Assembly: GCA_965644295.1 (NCBI GenBank)
Contig: CBFFRP010000410.1
Span: 124,001-188,000, forward strand
DNA length: 64,000 bases
DNA from: Paraphysomonas bandaiensis
Lineage: Eukaryota > Protista > Chrysophyceae
Reading direction: 5' to 3'
Shown here: positions 1 through 64,000 of the stretch, piece after piece
How the letters are laid out: every line of letters begins with the position of its first letter
How positions within the stretch are numbered: the stretch's first letter is position 1
Translations under genes and position numbers: made by a program
The notes under the pieces: model-generated
The model's input: only the letters and a program-made list of their open reading frames with translations
Database searches by the model: none
Told to the model about the DNA's origin: nothing

Positions 1-2134
1 CAGTACTGACATCAGATTCTATTCCTGTACGTCTCACTATGTCTTGCACATCTGCCAGCAGCTCAACTGTATTCACGGTTTCATCATCTCGAACAATATC
101 GCTGTCGTCGGTGTGATTCTTCGTATACGGACTCTCAATACAGCTATCATCGGTATCGACAAGCGCGTCGCCCCGAAGACTGTCCTGTACTGATGATACA
201 GGACTGTCAGTGCATTCTTTATTTGAACCGTGTTCTCCAAGGAGGGCATCAACAGAGCGCATAAGTACAATCGTGTCAACAGACTCTCTGGATCCAGGAC
301 CACGAATGTCATTGCTGTCATCTGGTGACTGGAAGCTCTCTTCCCTCCGTCCTGACTCCGAATAACGAGAAGTGGCATGTTCCGCTTCAAGTTCCCGCAT
401 CATAGCCTCGATATCAGAAGAATCGGCAGTCATGCGTCTACCCTGAAGGCCATCTAGAGACTTCTCACCTGCGGTACTGTTGTCCAATTCACTGGTGTCC
501 TGCAAAAGTCCTTCTATTGCTGCAGACCCTCCTGTAAATGTCTCGCGTCGATTTGACTTGCCAACACTCTTCTCTCCCTTTGAGGAGCGCCTACTCTTAG
601 ACTGTGAATTGCGCGAATTACTGGCAACAGATATATTCGCATTCATATCACTATTGGTGACAGTCCTCGCAAACCTCGGCGACCTCCTCGGTGATGGAGC
701 AACAACACTGACAGATGACTCACGTAAGGGGCTAATCATCACCGATTCGTTAGTATCATTGCAAGAATCATTGATAGAATCATCGTCCATATGCCTCATC
801 ATGCTCTGGATGTCATCCGGCTCGGCAGTGGCATGACTCTTGTTCGTGTCAAGGTCAAATGAATCATTAACAAGATGAAAATCATCTCCAGTGGAAACTA
901 CACTATCCGCAGCACTAGACTGAACACTTGATCTACGTTTGTTCTTGCGAGAGGTACTTCGGCGTTTTACAGCAGCAACTTTCGATACAGAGGTGTCTGT
1001 ATCATCACTTTCAGATGTATTTGCACGAGAGAATCTCGGAGACCTTCTTGGTGAGGGTCTGATATCACTCTTCTCCGCTGGAGACTCGTATCCATCCATA
1101 GTACTGACTTCTTCTGACTGAGGTATGTTGCCTACACTGCTAGAAGTGCTGGTATCAGCTTCCTCCTCTTCGAGCTCCCGCATCATAGCCTCTATATCAG
1201 AGGGGTCGGCAGTCATGCGTCTAGAGGGGCGAGACGATGACATTTTACCTTCGTCAAACATCTGGCTAGTATTCGTACTGTCGTCCAATTCACTGGTGTC
1301 CTGCAAAAGTCCCTCTATTGCTGCAGACCCTCCTGTAAATGTTTCGCGCCGTTTTGACTTGCCCGAACTCTTCTCTCCCTTGGAGGAGCGCCTACTCATG
1401 TTCTGAGACTGTGAACTGTTCAGATTACTATCAACAGATATATTCGCGCTCATTTCGCCTGTGGCAATATGACTGGTGTTAAGCTCACTGATATTGCTGA
1501 CAGTACTATTGTTAGTATCTTCTTCAGTCTCCAGTTCACGCATCATCGCTTCAATATCGGACGGGTCAGCTGTCATGCGTCTGTCCACTCTCTGTGTACT
1601 GATATTTAAATCAGCATCGCTCGTATCACAGAGCATACTTTCCATTGCATCAGTCCCTCCAACAAATGTTTCACGCCTCTTCTTAGTGGTTGACTTGCCC
1701 GTTGATGGACGATAAGGCATATCACCAATCTGAATTATGGGTGATGTTTCAGCTGCTCCAAGCAAGCTTCCAAGACCATGTGAATCTTCCTCGGCATAGT
1801 TATTTTCTTTCGAGCTTGAATTTTTCAAGTTTGATTTATTAGCACTCTTCTTACTGGAGCTTCGTCTGAGTGAGTAGTATATATATGAGTGGATATATAT
1901 GAGACTATCGTATCAACACACCTCAATTGAGTCTCTGCACGTGATAAGTTATCAATGATACTAAGTATCTGTGTTCTCCCACTCCCTGGAGTCTTTGGTG
2001 ATTTCATTGGTGATTTTCCTCTTGGTGTATGGTGCTGTTCGTGTTATATTATTAGAGTTAACTATACAAACAAGTAGGATATCAAACACCTTCTTATTTC
2101 CCGTGACAAGGACATTTTCATCCTGGATTTCCAT
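1..2134 (-). CDS. Large Ser/Asp-rich disordered repeat protein, 5' part (continues beyond left edge); possibly KNL1/Spc7-like scaffold
   Basis: ATG at 2134 (MEIQDENVLVTGNKK), two GT-AG introns (about 2035-2089 and 1867-1922), then a stop-free minus frame to base 1. Repeats: RRMTAD(P/S)SDIEAMMRELE x3, RRETF(T/V)GG x3, SPRRSPRF x2. The + strand ORFs at 480-1715 are its antisense shadow. Confidence 0.8.
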
Positions 2135-2591
2135 ACTACTCTATAACAGCTCAATGAAAGAATGTCAGAGAGCTGCAAATCAAGTAATCTAATCAAGTAG
2201 ATGGTAGTATATTACCAGTTAGTTATTATGAACTGACTAACTATGTAAGTTATGTATATATACAGAGATTTTCGACTTGATATAAACGGGTAGAAAGTTA
2301 GAAATTCACTGACTGAAAAGTTCACTTCATCAACGTCTACTTTTTAACTTTTTATATGATGTGATTTTTTTTCTTCGAATCTTAAATAGACATTTTTTCA
2401 GTACTTCAACTTTCAGTGTAATAATAATCTCATACAGAGTATTCCTCCTATACATACAGTGTATCTTCTTACACTCGACAGTACGGACATCAGCTTACGT
2501 GATATCTCATATCTAAGCCAAGCCATATGTAGAGTATGGTATATACCCATATATATATCCACACACTCACATCTATTTACAATATCACATC

Positions 2592-4310
2592 ATGTCATCA
2601 TCAAATGGTTTCTTTCGTGTTGCTTGTGCTGATGCTGCACGTATCGTATCCATCTTATCATTAGAGAGCATGGATATAACGAGACCCAGGCAACTTAACT
2701 CCATATGGCGTAATATATACGAGAAGTCCGTATTCTTCTTTCGTTTCTTTTATATGGTTTTCTATAAAGGATTTACACCAACTGTATTTGATTTATTACC
2801 GTTTCCTGTATGGTATGCTCTCACTATTGGGATATATACGTACAGGTTGACTATACTGCCGATCATACTACGAATCACCGGCTACGGCCGCTATGCAAGC
2901 TGGACAAACCCTCAAATAGGTAGTTATCAGCCTAAGAAACATTCAATGGAAACAACTTCAATTGCAAATGTGTCTTTGACGAAGACAGGACGGCTTGCCT
3001 CACTTGATTTTGGTGATAAAGATTTCGAGTTGATGCTGAGTGAGTTATACCAAAAAACAACGCATTTGAGTCCACACTCTCAGTCACCCGGCCATCCTCT
3101 TGTTGCTGGGTTTCCAGGAAATTTTATGGATCACTTGGCGGGTGTATACAAGATTCTAGTTGGTATGTGAGTGTGGCGTGACATATATGCATTGATGCTT
3201 ATTTAAAACCGTAACTAGTTTTGGTCTTGTTATTCATACATATATCGTGTAGCATGGAAGCAACCGCAATATGTTGCTCGGGGTGGGCTTTTTCACTCTG
3301 TGTATGGTACATTCGACTATCGTGCAGGGTGCTTCGATCTCCGTGATGGCCGGGACGACTTGCGTACACTTATTGGACCTGCTGCAGAGGAGCTTGCATT
3401 CGCAATTTGTACATCGGACAGGTTAGGCCTTCTTCCTGACCTATATGAGGCAATGTACGGGCTAGATGCGATATCAAAGTATGGCAGTATCAAGTCTGGC
3501 GTTAAAGTAGACCCCACAGATGGTAATCCTCTCCCTCCACTCAAGACTATGCTACAAGAAGACGGATTTCCTGTACGCAACCATATTACGCAAACGCGAC
3601 ACCTGATACCGGCAGACTTCTTCGCGCAGTTTATTGTTGTTTTCTGTGCAGACTTTATGGATCAAGGTGCTCTCAGCAGTGCATCAAAAGACATGGACTT
3701 ATGCCTCTTCCAGTTTCTTCGATACCGGTTTTTCAACGATTTGCTCCGATTTGTATCGCCTTTTCTCAGAGTGGTTCCTCCAGCGTTCAAGAAGCACATG
3801 TGGGACAAAGAATTTTTTGAGCCCACCAGGACAGAGATCAAGCGTTTCAAACAACTCTGGAATGTTGTTTTCAATACCAGGAATGAACCCGTATCAGTAC
3901 CGGCAGAGGACAGGGACTTTCTTTATAACATGGTGGAGCGGTATCCCTATATGGCAGAGCCTAGAATGGCACTGGCATGTACAATGAAGAAGAATGAAAT
4001 ATATCAGGTAAATGGAATTTTATATTTGTGCAGTATATCGTCGTTTTATACCTTCGTGTGAAGCATTTGTGAGTACCACAAAGTGCAATCTGTTTCAGTG
4101 TTCCCCATATTTGCTTTCTGTTCTATTGTACAACACCGAGCAACTGTTTAAACAGTTACGTATCTTATATATATGTTGATCTAGGGGTACACTCGGAAGC
4201 TACTGGCTGCATCATCGCGTGATCTTATGGAAGACTGGGGGACAATGACCTTCAAAAAAGTTTCAATGAAAGACGTATTACACAAAATATCGCTATTCCT
4301 TGAAGATTGA
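2592..4310 (+). CDS. DUF6817-like (HD-fold-related) protein with hydrophobic N-terminal extension
   Basis: Spliced motif NFMDHLAGVYKILV|AWKQPQYVARGGLFHSVYGT...GRDDLRTLIGPAAEELAFAIC matches the family pattern HLxGVxxILxxW...GLFHSxYGT. Introns about 3164-3252 and 4008-4184, plus a possible in-frame intron 2920-2988. TGA at 4308-4310. Confidence 0.75.
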
Positions 4311-5339
4311 TTCAATCATAGTGTTCAGCCATTGCTGCCCACAGCTATACTGTTTTAATTGTCCTTAATATACATGGTATAAGCTTGGATTAATAGAAAA
4401 AGAAGAACGTTAAAATAGTACTTATTATACTGAAATTACGTGCGAAATAATAGTATTGTGGTAATGACAGGATAATTATGTGCCTTCTTACTGCCTGCTA
4501 GGTTACGAAGCAGTATTACCAATGTGTATGTATCGTGGTGGTGCATATGGGTTTGTTGAGTTATACTGCATGATATGATATCTATATTGTGCAGTTGAAT
4601 GGAGTAGACAGCTGGCTTGCGCAACATTTTATTGGTTTTAAAAGTGATATGTGTGATTATTATTATTGGCTGACTAAAAAATATTATAGATCACAGACAC
4701 AAACAAACCCATTACCTAGGAAGATCGTTGGGGAAAACGAACTAAACGCCTCCACAACGATCGTCGTGATACACAACATATGCTGATATTCAATTGCTTC
4801 GAAATATTTAAACATGGTAGTGTGAATGACTTTGCTATATACCAACAGCAGTGTTTATGTGCATCATGATTGTATATAGCAATACTTATCATTGTTAGTT
4901 CAGGGTGGCATCATATGAACGTAAAGAGGAGCTACCACACAGGGGTTTGTATATAGCAATACAAAAACTGTCCAGTCGGGAAAAGTCTATCCACCTGGGT
5001 GCAGACGTGGACATTGTTAGTTGTTGGAAATATGTAAAAGGCGAGAAAAGCAGTAGTCTGATAGTCAAGATTTAGCGTGATAGGGAAGAAGACCTCAGCA
5101 GCTATAAAAAGAAGTAGTGCGACACTTTTTTATGAATGATGTACTTGCACACGAAGGTACCCTTGATGAAGAGAAAGAGGAGGATGAGGAAGAAGAGACC
5201 AGTTGTGTAATTTTTTACGACAGTGGAAAGCACAGGATACTACCAACATAAGAAGCCCGCGTCGTTTTTAACCCTACTGAATATTTCACTGTTAATAAGT
5301 AGAATTCAATAAATTTCTTAACTTTTAGTAGGAATGTCT

Positions 5340-5731
5340 CCCTCAACAAAATCGGACTCGCACCTTTTCGTGGTGTTCTGGGGGATAAGTACCGGAGTTA
5401 TTTCTCTGGGAAACTAACGTGAGCCGCAAACATAGTCAGCAGATATTCTTCTGCCCACTCATAGCCGAATGCTTGTTTGGTACAGGGGACACCAATAAGT
5501 GTCACTTGTGTAGACGTCTTTGGGCCCTGACGAATAAACAGGCATCCGGGAATGGGTCCACCTCAAGGGCATCCGGGACAGGGCCCACCTGAAGGGTAAC
5601 CGGGGTATTGGGCTGCCTGCTGAAGTCAAGCATCCGGGATGTTCACCTCTTAAGAACTCAGAGCGGAAGTGGTTGCACCTTGGGGCTTGCGGCGACGCAC
5701 AAGCAGCTTTCGTAGCGTTAAATAGTTGGAT
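5340..5731. repeat. Degenerate dispersed-repeat copy with internal ~27-bp tandem units
   Basis: CCCTCAACAAAATCGGACTCGCACCTTTT (5340) recurs at 25155. GTTGCACCTT...GACGCACAAGCAG...AAATAG(T/A)GGATA (5672) recurs at 53261. GCATCCGGGA...CCACCT units at 5541-5650. Confidence 0.55.
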
Positions 5732-7276
5732 AAAAAAAGTGTGTACTGATTAGTTACAGGTAGAGGTCTAACTAGTTTGTCTAGCATTCATCTACTAGCT
5801 ACTAAGTTGGTGCAGGATTTTAACGCCTATTGCTAATAATAAGACTTTCAATATAGTAGGAATGTCTGAAATAATTAGTAGGCGTTTAGCTATCATTTTT
5901 AATTTATAGGGATAGGGTTAGGAAAATTAGTAGAAACAAATAACACTTTTCAGCTTTTATAGTAAATTTAGTAGGGACAAATATAATACCGCACAAGAAA
6001 AATTTGAAAAGTACTGCGAACATTTGCGAGAAGTTGTTTATAGTAGACGATTTTAGCAAGCGAATAAGTTTTGATGTTTCTGCCTGCAAATTGGCATATA
6101 CTTGGGATGAGAATGTAGTTTAAAAAGCTATTCTAAGAAAGCCAGCAGTAGAATTGAAGGCAATTATAATTGCAAAATGCCAATAATGGTATGCTTGTTT
6201 TGGTTATAACAATTGCAACTATTATTGTTGAACTTAGTTATTTTAAGCTACTACATCATGTATGTGTATGTCTATGCAGAATAATATTTTGTAAGATACG
6301 CGGATTAATTAACATAATTCTTTCATAGAAGTATATATTATCTTAGAAGCATTGTGAGCAACAAAAAGCAAATTTAATTTTTACAGGCTAACGGGCACAT
6401 ATCTTTGGCGAAGTGGAGTGTAGACACCCAGCATATGGTCACTGAAAATAAAAGTATCATTGGTCACCTCAATATTGTACGTTCTTACCTCAATAATGAC
6501 ACAAAACAATGGCTCGGCAATCTTAATCACAATGTGCACCTCTCATATATGGCAGAACGCATTGACAAACAGGTCTATCTATCCTCAATCATTCACAATA
6601 AATGTTTGCTTGTAGACAGTATTAATTGCGATCGATTCAGTATTAGTCCATTAGTAAGTTCCATATTCTTGTGTACAGTACGTCAATGGCCTCATGTATG
6701 GGATATATCTGTGTTCAACAACTATGCAACCATATAAATCCAGTTAGGCTTTCATATGTAACTCTGTTCTCCCCATGCTCACTCTAATTAAATAGTGATG
6801 CCCTTAGATGCCATGTAACTTCCTTTATAATTCTTTCACAACATCGGCATGTCTGTCCACTGTCCACTATACTGACGTGAGTCTCACATGACCACATGGA
6901 CACCTGATAGCATCTCCTCATATGCATCATAAGGGAATCTATGGGGGAGATACTCAGGTAGCTTATCAGTACAGTAATATAATACACTGATAGTGTCTGA
7001 TCGGCTGTTATACGTATATGTACCTATAGATAAGAAAACACTACAGAGGAGTGGTGTGTGAGGAAGAGTAGTAGTCTAGGTAAGGTTATTGAATGTGGGG
7101 AAGACGGAAGACATGTGTGATGTATTTCGCATTTCAATATGCTTCCACTTGTTAATGATCACTTGGATTAATAGATATAAATAGCCCCACATACGCCTAC
7201 TGTACACTGCTGTACATGTATGTAGCTACTAGACATGCATATATATAGCTATATGTACTGCTGTGTACTGTACTGG

Positions 7277-8374
7277 GTGACTACCTAAATTGCATAAATA
7301 CATTAAACTGTTGCACCGGGGTAGCAGGAGAAGTATTCTGTGATGACCTACAATTTCCCATCATCATCTGCATATTTTGCCGCTGCCTCATCTGCATATT
7401 TTGCTGCTACAACAACATCATCATCATCATCAGCAGCATATTTTGCCGCTGCCTCATCTGCATATTTTGCTGCTGCCTCATCTGCATATTTTGCTGCTGC
7501 AACATCATCATCATCAGCAGCATATTTTGCCGCTGCCTCATCTGCATATTTTGCTGCTGCAACATCATCATCATCATCATCAGCATATTTTGCTGATTTT
7601 GTTGCTCAATCATCATCTGCATGCAGGACAGTAAAATGGTACTGTTATAGCTACCGTGCAACCCATCCACGCAACTCTTACTTGCTTTCAAGATGGCTCT
7701 ACTCGAGGGGCTATTTCGGCAGTTATTTGGCTTTTCAGTTCTGAGCTTCTTCCGTGGAGGCTCGACAAATGGTTGATTGTTTTGGTCGGCAATTTCATTA
7801 TTACGCTCGTCGTCGGAGATTCTTTCCGAGCCTTCGAGATTTTCCATCTCCAGAAATTCCTCCTCAAGACTGTTTGAACTGTCACTGTCTGAGTCCTCTC
7901 CATAAATGCTCTCGTTTTCCTTGTAGGGAATACGCTGGTAAATCTCTTGAGCACGACGAGTGGTATCATCCATCTCACTGTTTTCAGTGGATTTCCATCC
8001 ATTTTTGCAACATTTCTGCATGAAATATCTCTTAATATGAGAACCTTTACGTTCAATAATCTCATTGGAAGCAATTTTATATCTGTATAATGGATATATT
8101 ATAATAATTCAATGCATATACAGCTAGCTGACCTCTTTGCAACAGTTATCCAGTCATGTTTTGTAGATGGAAGGATATCACTGACGATATTCATTACAAT
8201 GGATTTGTTGTAGTTCGGGACACCCCTAGGTCGACCATTGGTAGATGATGTTACCATATTGGATGAATTCTTATTCCTTAAGTTTAAAATTATGAGTATA
8301 TGTAGATATGTGTACAGTATGTATGGCTCATTACAGCCCTAGATTTTATGTATTTATGCAATTTAGGTAGGCAC
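7277..8374 (-). mobile_element. Putative non-autonomous DNA-transposon segment: Myb/SANT-like gene between inverted repeats
   Basis: CTACCTAAATTGCATAAATACAT (7281-7303) is the exact reverse complement of 8348-8370; the match extends to 27 bp with 1 mismatch. It encloses the DUF6818-like gene. No transposase and no clear TSD seen. Confidence 0.5.
7281..8257 (-). pseudogene. DUF6818-like Myb/SANT-related protein with poly-Met/Gln tail; premature TAG at 7407-7409
   Basis: MVTSSTNGRPRGVPNYNKSIVMNIVSDILPSTKHDWITVAKR|YKIASNEIIERKGSHIKRYFMQKCCK...TRRAQEI fits the GRPxG..NY...ILP...W..VA.RY pattern. Intron 8083-8132. The TAG replaces CAG in one repeat unit and the frame continues to TAG at 7281. Confidence 0.65.
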
Positions 8375-8581
8375 TAAGTGCATAAATACCTAGATTTTTA
8401 GGATCCTAGATTTTTTATGGATTTGCAGTATGTATTTATGCAATTTATGCCGGAATAAAGTGCATAAATACCTAGATTTCTAGGATCCTAGATTTTTTTA
8501 TGGATTTGCAGTATGTATTTATGCAATTTATGCCGGAATAAAGTGTATAAATACCCAGATTTCTAGGATCCTAGATTTTTT
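8338..8581. repeat. Three ~82-bp tandem units, each with a hairpin and a palindrome
   Basis: GTATTTATGCA at 8350, 8432 and 8515, each followed by TG(C/T)ATAAATAC. A TAGGATCCTA(G) palindrome and CCTAGATTTT motifs occur in every unit. Confidence 0.9.
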
Positions 8582-8828
8582 AAAGCAAAGATCCAGATTC
8601 ATCTATTCGAAATTCAGTTCTACCGGTCGTGACTATTAAAGATATGTTTGAACTAATGGCTTGTTGATGATGATGTGTATCTATCCATACACATATGTAT
8701 GTATGGTCCACTACGTACATATATATACACAAGATGGTGCATGCAATGCAATAGAGCGATAACAAACTTGCTCACTAATTCACAATCATCTGAACTTTAT
8801 TGTAGTATTATATTGACTATTCAAGAAT

Positions 8829-10494
8829 ATGTTATACACTCTTAGTGCATTACTATCATTTGCATCGTTGTTTTGCAACTCTGCATATGCACACTATGGA
8901 CGGCTACGAGATGCTCCTGTTGAAAACGGGCTATGCGATCCCACTGTAAAGAGTCTCTCTGGTTACTTCGAAATCAGTCAAACATATGAAAAGAATTACT
9001 TCTATTGGTTCTTTGAATCACGTTCAGAGCCCTCTAATGACCCATTGATTATATGGTTAACTGGTGGTCCAGGATGCAGTTCACAGCTTGCTCTGTTAAG
9101 TGAAAATGGTCCATGCACACCTACTCCAGATGGTCTCGATACTATCCCTAACCCCTACTCATGGAATAACAACGCGAATATCATGTGGATTGATCAACCT
9201 TCTGGTGTGGGGTTCAGTTATGGTGACAAGCGTGGCCTTGATTCTAACGAGACTGAAGTCGCTGAGGACTTGTACAACTTCTTACAGGAGTTTTTCAAAG
9301 CGCACAATGAGTACCTTCCTAATGAATTTTTTGTATTTGGCGAGTCATATGGTGGACACTTTGTCCCTGCTATTTCGTCTCGTATCTATGCTGGAAACAA
9401 GAAGCAGGAAGGCTTACACATTAACTTGCAAGGACTGGGAATTGGAAACGGTCTTACCGACCCTGTGATCCAGTATCAGTACTACCCTCAGATGGCCATG
9501 AACAACACTTACGATATTAAGTGTGTGTCGGAGGAGTCCTACGAGAAAATGCTTGACCACGTTCCGTCATGTACCAAGTTCGCGGAGGCTTGCCAGCTTA
9601 ATGTGGATGCATGTGAGCCAGCCAATACTTACTGCAACCTCTTCGAAACCACTCCCTACTACTCGACTGGATTGAACCCATACGACATTCGCAAACCATG
9701 CGGAGACAGCTCTCTGTGCTATGACTTCAGCAATATTGAAACATTCCTTAACCTTAACTCCACTAGAGAAGCACTTCACGTTAGCGACAAAGCCGGAGAG
9801 TGGACTGAGTGCAACAATGCCGTCAATGCGATGTTTGCAGCTGATTGGATGCGTAATTTCCAGCAGGTACTGATTCATTGCTCTCACTAAGTGCTGTCAT
9901 GTTACATGTGGTATCATTCGTATTATGTATTCGCCGGTAAACTATCCTTGCAACGATATTTAGTGAGATGTAAGGCTGAAACCCGGCACACAAAAATCAA
10001 CTTTGCTGTTGAATGCTGCCCGTAATGATACTGGAGTGATTTATGTATATTTATACCGATTGCTCCTTGTATGTGTTGTTGCGAGCTTCTTACATACACA
10101 ACTGCATAATAGTATATCTATAATTCAACTGTAGAATTATACTAACATTTATCGTGTACCATTGCAGAATCTTATTCCCCTTCTTGAGGACAACGTACGA
10201 GTTCTTATCTACGCTGGTGATGTTGATTTCATCTGCAACTGGATGGGCAACAAGGCCTGGACTATCGATCTACCATGGAGTGGAAAGAATACCTTCTCTT
10301 CAACAGAGGATTACACATGGTCATACAAGGAGAATACTGCTGGGGGACTTGCAAGGTCTGCATCAGCTAGCTCAGGCGAGGGATCTCTGACTTTCCTCCA
10401 AGTATATGAAGCAGGGCACATGGTGCCTTACGACCAACCCGAAGTTGCGCTATCTATGCTCAACACCTTCCTTGAGAACAAGGCTTTTTATTAA
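8829..10494 (+). CDS. Serine carboxypeptidase (peptidase family S10), secreted
   Basis: Signal peptide; WLTGGPGCSS, IDQPSGVGFS, GESYGGH (catalytic Ser), GDVDFICN (Asp), EAGHMVP (His). One intron 9867-10167. Confidence 0.95.
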
Positions 10495-11616
10495 ATAAGC
10501 AGTGAGTGGTTGCATAGCTGTAAGTAGAATGAAATAGAAGTCAGATAAAATTTGCACTGTTGAATAGGTCATATGGCTGCACACTTACTTTTGTGAAAGT
10601 GTTTCATTGCGGCATTACGTGTATTACCTAACGATTATAGCCGACTTGTTAATTTTGTACTAATTAACGGGAGAATTTCCGAAATTTTATTTATGGCCAC
10701 GATATGTTAAAGTACACCCAACTCCTGTACGTTTAGTAGTGCATTAATATCGAGTGCACTATAAATTATATTGAAGTGAGGGTGAAACGCTTGAATTTGA
10801 ACATGCTAAGAAAGAACTACTTCTTATCATATGGTAAATTTGCATCTTATGGCGTCAAGCTTAGTTTTCCCGGTGTCGCAGTGAGTTAAACAGCAGGTTA
10901 AATGTCAATAATATTAATGCTTGTGATGGATGTAGATTCTACTCTACGTACACTAAGTTTGTCTTAATCGTTGTTGTGTGCATGTACTATTTAGTAACCT
11001 ATATAGTATTTGTAATGTAAGTATAGTTATATATAGCTTAACCGTACAGTTGTAATAAAAGAAATGTTGACAAGGTAGCTTTTACTATTCCCAGAACAGC
11101 CCCAACTTCATTCCTTTCTATGAACGGTCTAATGTACTAAATAAGAGTACTTTTACTAATCGATTGGCATATACTTATAATGTCGTATCTTATAATATTA
11201 GCACCATGGATAGCATACGTATAACAAGATATCCAAAGTTGACAAACAATTCAAAAGCTTGAGATTAATGTTCTCCTGATTCATAGATAGCATCGCTCAT
11301 TCCATGTTGGCTTGTGCAGGTCCCGTTTTTCAATTTTATAGCTCTCCAAATACACAGGACAATGACGTATAGAAGTCATATATAATCTCTATCCATTCGT
11401 ACATATATGTCTATTGTCCCAAGAAGCACGCATAAACACTTTTCACTTAAAATATGACCACATGCATTGCAGCGACCTATTAGAACAAGGAGGTGGCTAT
11501 TGGATTGCAATATATCTAGTCCATCTGTTGCAATATATTAGATAAGCAGCTGCTGTCAATATATTTTAACGGTTGAATGGCACTGTATTCTGTGCTCTGT
11601 ATTCTGTAATCGTTCG

Positions 11617-12198
11617 TCAAGTGCTTCCTTGTTTGGCCCCTTGATATTTCCCTCTTGACTCGGGTACCTTATGGGTCTGTTTGATAGCCCGCCATAGCAA
11701 CAAAGGGTCCTTGGTCTTGTTTATTTGCTCGTATTCATCCAATAGTTTAATTGCATCCAACGACCTGTTGCTTAAATGTCTCAGCATGTATCCGTAAAAT
11801 GATGTTCTGTTGTTTTGCATTGCTGCTATATGCCTATCTCTGGACTTGATCTTATGCTTCAGTAGCTCGAGCTCTATACCGTGCGGATCTTTACTTTCAT
11901 CATAATCTTCCCATTCCACTGGAGCTGGCTCGTAATATTCATCCAGTTCCAATAGTCTTGCAAGGTCTCCATACTTCTCCATAGCTTCCACCACCAGCTT
12001 CTGCTTGAATGTCGCCAGGTTGCTATGTGCACCATATCGTAATCTCGGCACTGAATCCGACGTCTCTTCGACTGTTTGCGATGGATGTCTTGCAAATCTA
12101 TTCGGTTTCTTGTTCATAGTCTTCTTCATAAATTCCTCTGACGGATGAAACACCCCCGTTGCCTCGTACAAAGCGTTTCTGCATATATATAACACCAT
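11617..12198 (-). mobile_element. Orphan gag-like ORF of an LTR retrotransposon (Copia-type), truncated
   Basis: NLATFKQKLVVEAMEKYGDLARLL...FYGYMLRHLSNRSLDAIK...KDPLLLWRAIKQTH resembles stramenopile Copia gag. Intronless; no pol or LTR pair recognised. Confidence 0.6.
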
Positions 12199-12851
12199 AC
12201 ACTTGAATGTACCCTATGCGTATCCTATACAGTCCCTTCAAGTACTAAACTGAAAATCCTCTATGTAATACACTGTATACAGTACTGTATATAAGAGGAA
12301 AGTTCAAGAATGTTTCTGTCATTTTTTTGTGAATGGTGAGAACTTTGTGCTGTACGCTTGTACTACATACGTACCGATGTACTGCCACTTCCTAGATACC
12401 TACAGCAGTACATATGTGTATATGTATCATATGATCCACTTGTACTGCTGTACTATGTATGGATTGACGACACAGTACATAGACATCTACATATAGACAC
12501 TGTAGGACTGTGTATACTGCTGTGTACATACATACATCATGTACGCCCAGTACATACACACACACATATATACATACATACACACCATACCCATAACTTA
12601 ACTTGATTTCATATCTCACTGAACAGCAACAGCCTCTCCTCACTCCATCATCTCTTCCCATCAACAAGAGACATTCCCTCTATCCTTTCAATTGCTGTTA
12701 CCTCTCCATCTATATCCCTATCCATCCATCCATTAGATATAGAGATATACACACACCTCTATAAGCCCTCTATAGCCCCCTGTAGCCCCTCTATATACCT
12801 CTATACATCCCTCTATAGCCCCCCTGTAGCCCTCTATACCATCCCAGCAAC

Positions 12852-15396
12852 ATGGACATAGACAGTCCCATACAAATCGAGTCATATCCTCCTGAAGATA
12901 TTCCCACACAAGCTGAAAGTGATACATTTATAGAAGTATACGAGAATACTGATGAGAATACAGAGTCGCCTGAGTTATGGGCTCGTCTAGTGAGCATATC
13001 CAGCACAAAAAGTCATATGGATTTATATCTATCCGCACCAGTTGATGGGAAGCATGGGGTGTATAAACTAGGCCGTTCTGCATCAGCTGATTTTCGATTT
13101 AATCAAAAGAGAATATCGAATGAGCATTGCTTTTTGTATTGTCGTCCAAGGTTTGCTGCATTATAGTCCTACAGTTTTGTATTAATACAATGAACAGTGC
13201 TGGCGATAAACAACTGCAGCCTTACATTGAAGATAATTCACAAAATGGCACTTATGTAAATGGCACGCGGCTTCATAAACATGTGCGTCGCTTATTGCAC
13301 AGTGGCGACGAGGTGTCACTCATCAACCCTGATGCTGGGAAGAAACCTGATGGAAAGCTCTCTCCAGAAGTTGAATCTGCCACTTTTTATGTGCACATAT
13401 TTCTTCCTGGAGCTACAGAACGAGGGACATCGAGTATGCCTACGCCTGCAACTGACACTGGTGGAGGTGAATTTGGCCATTTCGATGGTCATACGTAACT
13501 TGTGACTTAGGGTTAATGAGAAGTGGTACAGTAGCGCATCTTCTTAGCCAAGCTCGAAATATCACAGATTACTATGATGTGCGCGAACTGCTGGGAACTG
13601 GAGCAAACGGGCAGGTTTATCGCGCGATTCATCGCATTGACGGACATGAAGTGGCGGTTAAATTAACAGATATGAGGCAGTGTTATTTCCAGTGCTCTGT
13701 TATAACAGATGATGAAACGGGCAATCAGGTATTGTGATTTGTCATGCCCCACGTATTGAGCTTATCGAGTGCTGTATAGCTCATACAGCGTACGCCTACT
13801 GCTGATAAAGTGTTGAAAGAAGCGCACATGTTACGCTCGCTGGAGCATCCAAGGATTATTAGATTAGAAGACGTTTTTACAAATGGAAGCACTCTCTATA
13901 TGGTCATGGAAATGGTGAAAGGTGAGGATATAGGACGGGATTATATATGTCTTATCCTAGTGTAGGTGGTGACCTATTTGACAGAGTGGTTTCTAAGTCA
14001 AAGTATGATGAGGAAAAGGTATTGCTCCATTGGGCAATGGTTCGTATTTTATTTTTACTTAGGCACGCGTACTCATCCTGCAACTTCTGAGCGCTATTCA
14101 TTATCTACATAGTCGCAAAGTAGCTCACAGGTAAAGCGATAACATATTTTGTGAGCGTGTCATTCTGATTCGTGCGATAGAGACTTGAAACCGGAGAACA
14201 TATTGCTCGTTAGTAAGCAATCTGACGTGGATATTAAAGTCACGGGTAGGATAAGTAATTTTGACAGTAGTATGTAATTAAAGTGTTGTTTTCTTAGATT
14301 TCGGGCTTGCGAAAAGCGCCGATGAGGCAGGTGGATTGAAAACATATTGTGGCACTCCACAGTACTTTGCCCCTGAGGTACAAAAATATATACTAATTTT
14401 CAGAGAAAATTATGATATCTGTCGATGTAATGGTTTCAGGTGTTAGAGCAACAGTACAATTATTCCTCCGGCAAGACGTATTCTCTTGAGGCTGATATGT
14501 GGAGTGTTGGTGTTATCACTTACGCCCTCTTATGGTAGTTTATCCTAATCGAAATGTTGCATTTTTTTAATTTAAGTGAGCAGTGGTTCTCTTCCGTGGA
14601 GTACAGATGACCGAGCTCGCAATAGTGAAATACTCGCTGGTGCATATTCCATGCAAGGTATTTTTCTATGATTTGTAGTAGATTTTACACAACATAGTAG
14701 TGATCCCGGAAGTGTAGTGCAGTACTTACACTAATGCGGACCTGTGTAGGGCCTGTATGGGATAGTATATCCGCTGAAGGGAAAAGCTTTATAAGCCAGC
14801 TGATTATTGTAAACCCTGCTGCAAGATTAACTGCGAGCCAAGCTCTGCAGCATTTGTGGTTTGATCCAGTAAGCCATTTGAAGGATCGCTATGTGGTATC
14901 ACCATCTCTTGCCACGAGCGTGGACGTTAATAGAGATAGTACTACAGAAGCCGTGAATGTGATGGTGGCACCTGCAGATAACACCATGCCACCGCCTACA
15001 CAGCCACCAACGACACGAGGAAAGAAGAGAAAACAAGACTTTGCCGCTGAAAATGGCACAACTGAGGTGAGGTGCGAGCGTCGTACAACAAGACGTTCCA
15101 GTGCAGCAAGGAAGCTGGATGATGATTCAACATCGTCAGGAGAAAATGGCACAACTGAGGAGAGGTGCGAGCGTCGTACAACAAGACGTTCCAGTGCAAC
15201 GAAGAATGTGGATGATGATTCAACATCATCAGGAATAGATGGCACAACCGAGGAGAGATTTGAGCGTCGGACAACAAGGCGTTCCAGTGCAACAAGGAAT
15301 CTGGATGATGACTCAACATCATCGGGAACATCATCAGGTGAAAATTCAGTTAATAGTATCAAAACTATGTCCTCACGGCGAACAAGAAAAAAGTAA
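12852..15396 (+). CDS. CHK2/Cds1-like FHA-domain Ser/Thr kinase (CAMK group)
   Basis: FHA: LGRS...RISNEHC...DNSQNGTYVNG. Kinase: LGTGANGQV, VAVK, H|RDLKPEN, T|DFGLAK, TYCGTPQYFAPE, DMWSVGVI. About 10 GT-AG introns (first 13150-13196). Confidence 0.9.
15049..15327 (+). repeat. 3 x 93-bp (31-aa) coding tandem repeat in kinase tail
   Basis: ENGTTE(V/E)RCERRTTRRSSA...DDDSTSSG units start at 15049, 15142 and 15235. Confidence 0.9.
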
Positions 15397-15755
15397 TCTT
15401 GGAAATGATGAGAATACTCAAGCGACGTTATTGTCGTTGAAGAGAGTTTGATATAAGTACCGAAGTGATTTATGACATCACTGCAGTAGGTTTTATTGTC
15501 ATTATACATTATATACAGTTTGATGTAAGTTAATATAGTCTCTCTTTACCCTTTATTGGTTGTGCAAGTAATTATGGCAACAAAGAATGGTATATGCACC
15601 CACAACTTACACAACATACGAGATTAGTTTACTCTTGATAATTATTAGCCACCAATCCATACTGTTTAAACTTCTACCAAGGAGCGCGATCACTAATTTC
15701 AGCCTGTATTACAAATTTAACGCATTGTTGTCATTGACAAAGGAACTCCCCCATG

Positions 15756-17055
15756 CAGGTCAATTAATTGCCATCAATAATAAAATTGCAATAATTGAAA
15801 TTGAGACATCAAATCAAAATTGCAATTATAATTTTTTAATGAGTTTCGCTGTTTGGGAGAAATTCAAAGCTAAAGTTCAAAGTTAATAATTTAAAGATAT
15901 TTGAAGAATACAGAAGTAGATAACTGCATTATGAGAACTAATGTCATGATATTAATCATTGTAGTGATACTGAAATATCGACCTTCTTTAAGATTGTATA
16001 GAAATGATACAACATGAATTTGGTGATTGACGGAATTGCACTGATTGATATTATGATATCATAAGTTTGTTCTATACTATATATTATATTACAATATGTT
16101 TCTAACTTATAATAATAATATCATCATTTAGAGTAAAAGTATTGTTTAGTGTTATGTCATTTTCTCCGGCTTGTTTCAATTTATTTCCAATAAAAGTTGT
16201 TCAAAACTGCATTTTTATTGATAAAAATCTAACATTGATGAAAGACTATAATATCCATATAGGATTATCTTACATACTAATTCATTTCCTTCATTGGCGA
16301 TATGAGCGATAAACTGGCACTACAAGTCATTGCACGAGTGTTCTTTGAGAAAGTAAATGATAAGAACGAAGAGGCTCAATATAGAGACTTGGAAAAATAC
16401 CGGGAGTGTCCTCTGTAGGAAAGAAGGGTTATGGAGCAACATGTCGCAGCACGCCATCAAACACAATGGATGGGAAGAGAATGTTTAGGCTGACCAGCGA
16501 GGAGGTGGTGCAATCGATAAATATGTTGAGCACAAAGTATTACATCAAGCGTGGAAATCGTATCACTGATTGGAGTGGGTGATGATAGATGATCTTCCTT
16601 TTGATAATATAAAAACCATTGACGCGAAAGAACACCAGGTTGAGTAATATTTCGATATCAACATTGATGAGGTATATATAGAAGCCTTGGACTTCGAGGT
16701 CAAAAGCAATGCTTCCAATGCATTTCGGTTTGATTGTTGATGGATGGACGTGCAGCACGGAACGTTGATGGATGATGGCAGTGAGAGTCTAGTTCAAAAA
16801 AAAAGTGCAACGTTTGATTCATGGTAGCAGGCAGCGGAAGTGAATACGTCTTATTTGCTGGTTGTTACAGCATGAAGCACTTGCATGCCACAACCAATAG
16901 GATTGAAAGGTTGTTCAGTAGAGCTAAGATTTAGAATTGCTTGTGTTTTTACGTATGAACCGTTGCCTCTGAAATGAAGTTTATTATAATATTATAATTA
17001 ACTACAACCTGCGTCAAATAATAAATAATAGACAATTAATTGATACGCAGCCCTG
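15756..17055 (+). mobile_element. Internally deleted, decayed hAT DNA transposon
   Basis: 8-bp TSD CCCCCATG at 15748-15755 and 17056-17063. Right TIR (rc) CAGGGCTGCGTATCAATTAATTG; left TIR CAGG--------TCAATTAATTG. Transposase relics PLTRKNTRLSNISISTLMRYI, LPMHFGLIVDGWT, ATTNRIERLFSRAK and LELLVFLRMN, with stops and frameshifts. Confidence 0.9.
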
Positions 17056-17466
17056 CCCCCATGTTTTCAGATAATATGTATATGAAAGTCTGATTATTAC
17101 ATTTCAGATAATATGTACTTATTACATAATACTTCTAGTAGACAGGAATTTATCGTACGCTAATAATGCATAATACAATAGGTCAACGTATAATATCAAT
17201 GTATTATTGCATAATCCATATATATGCTGCTCCATATCGATACTGTATATAGAAAACAGAAAACGATTTCTCGATAGCTTTTCTTCTTCATAAATTACTA
17301 AAATAACGATATTTTACTTATTTAATCAAAATAATATGAATGTAATTAAGTCTATACGAACAATAAGAGAAACAGCTATGTTCTTCACGACGATACGAGG
17401 CATTTTCAGTGATGTAAACGCATAAAACATAAAATTTCAATATACTTTCCAATTCTTGATGAATCG

Positions 17467-19089
17467 TTACTCCGAAGGAACATAATCATCTACATGAGTT
17501 TGGTAGTCGTAATGACCGTACTCGACTGGTTTGCGGTTAATTGCAGTCATTGCAAGATCATTCTCTGCTTTAATAGCCTCTGATGTTGTAGCTAGTAGAA
17601 ACGATGGAGAGCGATACGGACTGAGCAGTGGCGGATCACGAACTTCGCCTGTGTCAAATGAAGGATTGCTTTTAGCTTTCGCCAAGTCTGGCTGACCGCT
17701 GCCATTCCGATGACTTGTCTCCAGAACAGAATCTAACCCGCTATTTTGTCTTGACATGGAAAATACGGACAGTTTCCGTCCACTCATAGAATGGTGAGGC
17801 GACTTTGTTGGGCTCGACACTTTACTGTCCATTTTACTCTCCGCCTCCTCCTTATCCAATTTTCTAATATCGATAACCATTTGCTTGCTATAGTTATTCG
17901 CATTCCAAGCGGTCATATTGGCATAAAACACAAGCTAAAAACAGAATCGTGAGCACAAAGTAATCAAAATGGTATAGTGCTTGACGAGAATGTGTAACAT
18001 TGTTCATCCGAATGTGACTTACCGCACCGATTCCGCCTACCAACATGACGAATAAACCTACAGCTGCTGCAGTGGGTTCAAACATAGATAACATGGCGCA
18101 TGCCATTGCACCAAATAATGCCACAGCATCCATACATAATAGGGTTGTCAATACCCCCACCAAATAACCGTACTTGGCTGCGAAGTCAACACGAAGGGCT
18201 TTCGAGTATGAGTTGACATATTGTTGGTGAATCCCAATAGTCAAAAGAACAGAGATTAAGGACATAACAGTAGTAACACACATAAGCACCACCTGTAAGT
18301 CGCATTATTAAGACGTAGAAAGAATAAATCAACTCACATATAATGACACGTAAAAGTCATCCTTCTTGGCCTCTCCTTGGCCATTGAATCCAAAGGACGG
18401 AGGCTCGAGTGTAGCAGGAATTGATATTGTCATAAAGAGAGTTGCTACTAGCCCGTAGTTCGGAAGAGTCTCTTTGAAATATTCATCCGGATCGCCACCA
18501 GCACGCTCCCAGTCACGCCTGTCAGTCAACAACTATTAGGTGTAAAAGATTTTCAGCAAATGACAATACGTCCCACACACTATCACAATAAGTAAATGGA
18601 AACTACAGACTATATACTATCAACTACACAATAAAACAGATGCTGTTAAAACAAGAGAGTAACATACCAAAAAGTTGGACTATTGAGATCAAATAACTCA
18701 TCCAATTCAAATGAATCTCCAGCCACTTTCATATTATCTAATTGTTCTAATCTCTCTTGTTGTATAGCATCTCCATGATAATTTAATATATGCATCTTAC
18801 GATCGTTTATTAGTGAGGTTTGTCTGAGTAGGCTGCCTCTGCGGGCTGATACGGTTTCCCCTTTTAAGTTTTGTAAGAATTTTGAATTGCGTCTTTCATT
18901 ATGTGTATCTGTATGAACACGTGAATGTCTACGATCATTAATATGATTATGATGTGGTCCATGTGTGTGTGTATGTGTATGTGTATGTGGATCTATGGGG
19001 TCCTTAACATCAGCTGGACTCTCCTCATTATCAGCTGGAACTATCTTCCATTTTGATGTTTGACGGGCAAGACGTTGACTTGGAATCAT
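17467..19089 (-). CDS. Multi-exon ~4-TM membrane protein, PGG-domain-like, no ankyrin repeats
   Basis: Four minus-strand ORFs can be joined by GT-AG introns (a probable micro-exon near 18580-18600 is uncertain). NYGLVATLFMTISIPATLEPP is followed by three further hydrophobic helices, with long hydrophilic N- and C-tails. Confidence 0.7.
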
Positions 19090-19293
19090 GTTCCTGTATG
19101 AGGATTAATAGAAAAGTGAGGTAAGATTCATTATGTGTGTGTAAAGGGGTTAGAGGGAATGTACGCTGGTTATGTATAGAAATGTGAGGGTATTTTGAAC
19201 AACTAGAACTGCCCGTATGCTCCGACCTACTGCTGTGTTGCTGTACGGTGATGTACAGTGTATTGAAGTGAATCCAATATCAGTTTCAGTGCC

Positions 19294-19759
19294 TGTATGT
19301 ATGTATGTATGTATGTATGTATGTATGTATGTATGTATGTATGTATGTATGTATGTATGTATGTATGTATGTATGTATGTATGTATGTATGTATGTATGT
19401 ATGTATGTATGTATGTATGTATGTATGTATGTATGTATGTATGTATGTATGTATGTATGTATGTATGTATGTATGTATGTATGTATGTATGTATGTATGT
19501 ATGTATGTATGTATGTATGTATGTATGTATGTATGTATGTATGTAGGTAGGTAGGTAGGTAGGTAGGTAGGTAGGTAGGTAGGTAGGTAGGTAGGTAGGT
19601 AGGTAGGTAGGTAGGTAGGTAGGTATGTATGTATGTATGTATGTATGTATGTATGTATGTAGGTAGGTAGGTAGGTAGGTAGGTAGGTAGGTATGTATGT
19701 ATGTATGTATGTAGGTAGGTAGGTAGGTAGGTAGGTAGGTAGGTAGGTAGGTAGGTAGG

Positions 19760-19793
<34 letters not shown>

Positions 19794-20107
19794 TGTATGT
19801 ATGTATGTATGTATGTATGTATGTATGTATGTATGTATGTATGTATGTATGTATGTATGTATGTATGTATGTATGTATGTATGTATGTATGTAGGTAGGT
19901 AGGTAGGTAGGTAGGTAGGTAGGTAGGTAGGTAGGTAGGTAGGTATGTATGTATGTATGTATGTATGTATGTATGTATGTATGTATGTATGTATGTATGT
20001 ATGTATGTATGTATGTATGTATGTATGTATGTAGGTAGGTAGGTAGGTAGGTAGGTAGGTAGGTAGGTAGGTAGGTAGGTAGGTAGGTAGGTAGGTAGGT
20101 AGGTAGG

Positions 20108-20141
<34 letters not shown>

Positions 20142-20192
20142 TGTATGTATGTATGTATGTATGTATGTATGTATGTATGTATGTATGTATGT
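19294..20192. repeat. Compound tetranucleotide microsatellite (ATGT)n/(AGGT)n
   Basis: Alternating ATGT and AGGT blocks visible directly. Confidence 0.98.
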
Positions 20193-20379
20193 ACATGAGC
20201 GTGCAGTATCAAGTAGGTAGATAAGTACTCTCGGTCCTGTGGTACCATATATGCTGCTGTACGATGGTGTACTATACGGTATACTTTTGTACATTTGTAG
20301 CATGTTTAGGTTGATTTTTGCAGTTAGGGTGTCAATAGGATACGTCGAGTGGCACTATCACACATATCACCCACACTAG

Positions 20380-21447
<1,068 letters not shown>

Positions 21448-22190
21448 CTAATTTTGTTTTTCCACCACATCTATCTCTGCATACGATCAATGTCTTGAAG
21501 ACTCCGTATTTCATAGTAGTTAGGCACAACCCCTTGTCATATTATCTAGCAGACTATGTTAATTGTGGGTGGTGTGGAATTGTCAATGATATCTCGTATC
21601 TAGTAAACTTCTATTCTTGATTAGCTAGGTCATTAATAATGATGAATACTTTAGTCTGATATGCTTCATTCTGTCTCAATCACCTATCACACCATAAGCT
21701 GGATAGCTGGAATATAGTGTGGCGAACCTAGCAGGGTTGCGTATGGTAATCTTGGATATCTTTCACCAATTAAAGACCTGCTCTAATGGTATTGCCTCTA
21801 CACACCAATACAAATGTGGCTAGCGCAGAGTGTAGTCGATTGTTCCAGCAAAGACTTCTCAACTTATAAAAGCCTCCAAATATAAGACATCAACAGTAGC
21901 CACAAAAATAACATATATAGTTCGTATTCATGGTAAAGTTAACAGCAATATGATAAATTTCATTTAATCTCTTAGTATCTAAATATAGTCGTCCTAAGAA
22001 GATTCTCATCAATCATGTATTTAAATGAGAACTATAACATGTAACATATATCACACAGAACAAGCAAAATACTTTCAAAATAGGACACTTGAACACAAGA
22101 TATAAAGTGAGCTTAAGCAATACGAGTCCCTTGACGAGCAAACAAAATACAGTAGCATATCAGCACATCATGAATAACAGCACAAAAATA

Positions 22191-23159
22191 TTAGACGTTA
22201 ACGTCATAGCTTACAGACGATGCTGGAGATGTCAACCCAAACGCTGTTTTTATCAAGAGGCTATTGAGCATTGGATTGGAGTTCTCTGATATATCACTCG
22301 ACAAAATGGGATCACCATTTGTTGAGCTGTGCCTCCGAAGCCAGGGCACATTCTCCACTTGAACAGCCCTCTCGTTATCCACTATACTGTAGTAAATATA
22401 CGCCAGATTGAAAAATATACCTGAACAACTGATACCAAGGGCGGACATGTGGCCATGTACCGCACTCGCATTGCCCGTAGAAAGTACGGTGAAAAAATAT
22501 GTACCACTAGGGATTAGTGCGATTGACAGTATTACAGGATAGGGTAAAAGTGGACGCAGGAGCGGAAGTAACGTATTCGATGATTTGAAAGAGAGCAGGA
22601 CAGCAGTATACACGGTACATATCAAATTCAACATGAAACACACATAGATCGGCAATACAAACGTAAAAACATACGCCAGCCGCTGCGTGTGCACAGCTTT
22701 CGAGTTATCAATGAAATCAGCACTCTCTCTACTTTCAATATCGCAGAATATATGTGCTGTGTGTATACTCATGGAAGCTAATAGACACATAGTACCCACT
22801 GCAAATGCCAAAGCAATACCGCGTTTGATAATATTAGGAGCCGGTGTTTTGGATGTTAGAATAATATAAAATATAGACACAGATATAACAACAATAGTAA
22901 TCGATTTATACATTCCACCAACTTGATACATATACTCCTGTATAGAACAAACCGTATAGGGATTGTCGTACTTCGGCCCTATCAACCAACTCCCACACTG
23001 GACTATGTCCCAACACGCAAGCATTGACGAATACTGATGATATCTTTGTCGTTTAAGTTTCTCACATGATAAAACTTTCCATACAACCATACATGAAAGC
23101 ATGAATGATATAGAACATGGCACTAGCCAGTAGTAATACCAGTTATGTAGTGTTTCCAT
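22191..23159 (-). CDS. cAMP-receptor/Git3-like 7TM GPCR-like protein
   Basis: Intronless 322 aa, about seven hydrophobic segments, CSIQ (ECL1 Cys), FC in ECL2, LLPYP in TM6. Confidence 0.7.
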   Translation of the reverse strand: METLHNWYYYWLVPCSISFMLSCMVVWKVLSCEKLKRQRYHQYSSMLACWDIVQCGSWLIGPKYDNPYTVCSIQEYMYQVGGMYKSITIVVISVSIFYIILTSKTPAPNIIKRGIALAFAVGTMCLLASMSIHTAHIFCDIESRESADFIDNSKAVHTQRLAYVFTFVLPIYVCFMLNLICTVYTAVLLSFKSSNTLLPLLRPLLPYPVILSIALIPSGTYFFTVLSTGNASAVHGHMSALGISCSGIFFNLAYIYYSIVDNERAVQVENVPWLRRHSSTNGDPILSSDISENSNPMLNSLLIKTAFGLTSPASSVSYDVNV

Positions 23160-23372
23160 AGGGATGTATGGTATAAGGTGATGGGAGATATGACTGGCTA
23201 AGATATGAGAGGTAATGAGACTAATGTTAGGTGAGGGGTGTCATGTAATAGAGGGGAATAGGGTTAAGTTTGTTGGGAGGTGTGATGTGATGTGATATAC
23301 TGAGATATGATGCGGTTAAATTGACCACGAGGAGTATCTATCCGACACATGTATATGTACAGCACCAGCAGC

Positions 23373-23374
<2 letters not shown>

Positions 23375-23403
<29 letters not shown>

Positions 23404-23470
23404 TGTATGTATGTATGTATGTATGTATGTATGTAGGTAGGTAGGTAGGTAGGTAGGTAGGTAGGTAGGT
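23375..23470. repeat. (ATGT)n/(AGGT)n microsatellite
   Basis: Direct observation. Confidence 0.95.
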
Positions 23471-23856
23471 GTGTACAGCAGTAGGTACGAAGGTAGGTAG
23501 GTACTGTAGGTACAGTAGGTGGGTACAGGTAAGAAGATACGTAAGAAATCCCAGGTTTTTAGCTATATACTGTTTTTTGATAATATATTTCTCAAACAAC
23601 GAAAAATAGCGAGCGATTTTTTAACCTGGTCGACATAATCCCACCCACAGCAGTGTATGTAAAGTGTCAAATACAGCAAATATATATATGTATATATCCC
23701 GGACATATGATTGGCTGAGAACGATTTGGCGGAATGTGGTCTATTCAAGATTCGTAACGGACTGTTTGAAACGGTGCATTTCGTTGTGGTTTTCTGTTGC
23801 AAAGCATTATCACAACTGTCCATTAACACAATTATTTATACAGAGCAGTACTCAAG

Positions 23857-24681
23857 ATGATTTTTTCTGTTATAATCTCAGCTGCAATGCTTGCGGTTGC
23901 AAGCGGAACTTCTTCACCGACTTCTGTTCCATCTGGGCAGCCTTCTGGACAACCAACTGGTCAGCCTACAGGACAACCTACTTGTGTGCCTACTGGTGAA
24001 CCTTCTGGGCAACCAACCTCTATTCCTACAAGTGCTCCCTCATATGTTGAGGAGCCTTGGGGTCAGATTACATGGGACAAGCGCCGTCACCGTCAGGCTG
24101 GTATGTGTGAGAATCAGTGCTCCGGCCATGGAACCTGTGAATTCAATGATAACTGCCGATGCTACAAGGGTATTGATGGTGAGGATGAGTATACCGGCCC
24201 TGACTGCTCTTTGAGAACTTGCCCTAAGGACTTTGCCTGGGTTGGATCTGTTGTCAATGCCAATGATTTACATCCCTGGGTTGAGTGCTCTAACAAGGGA
24301 ATTTGCGATCGTACTTCTGGCGAATGCCAGTGCTTTACTGGATATGAGGGTGTTGCTTGCCAGAGAACCGTCTGTCCTAATAACTGTAATGACCGTGGAA
24401 CATGCTGGCCTGAAAAGCATTTGGCATCCAAAGCTTCCCGTGTTTACACCACTCCTTGGGACGCTATGAAACACGTTGGTTGCCTTTGTGATGCTGGATA
24501 CAGAGGACCTGCATGCGACCAACAGGAATGCCCCTCTGGCCTTGATCCTTTGGATGGATATGGTAATGAAGCTGGACGAGACTGCTCTGGTAGAGGTATT
24601 TGCGACTATGGAACTGGAACCTGCTCTTGCTTCACTGGTTTCTTTGGCACTCGTTGTCAGCACCAGACCACTGTGATGTAA
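23857..24681 (+). CDS. Tubular mastigoneme protein (Sig/Ocm-type, EGF-like Cys repeats)
   Basis: Signal peptide, [10 protein letters not shown] linker, [71 protein letters not shown]. Confidence 0.88.
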
Positions 24682-25528
24682 ATGTGATTCTTGTAATAGG
24701 ACGATATATGTTTATGTTATGAAGCTAATAATAATTTCAACGTTACTTCGGTAACAACTCTACATTTACTTACCTTCACTCCTTCACAACTTTAATATTT
24801 CGTATTTACATACGTCTAGCATTTAGAATTCCAGAGTGCACCAGAAAGAATGCAAGTGCCATGAGGGCGCAACACCCTATTGATAGTCCTATCTATCTAT
24901 AATCTATACTGCACAGAATTGTTTTTTTGGGGGAAGTTGGGTTCTGTCATGTCATTGCTAACAGAAACTCATTTGATATATGCTGATGACAGCTTTGGGA
25001 GGTTAGAAGAATTAATTTATAAATGCCTACGTGAAATAAATTACTATGCGACGCATAACTATTAACTGGGGTCACATGAGTCCACATAAAGTGGAATATT
25101 CCTCAAGCTCTCCAAGGCGCCGCGGCATCAATTCCTCCTGCGAATTGTTCTCTGCCCTCATCAAAATCGGACTCGCACCTTTTGCTACACTTGTTCTGAC
25201 TCTTACATGCCTATTGGTAATAATCAGACATTTACTACAACTGCATATCTGAGATTAAAGTATTGTGTGAAACAAAGCAAGTTTGAGGTTTACGCGATAT
25301 GTCCTATTTGACCATTAGAGGAGAGCGCAGAAATGTAATGACGCACATTGTTCGACATAGCGTTACGTAATTCGAATATTATTACAACAGAAAAGAACAA
25401 AAGCATTCGGATTTAATAGCAAGTAGCGCTTATTCATATTTCATAGTATTCATTTTTGTGATGCTCAGCAACTAATTCCGGAATCTAAGTCTATATTCAT
25501 TCGTATAATAACGGGTTTTCCCAGAACA

Positions 25529-28500
25529 CTAGTAGCAGCAGGTAAACCATGGGCAAAACGGTTGCTTTTGTTCAATAATGGTGGTCGTCCCTCCTTCGTT
25601 CGGGTCTGCACTAGAACTCTCGAGAAACATTCGCTGACTTGAAGTTAAACCGCCATTTTTGACTGCCATTGCTAGTTCATGTATAGTGGCACGTTGAGTA
25701 AACATGAACTCATCTGGGAACTCACAATAAAACCTGTCCAGTTCAGATATATGAAGTCAAGCATATAGTAGTAACACAAACTCGATATATTAACAGAGTA
25801 TACACTACAAGATGCTAGGAACTACAGATGTATACCTGTTTTCTATAACGCCCTTGAACTGAACAATAGACATTGAATCAAGTCCCATCGAGGCCATCGA
25901 AGTGCCGCGGTCAACTGGTACCGCTAGTGGCCCAGTTGGCCCACTGGAAGAAATCTGCATGAGCTTCTCTTCCAAACGCCCCTCAATCTCCTCAATAGTC
26001 AAAGAGCGAATCTCGTCAGCAGAGGAGGTCTGCTGTACCAGTCCTGCATCACAGAAGCGATCACTGCCGTAAAAGACAAAAAATATACGCAAAGGTTCAC
26101 CATCGATTTCCAAGTTGCCATCCTGGGCCACGGAAGTATTATCTTCTCCAATTGCCTTCCCATTATTCACAGCACTATCCTCCACATTTATTGTTGACTC
26201 TCCACCTGACATACCATTACAATCCCATTAAAAGTGATATCCACGCATAATAAGGTGCCGAGTTTCATTTTTACGTAAAGTAGCCAATAAATAATGAACA
26301 AATTGGGAATAACCTGTTTCATAGTTTGTGTTCTGTTGGCCTGGTGGTGCCTCCCACTTGGCAAGTATTTGCAGAGATCCCTCCATGTAAGCTCTCCTGC
26401 ACCATGTCCTGGCTATTTTCCCAGAAGTTGTTTTGGGTACAGTGCGCGATTTTATAAGAACTACACATTGAAGAGCAACCCCATGGTCGGAAGATACACT
26501 ATAACGTACAGCCTCCAGAATAGAGTTGAGTTGATCTGCACTTGCTCCGTCTCGAACCTGATACATTAGTCATGATTGAATTTTCATACATTTCCTACAG
26601 CTAGATTATACTGATGCGGTACTCAACTACGAACGACAAGTATTTTTCGACAGGTATATTTGACAACTCGTGCTATCACATGTCTAGTCGGAAATAAAAC
26701 TTTACCTCGGCCACATATACCACTCCTTCTGTATGCGCATCATTACTTCCTGACACCGCAAAAGCTGCTGAACAACCTGATGGATTGCAGTCAAAATACG
26801 ACATAAAAAGCACATGATGTTGCCGCATATATATAATCCTAGCGCATGCACTTAGATATGTACTACAATTCGCCAGATTGAAATTCTATGAAACAATTGA
26901 TATTTCCATAAGGGAGAACAAGAGGTGTACTTCAATGCAACATGATATGGACGTGTGACACTGTAGAGCTGTACCTACCCGGTCTTATTTGAGAATTACA
27001 GCTCTCAGCTGTTCGTTCGATATCCTGAGGGTAGTGGTTGCTTCCTCGAACTATAATTAAGTCTTTCAGTCGCCCACATATGAAGAGCTCGTTCCTATGC
27101 ATAAATCCTAAGTCCCCCGTCCTGAGGTACGTGTTGGAATTAGTAGCATGTGTTGGGCTGGCATGAAAATCATGTCGGCTCAGCTCTTGCATATTCCAAT
27201 AACCCATGGCTTTCGAAGGGGAATTAACCCATATCTCACCGATCTAGAAGATCTCAACATCACTGAAGCCATAACATGTAAATACCCAACCCTTACATAC
27301 CTTATCGTCAGCGAGAATATCGCCTGTGTCGGGATCCACAATCAGTAGATCGACATCTTGCCCCTTGGATGGATATCCACAACCAACAATCTCGGCCGTA
27401 GGCACATCTTTCTTCACCTCCGGTTCTGCTACCAACCCTTCTTTATCTGAAGGTGCTTCAACAGCATCACAGTACCCTTTCGACTCACCAGTGGGTGTAG
27501 AGTTGTCACTGTTGGGGAACTGCATGTGTTCATGGACAACATGGACCGACCTGCCTTCCAGAGACTCCTTCTCGACAATGAGCCTCTGTTTCCCTCCTAA
27601 ATCAGCAAGTCAGATGCATACGAAGACTATACAACAAAAACTTCTTGTCTTGCCAATACAGTGTCTGTCGACAACTTATATTCATGCAATTCAGTTACCT
27701 GAACAGACAAACACCGTGTGTTCTGCAAGTCCGTATGTGGGATATATCACACCAGGAGACAGCCCAAAACCAGCAAATACGTTACAAAATTGATCTAGTG
27801 CCACGGCATCAACGGGCTCCGCGGCATTGATCATATGACGAACAGAAGACAAATCAAGATCGGTAATAGGCGGAGAAGCTTCTTTGAACTTTCTAGTAAC
27901 CAAGGCAAATGCAAAATTTGGCGCCTGGTAGAGGTAGAGTTATTTATGTACTATTACATATTTTCAAATGTTGAGACGCACTAGTGGGACAATCACAATC
28001 CATTCACAACCCACGGTACAAACTGCAGCGCGCCGTGAAAATCAAGGTCACAATTATACCTGCGTATGCGACGCCTTGTAAATAGATAAGGCCCGGACCC
28101 ACTGTGTAGGGTCCTTTAAAAAAGATATAGGGGAGAGATAATAACCGCTGCCACCGCAGTAAGCACACCCGAGATAGGAGCCTAAAAGTGAAATCACGAA
28201 TACAAACAAGGTTGCCGTGGTGGGTATATTTACCTATAAGTCCCATCTAGATAGAAATAAACTTAGAAAACAACTTTCAATACATAAATACGAAATGTAA
28301 ATCTACGTATCAGTCTATCCTAACCGATGGTATAGCATATGTGAACTATTGCAATATTCACGTGCAAACAAGGCATTTACAACATCACTCACATCATGAT
28401 ACTGGGGCAACCAAGACACGCATACAGTCTCCGGTGTAGTCTCCAGCTCCTGTGCGATGAGCATTTCATTATGAGCCAGATTGTTATGCGATATCATAAC

Positions 28501-29297
28501 TCCTTTGGGCTCAGAAGTAGAGCCAGATGTGTACTGAAGAAATGCAGTGTCATCACCCCGAACAACATGAGACACAGCAGGGTGGGATGTTGCCTGCTTG
28601 GCTTTCGAAATCACATTGTCAATAGTGATCCATCTGTGAGCGTGTTATCTTACATTGTACAAATATCATAATACACAGTGAGCATGTTGTAGCAGCTAGT
28701 GAAATGTAACAGCAAGATTCATTCTGCAACATAAAACTTACTTTAAATCTGGCCATGTATACTCCCCCTTTGAAGAGAAGATGTTTTTAATATCCGCTAC
28801 TCGCTTGGCAAAATTATACATCGTGTGTGTTAGTGCAATATTAGCCCCACTATTGGATTGTATAGAAATGAAATGATGTAGATCCTTCTTTTGCTTTCTT
28901 GGATCGGGAGGGAAAACAGGTACAGCGATCACACCAGCTTTGAAGCATGCTACTAAGGATATCATAAAGTGCAACCCTGGAAAGAAAACAAGCATCGCAC
29001 GATCTCCTGGTTGCAAACCACAATCACATGTGAGATGCACTGCTAATGTAGATGTAATCCTCTCTAGCTCCTATATACATAACCCTATATAACTATACAC
29101 ATATCATACAGGAAAACTATCTCACCATATACGTATAAGAGTCAATGGGTTCACTTTTATCATTCAAAAATGTCCAAGCAGTCTACATATAGGCGTTTAG
29201 AGGCATATTATACGTTAGATTAGTAGATATGCACCTTGTTAGGCTGTGAGTTCGCCCATTGGGCTATACGGTCAAGAAACAGTGGCATGTTAGTCAT
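25529..29297 (-). CDS. Fatty acyl-AMP ligase (FAAL) fused to C-terminal acyl carrier protein
   Basis: AFLQYTSGSTSEPKGV, WLPQYHD|MGLIG, YGLAEHT followed by the FAAL-type insertion, YLRTGDLGF, GRLKDLII, PKTTSGKI. ACP motif MGLDSMSIVQF. Ends ...PFCPWFTCCY*. Many short introns. Confidence 0.9.
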
Positions 29298-29778
29298 TAT
29301 TTTGTCCTTGATGTTGTTAATAAGTGATTATTGAATGGTTATTTCTTTGAATGGTAATATAATGACAGTTATGTGTTGCTTAATAGATATGTGGGTTAGT
29401 GCTGGATGTCTCTCTATATATGTGTATATGTCTAGATGTAGAGTTTCTTCAGCGTATTATCTATGACCGGAGTTGACTTTTGGACTTAAATGCTAGATAA
29501 TCCGATTTTTAGATATATTCTTTTGAAAATTAGGATTTTGGTGACTTGGAAAAGTAGAATATTTTATAAATATTGGTTTTGTCTGTTTAGAGAGAAGAAT
29601 ATACCAGATTTCTATAAGGAAATGATATGAAAATCAAAATATCGATGTTTTATGTGTTACATACTGGAAAATCAAGCAGACGGTCTATAAGCGTCTTCTA
29701 AACCTCTCAACTTTAACGACTTTTCAATACAAACTTCATCAATTCACTTCATCATACTTCATACTTCTACCTATAAAA

Positions 29779-32700
29779 ATGTCACAACATTCTTCTATAG
29801 TAACTATATGGATTGAAGATAAACATGATGTATATACCGTAGCAGAAGTAGTACAATCCTCTACATCTTTAACAGCTCATGATATCTTTATATATAAAAT
29901 CCCTAATAGAATCCCTGTTAAAATATTAAAGAATGGTATAACTACATCCGTATTAAGAGATCGTGTCTATTATCTCGATCCATCACATACGGAAGATTCA
30001 TGTGATATGGCATGTTTAGAAAATCTTAATCCGGCATCAGTCTTACACATTCTACGACAAAGATATCTCGCTAGAAGGATATATACACGTGTATTCCCTA
30101 TAATTATATCCATAGGAGCTTATCACATTAATACAAATATACAGACTATTAATACATATAAATCTTTATCATATGAGAATCAACGTGGACATGTTTATCA
30201 TATGATGGATGAAGCACTTGATGGGGTCACTACTAACAGTCAATCGATTATATTATGTGGTGAATCTGGTAGTGGGAAATCATCTGTATGTTATAATCTT
30301 ATTGAATACTTATGTCATCAATCATTACTTACTGATCCTGCCAATATTGATATTCCAACTCTATTACATGATCCGGACTCATGTACCCTTGAAGCCAAAA
30401 TATTATCTGGAGGGTTTATATTAGACATGTTTGGAAATTGTAAAACTTCACTGAATAGAAGCGCAACGAGATACATTAAATACTTACGAGCTTATGTTCA
30501 GGTGACACTTTTCTTTTTAGACATATATGCATTGTGTACTTATACACTGCATTGACAACGAAGTATATCACCGTATTTTGAATTGTGTATCAGACTGTGT
30601 GATTAGTTACCATGAATGAAACATTCTATCACTACTACTGCTACAACGTTTTGATTATATGGGTGTAGGACAAGCGAATTATGTATGCAGAGATCAGCCA
30701 CTTCCTTTTGGAGCGTAGTCGAGTAACTTCACACTCTTACGGGGAATCATCATTTCATGTTTTCTATGCACTTCTTGCGTCCATTACGAAAGGAATTAAT
30801 TCTGTAGATCTGCTTGGATTAGACCCTACGCAGCAATATCAGTATATTCGTCAATTAGATGGCCCCAAAAATCCAGGGCATCTGAATTCGTTATTGGCTG
30901 ATTATAACAATTTGGTCGACTGCATGCATAAGTTTGGTATTTCCGGTGATGTCCTATCGAATTTGTTTCAAGTTCTTTCGGCGATTATATTATTGGGTAA
31001 CGTAGAATTTGTACAGAAAGATGTTGGGTTGAGTGCGAGCGACGCAAGCGCTGACTCTGCAGAGTGTATGCTGTCGCCATCATCTGTGGAGACTGTCGAA
31101 ATACTTTGCAAACTTCTCGGGATACGGAATTTAGAACAGATCCTTACAAGCAAGGCCATACAAGGTGGCAGGTCGTCCGTGTATTTTGTCGGCATGACAG
31201 TGGATCAGGCTGAGAGTAACAAGGACTCCTTTGCTAAAGCTCTTTACTGTAAATTATTTTGCTGGGTTGTTAATAAGGTGAATGAAGGCATGAGATTTTC
31301 TGGTCCCGCAGATGCGTCTTACGGCGAAGATATGTTTAATGTACGATTGCGCTCGAATTCGACTGCTTCGTATGGTTACGTCGGAATACTGGATATGTAC
31401 GGTTTCGAAATGTATGAAAAGAGTCGATTCGAGCAGTTTTGTATAAATTACTGTAATGAAAAAATTCAGCATGTGTTCTATTCGGAAGTATTCTCGCCAC
31501 AGGTAACTCTAATGGTTAATGAAGAGTGTCCACACAAAATATATAAAGGGCTGAATAACCGTGAATGCTTGACACTGCTAGAAGGTGACGATGGGATCTT
31601 GCGATTAATTGATGAACACTGCCTTCTTAGTAGGGCGAATCAAGATGATCAATCCCTTCTAGTTTTGTTTTCAAACCACCACGGGAAAAAGGAAAAGTTT
31701 GGTTGCAGTCTTGTTGGTAAGAAACCTGTGAAGGGTGACACTGTTTTTAAAATCCGTCATTTTGCGTACAGTGTGCCTTATAGTGTAAAAGGCTTTATGC
31801 GTAAAAACTTAGATAGATGTGAATTGGATTCATTTATTCGGACGAGCGTGAATAGCTTCGTGCAGGAGTTGAATACTGTCATTGATGAAGGAAATGAGGA
31901 TGTTACTTCGTCATCCTTATCTCGTGGGAAGCGGATAAAGAAAGCTAAAAGCACTGTGTGTTCCATATATCGCAACCGACTAGCTGTCTTAGTAAACGAA
32001 GTCAATACAACCAGTACGCAGTTTGTTCAATGTATTAAGCCAAACAAGTCCGAATCCTCCAGTAACTTCGACTCAGAGTTTGTTATGCACCAGCTACAAT
32101 ACTGTGGGGTGTTTGATATAATCAAAGTATATGATGAGGGGTATAGCATACGCCTTACCTGGAAAGAGTTGCATGAGGCACTTCTTGAGCTTGATCTCTT
32201 TGACTGCAAGGCCAGGGGAATGAAAGTGAAAGCCACCCTAGCAGAGAGTATTGAAAATATCAAAGCTTTATTCAACCGTAATTTGGACCCTACAATGTGG
32301 TTTGTTGGGGCTTCTGGTTTGGTGTATATGAAGGCGTGTGTGTATGATGAGCTGCACCGAAAGAGAAATTATAATGCTGCTGCAATAATACAAAAGAATT
32401 TCAAGGTGCATTCACTGAACATTTACAGAGAAAAATTGTGCCGAGCACTGCACAGGGTACGGTGGTCAGTATATCGTTATATTTTGCGTGTACGGCGAAT
32501 AAAAACTAGTAGTTATCGACATCGGGCTATCAAAGAAAAGTCATATCTATTGATGCGTTGGCGTCTAAAAGCACGGCTGCGCCTCCATAAATATCAGAAA
32601 ATACTTAAATTCATTCTCTTCAAGCCTATTTGGAAAAGCCGCATTCGACTGCTTATTCGTTCCCAAAGAATTTTGTCTCAGTTTCTGAAATCGCGGCTGC

Positions 32701-35228
32701 AAAGACTGCGGTATAGAAAGGTACGACATTTGGCTGTGGTGTTACAGAAGCACGCCCGAGGAATGCATACGAGAAGGTTTATGTTACATCAAATAGAGAT
32801 AGTAAAAGCGAAGATGCACCAGGTGCTGTGCCGAAAAGCTGCACATAGAATTTATAGGTAAGGAATGCTAGAGTAGTTGATGTATAATTTTTGCATTTCA
32901 CACTGTGTTGTGACTGGACATTTGCTTTTAGTGCCTATCGCAATTTTGTTCTTAGAAATTGGGTGGAGAAAGCATTTACTGCTATTCGTTGGGATGATGT
33001 GCTAGGGCTACAACATCTGCTTGGACAAACTTTGCAAGGGGTGACGCTAAAGCCTGCTCAAGTTTGTCTTCGTTGTGACCAAGTAATTAACGTTCGAGAT
33101 GCTTCAAGTGGGTATACATCACTTCTACACATGGCGGTTGACATTGAGAATATTGACATGGTTGAGGTTAGTGTATGCACCTGCACATATTACGACGATG
33201 TACCTATTTTGTACCAATTGGTACTGGCGTATACGAAATGAGTTTGTGTACTCCTACTCATTGATTGCTAACCTCATATTTTTATACGTCCAGTTACTTC
33301 TTCAGTGTGGTGCTAGTCCCTACTGCCACGACTTCATGGGGCACACTCCGTTGAACAGGTGATAGTTCTTTGGTCGTTGTGCGTAATATTTTAAAGTAAT
33401 ATGGATTGGTCGTAGTATACCTTTGCCTCCAACAACGTTGGTTCATGCACTGTTGTTGTCATTGATCATTTCACATTGCAAAGACGCCCTGGATTACCCT
33501 GATGCCAATGGCTACGTGTTTGATAACTTCGACGATGTGAGTATGTTTTCTTTGCCACCTGTATATTATTTACATACTGTTAACTGAATACGTGATTCTG
33601 AATTGTGCCATATATATTGTTGTTGGCAAAAACGGCAACTCACAAGAACTTGTCTGATGCTACAGTATATTATGAATCCAACGTTTTCGGCTGTTCCTTG
33701 TGAGAATTCGACCCTAGGAAAAGTTCTGGCAGATCATCGTCGATTCAGAAATCGTATGCAGGCTAAAGCTCGCCACAAAGAAGCAATGTATAAAGGTATT
33801 GCCAAATATATAAAGATGCCGCTTTGTTGAGTGTGCAACTTGTAATTAGTTTCCCTTTGAGTACTAGTGGACAAAGTTTTTTTTATCAATTACATCATTC
33901 GTTTCATTTTGTTGTTCCAACTATATGATGTGCATTTACGTTGGATCCACTGTACATTTGACACGTGTCAACAGGAACTACTATTGTGACATTATTTGAT
34001 CCTAATGACTGGGAAAAGACACTACCCGAATGCTGTCCAGTGCCCGAGAGTCCACATATGGACATGCAAACGCTGAGTCAATTGGATATATTACTCCAAC
34101 AAGCGCAGCAATGCAGCGACGAATCTGATGTGGAGCCAGCTGATCCTACTCCAGAAGAAATTAAGGAGAGAGAAGCTCGAGATAAAATCAGGAAGAAGTT
34201 GTTCACATCTACGATGGGTAGTGACACTGCAGTTGAGAACATAGTTCCTCCTCGACGAAGAAAAACTCGTTTAGGAAAGTCGATATTTAGGAGACAGGTG
34301 GAAGAAGAGTCAACATTGAATGAGGAGAATGTCTCTGATGATGAAACCACCGAGTCGAATGTAGTGTTTGTGTCTTATGAAGGAGGCGCAACCTACATAC
34401 CGTTTTCTGCTTTTGAAGCGTTTGTGTCTCGTGAAGGTGGAGCAACGTACATACCATTTTCTTCTTTTTCCAGTGCACCACCTGTCATACGTGAGGCGAA
34501 ATATGACGGGCATAATGCTGATAGTTGTGATCATTCTGTAAAAGATGATGACACTAATATTAGCCCGGTCTCTGATAATGCTGAGTCCATTAGTAGTTTC
34601 GAATCAAGTGCTGAAAAATTTGAAATACCACACTTCAGTGATGGTATCGATAAGTCACACTTGCACAAGTTTTTCTTCAATCAATCGATGAGTCCGAAAT
34701 CGACTGTGGGTACGTCATTCAGCGAATTGGATCGCCGACGGACTGCATCTGCCCCTGAAGTTTATATTACTCCAGCTCGTCGACAAGCTGCTAAAGCATT
34801 GAAAAAGTCGCCTTCTCCAGGAAATGCTGCATCCAAGCCTTCTATGATGGACCTTCTAGCTACCTACCGAGAAAACGCATCCAAACCAGACTGTGGACCT
34901 GATGTTCCACCGATGCCATCAAACCAAAGCTCCGCTGCTGGTGATTTGAAGCCTGTTATACACAAAACGACGCATCCTGAAAAAAAGTGGTCTGTTGAAG
35001 AAGATGTTCAGGTAATAGATGTGTATATTGTACTACAGTATTGCAGTTGATTTTTACATCTTTATTTGATATCTATGTCTTTTATCTTAGTATCGGATGC
35101 TCATTGCTAAAAAGAATACGTTGGAGAAAGATCCTGTTCTCCATTTTATGACCTATTCTAGACTGGCGTCGAATAATTCTTCTCGAAGCAGCCCCAAGAA
35201 AGCTGCTTATGTAAATAAGAAAAAATAG
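29779..35228 (+). CDS. Divergent myosin: motor, IQ-like motifs, ankyrin-like repeat, disordered tail
   Basis: GESGSGKS P-loop, FLLERSRV, ESSFHVFY, GILDMYGFE, FEQFCINYCNEKIQ, FKIRHFA, FVQCIKPN. LQKHARG IQ motif; GYTSLLHMAV...GHTPL ankyrin-like segment. Introns 30502-30668, 32858-32930 and others; TAG at 35226-35228. Confidence 0.9.
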
Positions 35229-35879
35229 CAATTGAAGGTCATAATTATTATAGTTTTAGATTATTGATATAATCAATATATCACTCATTAAAATTGTTTT
35301 TAAAAATTCCTTGGTAACAATAATACTAAGCTTACCATTCACGTGGTTGACTGTGTTCTGAGTAGAATAAGTATTGAAATCACGTAATTTTTAAATTTAC
35401 GGTATACATCGGCTACGTCGTATGCTTGTAATAATAACATGCTTTGAAATGTTCAAAAAGTACCCTCAATCACACATATTATATATGTGATTTAATATAA
35501 GATAACGAATAAATTAAGGTACTAATGACATCTTAGGATTTATACTTTGCACAAAAGTCTATGAGAAATTTATCTAAAAGATATAAGTGTGGTGCTAATT
35601 GCTAATACGTGCTATAGTATTCTTCTTACTATGTAAAGTCCGGATGCTACTTGATCAACTACATCTCGAATATATAATAGACAACACCTCGTAAAGTCTA
35701 TGCGCAATGCATTAGGTTATAATAACTCCTTGTATTAGGTATCATCATATTATCAATATTAATTATATTCATATGCAGAAAGAAATAGCTCTACTAGAAA
35801 ACCAAGCCCAAGAGCTGAACATCAAATAAGTACGAAGCAAACATTTCTCCTTGGGCTATGCTTGCTGATTGAGTGCTAT

Positions 35880-36614
35880 TTATACAATGCACCCAAAATC
35901 TTCAGTGTAGACACCAGATATCGTATCACAGACAGTGAGAATCAAGGTAATACTGCCTACAAGAGTAGGGCATGTAGAGTTCTCTATTTTATCTCTTGCA
36001 ATCATTTCATGGAAAGCAATATACATCATATTAGAGATCTCTTGAGTTTGGCACCAGCAGTGGAGGATACTGCGCTCATAGCTGAAAGCAGGCGAAATTC
36101 CAGCTCTAGCTACGACCAGGCCGTTTAGCTTCTTTTGACACAAACGTACAGCATCTTCCATTTTAAAGTCACTTGCATATGGGTATCCCATAGCTCGTGT
36201 TACTGAAATACCAACCCTTCCCCCAAATATAGTTGCGATGTAGTCAATCTTCTTCCAGTTTGGGAACCAGTACTGAATAGCCATTTCAGTAACAATATCC
36301 TGAGCACCAAACCGACGCACCATATACTCAGCAGATAAGGCTTCTGAGACAACACTGGTGCCACCGGCATTAGGCTCATCAAGGACTTTTTGTGCCTGTG
36401 TACCGACAATCACTTGACTACCAGCTACAAGAGTAAAAGCATCTTGTATAACAGTTACATGATTACTCTCACACTTTACAGCCTTATGAAGCATCATTTC
36501 ACTGTATAATTCAGCACGTATTATAACATCATTATACATATGGCATGCATTGTTTGCATCACCCACCCCTGTGATAAGGGGTGCCTTCATACGACGATTT
36601 GTTAGATCTATCAT
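35880..36614 (-). CDS. AAC4-like protein (restriction-endonuclease-like fold suspected)
   Basis: EPNAGGTSVVSEALS...TEMAIQY...KKIDY...RVGISVTRAM...KKL...ILH matches the AAC-rich mRNA clone AAC4 family pattern. Intronless. Confidence 0.8.
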   Translation of the reverse strand: MIDLTNRRMKAPLITGVGDANNACHMYNDVIIRAELYSEMMLHKAVKCESNHVTVIQDAFTLVAGSQVIVGTQAQKVLDEPNAGGTSVVSEALSAEYMVRRFGAQDIVTEMAIQYWFPNWKKIDYIATIFGGRVGISVTRAMGYPYASDFKMEDAVRLCQKKLNGLVVARAGISPAFSYERSILHCWCQTQEISNMMYIAFHEMIARDKIENSTCPTLVGSITLILTVCDTISGVYTEDFGCIV

Positions 36615-36853
36615 TGTGAGTGGTCATTATTAGAGAGTGCTATAAGGTGAGAACCTCACCAAGTTGTCATTATAACAAGGGTGTAGTATTGATATGGTTA
36701 GTGTAATATGCATGAGTTGATATGGTAATAATTATTGTGCATATTGTAGGTGAGTGTGAATTGTCCGCAACCTCCAGGAACGTTCTTTGAATCTGGAATG
36801 GCCACAGCACAGAAACCTGCAGAAATCTCCTGTACTGCTATACATGTACTCAC

Positions 36854-37102
36854 CTACATACATACATACATACATACATACATACATACGTATATATACA
36901 TACATACATACATACATACATACATACATACATACATACATACATACATACATACATACATACATACATACATACATACATACATACATACATACATACA
37001 TACATACATACATACATACATACATACATACATACATACATACATACATACATACATACATACATACATACATACATACATACATACATACATACATACA
37101 TG
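36854..37102. repeat. (ACAT)n microsatellite
   Basis: Direct observation. Confidence 0.97.
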
Positions 37103-39015
37103 CATTGTAGTATGTACTGCGGGTATTTATATCTAGATATCTCCATGCTGTATCATGTACTCTGCATGTATGTATGATTAAACATATACATATATATATA
37201 GAGGGAGAGGGAGAGGGTTAACATCAGAATGCATCATACATACATACTTAGGATAAACTATGCAGCATATATACCTCTGTATCAGTATCATACCGCAGAG
37301 TGACTGTATCAGTGCTCTGGATTGCGAGTAATGCTCTTAGGGTGAACTGCGCAGGTAACCAACACTGGCTGACGGTGGTGCCCCATCCAGAGCTAGACTT
37401 CCAGCGATTCGCCAGATATGGTAGATAAGAAACTTCTGAGTGTATAGTACACCCTCTATGGTTAAGTGAATGGTGGATGTGGTTGTTGCAAGGCTGCTGC
37501 AGATATGGCCCTGGTAGTAGTTCAGAAGCACCTCTTCCAATGAGGAAGCACCAGTAACTGTGCATGTAATTGCTACTTACCTGTGAATTTGTGCTTCTAA
37601 GTCTCGTTCGACTACATTTTCGAGCATGCATCCACTCAGTTGCTATTACCCCAGTACCCTTCTGTGGTAGGGGTACATCTGTTGTAGACATTATTGCAAT
37701 AATTAATTTGTTGAAAATATATATTGTCATCTAATACACCGTAAAGTACGAACAACCCCTTAGTGTATCCACAATATAGGATCGCAGTGTTTAGTTGTGT
37801 TGTCCTCTACATAATGTGAGTTTTCCTTCGTGATAGGGGTTCATTTGTTGTAGCTATTATTGAAATAGTTAATGTGTTAGACATTATTGTTTTGATTTAA
37901 TATAACAGCAAACAAGGTAATTTAATAGCTGTGCACTCAACGTCTTAAAAATGCATACTCTACACTAATGAAATTTTCAAATTCATTAAACAATGGCTAT
38001 CACTACACCATAAATCTAGCTACCAGCTACACTTCAGCCAAACCACTTACTTCCTACTCCGCACATGAGTTTATTTCTTCCACTGGCTTCAGGATCTTCT
38101 TGCAAGACTTCATATGACAGTGTGTTAATGGAATGTGAATACTATATAAAATGATCATAGGACAGTCCATATTGCCGTTCTACTTGTTGCATAGTGAGTT
38201 ATTGTCCCTTTATCAGAACGTATATATATGTATACAAATATATATAAATATATATATGGTAGTATAAAAAATCTAAATGACCGACACTTCTTTCTTTTTT
38301 GGTTCAACATGAACCAATGAGTTTATCTACTGCTCTCTACTTCAGTGCAACTTGTTAAGTATCCAACCCAAACTAATGTCCTTACGGAATCTATTATCTT
38401 ACAATAGCACTGCCTCACTCTATAGGAACATCAGCAAAATTAAGCAGTGGCGCTTACCAGTGTGTTCCTTTTTGCTAATTACATAATTTCCATCCTCTTA
38501 TATATATTTCAACCCCTTACAGTGCCCGTTTCAGAAGTACCTGTCTAGGGTTGCAACGCAGATATTAAGAAATATTACCGCTGCCTAATATTATTACAGC
38601 TCTTAGATTTAACAAAAATAGCAAATTCTGAATAGAAGAACAAACCATATTATAACAAACCATTGCATTATCATATGAGTTAATACAACCTGCTATCAGA
38701 AATTGACATCTTTGGGCGGTGTAAGGTTTACTTAACTGAACGTAATACGCACTCAATGCTTTAAAAATTGTACTCGATCTCATATTTCATTCATCGTCAT
38801 TCGCCAAATTCATGTTATCTTAACTACCAATCATTTTCATACGATATTACGTAGTCAATATCTTCCTATCATCTCAATAGTTCGTGAAATACTCTTAATC
38901 GCTGCCGTATTTTTTATATAATGGTCGTAAAATTTAAATACCTTAGAACTACAATTTTCAATTGCTATCAAACAGCGAAACTCAACAAAGCACAACATCA
39001 TGGTCATATCTACAC

Positions 39016-41949
39016 TCAACAGTGTGACTTTTCTTCCCCATCTTCTTGCAGGGTACTAGACATACTGCCGCCTCCAGAAAACAATTCAAATATAGAACTC
39101 CCAAAAAAGGTGCTGTCATTGCTCTCTACATCAGTGACAAAATTATCGTATTCTGGCTGTGGTGTTTCTTCCACCTGCACAAGACTTTCTAATTCGTCCA
39201 ACCTTTTCTTCATCTTCTCCTCAAATCCTTTATTATATTCCAAATGACTTATCCTAGAGTCTAGTTCTCTCGTTCTTTCAATCGGTTCGCGATCGTTCGT
39301 CATAAACACGCAGCCCCTTTTCAGGGTGGATATGCAAACAGCAATGATATTCACAAATACAGGCGTCAAAAAAATGAAGAACAAAACGACTACAAGAGCT
39401 CTTTGATTGATAAGGTTCGAAGCGTTTCCACCTCCATACTCAGGGTCCACAGCGAGAACGCAAACAATTCCCAACACGATGTTGAAAATAGTAAACGTCA
39501 TGCATAAGAGGTTTGTCAGATGCTTTGGTTTTGTGATGTGAAAGAAAGCAGCAATATCCACGATACTCATCTTTAGACAGCAACAATCGAAAGTGAAATT
39601 TCTATGCTGCCCAATAACCTCGTTGACAGCTGGTGTAATACTCTCAGTGTCATCTGATGACCACGATACATCATGTATGTTTGCGAGTGCGTAGAAGGCG
39701 ATGATGTAGTTGTAAAACAGCAATGCTAATGTGTACTGAATATAGACCGTCATTAAGACCCCGATGATACTTGGCTCGCATTTCAGAAACGCCAGAATAA
39801 AAGGACACAGTGAGATCAGAAGCACAGCGACTTGAAAGAATAAAAATCCGTTCAAAGAAGTGTACCAGATAAATGCCCCCGTCAGATATACCATGATACA
39901 ACTCGATACGACAATCGATATCACTGCTATTGGTATCACAACTGTTGTGTTGTAATCAGCTAAGGATGCCATCCCTGTATCCTAAATTCAAAACAATAGT
40001 TCATACCAATGTGCATATACGATGAAGTACACTCACACCTTGCTCCTTATCACAACTCCATTTTTGTCTGTTTTTAGACACCACCTCATCAATCCGAAAG
40101 GAAAGCGATCGGCAATGTAGCAAATTGCAGGATCGCACCAATCGCTGAAAGTAAAATGATTTAGACAGTCAACGAGGACGATTAAAACTTTACAGTATAT
40201 ACCTGCAATTTAGATAACTCCCCAGAGCTTGTAATTTCTCTGTACACCAGGGTGTCAGAGCTATGGTCCATGAGACGACAACAAAGAACCATGACCAGCC
40301 CAAAAAGTACCCAACGTATCGCCAAATGGAGTTCCCTGTACTCTTGTCCAGATAAATTAGCGCCGTGGCAATAGCATATATCACTACAATGGGAGAAAGC
40401 AATACAACAACGCTCTGCCAGAGCTGAATAAACAAAAAGGCTTTATTAGCAATATATCGTGTCCCTGTTATCTTATTTCCGGCATTTACAAACAGCAACC
40501 ATGCGTTTATTACCTCTGTCCCATTGATCCAGCGCCTGCGCTGCTTCAACAGAGACATAATATTTCGCATCGGGTCATAATAGAAACACGTCCCTGTTGT
40601 AACGTGAGTTCTCTTACCAGTCATGGCGGTCGCTATGAACGAGAGGATGCGGTCCTCAGCAAGGCGAGCGTTGAACCATATCATCCTTTCGAACAGCGAA
40701 CCCTGTTGCATCGCTGAAAGGTCCTGAGTGAGTTGGAAGTATTTGTCGATCACTCCTTCGTTTATCATGAGCCAGAGGTCATAGAACTGGCAAGGACCTG
40801 GCAGGACAGGCAGAGAGCCTATCATATTAAACGCTTCCATATTCAAGAGGAACGTGGCTTCAAACTCCGCTACCTGAAGTGGAACAACTGAGAAAAGATA
40901 CTCGTAGAGGGAGGGTAGCGATTTATTGGCTTCTGATAAGACCGGTCCATGTTTTCTCGTATCATTCCGACGCAGAAGGCCCTTTTTTAAGTCCGCCTCA
41001 TCAGTGTAACTGACTTCATCTTTGCTCTTTAGTAATAAGTCCTGTGATTCCTTTGCAAACAAGCATCTTGCCATTGGTTCCAAAACATGGGCACGTTGTC
41101 GTGCAGTTAGACCAATAATTCGGTTATCTGAATTCATCTTCCCTGAAAAGAGGAATGCATTATACTATGAAAGTGCATGTACCCACATATATACCTGTCA
41201 TACGGCTTAAACAGGGCGCATCCAACACTGTTCCGCAGTCGACGAACATAATGAATTGCGATCTGGCACTGTAACTGGCAAGGCAGTGGCTGTGGGCCTT
41301 GCCCTGATTGAGGTCTTTGACAACGATTGCTATATCCAACACGCCAAGGAAATGCTCTTCTGGCCACTTTCCACGGAGGATGAAGTTTGGATTAGAGGGG
41401 TCAACCGTATAGTTCTCGTCCAATACATCGTCTTTATGGGCGTTCCAATCATCTATATCTGAGAAGCCATTACCTGAGGAACTCTGCATACAAATAATTA
41501 AGTCATAATGGTACTGAGGAGTAAATATATTAAGAGATCTCATATGGGTGGGGGGCTCGTACCTGGATATCGCTAATCAGGTCTGTGTGTATGACACGTT
41601 CGAAAGTATTAGCGGATTTTTTCTTCTTGATGCCATCTACGATTACAACCACCATAACAGGACCGATGGATATACCTCCATGGTTTATGTTAGCAGCAAT
41701 TCCATGTAGGGTACTTTCAAGTTCATGATACGACTCTTTGTGCATCAAGACGAACACTGTGGTCTCGATATGGTTTTCACGGTTGTATAGTTTTGAGGCA
41801 GTGGTGGCTCCAAGTTTCTTCAGTTCAATGATGCCATCAAGATTAGTGGGCCGATCACTGATAGAAGTGTATAGAGCTGGAGTTGCTTTTGGAAGTGAAG
41901 AATATGATCGTGATAGTGATCTGTTTCTGTGTTGTGAATCATTTGACAT
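39016..41949 (-). CDS. CHS: Chitin synthase (GT2)
   Basis: VIVDG, KDLNQGKAHSH, FVDCGT, QVAEFE, LPVLPGPC, LAEDRIL, KQRRRWING, TM helices, HDVSW. Introns 41484-41562, 41143-41194, 40145-40202 and about 39982-40038. Confidence 0.93.
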
Positions 41950-44900
41950 GATAGATCTGTATGAGGTATGTGTTTGTTAGTGAATATGGTTGAGTTATGT
42001 ATGTATTTATATTTTGATTGTATGTTGGCATAGTATTCAGATTTCTGCAAGATATGCACAGTTGCTGTTGCAGGACATTTCCGGAATCTCGGAAAATCTT
42101 TTTCTTGATCATCTTCTTCCATTATAGACTGCAACATAACACTATATGACTCTATGCTTATATATATACATATATAAGATACTCCATTCACAAAATATCT
42201 GCCTTTTTGTCAGAAAAATAGCAGGATTTTAGGAAAAATCAGATAAAAATAATATTAGACAAAAATATTGCAAGACTCCTCTATAGAAAACAACCATTGA
42301 ATAATTTCAGGATTTTAGGAAATATCCATGTATTCTTGTCTCGTAGTGGGGTGACTGTTTAGCGTATTGGCATCCTTTGTACATTTTTGTTCAAAGATGC
42401 CTCTAATATTGAGACAATAATTATCTGTATTCCAGCCGTAGTTTTATTACAGTAATATAGAAGATATTTGCTTCAATATATTCCCGAAAAAATAAGATGC
42501 TGACTGCCCATACGAGTATGTACATGTATGTGGAATTGTACACACTGTGTGTCATAGAAGTGGAATCAGATCATGATCACACTAACGGCCCAATTGCTAC
42601 ATATCACTAACAAGAAAACAGAGAACAGCGATCGGAAACGAGGTCGTCTCAAAGCGTCTATGCACCAATACCGAAAGATATGACGGCGGCATGATGAAAC
42701 TATTCCCTGAATGATGGATGCGGGACGTACATGAAGATCCACCAGTAGCTTCTGCATTGTATCATTCTCATACTGGATGATCTTCCGAATGATACTTTGA
42801 TTACAGTTTCTGGTAACGGAGGTGACTGCATTCTGGATGAAGGAAGCATTTCTACAACTCAGTAAGCAGGATCCGGTAAAATAGAGGCAGTTCATATGAC
42901 GGTTTCTGTAATAGTTTAGATGACTGTGTATGCAATAGTTAATCGGTATTTCGTATGACAGATCATTGGCAGTTCATATGAGAGTGCATGCAACAATCAT
43001 TCAGATGACACTTTATTCCACGGTTCTTATGAAAGTGCATGGAACAGTTTAAATGACAGTGAGTCACGTGTACTAAACGACAGTTAAAAGTAATAGTAAT
43101 GATATAGTTCGACAGTTCAAAGTAAATTATTACTATATGGAGCGAAGCACACATCATACAAAACCAAATATATTAACACGTAACTAATAACTATAATACA
43201 CATGGGGTAATAAAGATTTCCCACCACACACAACTAAACACGCGAACTACACTTCCACTTCCAGCATATCCGAAGCATGTTGCCGAGAAAGGGTCTGGGA
43301 TGCTTTGTCATCCTACATCAATTACATATCACCCAGTGTTTTCTTGCTGGATATACATATTTATCTTATAAATCGTATAGTATGTAATACATAGTGTCGT
43401 ACGTGTTACTTACTACAATATACAATATAATACATACATTATGCCACAACTAATACGCACCTCTTTTCGTAATTCATGGAGCGGGATATCTGTGAGTACT
43501 CCCTAGTTGTGAGTCGTGATATTATCTGTATCACAGCCTACAAGTGAGGCACGCAAAATATTTACTCGCATGTATACATACATATATATCATACATGCAT
43601 TAATTAGCTGGTAATATACGTTCTATTAGGCTGAAGATATAGGACTAATCACACAAAACAAGCTATATAAGCTCATCATACAATTCAATGATACATACAT
43701 TGCATGTGTTCTGTGGATGACTTCGAGTTGGGTGACTCCTTCGATAAATGCCTCTCCACAGTATATCCACAACTGAAATATCATACTTGTAATCTATAAA
43801 TATGACACCTCAGTCGTATTCATCGTTATGTACATACAGACTGATGTTAGTCCTATGAGACATTCATGGAACACATACATATATTGCGTATATTCCCTAA
43901 CCCATATATAGCCATATATTGCCTTATTCTACCATCCTATGTGTCGTACCACACATATAAAGGAGGGCAATGAGGGCGTTCTGAGCATTTCTGTGTGTAC
44001 CTTTTTATTGATCTTGTTTTGTTGTCTCTGAGATCATAGGGAGGAACAACTCGCTTTGTTTATGATCCATACACACAACTCCGTCGAAATACGTCTACGG
44101 AAGAGCTAAGAGCAATGCTTTACCGATGATATAAGCTCATCAATTCATGTGTGCAATCTCATAGTAATGTAATGTATGCATCACATCATAACAGACATAA
44201 AAAATGACCTATTTTGAAAACAGACATCATTTTCTCAGTGCAATGATTATTGTGTTGGGGATCTGATGGTACGGAGTATAGAGTATACGGGTGATCTCAT
44301 AGTATAGAGTTCAAAACACAATGACTACATGATGGCTGAGTTCAAAACACACACATGTAGAGTTTTAATGTATGAGTAGCCCTTACAGGTGGTGCTAATA
44401 TCTATACATGTATATATGTGTGTTAGGCCTCATCTTTTGCCATCATATGTGTGTACGAATAGTTAACAGCTGAGAATATTCATACAAACAATTCAATCAA
44501 CTGATTATAAATATATCTAATGATTGGCTATCATTACATAAAGATCAGGAATCGGCAGGAGTTCATATCATGTTATTGTCTCCCTATAGAATGTTTATCA
44601 GAGGAAAGCATAACTTATCGTGAAGTAGTCATGTTTGAAAGTTTAGATTTGTAACCTGATGATCATATCATTGAGTTAAATTACTTGAGTGAATGCACTT
44701 CGGAAACAGATAATTTAGCTTCTTATTCAGTATTTCCACCTGAGGTACTTGTAGCATTAGACGAACTAGCGGCTCAAAATATCCAACCTAGTTCACCTAA
44801 AGAGGCATTTGATTTAGTACATAATGGTCGTATAGAGGTAATCATGGGGTTAAACGAACATGGTTGAAGTTGAATAAAGTACTTCCAGGTCACATTTTAA

Positions 44901-45312
44901 CTACGGTGGTATTACAAGATTTCATAGACCGTTGTCCAATTTGTCAAAAACTTAATGCGGGTATAAGTGTATCTTAATTCTTAATCTAAGTAATATCCGA
45001 GCTGCCAGGTCAATGTTTGAAAATACTATAAATTTTCTAACCAATTGTTTTTTTCTCTGAATTGTAACAATGTCAATAGTACCGTAGAGTTGTAAAAAAG
45101 TGATATTCTCGTTGTGCTTTACAGTTCCAATATTTAGATGTAATGGAAGCTCAAGCCTTGCTTTGTACTTTGTACACACGCAACATGATATGTGTGGCTG
45201 CTTATTATTACTTAACTGATACCTGATATTCATATATATGCAAACACGACTAGTACACGACATCGCTTAAAACTAACAGCACTATTGGATGGAGAAATCC
45301 CGTGTATTAACA

Positions 45313-47988
45313 CTATTTGGTCAATCGTCTCGGTGATCCTTTTGAATGAGGAGTCGACGGCATTGCACCTTTCTGCTTAAAGTGTACTTGGTGCACCCAA
45401 TGACTAGAATGTAGTTCACAGATTTCTGTGGAGAGTACATCAGATTGTATGTTCTGAATTACCTTTTCTATTTCTCTGTACGACCATCGCTCGCTGCTTC
45501 GAGCAAACAGCGCCAGACAACCAAATAAATTAAAATTTCTTCTTTCTCTTGCGGATTGCGATTCATCGCCGGTTTGCTTTTTAGCTTTTACCTTTTTCGT
45601 TTGTTCGCGAGCGGGTGGAATATCTGTCTCTGGCGATAGTTCCGCAAATTCGACACAATCAAGACATAAGTCGTCCGCTGCTACTGTGCTACCCGTAGAA
45701 ACTTCCAAAAATTTCCTGACAGCTTCGTTTGAGCTGTTGGCAAGATACTCACAATCTTCACGCCCATAGTACATATCGATTGTCTTCAACATTGTTTGCG
45801 TATTATTATCCATGTAGGTACTCAGGAGCCGTACAGCACACCTAACTACGCACTGTAGTCTCAAATGTGCATCTGGTAGGCCCATACTTACAATACGATC
45901 CATCCTACCATGACAATGACACAAGGGAAAGTGCTATGAAAGAACACACCTGTCTAACAGCGCAGCGTCGAGTTTATCTACTGTCATACTGGTGGTAATA
46001 ATTACCGCAAGTGATGGGTTACCCACTCGAAGTCTATCTAGCAACAGGTGAATACATTCGAATCCGTTGATAGTGCCTGCTACTTCATTATCTGCATCGT
46101 GAGAGACCACTTCTGCGTTGTCCGCGCGCCACCGCGAGGCAATGATTGCATCAGCTTCATCAATAATAACAATAAAGCCTCGGCCAGAGTTGGCAGTGGC
46201 TGCAGAGTCAAGAATATCTCTGAGGAACGAGCCCGAAGTGGAAGTAACAGAAAGGCCAAGGGGTCCAGTAGTTCGTGATGAAGAAAGAATATCGGCACCG
46301 CACACGACAACATACGGTAGCCCAGACTGCTTCGCTATACACTCTGCCCCCATGGTCTTCCCCTACGGTACGTATATATTGAGTCACGTATCGCGAAATG
46401 TACAGATATATGTACCGTGCCAGGTGGCCCTGTAAGTAGCACATTCATGAGAGGCATTCGACGGGCCGGTCCAGGGTATGTGGACTGCGTACGTCGAAGC
46501 ACTGGAGAGGCTTTCGCACAGAAGGAGTATGCGTGAGATACCGCCACCAGCCTCTCCCGAATCTCACGCGAGAGAACCATGTCTTGTAACGAATCTGCCC
46601 CCACCTCCATCCCTTTCTTTGCGTGTCTTATCGGTTTTGGCGGTAACAGCTTCTTAAGAATGTAGAATCGCATCGCCTATAACAACACGGGTCACACAAG
46701 AGTTAACGCTGTCCATTTGATCTACTTGCCTGTACAGTCTCAGTAATGACAACATACGACGACAGAAGTGCTGCAAATATTAAAGAGTATGTAAATACTT
46801 CGAACGGCTGTCGAATCGCATGTTCGAGCATCATAGACATCTGCCCTTGGAAAGAGACGACGATTTCTTCGAAATTCTTGCGCATACTCTCCGCTGCAAC
46901 ACACATATCCATTACGACAGCACAAACACAATAAGAGTTTATACCTTTCGCAGCCATGATGTTTCTCATTACATCTTCGTTCTCATGTGCCAGACGGCTT
47001 TCCTCTGCGAAAAGAACAGGAGTTACACCTCATCTTAAAGCACACAATTCCCAATTACCTTCTGCACGATATAAAATAGCTCTAACCGACATGTTGATGT
47101 CCAGCTTCAACCTCTCTTCCTCTTCTCGTTGAGCAGCCTGCAGTATATCTCGCTGTGTAGCTGCCCGATCTTCTTCAGCGGATCGCACAAGCATCAGCAT
47201 CTCTGTTCTTGTTGATCGCTACTTCACACTGTTAGCTATCTACACTGCTAAACTCATACTCAACTGTACCTCTAGCTCGGCCAGTCGGGTGTTCTGGTCA
47301 TCTTTAGCCTGAATAATATCCGTATGATGTTCATCTAATGCTTTCTTCTTATCCTACAATTTAAATTTACCCTGCATCATTAGCTAACTCTAATCTATCC
47401 ACAAACCTCGTATTTGCTTCTAATATTCCGCAGCTTGAGGGCTAAACGTTTCTGAGTGTTCTCTATCTTTTTGTCAATATTTCCGAGCTTTACCTGGTAA
47501 ACATTCCTAGCTGCAGCAATCTCAGAAGCTGTTCGCCATTCTCTACCAGTTTCATTGGCAATCCGGAGAACTTTTAATGCAAAATTGTTCCTTTCTTCTC
47601 TCAATGCACTCAGAAGATTATTAATATGTTGAAATTTCTCAGCAAGAAATTTCGTTACCGAAAAAACATGCATAAAAAGAGCAGGATGATCAACAGTTGT
47701 TATATTTAACATTTTCGATGCACCATTTTCAGTTGATTTAATAAGACTGTGAGATGTTAAGTGTGGGTATGTCGACTTAATTCTATCGCCTAATATCCCT
47801 ATACGATACTCGCCTTTATTGACATCCCAATAAGTGTGTACAGAGATTCCTCTGATGATTGAAAGACTCTCTGTGATGTTAGCATCATCTATAATGTTAT
47901 ATACACTCCAATCTGGCTGTAGTTTAATAGTAGAGGCATGTATATATGAGATCACGAGATTGAGGAATAGAAGACGAGTTAGAGGCAT
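45313..47988 (-). CDS. ATAD3-like AAA+ ATPase with N-terminal signal peptide and S74/ICA-like domain
   Basis: Coiled coil, one TM (FTYSLIFAALLSSYVVI), MNVLLTGPPGT|GKTM (intron inside Walker A), SGLPYVVVCGAD, IIDEADA (Walker B), LDAALLDR|MD, WSYREIEK. Multi-exon. Confidence 0.85.
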
Positions 47989-48363
47989 TTGATTGGGTAG
48001 ATGAGAGGGTTGTGGATAAGGGAAAGAGGTAATGGTGATATCTGTCAAGGGAGAAGAGGGATTGAGGTATGTGGGAGTAGATAGAGGGGTGTGTTTAAGA
48101 GTGAGGTGATGGAACTATGCATGTATATATGGGGTGTTGTGTACTTAACGATTTGGTTTGTTCTGTACTTATAAGTGTATATATAATGCAGTACTTATAG
48201 AGAGAGGTGTGAGGAGATTGGTGTACAATGTACTCATACACTCAATATATATGTATGTATGAAGCTATCCATAAGTACATTGGAGTTACGCTGTATGACA
48301 GTACATATGATTGCAACATACTTCTGTACCTATCGATCGAGATGTATATGTGACTGTACATTC

Positions 48364-48486
48364 ATACATACATACATACATACATACATACATACATACA
48401 TACATACATACATACATACATACATACATACATACATACATACATACATACATACATACATACATACATACATACATACATACATC
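48364..48486. repeat. (ACAT)n microsatellite
   Basis: Direct observation. Confidence 0.97.
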
Positions 48487-48693
48487 CACAACCCTCTACC
48501 GGTACGTACGTATCCTCATCCAGCCATGTAACTGATCAGTTTGACTCGTATTTTTGTCTATGTATACATACATACACATACATGCATACCATGCACGTTA
48601 ACTGCCATATATACATATATATAAACCTCACATACATACATTAAACATTCTACATTGCAATCATACAGCCAGAAGACATCGATAATTATCATC

Positions 48694-51435
48694 ATGGCAG
48701 ATGAGAATAATCAAGATAATGCAGAGAGTAGACCAGTGAGTCCAGGGGAGGGATATGATACAGAGGAATCAGAGGATGAGTTCTTTGAGGATCCTGTTGA
48801 TGTTATTAAAGATTTTGGAGCTCATCCATTAATGGAAAGAGCTCAGAAAGCACTTGTTGCACAGTTGAAAGAAGCTCAATCAAGAGTATCAAGCGATTTA
48901 TATGATAAAGAAGAAGAAATCAAGAGATTGACATTACAAAGAGAGACAATCGGTGTCGATCTGTATAACCTTCAGCAACAACTGGCTAAACTACAAGTGT
49001 CTTTAGAAAACAGTCATAATGAATACAATGGTATTGTTGATGCCAAGTTACAGGAGGAAGAACTTCTTCAGTCTATTTCTGGTAATAATAAAGAACAGCA
49101 GGCACGATACGAGGAGCATCGCAAACAGCATACCAAATATGCGAGTGAGCTAGAGGCACTGAACGAGACACTTCGCCAGATCGAGGCATATAATGCTGAA
49201 GTTAAATCAGAAATTGCAATGACGAGGCGGGCAACTTATAAGGCTGAACAAAGCATGCAGAGTTTGGAAAAACACAAATCGATGCAGGATATGTACGTTG
49301 ACAAACTAACCAAGCAAGTAAAAACCCTTCAAGAACAAATTGCTCTGCATGCTGGGCAGATAGAGGCACAGCGGAACGAAACCTTAGAAGCGAATGGTGT
49401 GTTCCAAGACACAGTCAGGGAACTAGAGCTTATTGCACACGAGAAAAAACAACTGATGACTCAGTGGAAGGCAGCCCTTGCTGGGCTCAGTCGTCGAGAT
49501 GAAGCTCTCGCCCAAGCATCACAGACACTCGCCACAGCAGAGCGAGCGGTGCACGATTATGATGTAGAACTTGAGACGATGAGGCGAAATATTCAGAATG
49601 AGCAGGGCAAGCATGAATCACTGGTGCATGTGAAGGATCGACTGGAGAGCGAGCTTCAGTGGGTGGAGGAAAATCTGGTCAAGATAAGAGCGGAGAGGGA
49701 GCAGCTACAGGAGCGGTTCGGACTTCTAACGAAGTCGCTCGCTCAGACCGATGGAGAGGCGAAAAAGCTCGGCGCAATCGCGAAAACTCTCACTGCAGAT
49801 TCTGAATCACTGCTGCAGAATCTTCAAGTAGTGACACGAGAAAGACAGCGCATGGAGGAAGAAATGCAGGCGTCGAAGAGCACCCACTCGAACGTGAATA
49901 AAGCCGTCGAAAATCTGTTGAAGAAGCAGGCAAAAGTTATGAAGAGTATTCACGATCTTGAAAATGAAGGGATTGATGTTAATAACGATATCGCTAGAAC
50001 TAAGGTTGACAGTCTGAATGCTGGTATGCTCAACGACCAACTCAGAGACCAGTTGTCTACTAATGCCAAAGAGTTCAGTGAGAAGGAGGCACTCATAGAT
50101 AAGTACCAGGTTGAGATCCGCCAGAGGCACGATGAGGTAGAGAAGAAGATGTACCGGGTGGACCGATTAAACAAAAAGTACGACAAGATGGTTGAGGCTT
50201 CAGGAGGAGAAGAGAATCTGGGCCCTCTTGAAAATACTGTGAAGAACCTAGAGAAAGAAATGGAAACGGTTTCTAACGAGTGCAAAGAATTGGAGCGTGA
50301 GTGGCTAAAGAGACAAACAGAAATGGTTGCTATCACCGCAAAATCCGAAGAAATATCTGAAGCCAATCACGAACTACAGGCCCGAGTGACTATTCTGACA
50401 CAGCAGCAGCTGCGTCTCACGAAGGATCTTCGCATCCTTACAAGTGAGGTCAAGGCAGCCAACCATAGTAACACAGACCTGCAGAAGGATGTTGCTAAAC
50501 TTAATGTGCTCATTAGTCAAAACCAGGACCAGGAAGGGGCTCTGCAGAACGAAAACTACGTATTGGAGATGGAATGCGTGGAGGAACTGAAAGAGATGGA
50601 AAAGGAAAGCGTTGCCCTGCAGGCGACAGTGAATGAGACCAAGAGTTCGAAAGCAGCTATTCTTGATGAAATAATGGATACTGAAAGACAAGCGCTTCTC
50701 TGGGAAAAGAAAATCCAGTTGGACAAAGAAACAAGGGCAGCACTGGACCCAACTGTAGGACAGGCGGAAACTCAAAACATGGAGCGTGAGATCCACAGAA
50801 TGGAACTAAGGTTAGAGGCATTAAAAAGAGAGCAGGAGCGTCTGTCCATTGAGCTAGAGAGGGCGATTAATAAGAGATCAGCGATAGCGACACGTTTCAA
50901 AGGGAGCAAAACTACCGATACAGACAAACCCGTTGCCGTTGCGAAGAAACAAGCAACCAAGGAGCTCACGCAGGCTGGGATGAAAAAACGCATATCTGCA
51001 CTGAAAAAAGAGGCCCGCGCGTTGTCAAACGAGACCTCGCAGTACACAGGGGCAATCGAGGAGAGAAAGGCTCAGTTCTCTGAAATGACATCGGAATTAG
51101 AGCGAGTTACAACCCAGCACAGTAACATGGAAGAAGAAAACCGTCAACTACAGAACGAAATAAACGACCTGTTATATCAAAAACAATTGAACCAGGAAAG
51201 AATATCCTACCGCCAAAAGTTCGTAAAACGCTTACGTGAGTACTCTGCACAAGGAATTGATGTTTCTCTTACTCTGCAAACACAACGCCGTTTGTTGGCA
51301 GCGTCGCAGGCCCTCGACAACGTCAAGGAAATTGTCACAGATTTGAAGAGTTCTAGTCCGCATTTATCTGATGTTTTGGATCGTGTTATGGCAATGACAG
51401 ATCCAGGTATTGATTTAGGAGGAGTGGAAATGTAG
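48694..51435 (+). CDS. CCDC40: Coiled-coil domain-containing protein 40 (axonemal 96-nm ruler)
   Basis: Intronless, about 913 aa. HPLMERAQKAL, ETIGVDLYNLQQQLAKLQ, TRRATYKAE, QDMYVDKL, EENLGPLE, LLWEKKIQL, MEREIHRMELR. Confidence 0.9.
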   Translation: MADENNQDNAESRPVSPGEGYDTEESEDEFFEDPVDVIKDFGAHPLMERAQKALVAQLKEAQSRVSSDLYDKEEEIKRLTLQRETIGVDLYNLQQQLAKLQVSLENSHNEYNGIVDAKLQEEELLQSISGNNKEQQARYEEHRKQHTKYASELEALNETLRQIEAYNAEVKSEIAMTRRATYKAEQSMQSLEKHKSMQDMYVDKLTKQVKTLQEQIALHAGQIEAQRNETLEANGVFQDTVRELELIAHEKKQLMTQWKAALAGLSRRDEALAQASQTLATAERAVHDYDVELETMRRNIQNEQGKHESLVHVKDRLESELQWVEENLVKIRAEREQLQERFGLLTKSLAQTDGEAKKLGAIAKTLTADSESLLQNLQVVTRERQRMEEEMQASKSTHSNVNKAVENLLKKQAKVMKSIHDLENEGIDVNNDIARTKVDSLNAGMLNDQLRDQLSTNAKEFSEKEALIDKYQVEIRQRHDEVEKKMYRVDRLNKKYDKMVEASGGEENLGPLENTVKNLEKEMETVSNECKELEREWLKRQTEMVAITAKSEEISEANHELQARVTILTQQQLRLTKDLRILTSEVKAANHSNTDLQKDVAKLNVLISQNQDQEGALQNENYVLEMECVEELKEMEKESVALQATVNETKSSKAAILDEIMDTERQALLWEKKIQLDKETRAALDPTVGQAETQNMEREIHRMELRLEALKREQERLSIELERAINKRSAIATRFKGSKTTDTDKPVAVAKKQATKELTQAGMKKRISALKKEARALSNETSQYTGAIEERKAQFSEMTSELERVTTQHSNMEEENRQLQNEINDLLYQKQLNQERISYRQKFVKRLREYSAQGIDVSLTLQTQRRLLAASQALDNVKEIVTDLKSSSPHLSDVLDRVMAMTDPGIDLGGVEM

Positions 51436-53452
51436 TAGAGATATCGATGTGTTTGTTTTCATGTGTTCGTATGCATGACTAGAATGTTATATGTCGAATC
51501 CTTTCTTCCTAATCCACTTTGATACCGTGGACTATAACAATGAATGATATGCATATACGTCAATAAACTGTGCGCTTCTTACTCAACTCAATGTAATTAG
51601 CCGAATCTATTAGATTCAAATAGACTTCTTTAAGTAGTACTTACATGACACAAATATTGAGATCAAAATTATATAACATACCTCATTTTTACATGGTAAA
51701 TATTTATAATTACATTGTCATTTTCTACAACGGTTTGTTTAACCTAGTAAGATATTTTCACTACTACCTTCTTCTATTGTATTATAGTAGTCCTACTTAA
51801 TCAGTCATTGAAAATTGTCAGTAACCATGACCGCGTATAATGTGGCGAAATATTTGACGGAAGTAGTTCGAATTTTAGATGTACTAAGTTAGCACTGCTA
51901 ACTATTCGTAACGAGAACTTTAGTATCCTGCTTGAATTATACAATTAAGGCTAATTAATTCCACCAGATTTGGTCGTTTTATAATATGTTACGGTTAATG
52001 TGATTAGTGCTTTCAGAACTATAGTATAAAAATACTTTCTGCCCCATTCCGAGGGCGTGACCATATATAGTGTAGGCTCGCTGGTATACCATCTATAACA
52101 CTGAGATTAACGTTGGTTAATAGATGCTGGTATAATAGATTATGTTTTTTGCAAAGACTGTTGTTTATATATATTGTCTTGATTAGCCTTATGGTCACAA
52201 GGAAAGGCTTGCATAACAAATAATAATAGTTTTCTATTTATTAGTAAGAATTGCTAATTGAATTATTCGGGATAAAAATGATAATAGATAAAAGTTTCCT
52301 AATAACTGCTATGCATGGGCTGGAATAATTTTGTAGCATCCTAAGTTGCATAGCTACTGAACATGATAAAAACCCATTATAATAACTGTGACCTTTACTC
52401 ATTATTATTAATCCTAATTTGTGATATAGCATATTATAAGGGTCAGTTTAGCATGGCAAAATCAGCACGCAGGAGTAGTAGCATGTCAAAGATTGTCGGA
52501 AAAGAACATATAGAGCACCTTCATAACAATCATCGTAATAAGCGGCACAAGTTGATTACGGAAATTTAACACCTTCGCAATATTTAAGTAGTATAGTAGT
52601 GTGAACGACGTTATGTATGTATTCGTTTTAGGGACCACAATTTGTCGCTATATTTTCACCAATAGTGTATGTGTGCAAGAATACACGCAAGACATAAAAG
52701 CAGTAGTGTGTGTGCGACAATAATGGAATAGAATCAATGGAATAGAATGATACTATTATTAGAACAAATGTTTCGGGAATGTTTTGAACTAAAAAAGAAG
52801 GAACTACCAAAAAATTGATTTTGTTAATAATCAATTCAGAGAATATATATTATATAATATGTCAAGCTGGAAATGGCCTATTGACACAAAAGAATTACTC
52901 ACGGTAGACGTCAATATATACCAGTTGTTGGAGTGACAAGATTCAAGGTGCATTTTCTAAAAGTAGTCATTAAATGATTATGTATGTCAAGCAAAAGTGG
53001 TCCATTTTGGGATAAGCTTGTAGTTCATAGAGCTATATTGTGAAAGCTAGCAAAAAGAATTGACGACTATTAATTGACAATGCAATAATTGGATGCTTAT
53101 AATTAAAACTTCAATAATTATTGTTGTTGACTGCCGCTGTTTGTTGTTTAGCTCCGTAATAGTTGCTACTTTTACCAGATTAATATATCAACATTTGACA
53201 TAATTGAGTTGCTGACTGCGTTTGTTTTACCAGAATATAAAATATTTATAATGTCAAGTAGTTGCACCTTCGTGGTGTTGGGGTGACGCACAAGCAGTGT
53301 TCATAGCGCTAAATAGTAGGATAACAGAGTTAAGTGCTAGTTTTGTACTCGAATATCTACATAGAAGGATTTAACGATATTACTGTATTTGTAGTCATAC
53401 CGCCTACAATACTTTGTAACAAGCAGTTCATAGACAACTAATTCACAACACT

Positions 53453-54452
53453 TTACAATAACGACACTTGCAAACCCGAAGTTTCTCCCTTAACATTACC
53501 TTTATGATTGGGAACAACTTTGACATCATTGTATCGGTTGGGCGATACATCATCGTCATTAAATTCACACTCAAATTCCTCTAATCCAGCCATATAAGCT
53601 TCCAACATCTGAGATACACTATTCAAAACAACATGAAACTGTAATATCAGTTAATACCTTGAGAGTTTTCTTTTGCATAATAAAAATAATCAAATTCCCG
53701 ATTCCTTGAATTGGCGTTAGAAACAAAATAACAGCCTCGCGTACGTATACGTCAGCGTCACTATTTTGCGTTTCAAAAATGACATGGAATAGCACCAACA
53801 GGAATAATACGAACACAGCAAGCAAAGCATAAGCAACTGGGCCATTGATAGCACGATTCAAATATATTGATACATCTCCAGTCTTCAATTGACGGCATCT
53901 AGCTGATATAACAGCTAGACAATATAGTGAATTCAGCAGAATGACAGTCAATATACAAAGAAAGAATAATCCGTTAGCATCTCCTGATGAGGAGTTCCGT
54001 CTCGTAGCACACCAATCACCCACTCTACCAAACCCTTGTGTAACCAATGGACATATCGTACATAGAAATGGAATGAATAATATCATTAGTTTATGATATC
54101 CTCTTAGTTTCATTGTATGACTATCTTCAGGTAACTGTCCTGTAAGTATCATAAGGAACTGACGTGCGGCCCATAACATAATTAAGGAGATGATATTAAT
54201 CTGTATGGTGGTGTACCAGTAGAGACCTTCCCCTATGTAGCATCCGTATGGAAATGAGTGTAGAAAATAAGGGTATTTAGCGAGTAATTGTATGGCTGTG
54301 GATGTGTTTAAGTAGAGGACGAGTTGAGAGGTATCTGTGTGTGTGTGGGATCTATAGAGGGTTAAGGATATGAAGGATGATGAGAGAATGGTAAGGGAGA
54401 AGAGGAAAAGAAGGGTGAGGGAGAGGGGAGAGGATGGGGAGGTGTGTGTCAT
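53453..54452 (-). CDS. Second cAMP-receptor-like 7TM GPCR-like protein
   Basis: About seven hydrophobic segments, GCYIGEG, GFGRVGDWC (ECL2 WC motif), PIQGIGNLIIF. Last intron about 53611-53657; start uncertain. Confidence 0.7.
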
Positions 54453-54604
54453 AGTTCGATGCTTGTGGGATGATATGATGACATATACACATACATGTAT
54501 GTATATCTAGAGCTAGATACATACATGCATATACATACTGAGGCATGCAGAGCAGAGCAGAGATACGGTACGATAGTCGACCGGGCCGGGTGGATTGAGA
54601 TGTC

Positions 54605-55276
54605 ATGTATGTATGTATGTATGTATGTATGTATGTATGTATGTATGTATGTATGTATGTATGTATGTATGTATGTATGTATGTATGTATGTAGGTAGGT
54701 ATGTATGTATGTATGTATGTATGTATGTATGTATGTATGTATGTATGTATGTATGTATGTATGTATGTATGTATGTATGTATGTATGTATGTATGTATGT
54801 ATGTATGTATGTATGTATGTATGTATGTATGTATGTATGTATGTATGTATGTATGTATGTATGTATGTATGTATGTATGTATGTATGTATGTATGTATGT
54901 ATGTATGTATGTATGTATGTATGTATGTATGTATGTATGTATGTAGGTATGTATGTATGTATGTATGTATGTATGTATGTATGTATGTATGTATGTATGT
55001 ATGTATGTATGTATGTATGTATGTATGTATGTATGTATGTAGGTATGTATGTATGTATGTATGTATGTATGTATGTATGTATGTATGTATGTATGTATGT
55101 ATGTATGTATGTATGTATGTATGTATGTATGTAGGTATGTATGTATGTATGTATGTATGTATGTATGTATGTATGTATGTATGTATGTATGTATGTATGT
55201 ATGTATGTATGTATGTATGTATGTATGTATGTATGTATGTATGTATGTATGTATGTATGTATGTATGTATGTATGT
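54605..55276. repeat. (ATGT)n microsatellite with sparse AGGT variants
   Basis: Direct observation. Confidence 0.98.
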
Positions 55277-55477
55277 ACATATGTATGTAGGTACATGTAC
55301 GGGTGTTATATATGTATATATCCATACATATCTTATAGATACATATGTATCTTACAGAGCCACTAACAAGCTAATAAGCCTCTTCTTGGGTCACAAGCTA
55401 GATCTCATGGTCAGTCTCCAGAGTGGCTAGAGGACTCTCCTTCTCTCTCTCCCTCTATAGGGGCCAGTAGTTATGAG

Positions 55478-56107
55478 ATATGACTGTACTGCATATGACT
55501 ATGCTGCATATCACTGTACTGCATATGACTGTACTGCATATGACTATGCTGCATATCACTGTACTGCGTATCACTGTACTGCATATGACTGTACTGCATA
55601 TGACTATGCTGCATATCACTGTACTGCGTATCACTGTACTGCATATGACTGTACTGCATATGACTATGCTGCATATCACTGTACTGCATATGACTATGCT
55701 GCATATGACTGTACTGCATATGACTATGCTGCATATCACTGTACTGCGTATCACTGTACTGCATATGACTGTACTGCATATGACTATGCTGCATATCACT
55801 GTACTGCGTATCACTGTACTGCATATGACTGTACTGCATATGACTATGCTGCATATCACTGTACTGCATATGACTATGCTGCATATCACTGTACTGCATA
55901 TCACTGTACTGCATATGACTATGCTGCATATCACTGTACTGCATATCACTGTACTGCATATCACTGTACTGCATATGACTATGCTGCATATCACTGTACT
56001 GCATATCACTGTACTGCATATCACTGTACTGCATATGACTATGCTGCATATCACTGTACTGCATATCACTGTACTGCATATCACTGTACTGCATATCACT
56101 ATACTGC
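55478..56107. repeat. 15-bp minisatellite, 42 units, with 60-bp higher-order pattern
   Basis: Variants ATATCACTGTACTGC, ATATGACTGTACTGC, ATATGACTATGCTGC and GTATCACTGTACTGC; 630 bp = 42 x 15. Confidence 0.95.
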
Positions 56108-56508
56108 TATTAACGTATAGCATGTTACTATTATATTGCACGGCTATGACATATTGCAACTGTTACTACTATTGTAACCCGTACTATGACATACTACAGC
56201 TACTCTATTATATCATACTACTATGACATGCTAGTATATCATACTCTACTATTATACTATATCATACAAGTATATCATGCTACTACTACTATTATACTAT
56301 ATCATGCTACTACTTCTATTATACATTGTGCTATGACATGGCCTATTTTTCCCACTACTGCTATTAGTACTTATTACTATGACATAGTGCTATTAATGCA
56401 TATTACTGATATTAGTACTTATTGCATAGTACTAATACTAATACTTTTATGACTATTATTAGTTTTGATTATTACCATACATGCCTAATTGTATATTTGG
56501 ATGTTTAG

Positions 56509-56987
56509 CGAGGTCCCGAAAATGATGTTCTACACCCGTATTATTAACTTGGTGCTGAGTGTATGTATGATATTGGCGTCTTTGTTGAGCTTGATTACTA
56601 CTGAAAGTGTCACCACGGGAGGTTTGGCGTGTTATGTGGTTGTGTTGTCTTGTCTTTTGTGTTGTTATGAAACACACTTAAAACAGGTGTCCAAAGTTAT
56701 CGCTCTTAATTTCGGGTTTCTGTTCAGTGCAAAGTCCAGATGTCTTTTCATGGTGTTTGTTGGGAGCTTGTTGTTTAGTTTGTTCGGAAAGTTGATAGGG
56801 TGCGCAATGATGGCCAATGCTGTATTAAATGTGTATGTTATAATAAAGCACCCGACATTTGAAGACGCCCAGAGACAGAGTGCACAGAAAGATATATCTG
56901 ATTTTCTTGCCGCACATCCAGGCCTTGCCAAACAAGCTATGGCAATGGGTGTTCAGGCTGGAAGTGACTTTGCAAGAGATAATCCAG
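56509..56987 (+). CDS. TVP15/COPI-associated Golgi membrane protein, single internal exon (possibly pseudogene)
   Basis: Acceptor TTTAG at 56508 and donor GTGAGT at 56988. YTRIINL...YVVVLSCLLCCYE...IALNFGFLFSAKSRCLFMVFVG matches the COPI_assoc pattern. Flanking exons not found. Confidence 0.65.
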
Positions 56988-57352
56988 GTGAGTAGGAGTA
57001 TAGTGCTATTTACTACAGCTTTGAGCTATGTACATAGAAATGATAAGACAGGGTGCTGAAAGTATAGTTTCTGATCGCACATATGCACAAATTTAGTTAT
57101 TAATTCTTTAATTAATCGCAATGTATAACTTGTGTTGTTGGAACAGTAGTAATAATTATCTATGTTATGCTATTGGGTGTATTTCAATATCTATACTTTT
57201 GGTAACAGATATACAAAATACATAAAGCCGTACACGATATTGTGTTTCATGTAAAACATATTAATTTTATATTCTTTCATGTCAATCACTGATCAACTTC
57301 CGTATCTTGAATCGTCATGATATCTCAGTTTTACAGCTATTATCGCTATTTA

Positions 57353-58709
57353 CCTGGCTAGGGACTATTGTGTGAAAGTCTTATTATTAGCAGTGGGCGT
57401 CAAGAATCGACATCAGATAAGTAGTTAGATGAAAACTAGTCAAGCTAGCTCGACCTCTTCCAGTAACTAACTAGTACAAATTTTCATATCCTACTATATA
57501 ACGCTACAGAAGATGCTTGTAAGGTGCAACCACTTCCGTTCTTGTGTGTGAAGGAGAAGCTCTCTGTGGACGTCAGTCCTTGAAGTACAGAAGGATTAGT
57601 CAGGAGGACGCCCCTTAGGATAGAGCTTCTCGGTCCTCGGGACTTTGTGGAGGAGAATTCTGTGTCAGTGAGTCAAATGTTCTTAACCTGAGATAAATGG
57701 ACGTGGGGGTATGTTGTAAGTTGAGGCTCCTGCGTGTCTTGGACTGGCTTTTGCTGTGAGTTGGGCCTGGGAGTGGAGTAGCTGACGGAGTTGGCGTCGT
57801 GGCGTCCCTGTTGAGGCGGGGGTGGCGGAAGAGGAAGGCGGTGGCGCGTTAGGTCTCCGCTTACGCGTAGTAAGCCTAGAACCCGTGGTTTTTGCTGGGT
57901 GTTGCTCGATTTAAATTGCGTATTACTGCATTTTGAGCGCGAGCTGAGGAACTTTGTGTATGACCACGTCGCTGAGGCGGTCTAAGGGGGAGCCGTCTTG
58001 TTAAACTTCAACTTAAATCAACATTTTCAAAATTTCACCAGGTTTTGACCACTTTACCAGGTTTGGGCATCACATCGACTTTTCGTGGCCCCCTCTGTGG
58101 TTGACAGCGAAACGCCTACTACGATCTTGGGGCATTTGTTTGGCTGTAGTATAGAGCGGTTGAAGGAGGGCAATACTATTGTTAGATAGTTAATCACTAC
58201 GCTGCCAAGCGAATACTACCTACTGCTCAGTTAATCACAACTTTCATCATCCTCATTATCGGAGCCATCATCGGTGACGTCATTATCACCACATTCATTC
58301 AAAATTAATTGAAATATGCATACATTCGGCCACAAGTATCGATATTAGTCTTCATAAACAGCATCTTATTGAGTGCAGTAGGATGCAGGATGCATAGTAA
58401 TAAGAACACTGAGATAATAAGTTTAGCTGCACTAAACAGAAGGTGTTCACATATATTGGAAGCACTTACAACATGACGCATGCACCTGTACTTAGATATT
58501 TCGTTTTTTAATTTTCTCCACATAATAGCGAAAATGAGCTTCATCATCTTCTGTATTGTTTCCATCACACTAAGAACGAGATGTATTCATAATATATATC
58601 ATGACTATCATAATATTGATTGCAATAGTATAGTGAGGCACTTTGACAGAAATAATATTGATTGAATATTTGAACCGTCCACCAATCAATATATTGTCCC
58701 CTAGCCCTG
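57353..58709. mobile_element. Possible decayed hAT-like element with GC-rich interior
   Basis: Right end (rc) CAGGGCTAGGGGACAAT versus left CCTGGCTAGGGACTAT; abrupt GC-rich block at 57600-58150. No TSD found. Confidence 0.3.
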
Positions 58710-59069
58710 ATTTAATTTGCAGATGTTCCTAAAAAATGCACTTTTTAGTTTACTAGGAACGTCGGATATTCCCGCCATTGATTGACAACTCTAGCAATTA
58801 TACTTTGACTAAAATGTACCAAAAAAGAATTATTGAGTTATTCAGGGAGTAAATACATTTGTTCTTCATTCCCTTTAATTTATATATAGTTGAGAAAATA
58901 AAAAGTATGATATTTTTCTATGTTCGCCTTAATTGGACGAGTACGCAAGTATAAAGAGTATTAAGTATGCGTTTGTAATATATAGTCATTAAGTCCGTGG
59001 TAGTCACAGATATAACAGTCCCGACAATGTAACTCACTTATTCGAGAATAATAAAGGAAACCGCTACAT

Positions 59070-61282
59070 TCATCTTTTGTTGTATATGGGATGAAAATAT
59101 TCCTTGGCAATGTTAACCTTCTCTTCTTGACCCCACGTAGGAATTGCAAAAGGTATATCAACCATGCGGTCAAGGTACATAAATCCACTAGAACCTGAGT
59201 TGGCATAATGCTTACCATCATATGTTTCAATATCAGACGACAGGCCACTAGCATCACCAGCTACAAAAACTATGAATGGCGTGTTCTCGGTGAGTAGTAC
59301 AAGTGCCTTTAAAACCTCGGCACTTTTGTCAGGGGGACATCTATCAAGATCACTTACCAATATTATCAGACGACATGGCAGTAGGGTGCGAGATGTAAGA
59401 GTTGTTCCTCTAATAAACTTCAGAATCTTCCTCGTAGGGTGCGAGAGTAACTCGTAGTTATTGAACAACGACGGCACGAGATAATCCCAAAAATCAACGT
59501 GATACGGATTTACCAAATACTTCCCTAACTTTTGGAGTTCCATTTTAATTGAATTCATATATCCCAACCGCTCAGTATACTTCGGAATACTTGCCTCATC
59601 TTCAATGGCTTGAGATCGGGTCGCTGCAGTATAAGCAAAGGAGCGTGCCGCCAGGAAGCCCTTGCTAATCGCTCCAACAGCAGCAGTAATGAAGGCTACA
59701 ACAGATATCACGGAGTAGATTTTGCTCAACTGCAATAAAAGCCAAACGTATACCGCAACAACTGTTGCAATGGAACCCATTGCCAGATAAAAGAGAGACA
59801 CATAAAGCCGAGCCCGCTTGGCGGCATGCGAGTAATCTGGACCGTAGTGGTCCTCCACAGCTTCATGCAAAGTTTTAATTAAACCTGCCCACAAACAGTC
59901 GGTACCGCTGTACAGCCAAGCATCAAACCACACTACTTTATAGACGAAGAATCTGTTTTTTGATGCATCGAGTACCTTTGATTTTAGGCGGGAAGTACCA
60001 TTCCATGCCTCGTACAACTGACATAAGTCTCTGTTTTTCGGATATTTCTTAGCAGCGAAGCAGTTTTGTAATCGTTTCACAGTAATTGTGTACAAAAACA
60101 CTACAGGTTTTACAATTAACTGAAGTATTTCTCGTTCCCACTCAAATTCAGCATTGCGTGCACGCCAATGAGTGTCCACCCAAGATCGGATTATACTTCC
60201 ATCATCCCTGCACCCATCAGGTTTTCCACCTAATACAACGAAAATTATATGCGCATATGATGTCGTTCAAGTTAATTATTTAGAGGTATTGTACTGCAAA
60301 TAATCCCCATACCTAACTCGAGCCACTTATACAAATATAAGATTTCTGTGCCATCCTTACGAAGAGTGTCTGCCACTCGATTGAGGAGCCTGCTAGTTTC
60401 ACATGCGCTGTAATTCATCTCTTGTATTGCTTGGGAAAGCACTATAGCATAAACTTTTTGAACAACAGATGCCATAAGGTAGTCCTTTCCCGTTCCGAAT
60501 GGTGCATACATGCCGAATATGCAAGGCGCAGCAACCCGCAATACAACTAACTGAGCTAATCGGGTACTAATCTCATCCATTGATATATTTACACATGGCA
60601 TATCATTCCGAGATCCAGTATCATGAATAGTATTCACTTTTAAATGACTTTCTCGAAATATTGATATGAATGTCTCCTTATGACTGGAATAGATCACCTT
60701 CAGTAACGGTAATATAGTGGGATTCAATGAAAACGTGTATGCAATCAGTTTCCTTCGATTGTTGTTATCTTTGAATGTACCAATATCGGATAATAAAATA
60801 GTGTGTGTAGTTAATAAGTCGATCAATAGATCCGCATCAGCATCTATATGAACAACTTCCTCATAGTTTCTTCTATCTACATGACGGAGTTTCTCTATCT
60901 GAATATGATTCATACATTTCTCAATAATATGAATATAAAATGATTTTAAATGAATATTATGGAAGTTATTATCATATCGGATATACATATCTATTAATAG
61001 TAATATCCATGAGAGTCTTAATGGCCATTGCTGGGATAGAAGGATCCATAGTAGTACATGTTTATACATTGTATTTGATGTATTTGATGGTAGAAACATA
61101 CGGCATAATATATACATATGTGTAATACGTTTAATTAATCGGGCGTTAGATAGAAGATATGGATGGATGTCAGTGAAGTGGGTCTCTTCTATAGGGGTTA
61201 GTGATAGGACCCTCTTATCTATGAGTTCAATAGGGGAGAAGTGTTGATATGAAGTGTCTTCAGAGGGAAATATCTTCTCCAT
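59070..61282 (-). CDS. KAP-family P-loop NTPase (NKPD1/Kidins220-like), circularly permuted
   Basis: FGMYAPFGTGKD (Walker A), VWFDAWLYSGTDCLWAGLI, two TM helices, RLIILVSDLDRCPPDK (Walker B), YLDRMVDIPFAIP. Intron 60230-60312. Confidence 0.88.
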
Positions 61283-61841
61283 GATTGGGTAATATTCAGA
61301 AGTCTATGATTGGATTATCTTTAACTTCATATCTTAAATATACATCTATGCCCTCATATTTATCACGTAAGTAGAGTATGGAGAGTATCCTTATGTATAT
61401 AAAGTACACGATATTTAGTACTTAGAACCCAATATTTGGGATATTTATGCTTAAAATCATTAAAAAAAGGTGAGCTATTATAAAAATCATCAATTTTCCA
61501 GCTATCGCCCCTCCAAAACCCCTCTATTACTAAATATCTTAGAAATACGATATATTAAGCCGAAACGGATGAAATGAGTGGAATGATCGTACGACACACA
61601 GCACCTCGCTGTTAATATGCACACATACATATATATATGCAGTGGCAGCAGGAGTATATAGAGCACTGATTGAAGAGATATACACACTCAATTGTAGTGT
61701 TATATATAGTGGACATATTATCTGTGTGAGATTATATTAGTGTGTGTATACGTTAATATCAAGTACTTATAAGGCGTCATTATATATATGGAAATATACA
61801 TATAAACATCCACAGAATCAATTACATTTACTGAGATTGTA

Positions 61842-62624
61842 ATGAGTCAGAAGAGAATTCATCCTGATGGGGAGTTGCCTCCACTATCGAGTCCGAATAA
61901 ACTTGATGCACTACGATGCTCTCCAGATATCAATCAGTCAATCTCTCCACTATCTCCGCAGAGCTTCACTGATAGTAACAGACAGTGTCGAATATCATCT
62001 ATGCAACTATTAACTACTGTTATTCGACCTATTGTTCATGTTGCCCAAAGTGGAACTGCTGGAGATACAACAACAACTGAGTCCGATACTCGTACAGTTT
62101 ACTACAAAGGTCGATATCGGAAGCTGAAAGGAGGAGATTCGAAGGGTTGCAAATCAGTTCAAGCCAAAAGCCTTCGAGATGATTTAATCATGACATCTAA
62201 AGCTCATGGTGTTTTGTATAACACAACTTTTACCGATGATGATTACGAAGCATTTAGAGAGAGTTTTCAGCTTCTTATGAAGCGCGATAACGATTTCGGG
62301 GTCCATATTAAGGTTCTACTGAAAAGCCTTATTCGCCTTCAAGTTTATACATGTAAAAAGGAAGCCTACAAACTTCTGCGGTCTATTCCAGGAAAGACCC
62401 ACGGCATGATTTCTTATGAAAGTATAATTGCTGCGTCAAAAGATATACACCTCCACCAGCGAAACAAGCTTAGAAAGTTCATGAAAGTCCTTCCTGAAAC
62501 TTGCAAAGAAAAGGGCTTGACCTGGTTGTTTGGTGATGGATTTCCCACTCCGAAGGATTCGTCTTCTAGATTTAGCACTGGGGAATTTAATACGAAGGAG
62601 TTTAATGATTGGGCTGCGAAATAA
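61842..62624 (+). CDS. Hypothetical protein with degenerate EF-hand-like pair
   Basis: Intronless 260 aa. FTDDDYEAFRESF...EAYKLLRSIPGKTHGMISYESII resembles a calmodulin/centrin lobe lacking Ca ligands. Confidence 0.55.
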   Translation: MSQKRIHPDGELPPLSSPNKLDALRCSPDINQSISPLSPQSFTDSNRQCRISSMQLLTTVIRPIVHVAQSGTAGDTTTTESDTRTVYYKGRYRKLKGGDSKGCKSVQAKSLRDDLIMTSKAHGVLYNTTFTDDDYEAFRESFQLLMKRDNDFGVHIKVLLKSLIRLQVYTCKKEAYKLLRSIPGKTHGMISYESIIAASKDIHLHQRNKLRKFMKVLPETCKEKGLTWLFGDGFPTPKDSSSRFSTGEFNTKEFNDWAAK

Positions 62625-63437
62625 AAACAGACGAATGACAACGAATTAGTGTTATGAACGCAACTATATCATACGACTTATTGGTATAGTACAGTGTTTG
62701 GTGGCAGCAGATTCATGTGTGACGATGTGACGTATATCCGTTTCTTGCTTAGCAGTATTCGCGTCTAGCTAATGTGGGGATCATTGTAGATAAGCAAGGA
62801 ATGAAGTATTTGTGCACTGTTTATTGTAGTGACTCGTTGAGAACTCAACGAATGTGGGAATTTCGAATTTATGTGATTGACACAATTAATAATATCGAAA
62901 TTCTGATGTGTTTACACTTATCATCCACAGGTGTGAAGCTGACATTGTACTGTGTAGCTATGTGGTAAAGCGAAGTCATTGATAGATTTAGATTTACAAG
63001 TACCTCATTACGTTTCATTCAGTGACATTATCTTCAGTGCACACGTATTTCAAAGCAAACTATTCTAATGCGAGGATGATTTCATCTTTAATATGCGCCT
63101 ACACAGCTAATCATAAAAAAATGCGCTGATGTCATTAGATGACAGAAACACAGATCGAATATTTTACGAAACTGGCTTGTAATCACTCTTACTTCTAACT
63201 TAGAAAGTCCGCTCTTTAGAGACTAAAATGTGGGGCAATAAAATATATGCTTTCTACCAGACCCAAACTCACACACTTAATCCATGTTCCAAGTCAAGAC
63301 TTTACTAGGTTAGATGCGTGGTGGTTGAATTGCAAACTCTGCTCGCTAACTTAACCCTAACTTAAATCAAGAGTAAAACAACAACTATAACACAAAGAAA
63401 TATATATACAAAATCTACTATAAAACCTATTGTATAA

Positions 63438-63747
63438 CTAGCCTTCGCGAAATTTCCATTCCTGCCGACACATTGGACAGTCTTGCCTGACATTCTGTTG
63501 CGACTCTAGCCATTTCATTACACACTGCATATGAAAAGCATGTCCACATTTCCCCCAAACAGGAGGACAGTCATCTAATGAATATATTAGATCACTATGA
63601 GTTCTATGATGTGGTTGTATTACCTCCAGGGAACTTAACACCAGGCGGACAGGCTTCAAATGGCATTCTACAGATACCACATACCTCCTCATCCACATCC
63701 CATTTCCACACCGCAACACCATGCCATCTTTTGATTTTTACCTTCAT
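63438..63747 (-). CDS. APC11: Anaphase-promoting complex subunit 11 (RING-H2)
   Basis: MKVKIKRWHGVAVWKW...CGICRMPF...PG|DDCPPVWGKCGHAFHMQCVMKWL...CPMCRQEW. Intron 63575-63623. Confidence 0.95.
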
Positions 63748-63810
63748 TGGAGTTCTATTTTGAAAAACTAAATAAATAACATACAATACTACCGTTAAAC
63801 AACAACATCC

Positions 63811-64000
63811 ACATACATACATACATACATACATACATACATACATACATACATACATACATACATACATACATACATACATACATACATACATACATAC
63901 ATACATACATACATACATACATACATACATACATACATACATACATACATACATACATACATACATACATACAGACATATATACATACATACATACATAC
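63811..64000. repeat. (ACAT)n microsatellite (runs off right edge)
   Basis: Direct observation. Confidence 0.97.

Follow-up and report, generated by a model that had tools for sequence, protein, structure and literature searches.

The window analysed here is a stretch of 64,000 nucleotides from the chrysophyte Paraphysomonas bandaiensis (contig CBFFRP010000410.1, positions 124,001 to 188,000 of the forward strand), and all positions below are counted from its first letter. Positions 45313-47988 hold, on the minus strand, an expressed gene of eight exons whose product is 771 amino acids (aa) long. The start ATG lies at 47988 and the stop codon at 45313-45315, and the exon lengths total 2316 nt, equal to 771 codons plus the stop. 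Exon 1 (194 codons) is followed by a GT donor at 47406/47405. Seven short introns (45-54 nt) interrupt the gene, with GT-AG ends in six of them and GC-AG ends in the other (46675-46727). Transcript contig X1 (2498 nt) spans positions 45250-48077 with all seven spliced out; contig X4 (2513 nt), from another run and different at three bases, lacks the same seven introns and reaches 48093. X1 bears the organism label that is also given to the DNA runs containing the unspliced locus; in one of these (X18) the unspliced form is present, and none of the gene's splice junctions was seen in that run. A polyA metatranscriptome (X5) independently confirms four junctions, including the one between exons 1 and 2. 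A gene-model artefact or chimera is ruled out by these gene-spanning transcripts, together with a paralogue, described below, that is encoded as one uninterrupted open reading frame (ORF). The sequence-only reading of this DNA had assumed that exon 1 (47407-47988) is spliced to the exons for the AAA module; the transcript contigs show that it is, and the residues quoted in that reading are found in the sequence where it had placed them. Two database proteins were useful in what follows. P0072, a 771-aa ORF on a 2543-nt contig, departs from the window translation at one residue (Ser84 to Thr), and was used in place of hand-joined exons as the full-length reference for searches and folding. P0001 is a 5'-truncated product of an MMETSP1103 transcript labelled Paraphysomonas, from which the first 92 residues are missing.

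The protein is built, from its N-terminus, of five parts: a signal-like segment, a globular ‘cap’, a helical stalk, a membrane helix and an AAA module. All coordinates are on the minus strand, with exon boundaries taken from the transcript junctions. A 5' untranslated region without an upstream ATG (47989-48093, from the transcript contigs) precedes residues 1-19 (47932-47988), which resemble a signal peptide: one Arg in a short n-region, a hydrophobic core of 11 residues, and the small residues H-A-S. The cap occupies residues 20-133 (47590-47931). In the structure model, the remainder of exon 1 (47407-47589) begins the stalk by prolonging the C-terminal helix of the cap, and the stalk continues through exon 2 (47270-47353), exon 3 (47059-47218) and exon 4 (46945-47004) into exon 5 (46728-46893). 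Exon 5 also encodes the single transmembrane helix recognized in the sequence (residues 326-347; 46739-46804), and the GC-AG intron comes next. The 22 residues that follow this helix include seven K/R and no D/E. Exon 6 (46416-46674) encodes this basic juxtamembrane linker and the first half (G-P-P-G-T) of the Walker A motif. The motif, G-P-P-G-T-G-K-T at residue 433, is interrupted by intron 6, and its second half (G-K-T) is encoded by exon 7 (45950-46362) along with Walker B (I-V-I-I-D-E at residue 501; 46156-46173) and the AAA core, identified by the PF00004 match on P0001. Walker A and Walker B are both intact in the window copy. Transcripts, alignment and model together place in exon 8 (45313-45904) the end of the AAA core, with a conserved L-L-D-R whose arginine is invariant in the family alignment, the lid helices, a disordered insert, and W-S-Y-R-E-I, followed by the stop. 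This last motif (residue 715; 45469-45486) is of the ATAD3 type, the counterpart of F-S-G-R-E-I in ATAD3. The predicted full-length model comprises the cap, an unbroken helix from residue 154 to 323, the membrane helix and an AAA fold; in it, the last helix of the cap extends into the stalk, and the insert at residues 663-687 is predicted to be disordered.

The cap, residues ∼20-133, is homologous to the ICA/Peptidase_S74 domain. ICA domains are known as self-removing folding caps at the C-terminal end of fibres, in phages and in MYRF. The homology, proposed by the sequence-only reading, is visible only with a family profile; single-sequence searches are blind to it. Exon 1 alone, compared with Pfam and with the sequences in the PDB, found nothing meaningful, and the window domain has no Pfam match up to an E-value of 10. 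Among 50 relatives, the curated Pfam models PF13884 and PF13887 match three (best 0.0016) and two, respectively, all below cut-off. A profile (A1) made from the cap domains of these 50 relatives finds, among PDB sequences, the ICA domain of MyRF (7dc3) at E 1.3e-8 and the L-shaped tail fibre of phage T5, with its chaperone, at E 0.0019. The Paraphysomonas genome has 11 PF13884 matches of its own, 10 of them above the family cut-off, in very large open frames that retain an intact S-D-R-R-L/I-K motif. A1 recovers the Pfam-verified domains from the genome at E 3e-7 to 2e-6, and hhalign aligns it to six of them with 95.7% probability (E 1e-8). Structure agrees with sequence. A monomer AlphaFold model of the window cap (mean pLDDT 94.6) was compared with the PDB by Foldseek, as the sequence-only reading had suggested, and the best 13 matches are all ICA/CIMCD domains (7dc3, 3gw6, 3gud and 4uw8; probability 1.00). 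VIA-align superposes model residues 8-118 on MyRF 587-705 (7dc3; Z 8.4, rmsd 3.6, 110 residues), and gives Z-scores of 6.4, 6.3 and 4.9 for the phage domains 3gud, 3gw6 and 4uw8, respectively. Language-model features of the protein lean to S74 clusters, too; we treat these scores as a lead only.

ICA domains that cut themselves do so with a Ser-Lys dyad. MyRF is cleaved between P586 and S587, and replacement of either catalytic residue (S587A or K592A) abolishes cleavage (PMC8326128). In a joint alignment, the S-D-x-R-x-K columns of true S74 domains fall on x-D/N-W-S-x-F/Y in the family. The Ser column is occupied mostly by P, A, I or V (Ser in 3/50), the Lys column by F or Y in 50/50, and the Asp column by D or N in 45/50. 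In the window protein Pro25 stands at the site of the catalytic Ser and Tyr30 at that of the catalytic Lys, so that the substitution of Pro and Tyr for the dyad, noticed earlier from the sequence, was reproduced. The dyad segment falls outside the statistically supported stretch of the hhalign alignment; the structural superposition agrees on the register, placing model residue 8 (Pro25) on MyRF 587 and residue 7 on endoNF 910, and no alternative register supplies a Ser-Lys pair. The dyad is absent across the whole family.

Everything past the cap (stalk, membrane helix and AAA module) is derived from ATAD3. ATAD3 (ATAD3A/B; PF12037 ATAD3_N plus PF00004 AAA) is an AAA+ protein of the mitochondrial inner membrane. 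PF00004 matches P0001 at 4.7e-20, PF12037 does not match at an E-value of 0.01 in this protein, which lacks only its first 92 residues, and a search of PDB sequences with the AAA exon alone found no match at 1e-3. Evidence for the descent comes from a family HMM, built without the C32 paralogue introduced below. Its alignment with a green-algal ATAD3 is one continuous stretch (positions 129 to 677 of 678) that starts at the coiled coil, reaches the C-terminus and scores 215 bits; the genome's own ATAD3 also aligns as one domain, at 176 bits. Other AAA proteins score at most 69 bits, and in the core only (positions ∼423-580). A tree of AAA cores places the family in a clade with ATAD3, apart from FtsH-type outgroups, with SH-aLRT support of 99, three canonical ATAD3 sequences and six outgroups having been included. 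The scores and the tree uphold the ATAD3-like character that the sequence-only reading ascribed to the AAA module. Within the tree, the C32 paralogue and a protein from Chrysoparadoxa cluster with canonical ATAD3 (support 97), and the window gene belongs to a fast-evolving group of 33 (support 92); as canonical ATAD3 was thinly sampled and a quick tree method was used, the order of events is tentative.

The genome contains canonical ATAD3 as well. Contigs C406 and C394 each carry such a gene; the two are nearly identical and encode proteins with the usual N-terminus, and their ORFs have neither cap nor signal-like start, as the sequence-only reading had stated for canonical ATAD3. On a third contig, C32, a paralogue of 692 aa is encoded by a single ORF with a signal-like start, a cap, PF12037 (1.3e-13) and PF00004 (1e-24). 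Its cap is 28% identical to exon 1 (E 1e-5), and it is 38% identical to canonical ATAD3. The genome offers a natural series of three steps, from canonical ATAD3 through the conservative capped paralogue on C32 to the divergent, capped window gene.

The gene is one of a family. Exhaustive HMMER searching with exon 1 as the query yields 71 proteins below an E-value of 1e-3 (∼70 sequence clusters), most of them 550-900 aa long with the match at residues ∼20-125, and PF00004 lies downstream of the cap in 10/10 of the relatives tested. Those with names come from Paraphysomonas, Mallomonas, an ochromonad, Chrysoparadoxa and an undescribed MMETSP strain. The few relatives that can be identified are all ochrophytes, and the rest are anonymous environmental contigs. 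In the databases those with names are called hypothetical or unnamed proteins, apart from two partial cluster members that are called generic AAA ATPases. A word-index protein search with the cap region returned only the gene's own product, and when the full-length alignment was used in its place, generic AAA proteins crowded the results. Our literature search found no paper describing the combination of such a cap with an ATAD3-type AAA module. The protein represents a new domain architecture, made of two known modules, in an unstudied family.

Both modules have well-known counterparts. The window protein shares with ATAD3 the order of its parts: in both, a long N-terminal coiled coil leads to one membrane helix, then to a basic juxtamembrane linker and finally to an AAA domain whose lid carries G/Y-R-E-I. 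It differs in having a signal-like start and an ICA-like cap for its N-terminus, in the inserts in its AAA core, in its fast evolution and in its location, which is probably not mitochondrial. The best match of the cap, by profile and by structure, is the ICA domain of MYRF (7dc3; PF13887/PF13884), with which it shares the order of secondary structures, the long final helix (in MyRF, part of a trimeric coiled coil) and a membrane helix downstream. The Ser-Lys dyad, the upstream beta-helix and the NDT80 DNA-binding domain of MYRF are all missing from the window protein (Pfam gives no match to the last of these). The MYRF domain is cytosolic and releases a transcription factor, whereas the window cap is N-terminal and, on the reading developed below, luminal. 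We considered membership of the MYRF family itself and rejected it, since the protein has no DNA-binding domain. The cap has a fold in common with the chaperone domains of phage tailspikes and tail fibres (endoNF 3gw6, GA-1 3gud, T5 pb1 4uw8/8hqz; Z 4.9-6.4). Such domains form the C-terminal end of a fibre and are removed once it has folded; the window cap is N-terminal and appears, from its sequence, to stay uncut and be retained. The S-D-x-R-x-K motif, kept in the S74 domains of phages and of the Paraphysomonas genome itself, has been lost from it.

Where might such a protein reside? The signal-peptide-like start noted from the sequence proves to be conserved across the family: nearly all full-length relatives start with a short hydrophobic segment that carries at most one positive charge and ends in small residues, and in nearly all members the cap begins 5-10 residues past it. 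N-glycosylation sequons (N-x-S/T) recur at two fixed positions in the cap, represented in the window protein by N37 and N95. In the family as a whole, 107 sequons were observed on the N-side of the membrane helix where shuffling predicts 64, and 72 on the C-side where it predicts 74; neither count is made up of phylogenetically independent cases. The signal-like N-termini, the enrichment of sequons on the N-side only, and the distribution of charges around the helix, which obeys the positive-inside rule, suggest that the protein is probably a type I membrane protein of the secretory pathway. Among full-length relatives, neither a transit-peptide-like stretch nor a conserved aromatic residue was found after the signal. 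Since such a stretch is missing, a location in the complex plastid, one of two that the sequence-only reading had entertained, is unlikely.

The secretory assignment has its own difficulty, for ATAD3 ancestry predicts mitochondria by default, and to our knowledge no report places ATAD3 anywhere else. The protein could still be mitochondrial, with its helix spanning the inner membrane, the AAA module on the matrix side, the cap and stalk in the intermembrane space, and the hydrophobic N-terminus as an outer-membrane anchor or sorting signal; the cap would then strengthen the bridge that ATAD3 forms between the inner and outer membranes. Descent from ATAD3 over the full length past the cap is what this arrangement would lead one to expect, as is the 38% identity of the C32 paralogue to canonical ATAD3, and the positive-inside rule predicts the same relative orientation. 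The N-termini, however, are short and hydrophobic with at most one positive charge; they do not have the character of amphipathic presequences, and a bipartite signal would need to be longer. The sequons are enriched, and fixed in position, on the N-side only, and a separate canonical ATAD3 has been retained in the genome. We regard a mitochondrial location as unlikely.

With the secretory location preferred, a mechanism can be proposed. The signal peptide would send the N-terminus into the ER, yielding a type I membrane protein whose AAA module lies in the cytosol and whose cap and ∼220-residue helical stalk project into the lumen or the cell exterior. With only a signal peptide and a few residues upstream, the cap has nothing to release. 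That it has been kept, with its dyad lost, N-terminal to a coiled-coil stalk suggests reuse purely as a trimerisation head. By analogy with other ICA domains, a cap that does not cut might keep its other role, and trimerise through its C-terminal helix. In MyRF the main driver of trimerisation is the C-terminal triple coiled coil (PMC8326128). A trimer of caps would set the register of a parallel, three-stranded stalk, and two such trimers could feed one AAA hexamer. ATP turnover in the cytosol could in this way be coupled to a tether or binding head in the lumen, an arrangement resembling the bridge that ATAD3 makes between the two mitochondrial membranes. Counting against the model, the trimeric cap and the hexameric ATPase would differ in symmetry. 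Overall we favour, with a probability of roughly 0.65, the explanation that this ochrophyte family arose from a duplicate of ATAD3 in which the N-terminus was swapped for a signal peptide and a non-catalytic ICA domain, and that its members are type I, secretory AAA+ ATPases with a retained, non-cutting, trimeric cap.

Two departures from this mechanism deserve consideration, one at either end of the molecule. The cap might cleave itself after all, using a non-canonical nucleophile such as the frequent Ser of D-W-S, and so trim the N-terminus after assembly. An Asp or Asn beside the former nucleophile site in 45/50 members, and a Ser two residues on in 29/50, would fit such cleavage, but that Ser is replaced in the other 21/50, Lys occurs in 0/50, and in MyRF the K592A change alone is enough to abolish cleavage (PMC8326128). 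As there is also no cargo upstream to release, we find self-cleavage most improbable. At the other end, the AAA module might act as a nucleotide-binding platform for oligomerisation, with little or no hydrolysis, making the family mainly a scaffold. The window gene does belong to a fast-evolving clade; some relatives have variant Walker B motifs (D-N, D-G) and long inserts in the AAA core; Walker A is conserved across the family only as G-x-G-K-S/T; and the segment between the two Walker motifs, inspected by eye in the window protein and in ATAD3 sequences, shows no aromatic pore-loop motif. Because Walker B is degenerate in several relatives, the family may not depend on hydrolysis. The window copy itself, however, has canonical Walker A and B (D-E) motifs, the L-L-D-R arginine and the ATAD3-type R-E-I, and we think a mainly structural role quite unlikely.

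If the secretory reading is correct, these paralogues, with their secretion-type signals and luminal glycosylation sites, would show that an AAA+ scaffold of one organelle was re-targeted to a different membrane system. A more specific version of this idea would make the family a machine peculiar to organisms producing self-cleaving S74 fibres. The clients would be the giant, putatively secreted fibre proteins of this genome: the dead luminal cap would recognize their ICA domains or their released caps, or assemble together with them, and the ATAD3-type ATPase would drive client sorting, quality control or disposal. We rate this very unlikely. Were it so, a descendant of ATAD3 would have moved from the mitochondrion to the ER and become the first client-specific partner for ICA-assisted fibre assembly in eukaryotes. 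As for the origin of the cap, the intact S74 domains of the same genome are a plausible source.

The same genome carries a second capped ATAD3-type protein, encoded on contig C32 (L005:3414-5489, minus strand) as a single exon of 692 aa. It has a signal-like start, a dead ICA-like cap as in the window gene, ATAD3_N and AAA; the AAA domain is of the ATAD3 type and well conserved, and the cap has an N-C-T sequon at the family's recurrent position. This paralogue is probably an evolutionary intermediate, with canonical ATAD3 on one side and the window gene on the other. Canonical ATAD3 is represented by two near-identical genes on separate contigs (the L007/L008 pair; C406:207846-208937 and C394:136975-138069), each with at least one intron; the pair may represent two haplotigs, or else a gene that was duplicated recently. 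Elsewhere in the genome, a short, weak match to cap residues 29-77 (C243:23455-23601, L003; E 0.03), broken by a TAG, may mark where a third gene with a cap has decayed, or may be due to chance.

In the window gene, intron 6 (46363-46415) interrupts the Walker A motif, leaving G-P-P-G-T before it and G-K-T after. Intron 5 (46675-46727) alone has a GC donor; the other six have GT. On the 5' side, roughly 700 nt separate the gene from a divergent, plus-strand coiled-coil ORF of 926 aa (48655-51435), and within this gap lies a long tetranucleotide microsatellite (48260-48535) that translates as T-Y-I-H / C-M-Y-V repeats.

Peptidase_S74 domains, at least five, also occur in an open frame on contig C616 (101260-165201; loci L016-L020 and L024-L028), of reported length 34,637 aa. 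Two retain an intact S-D-R/E-R-I-K motif together with a MYRF-like helix, and the product of the frame may be a giant polyprotein of fibre type that cuts itself at internal sites.
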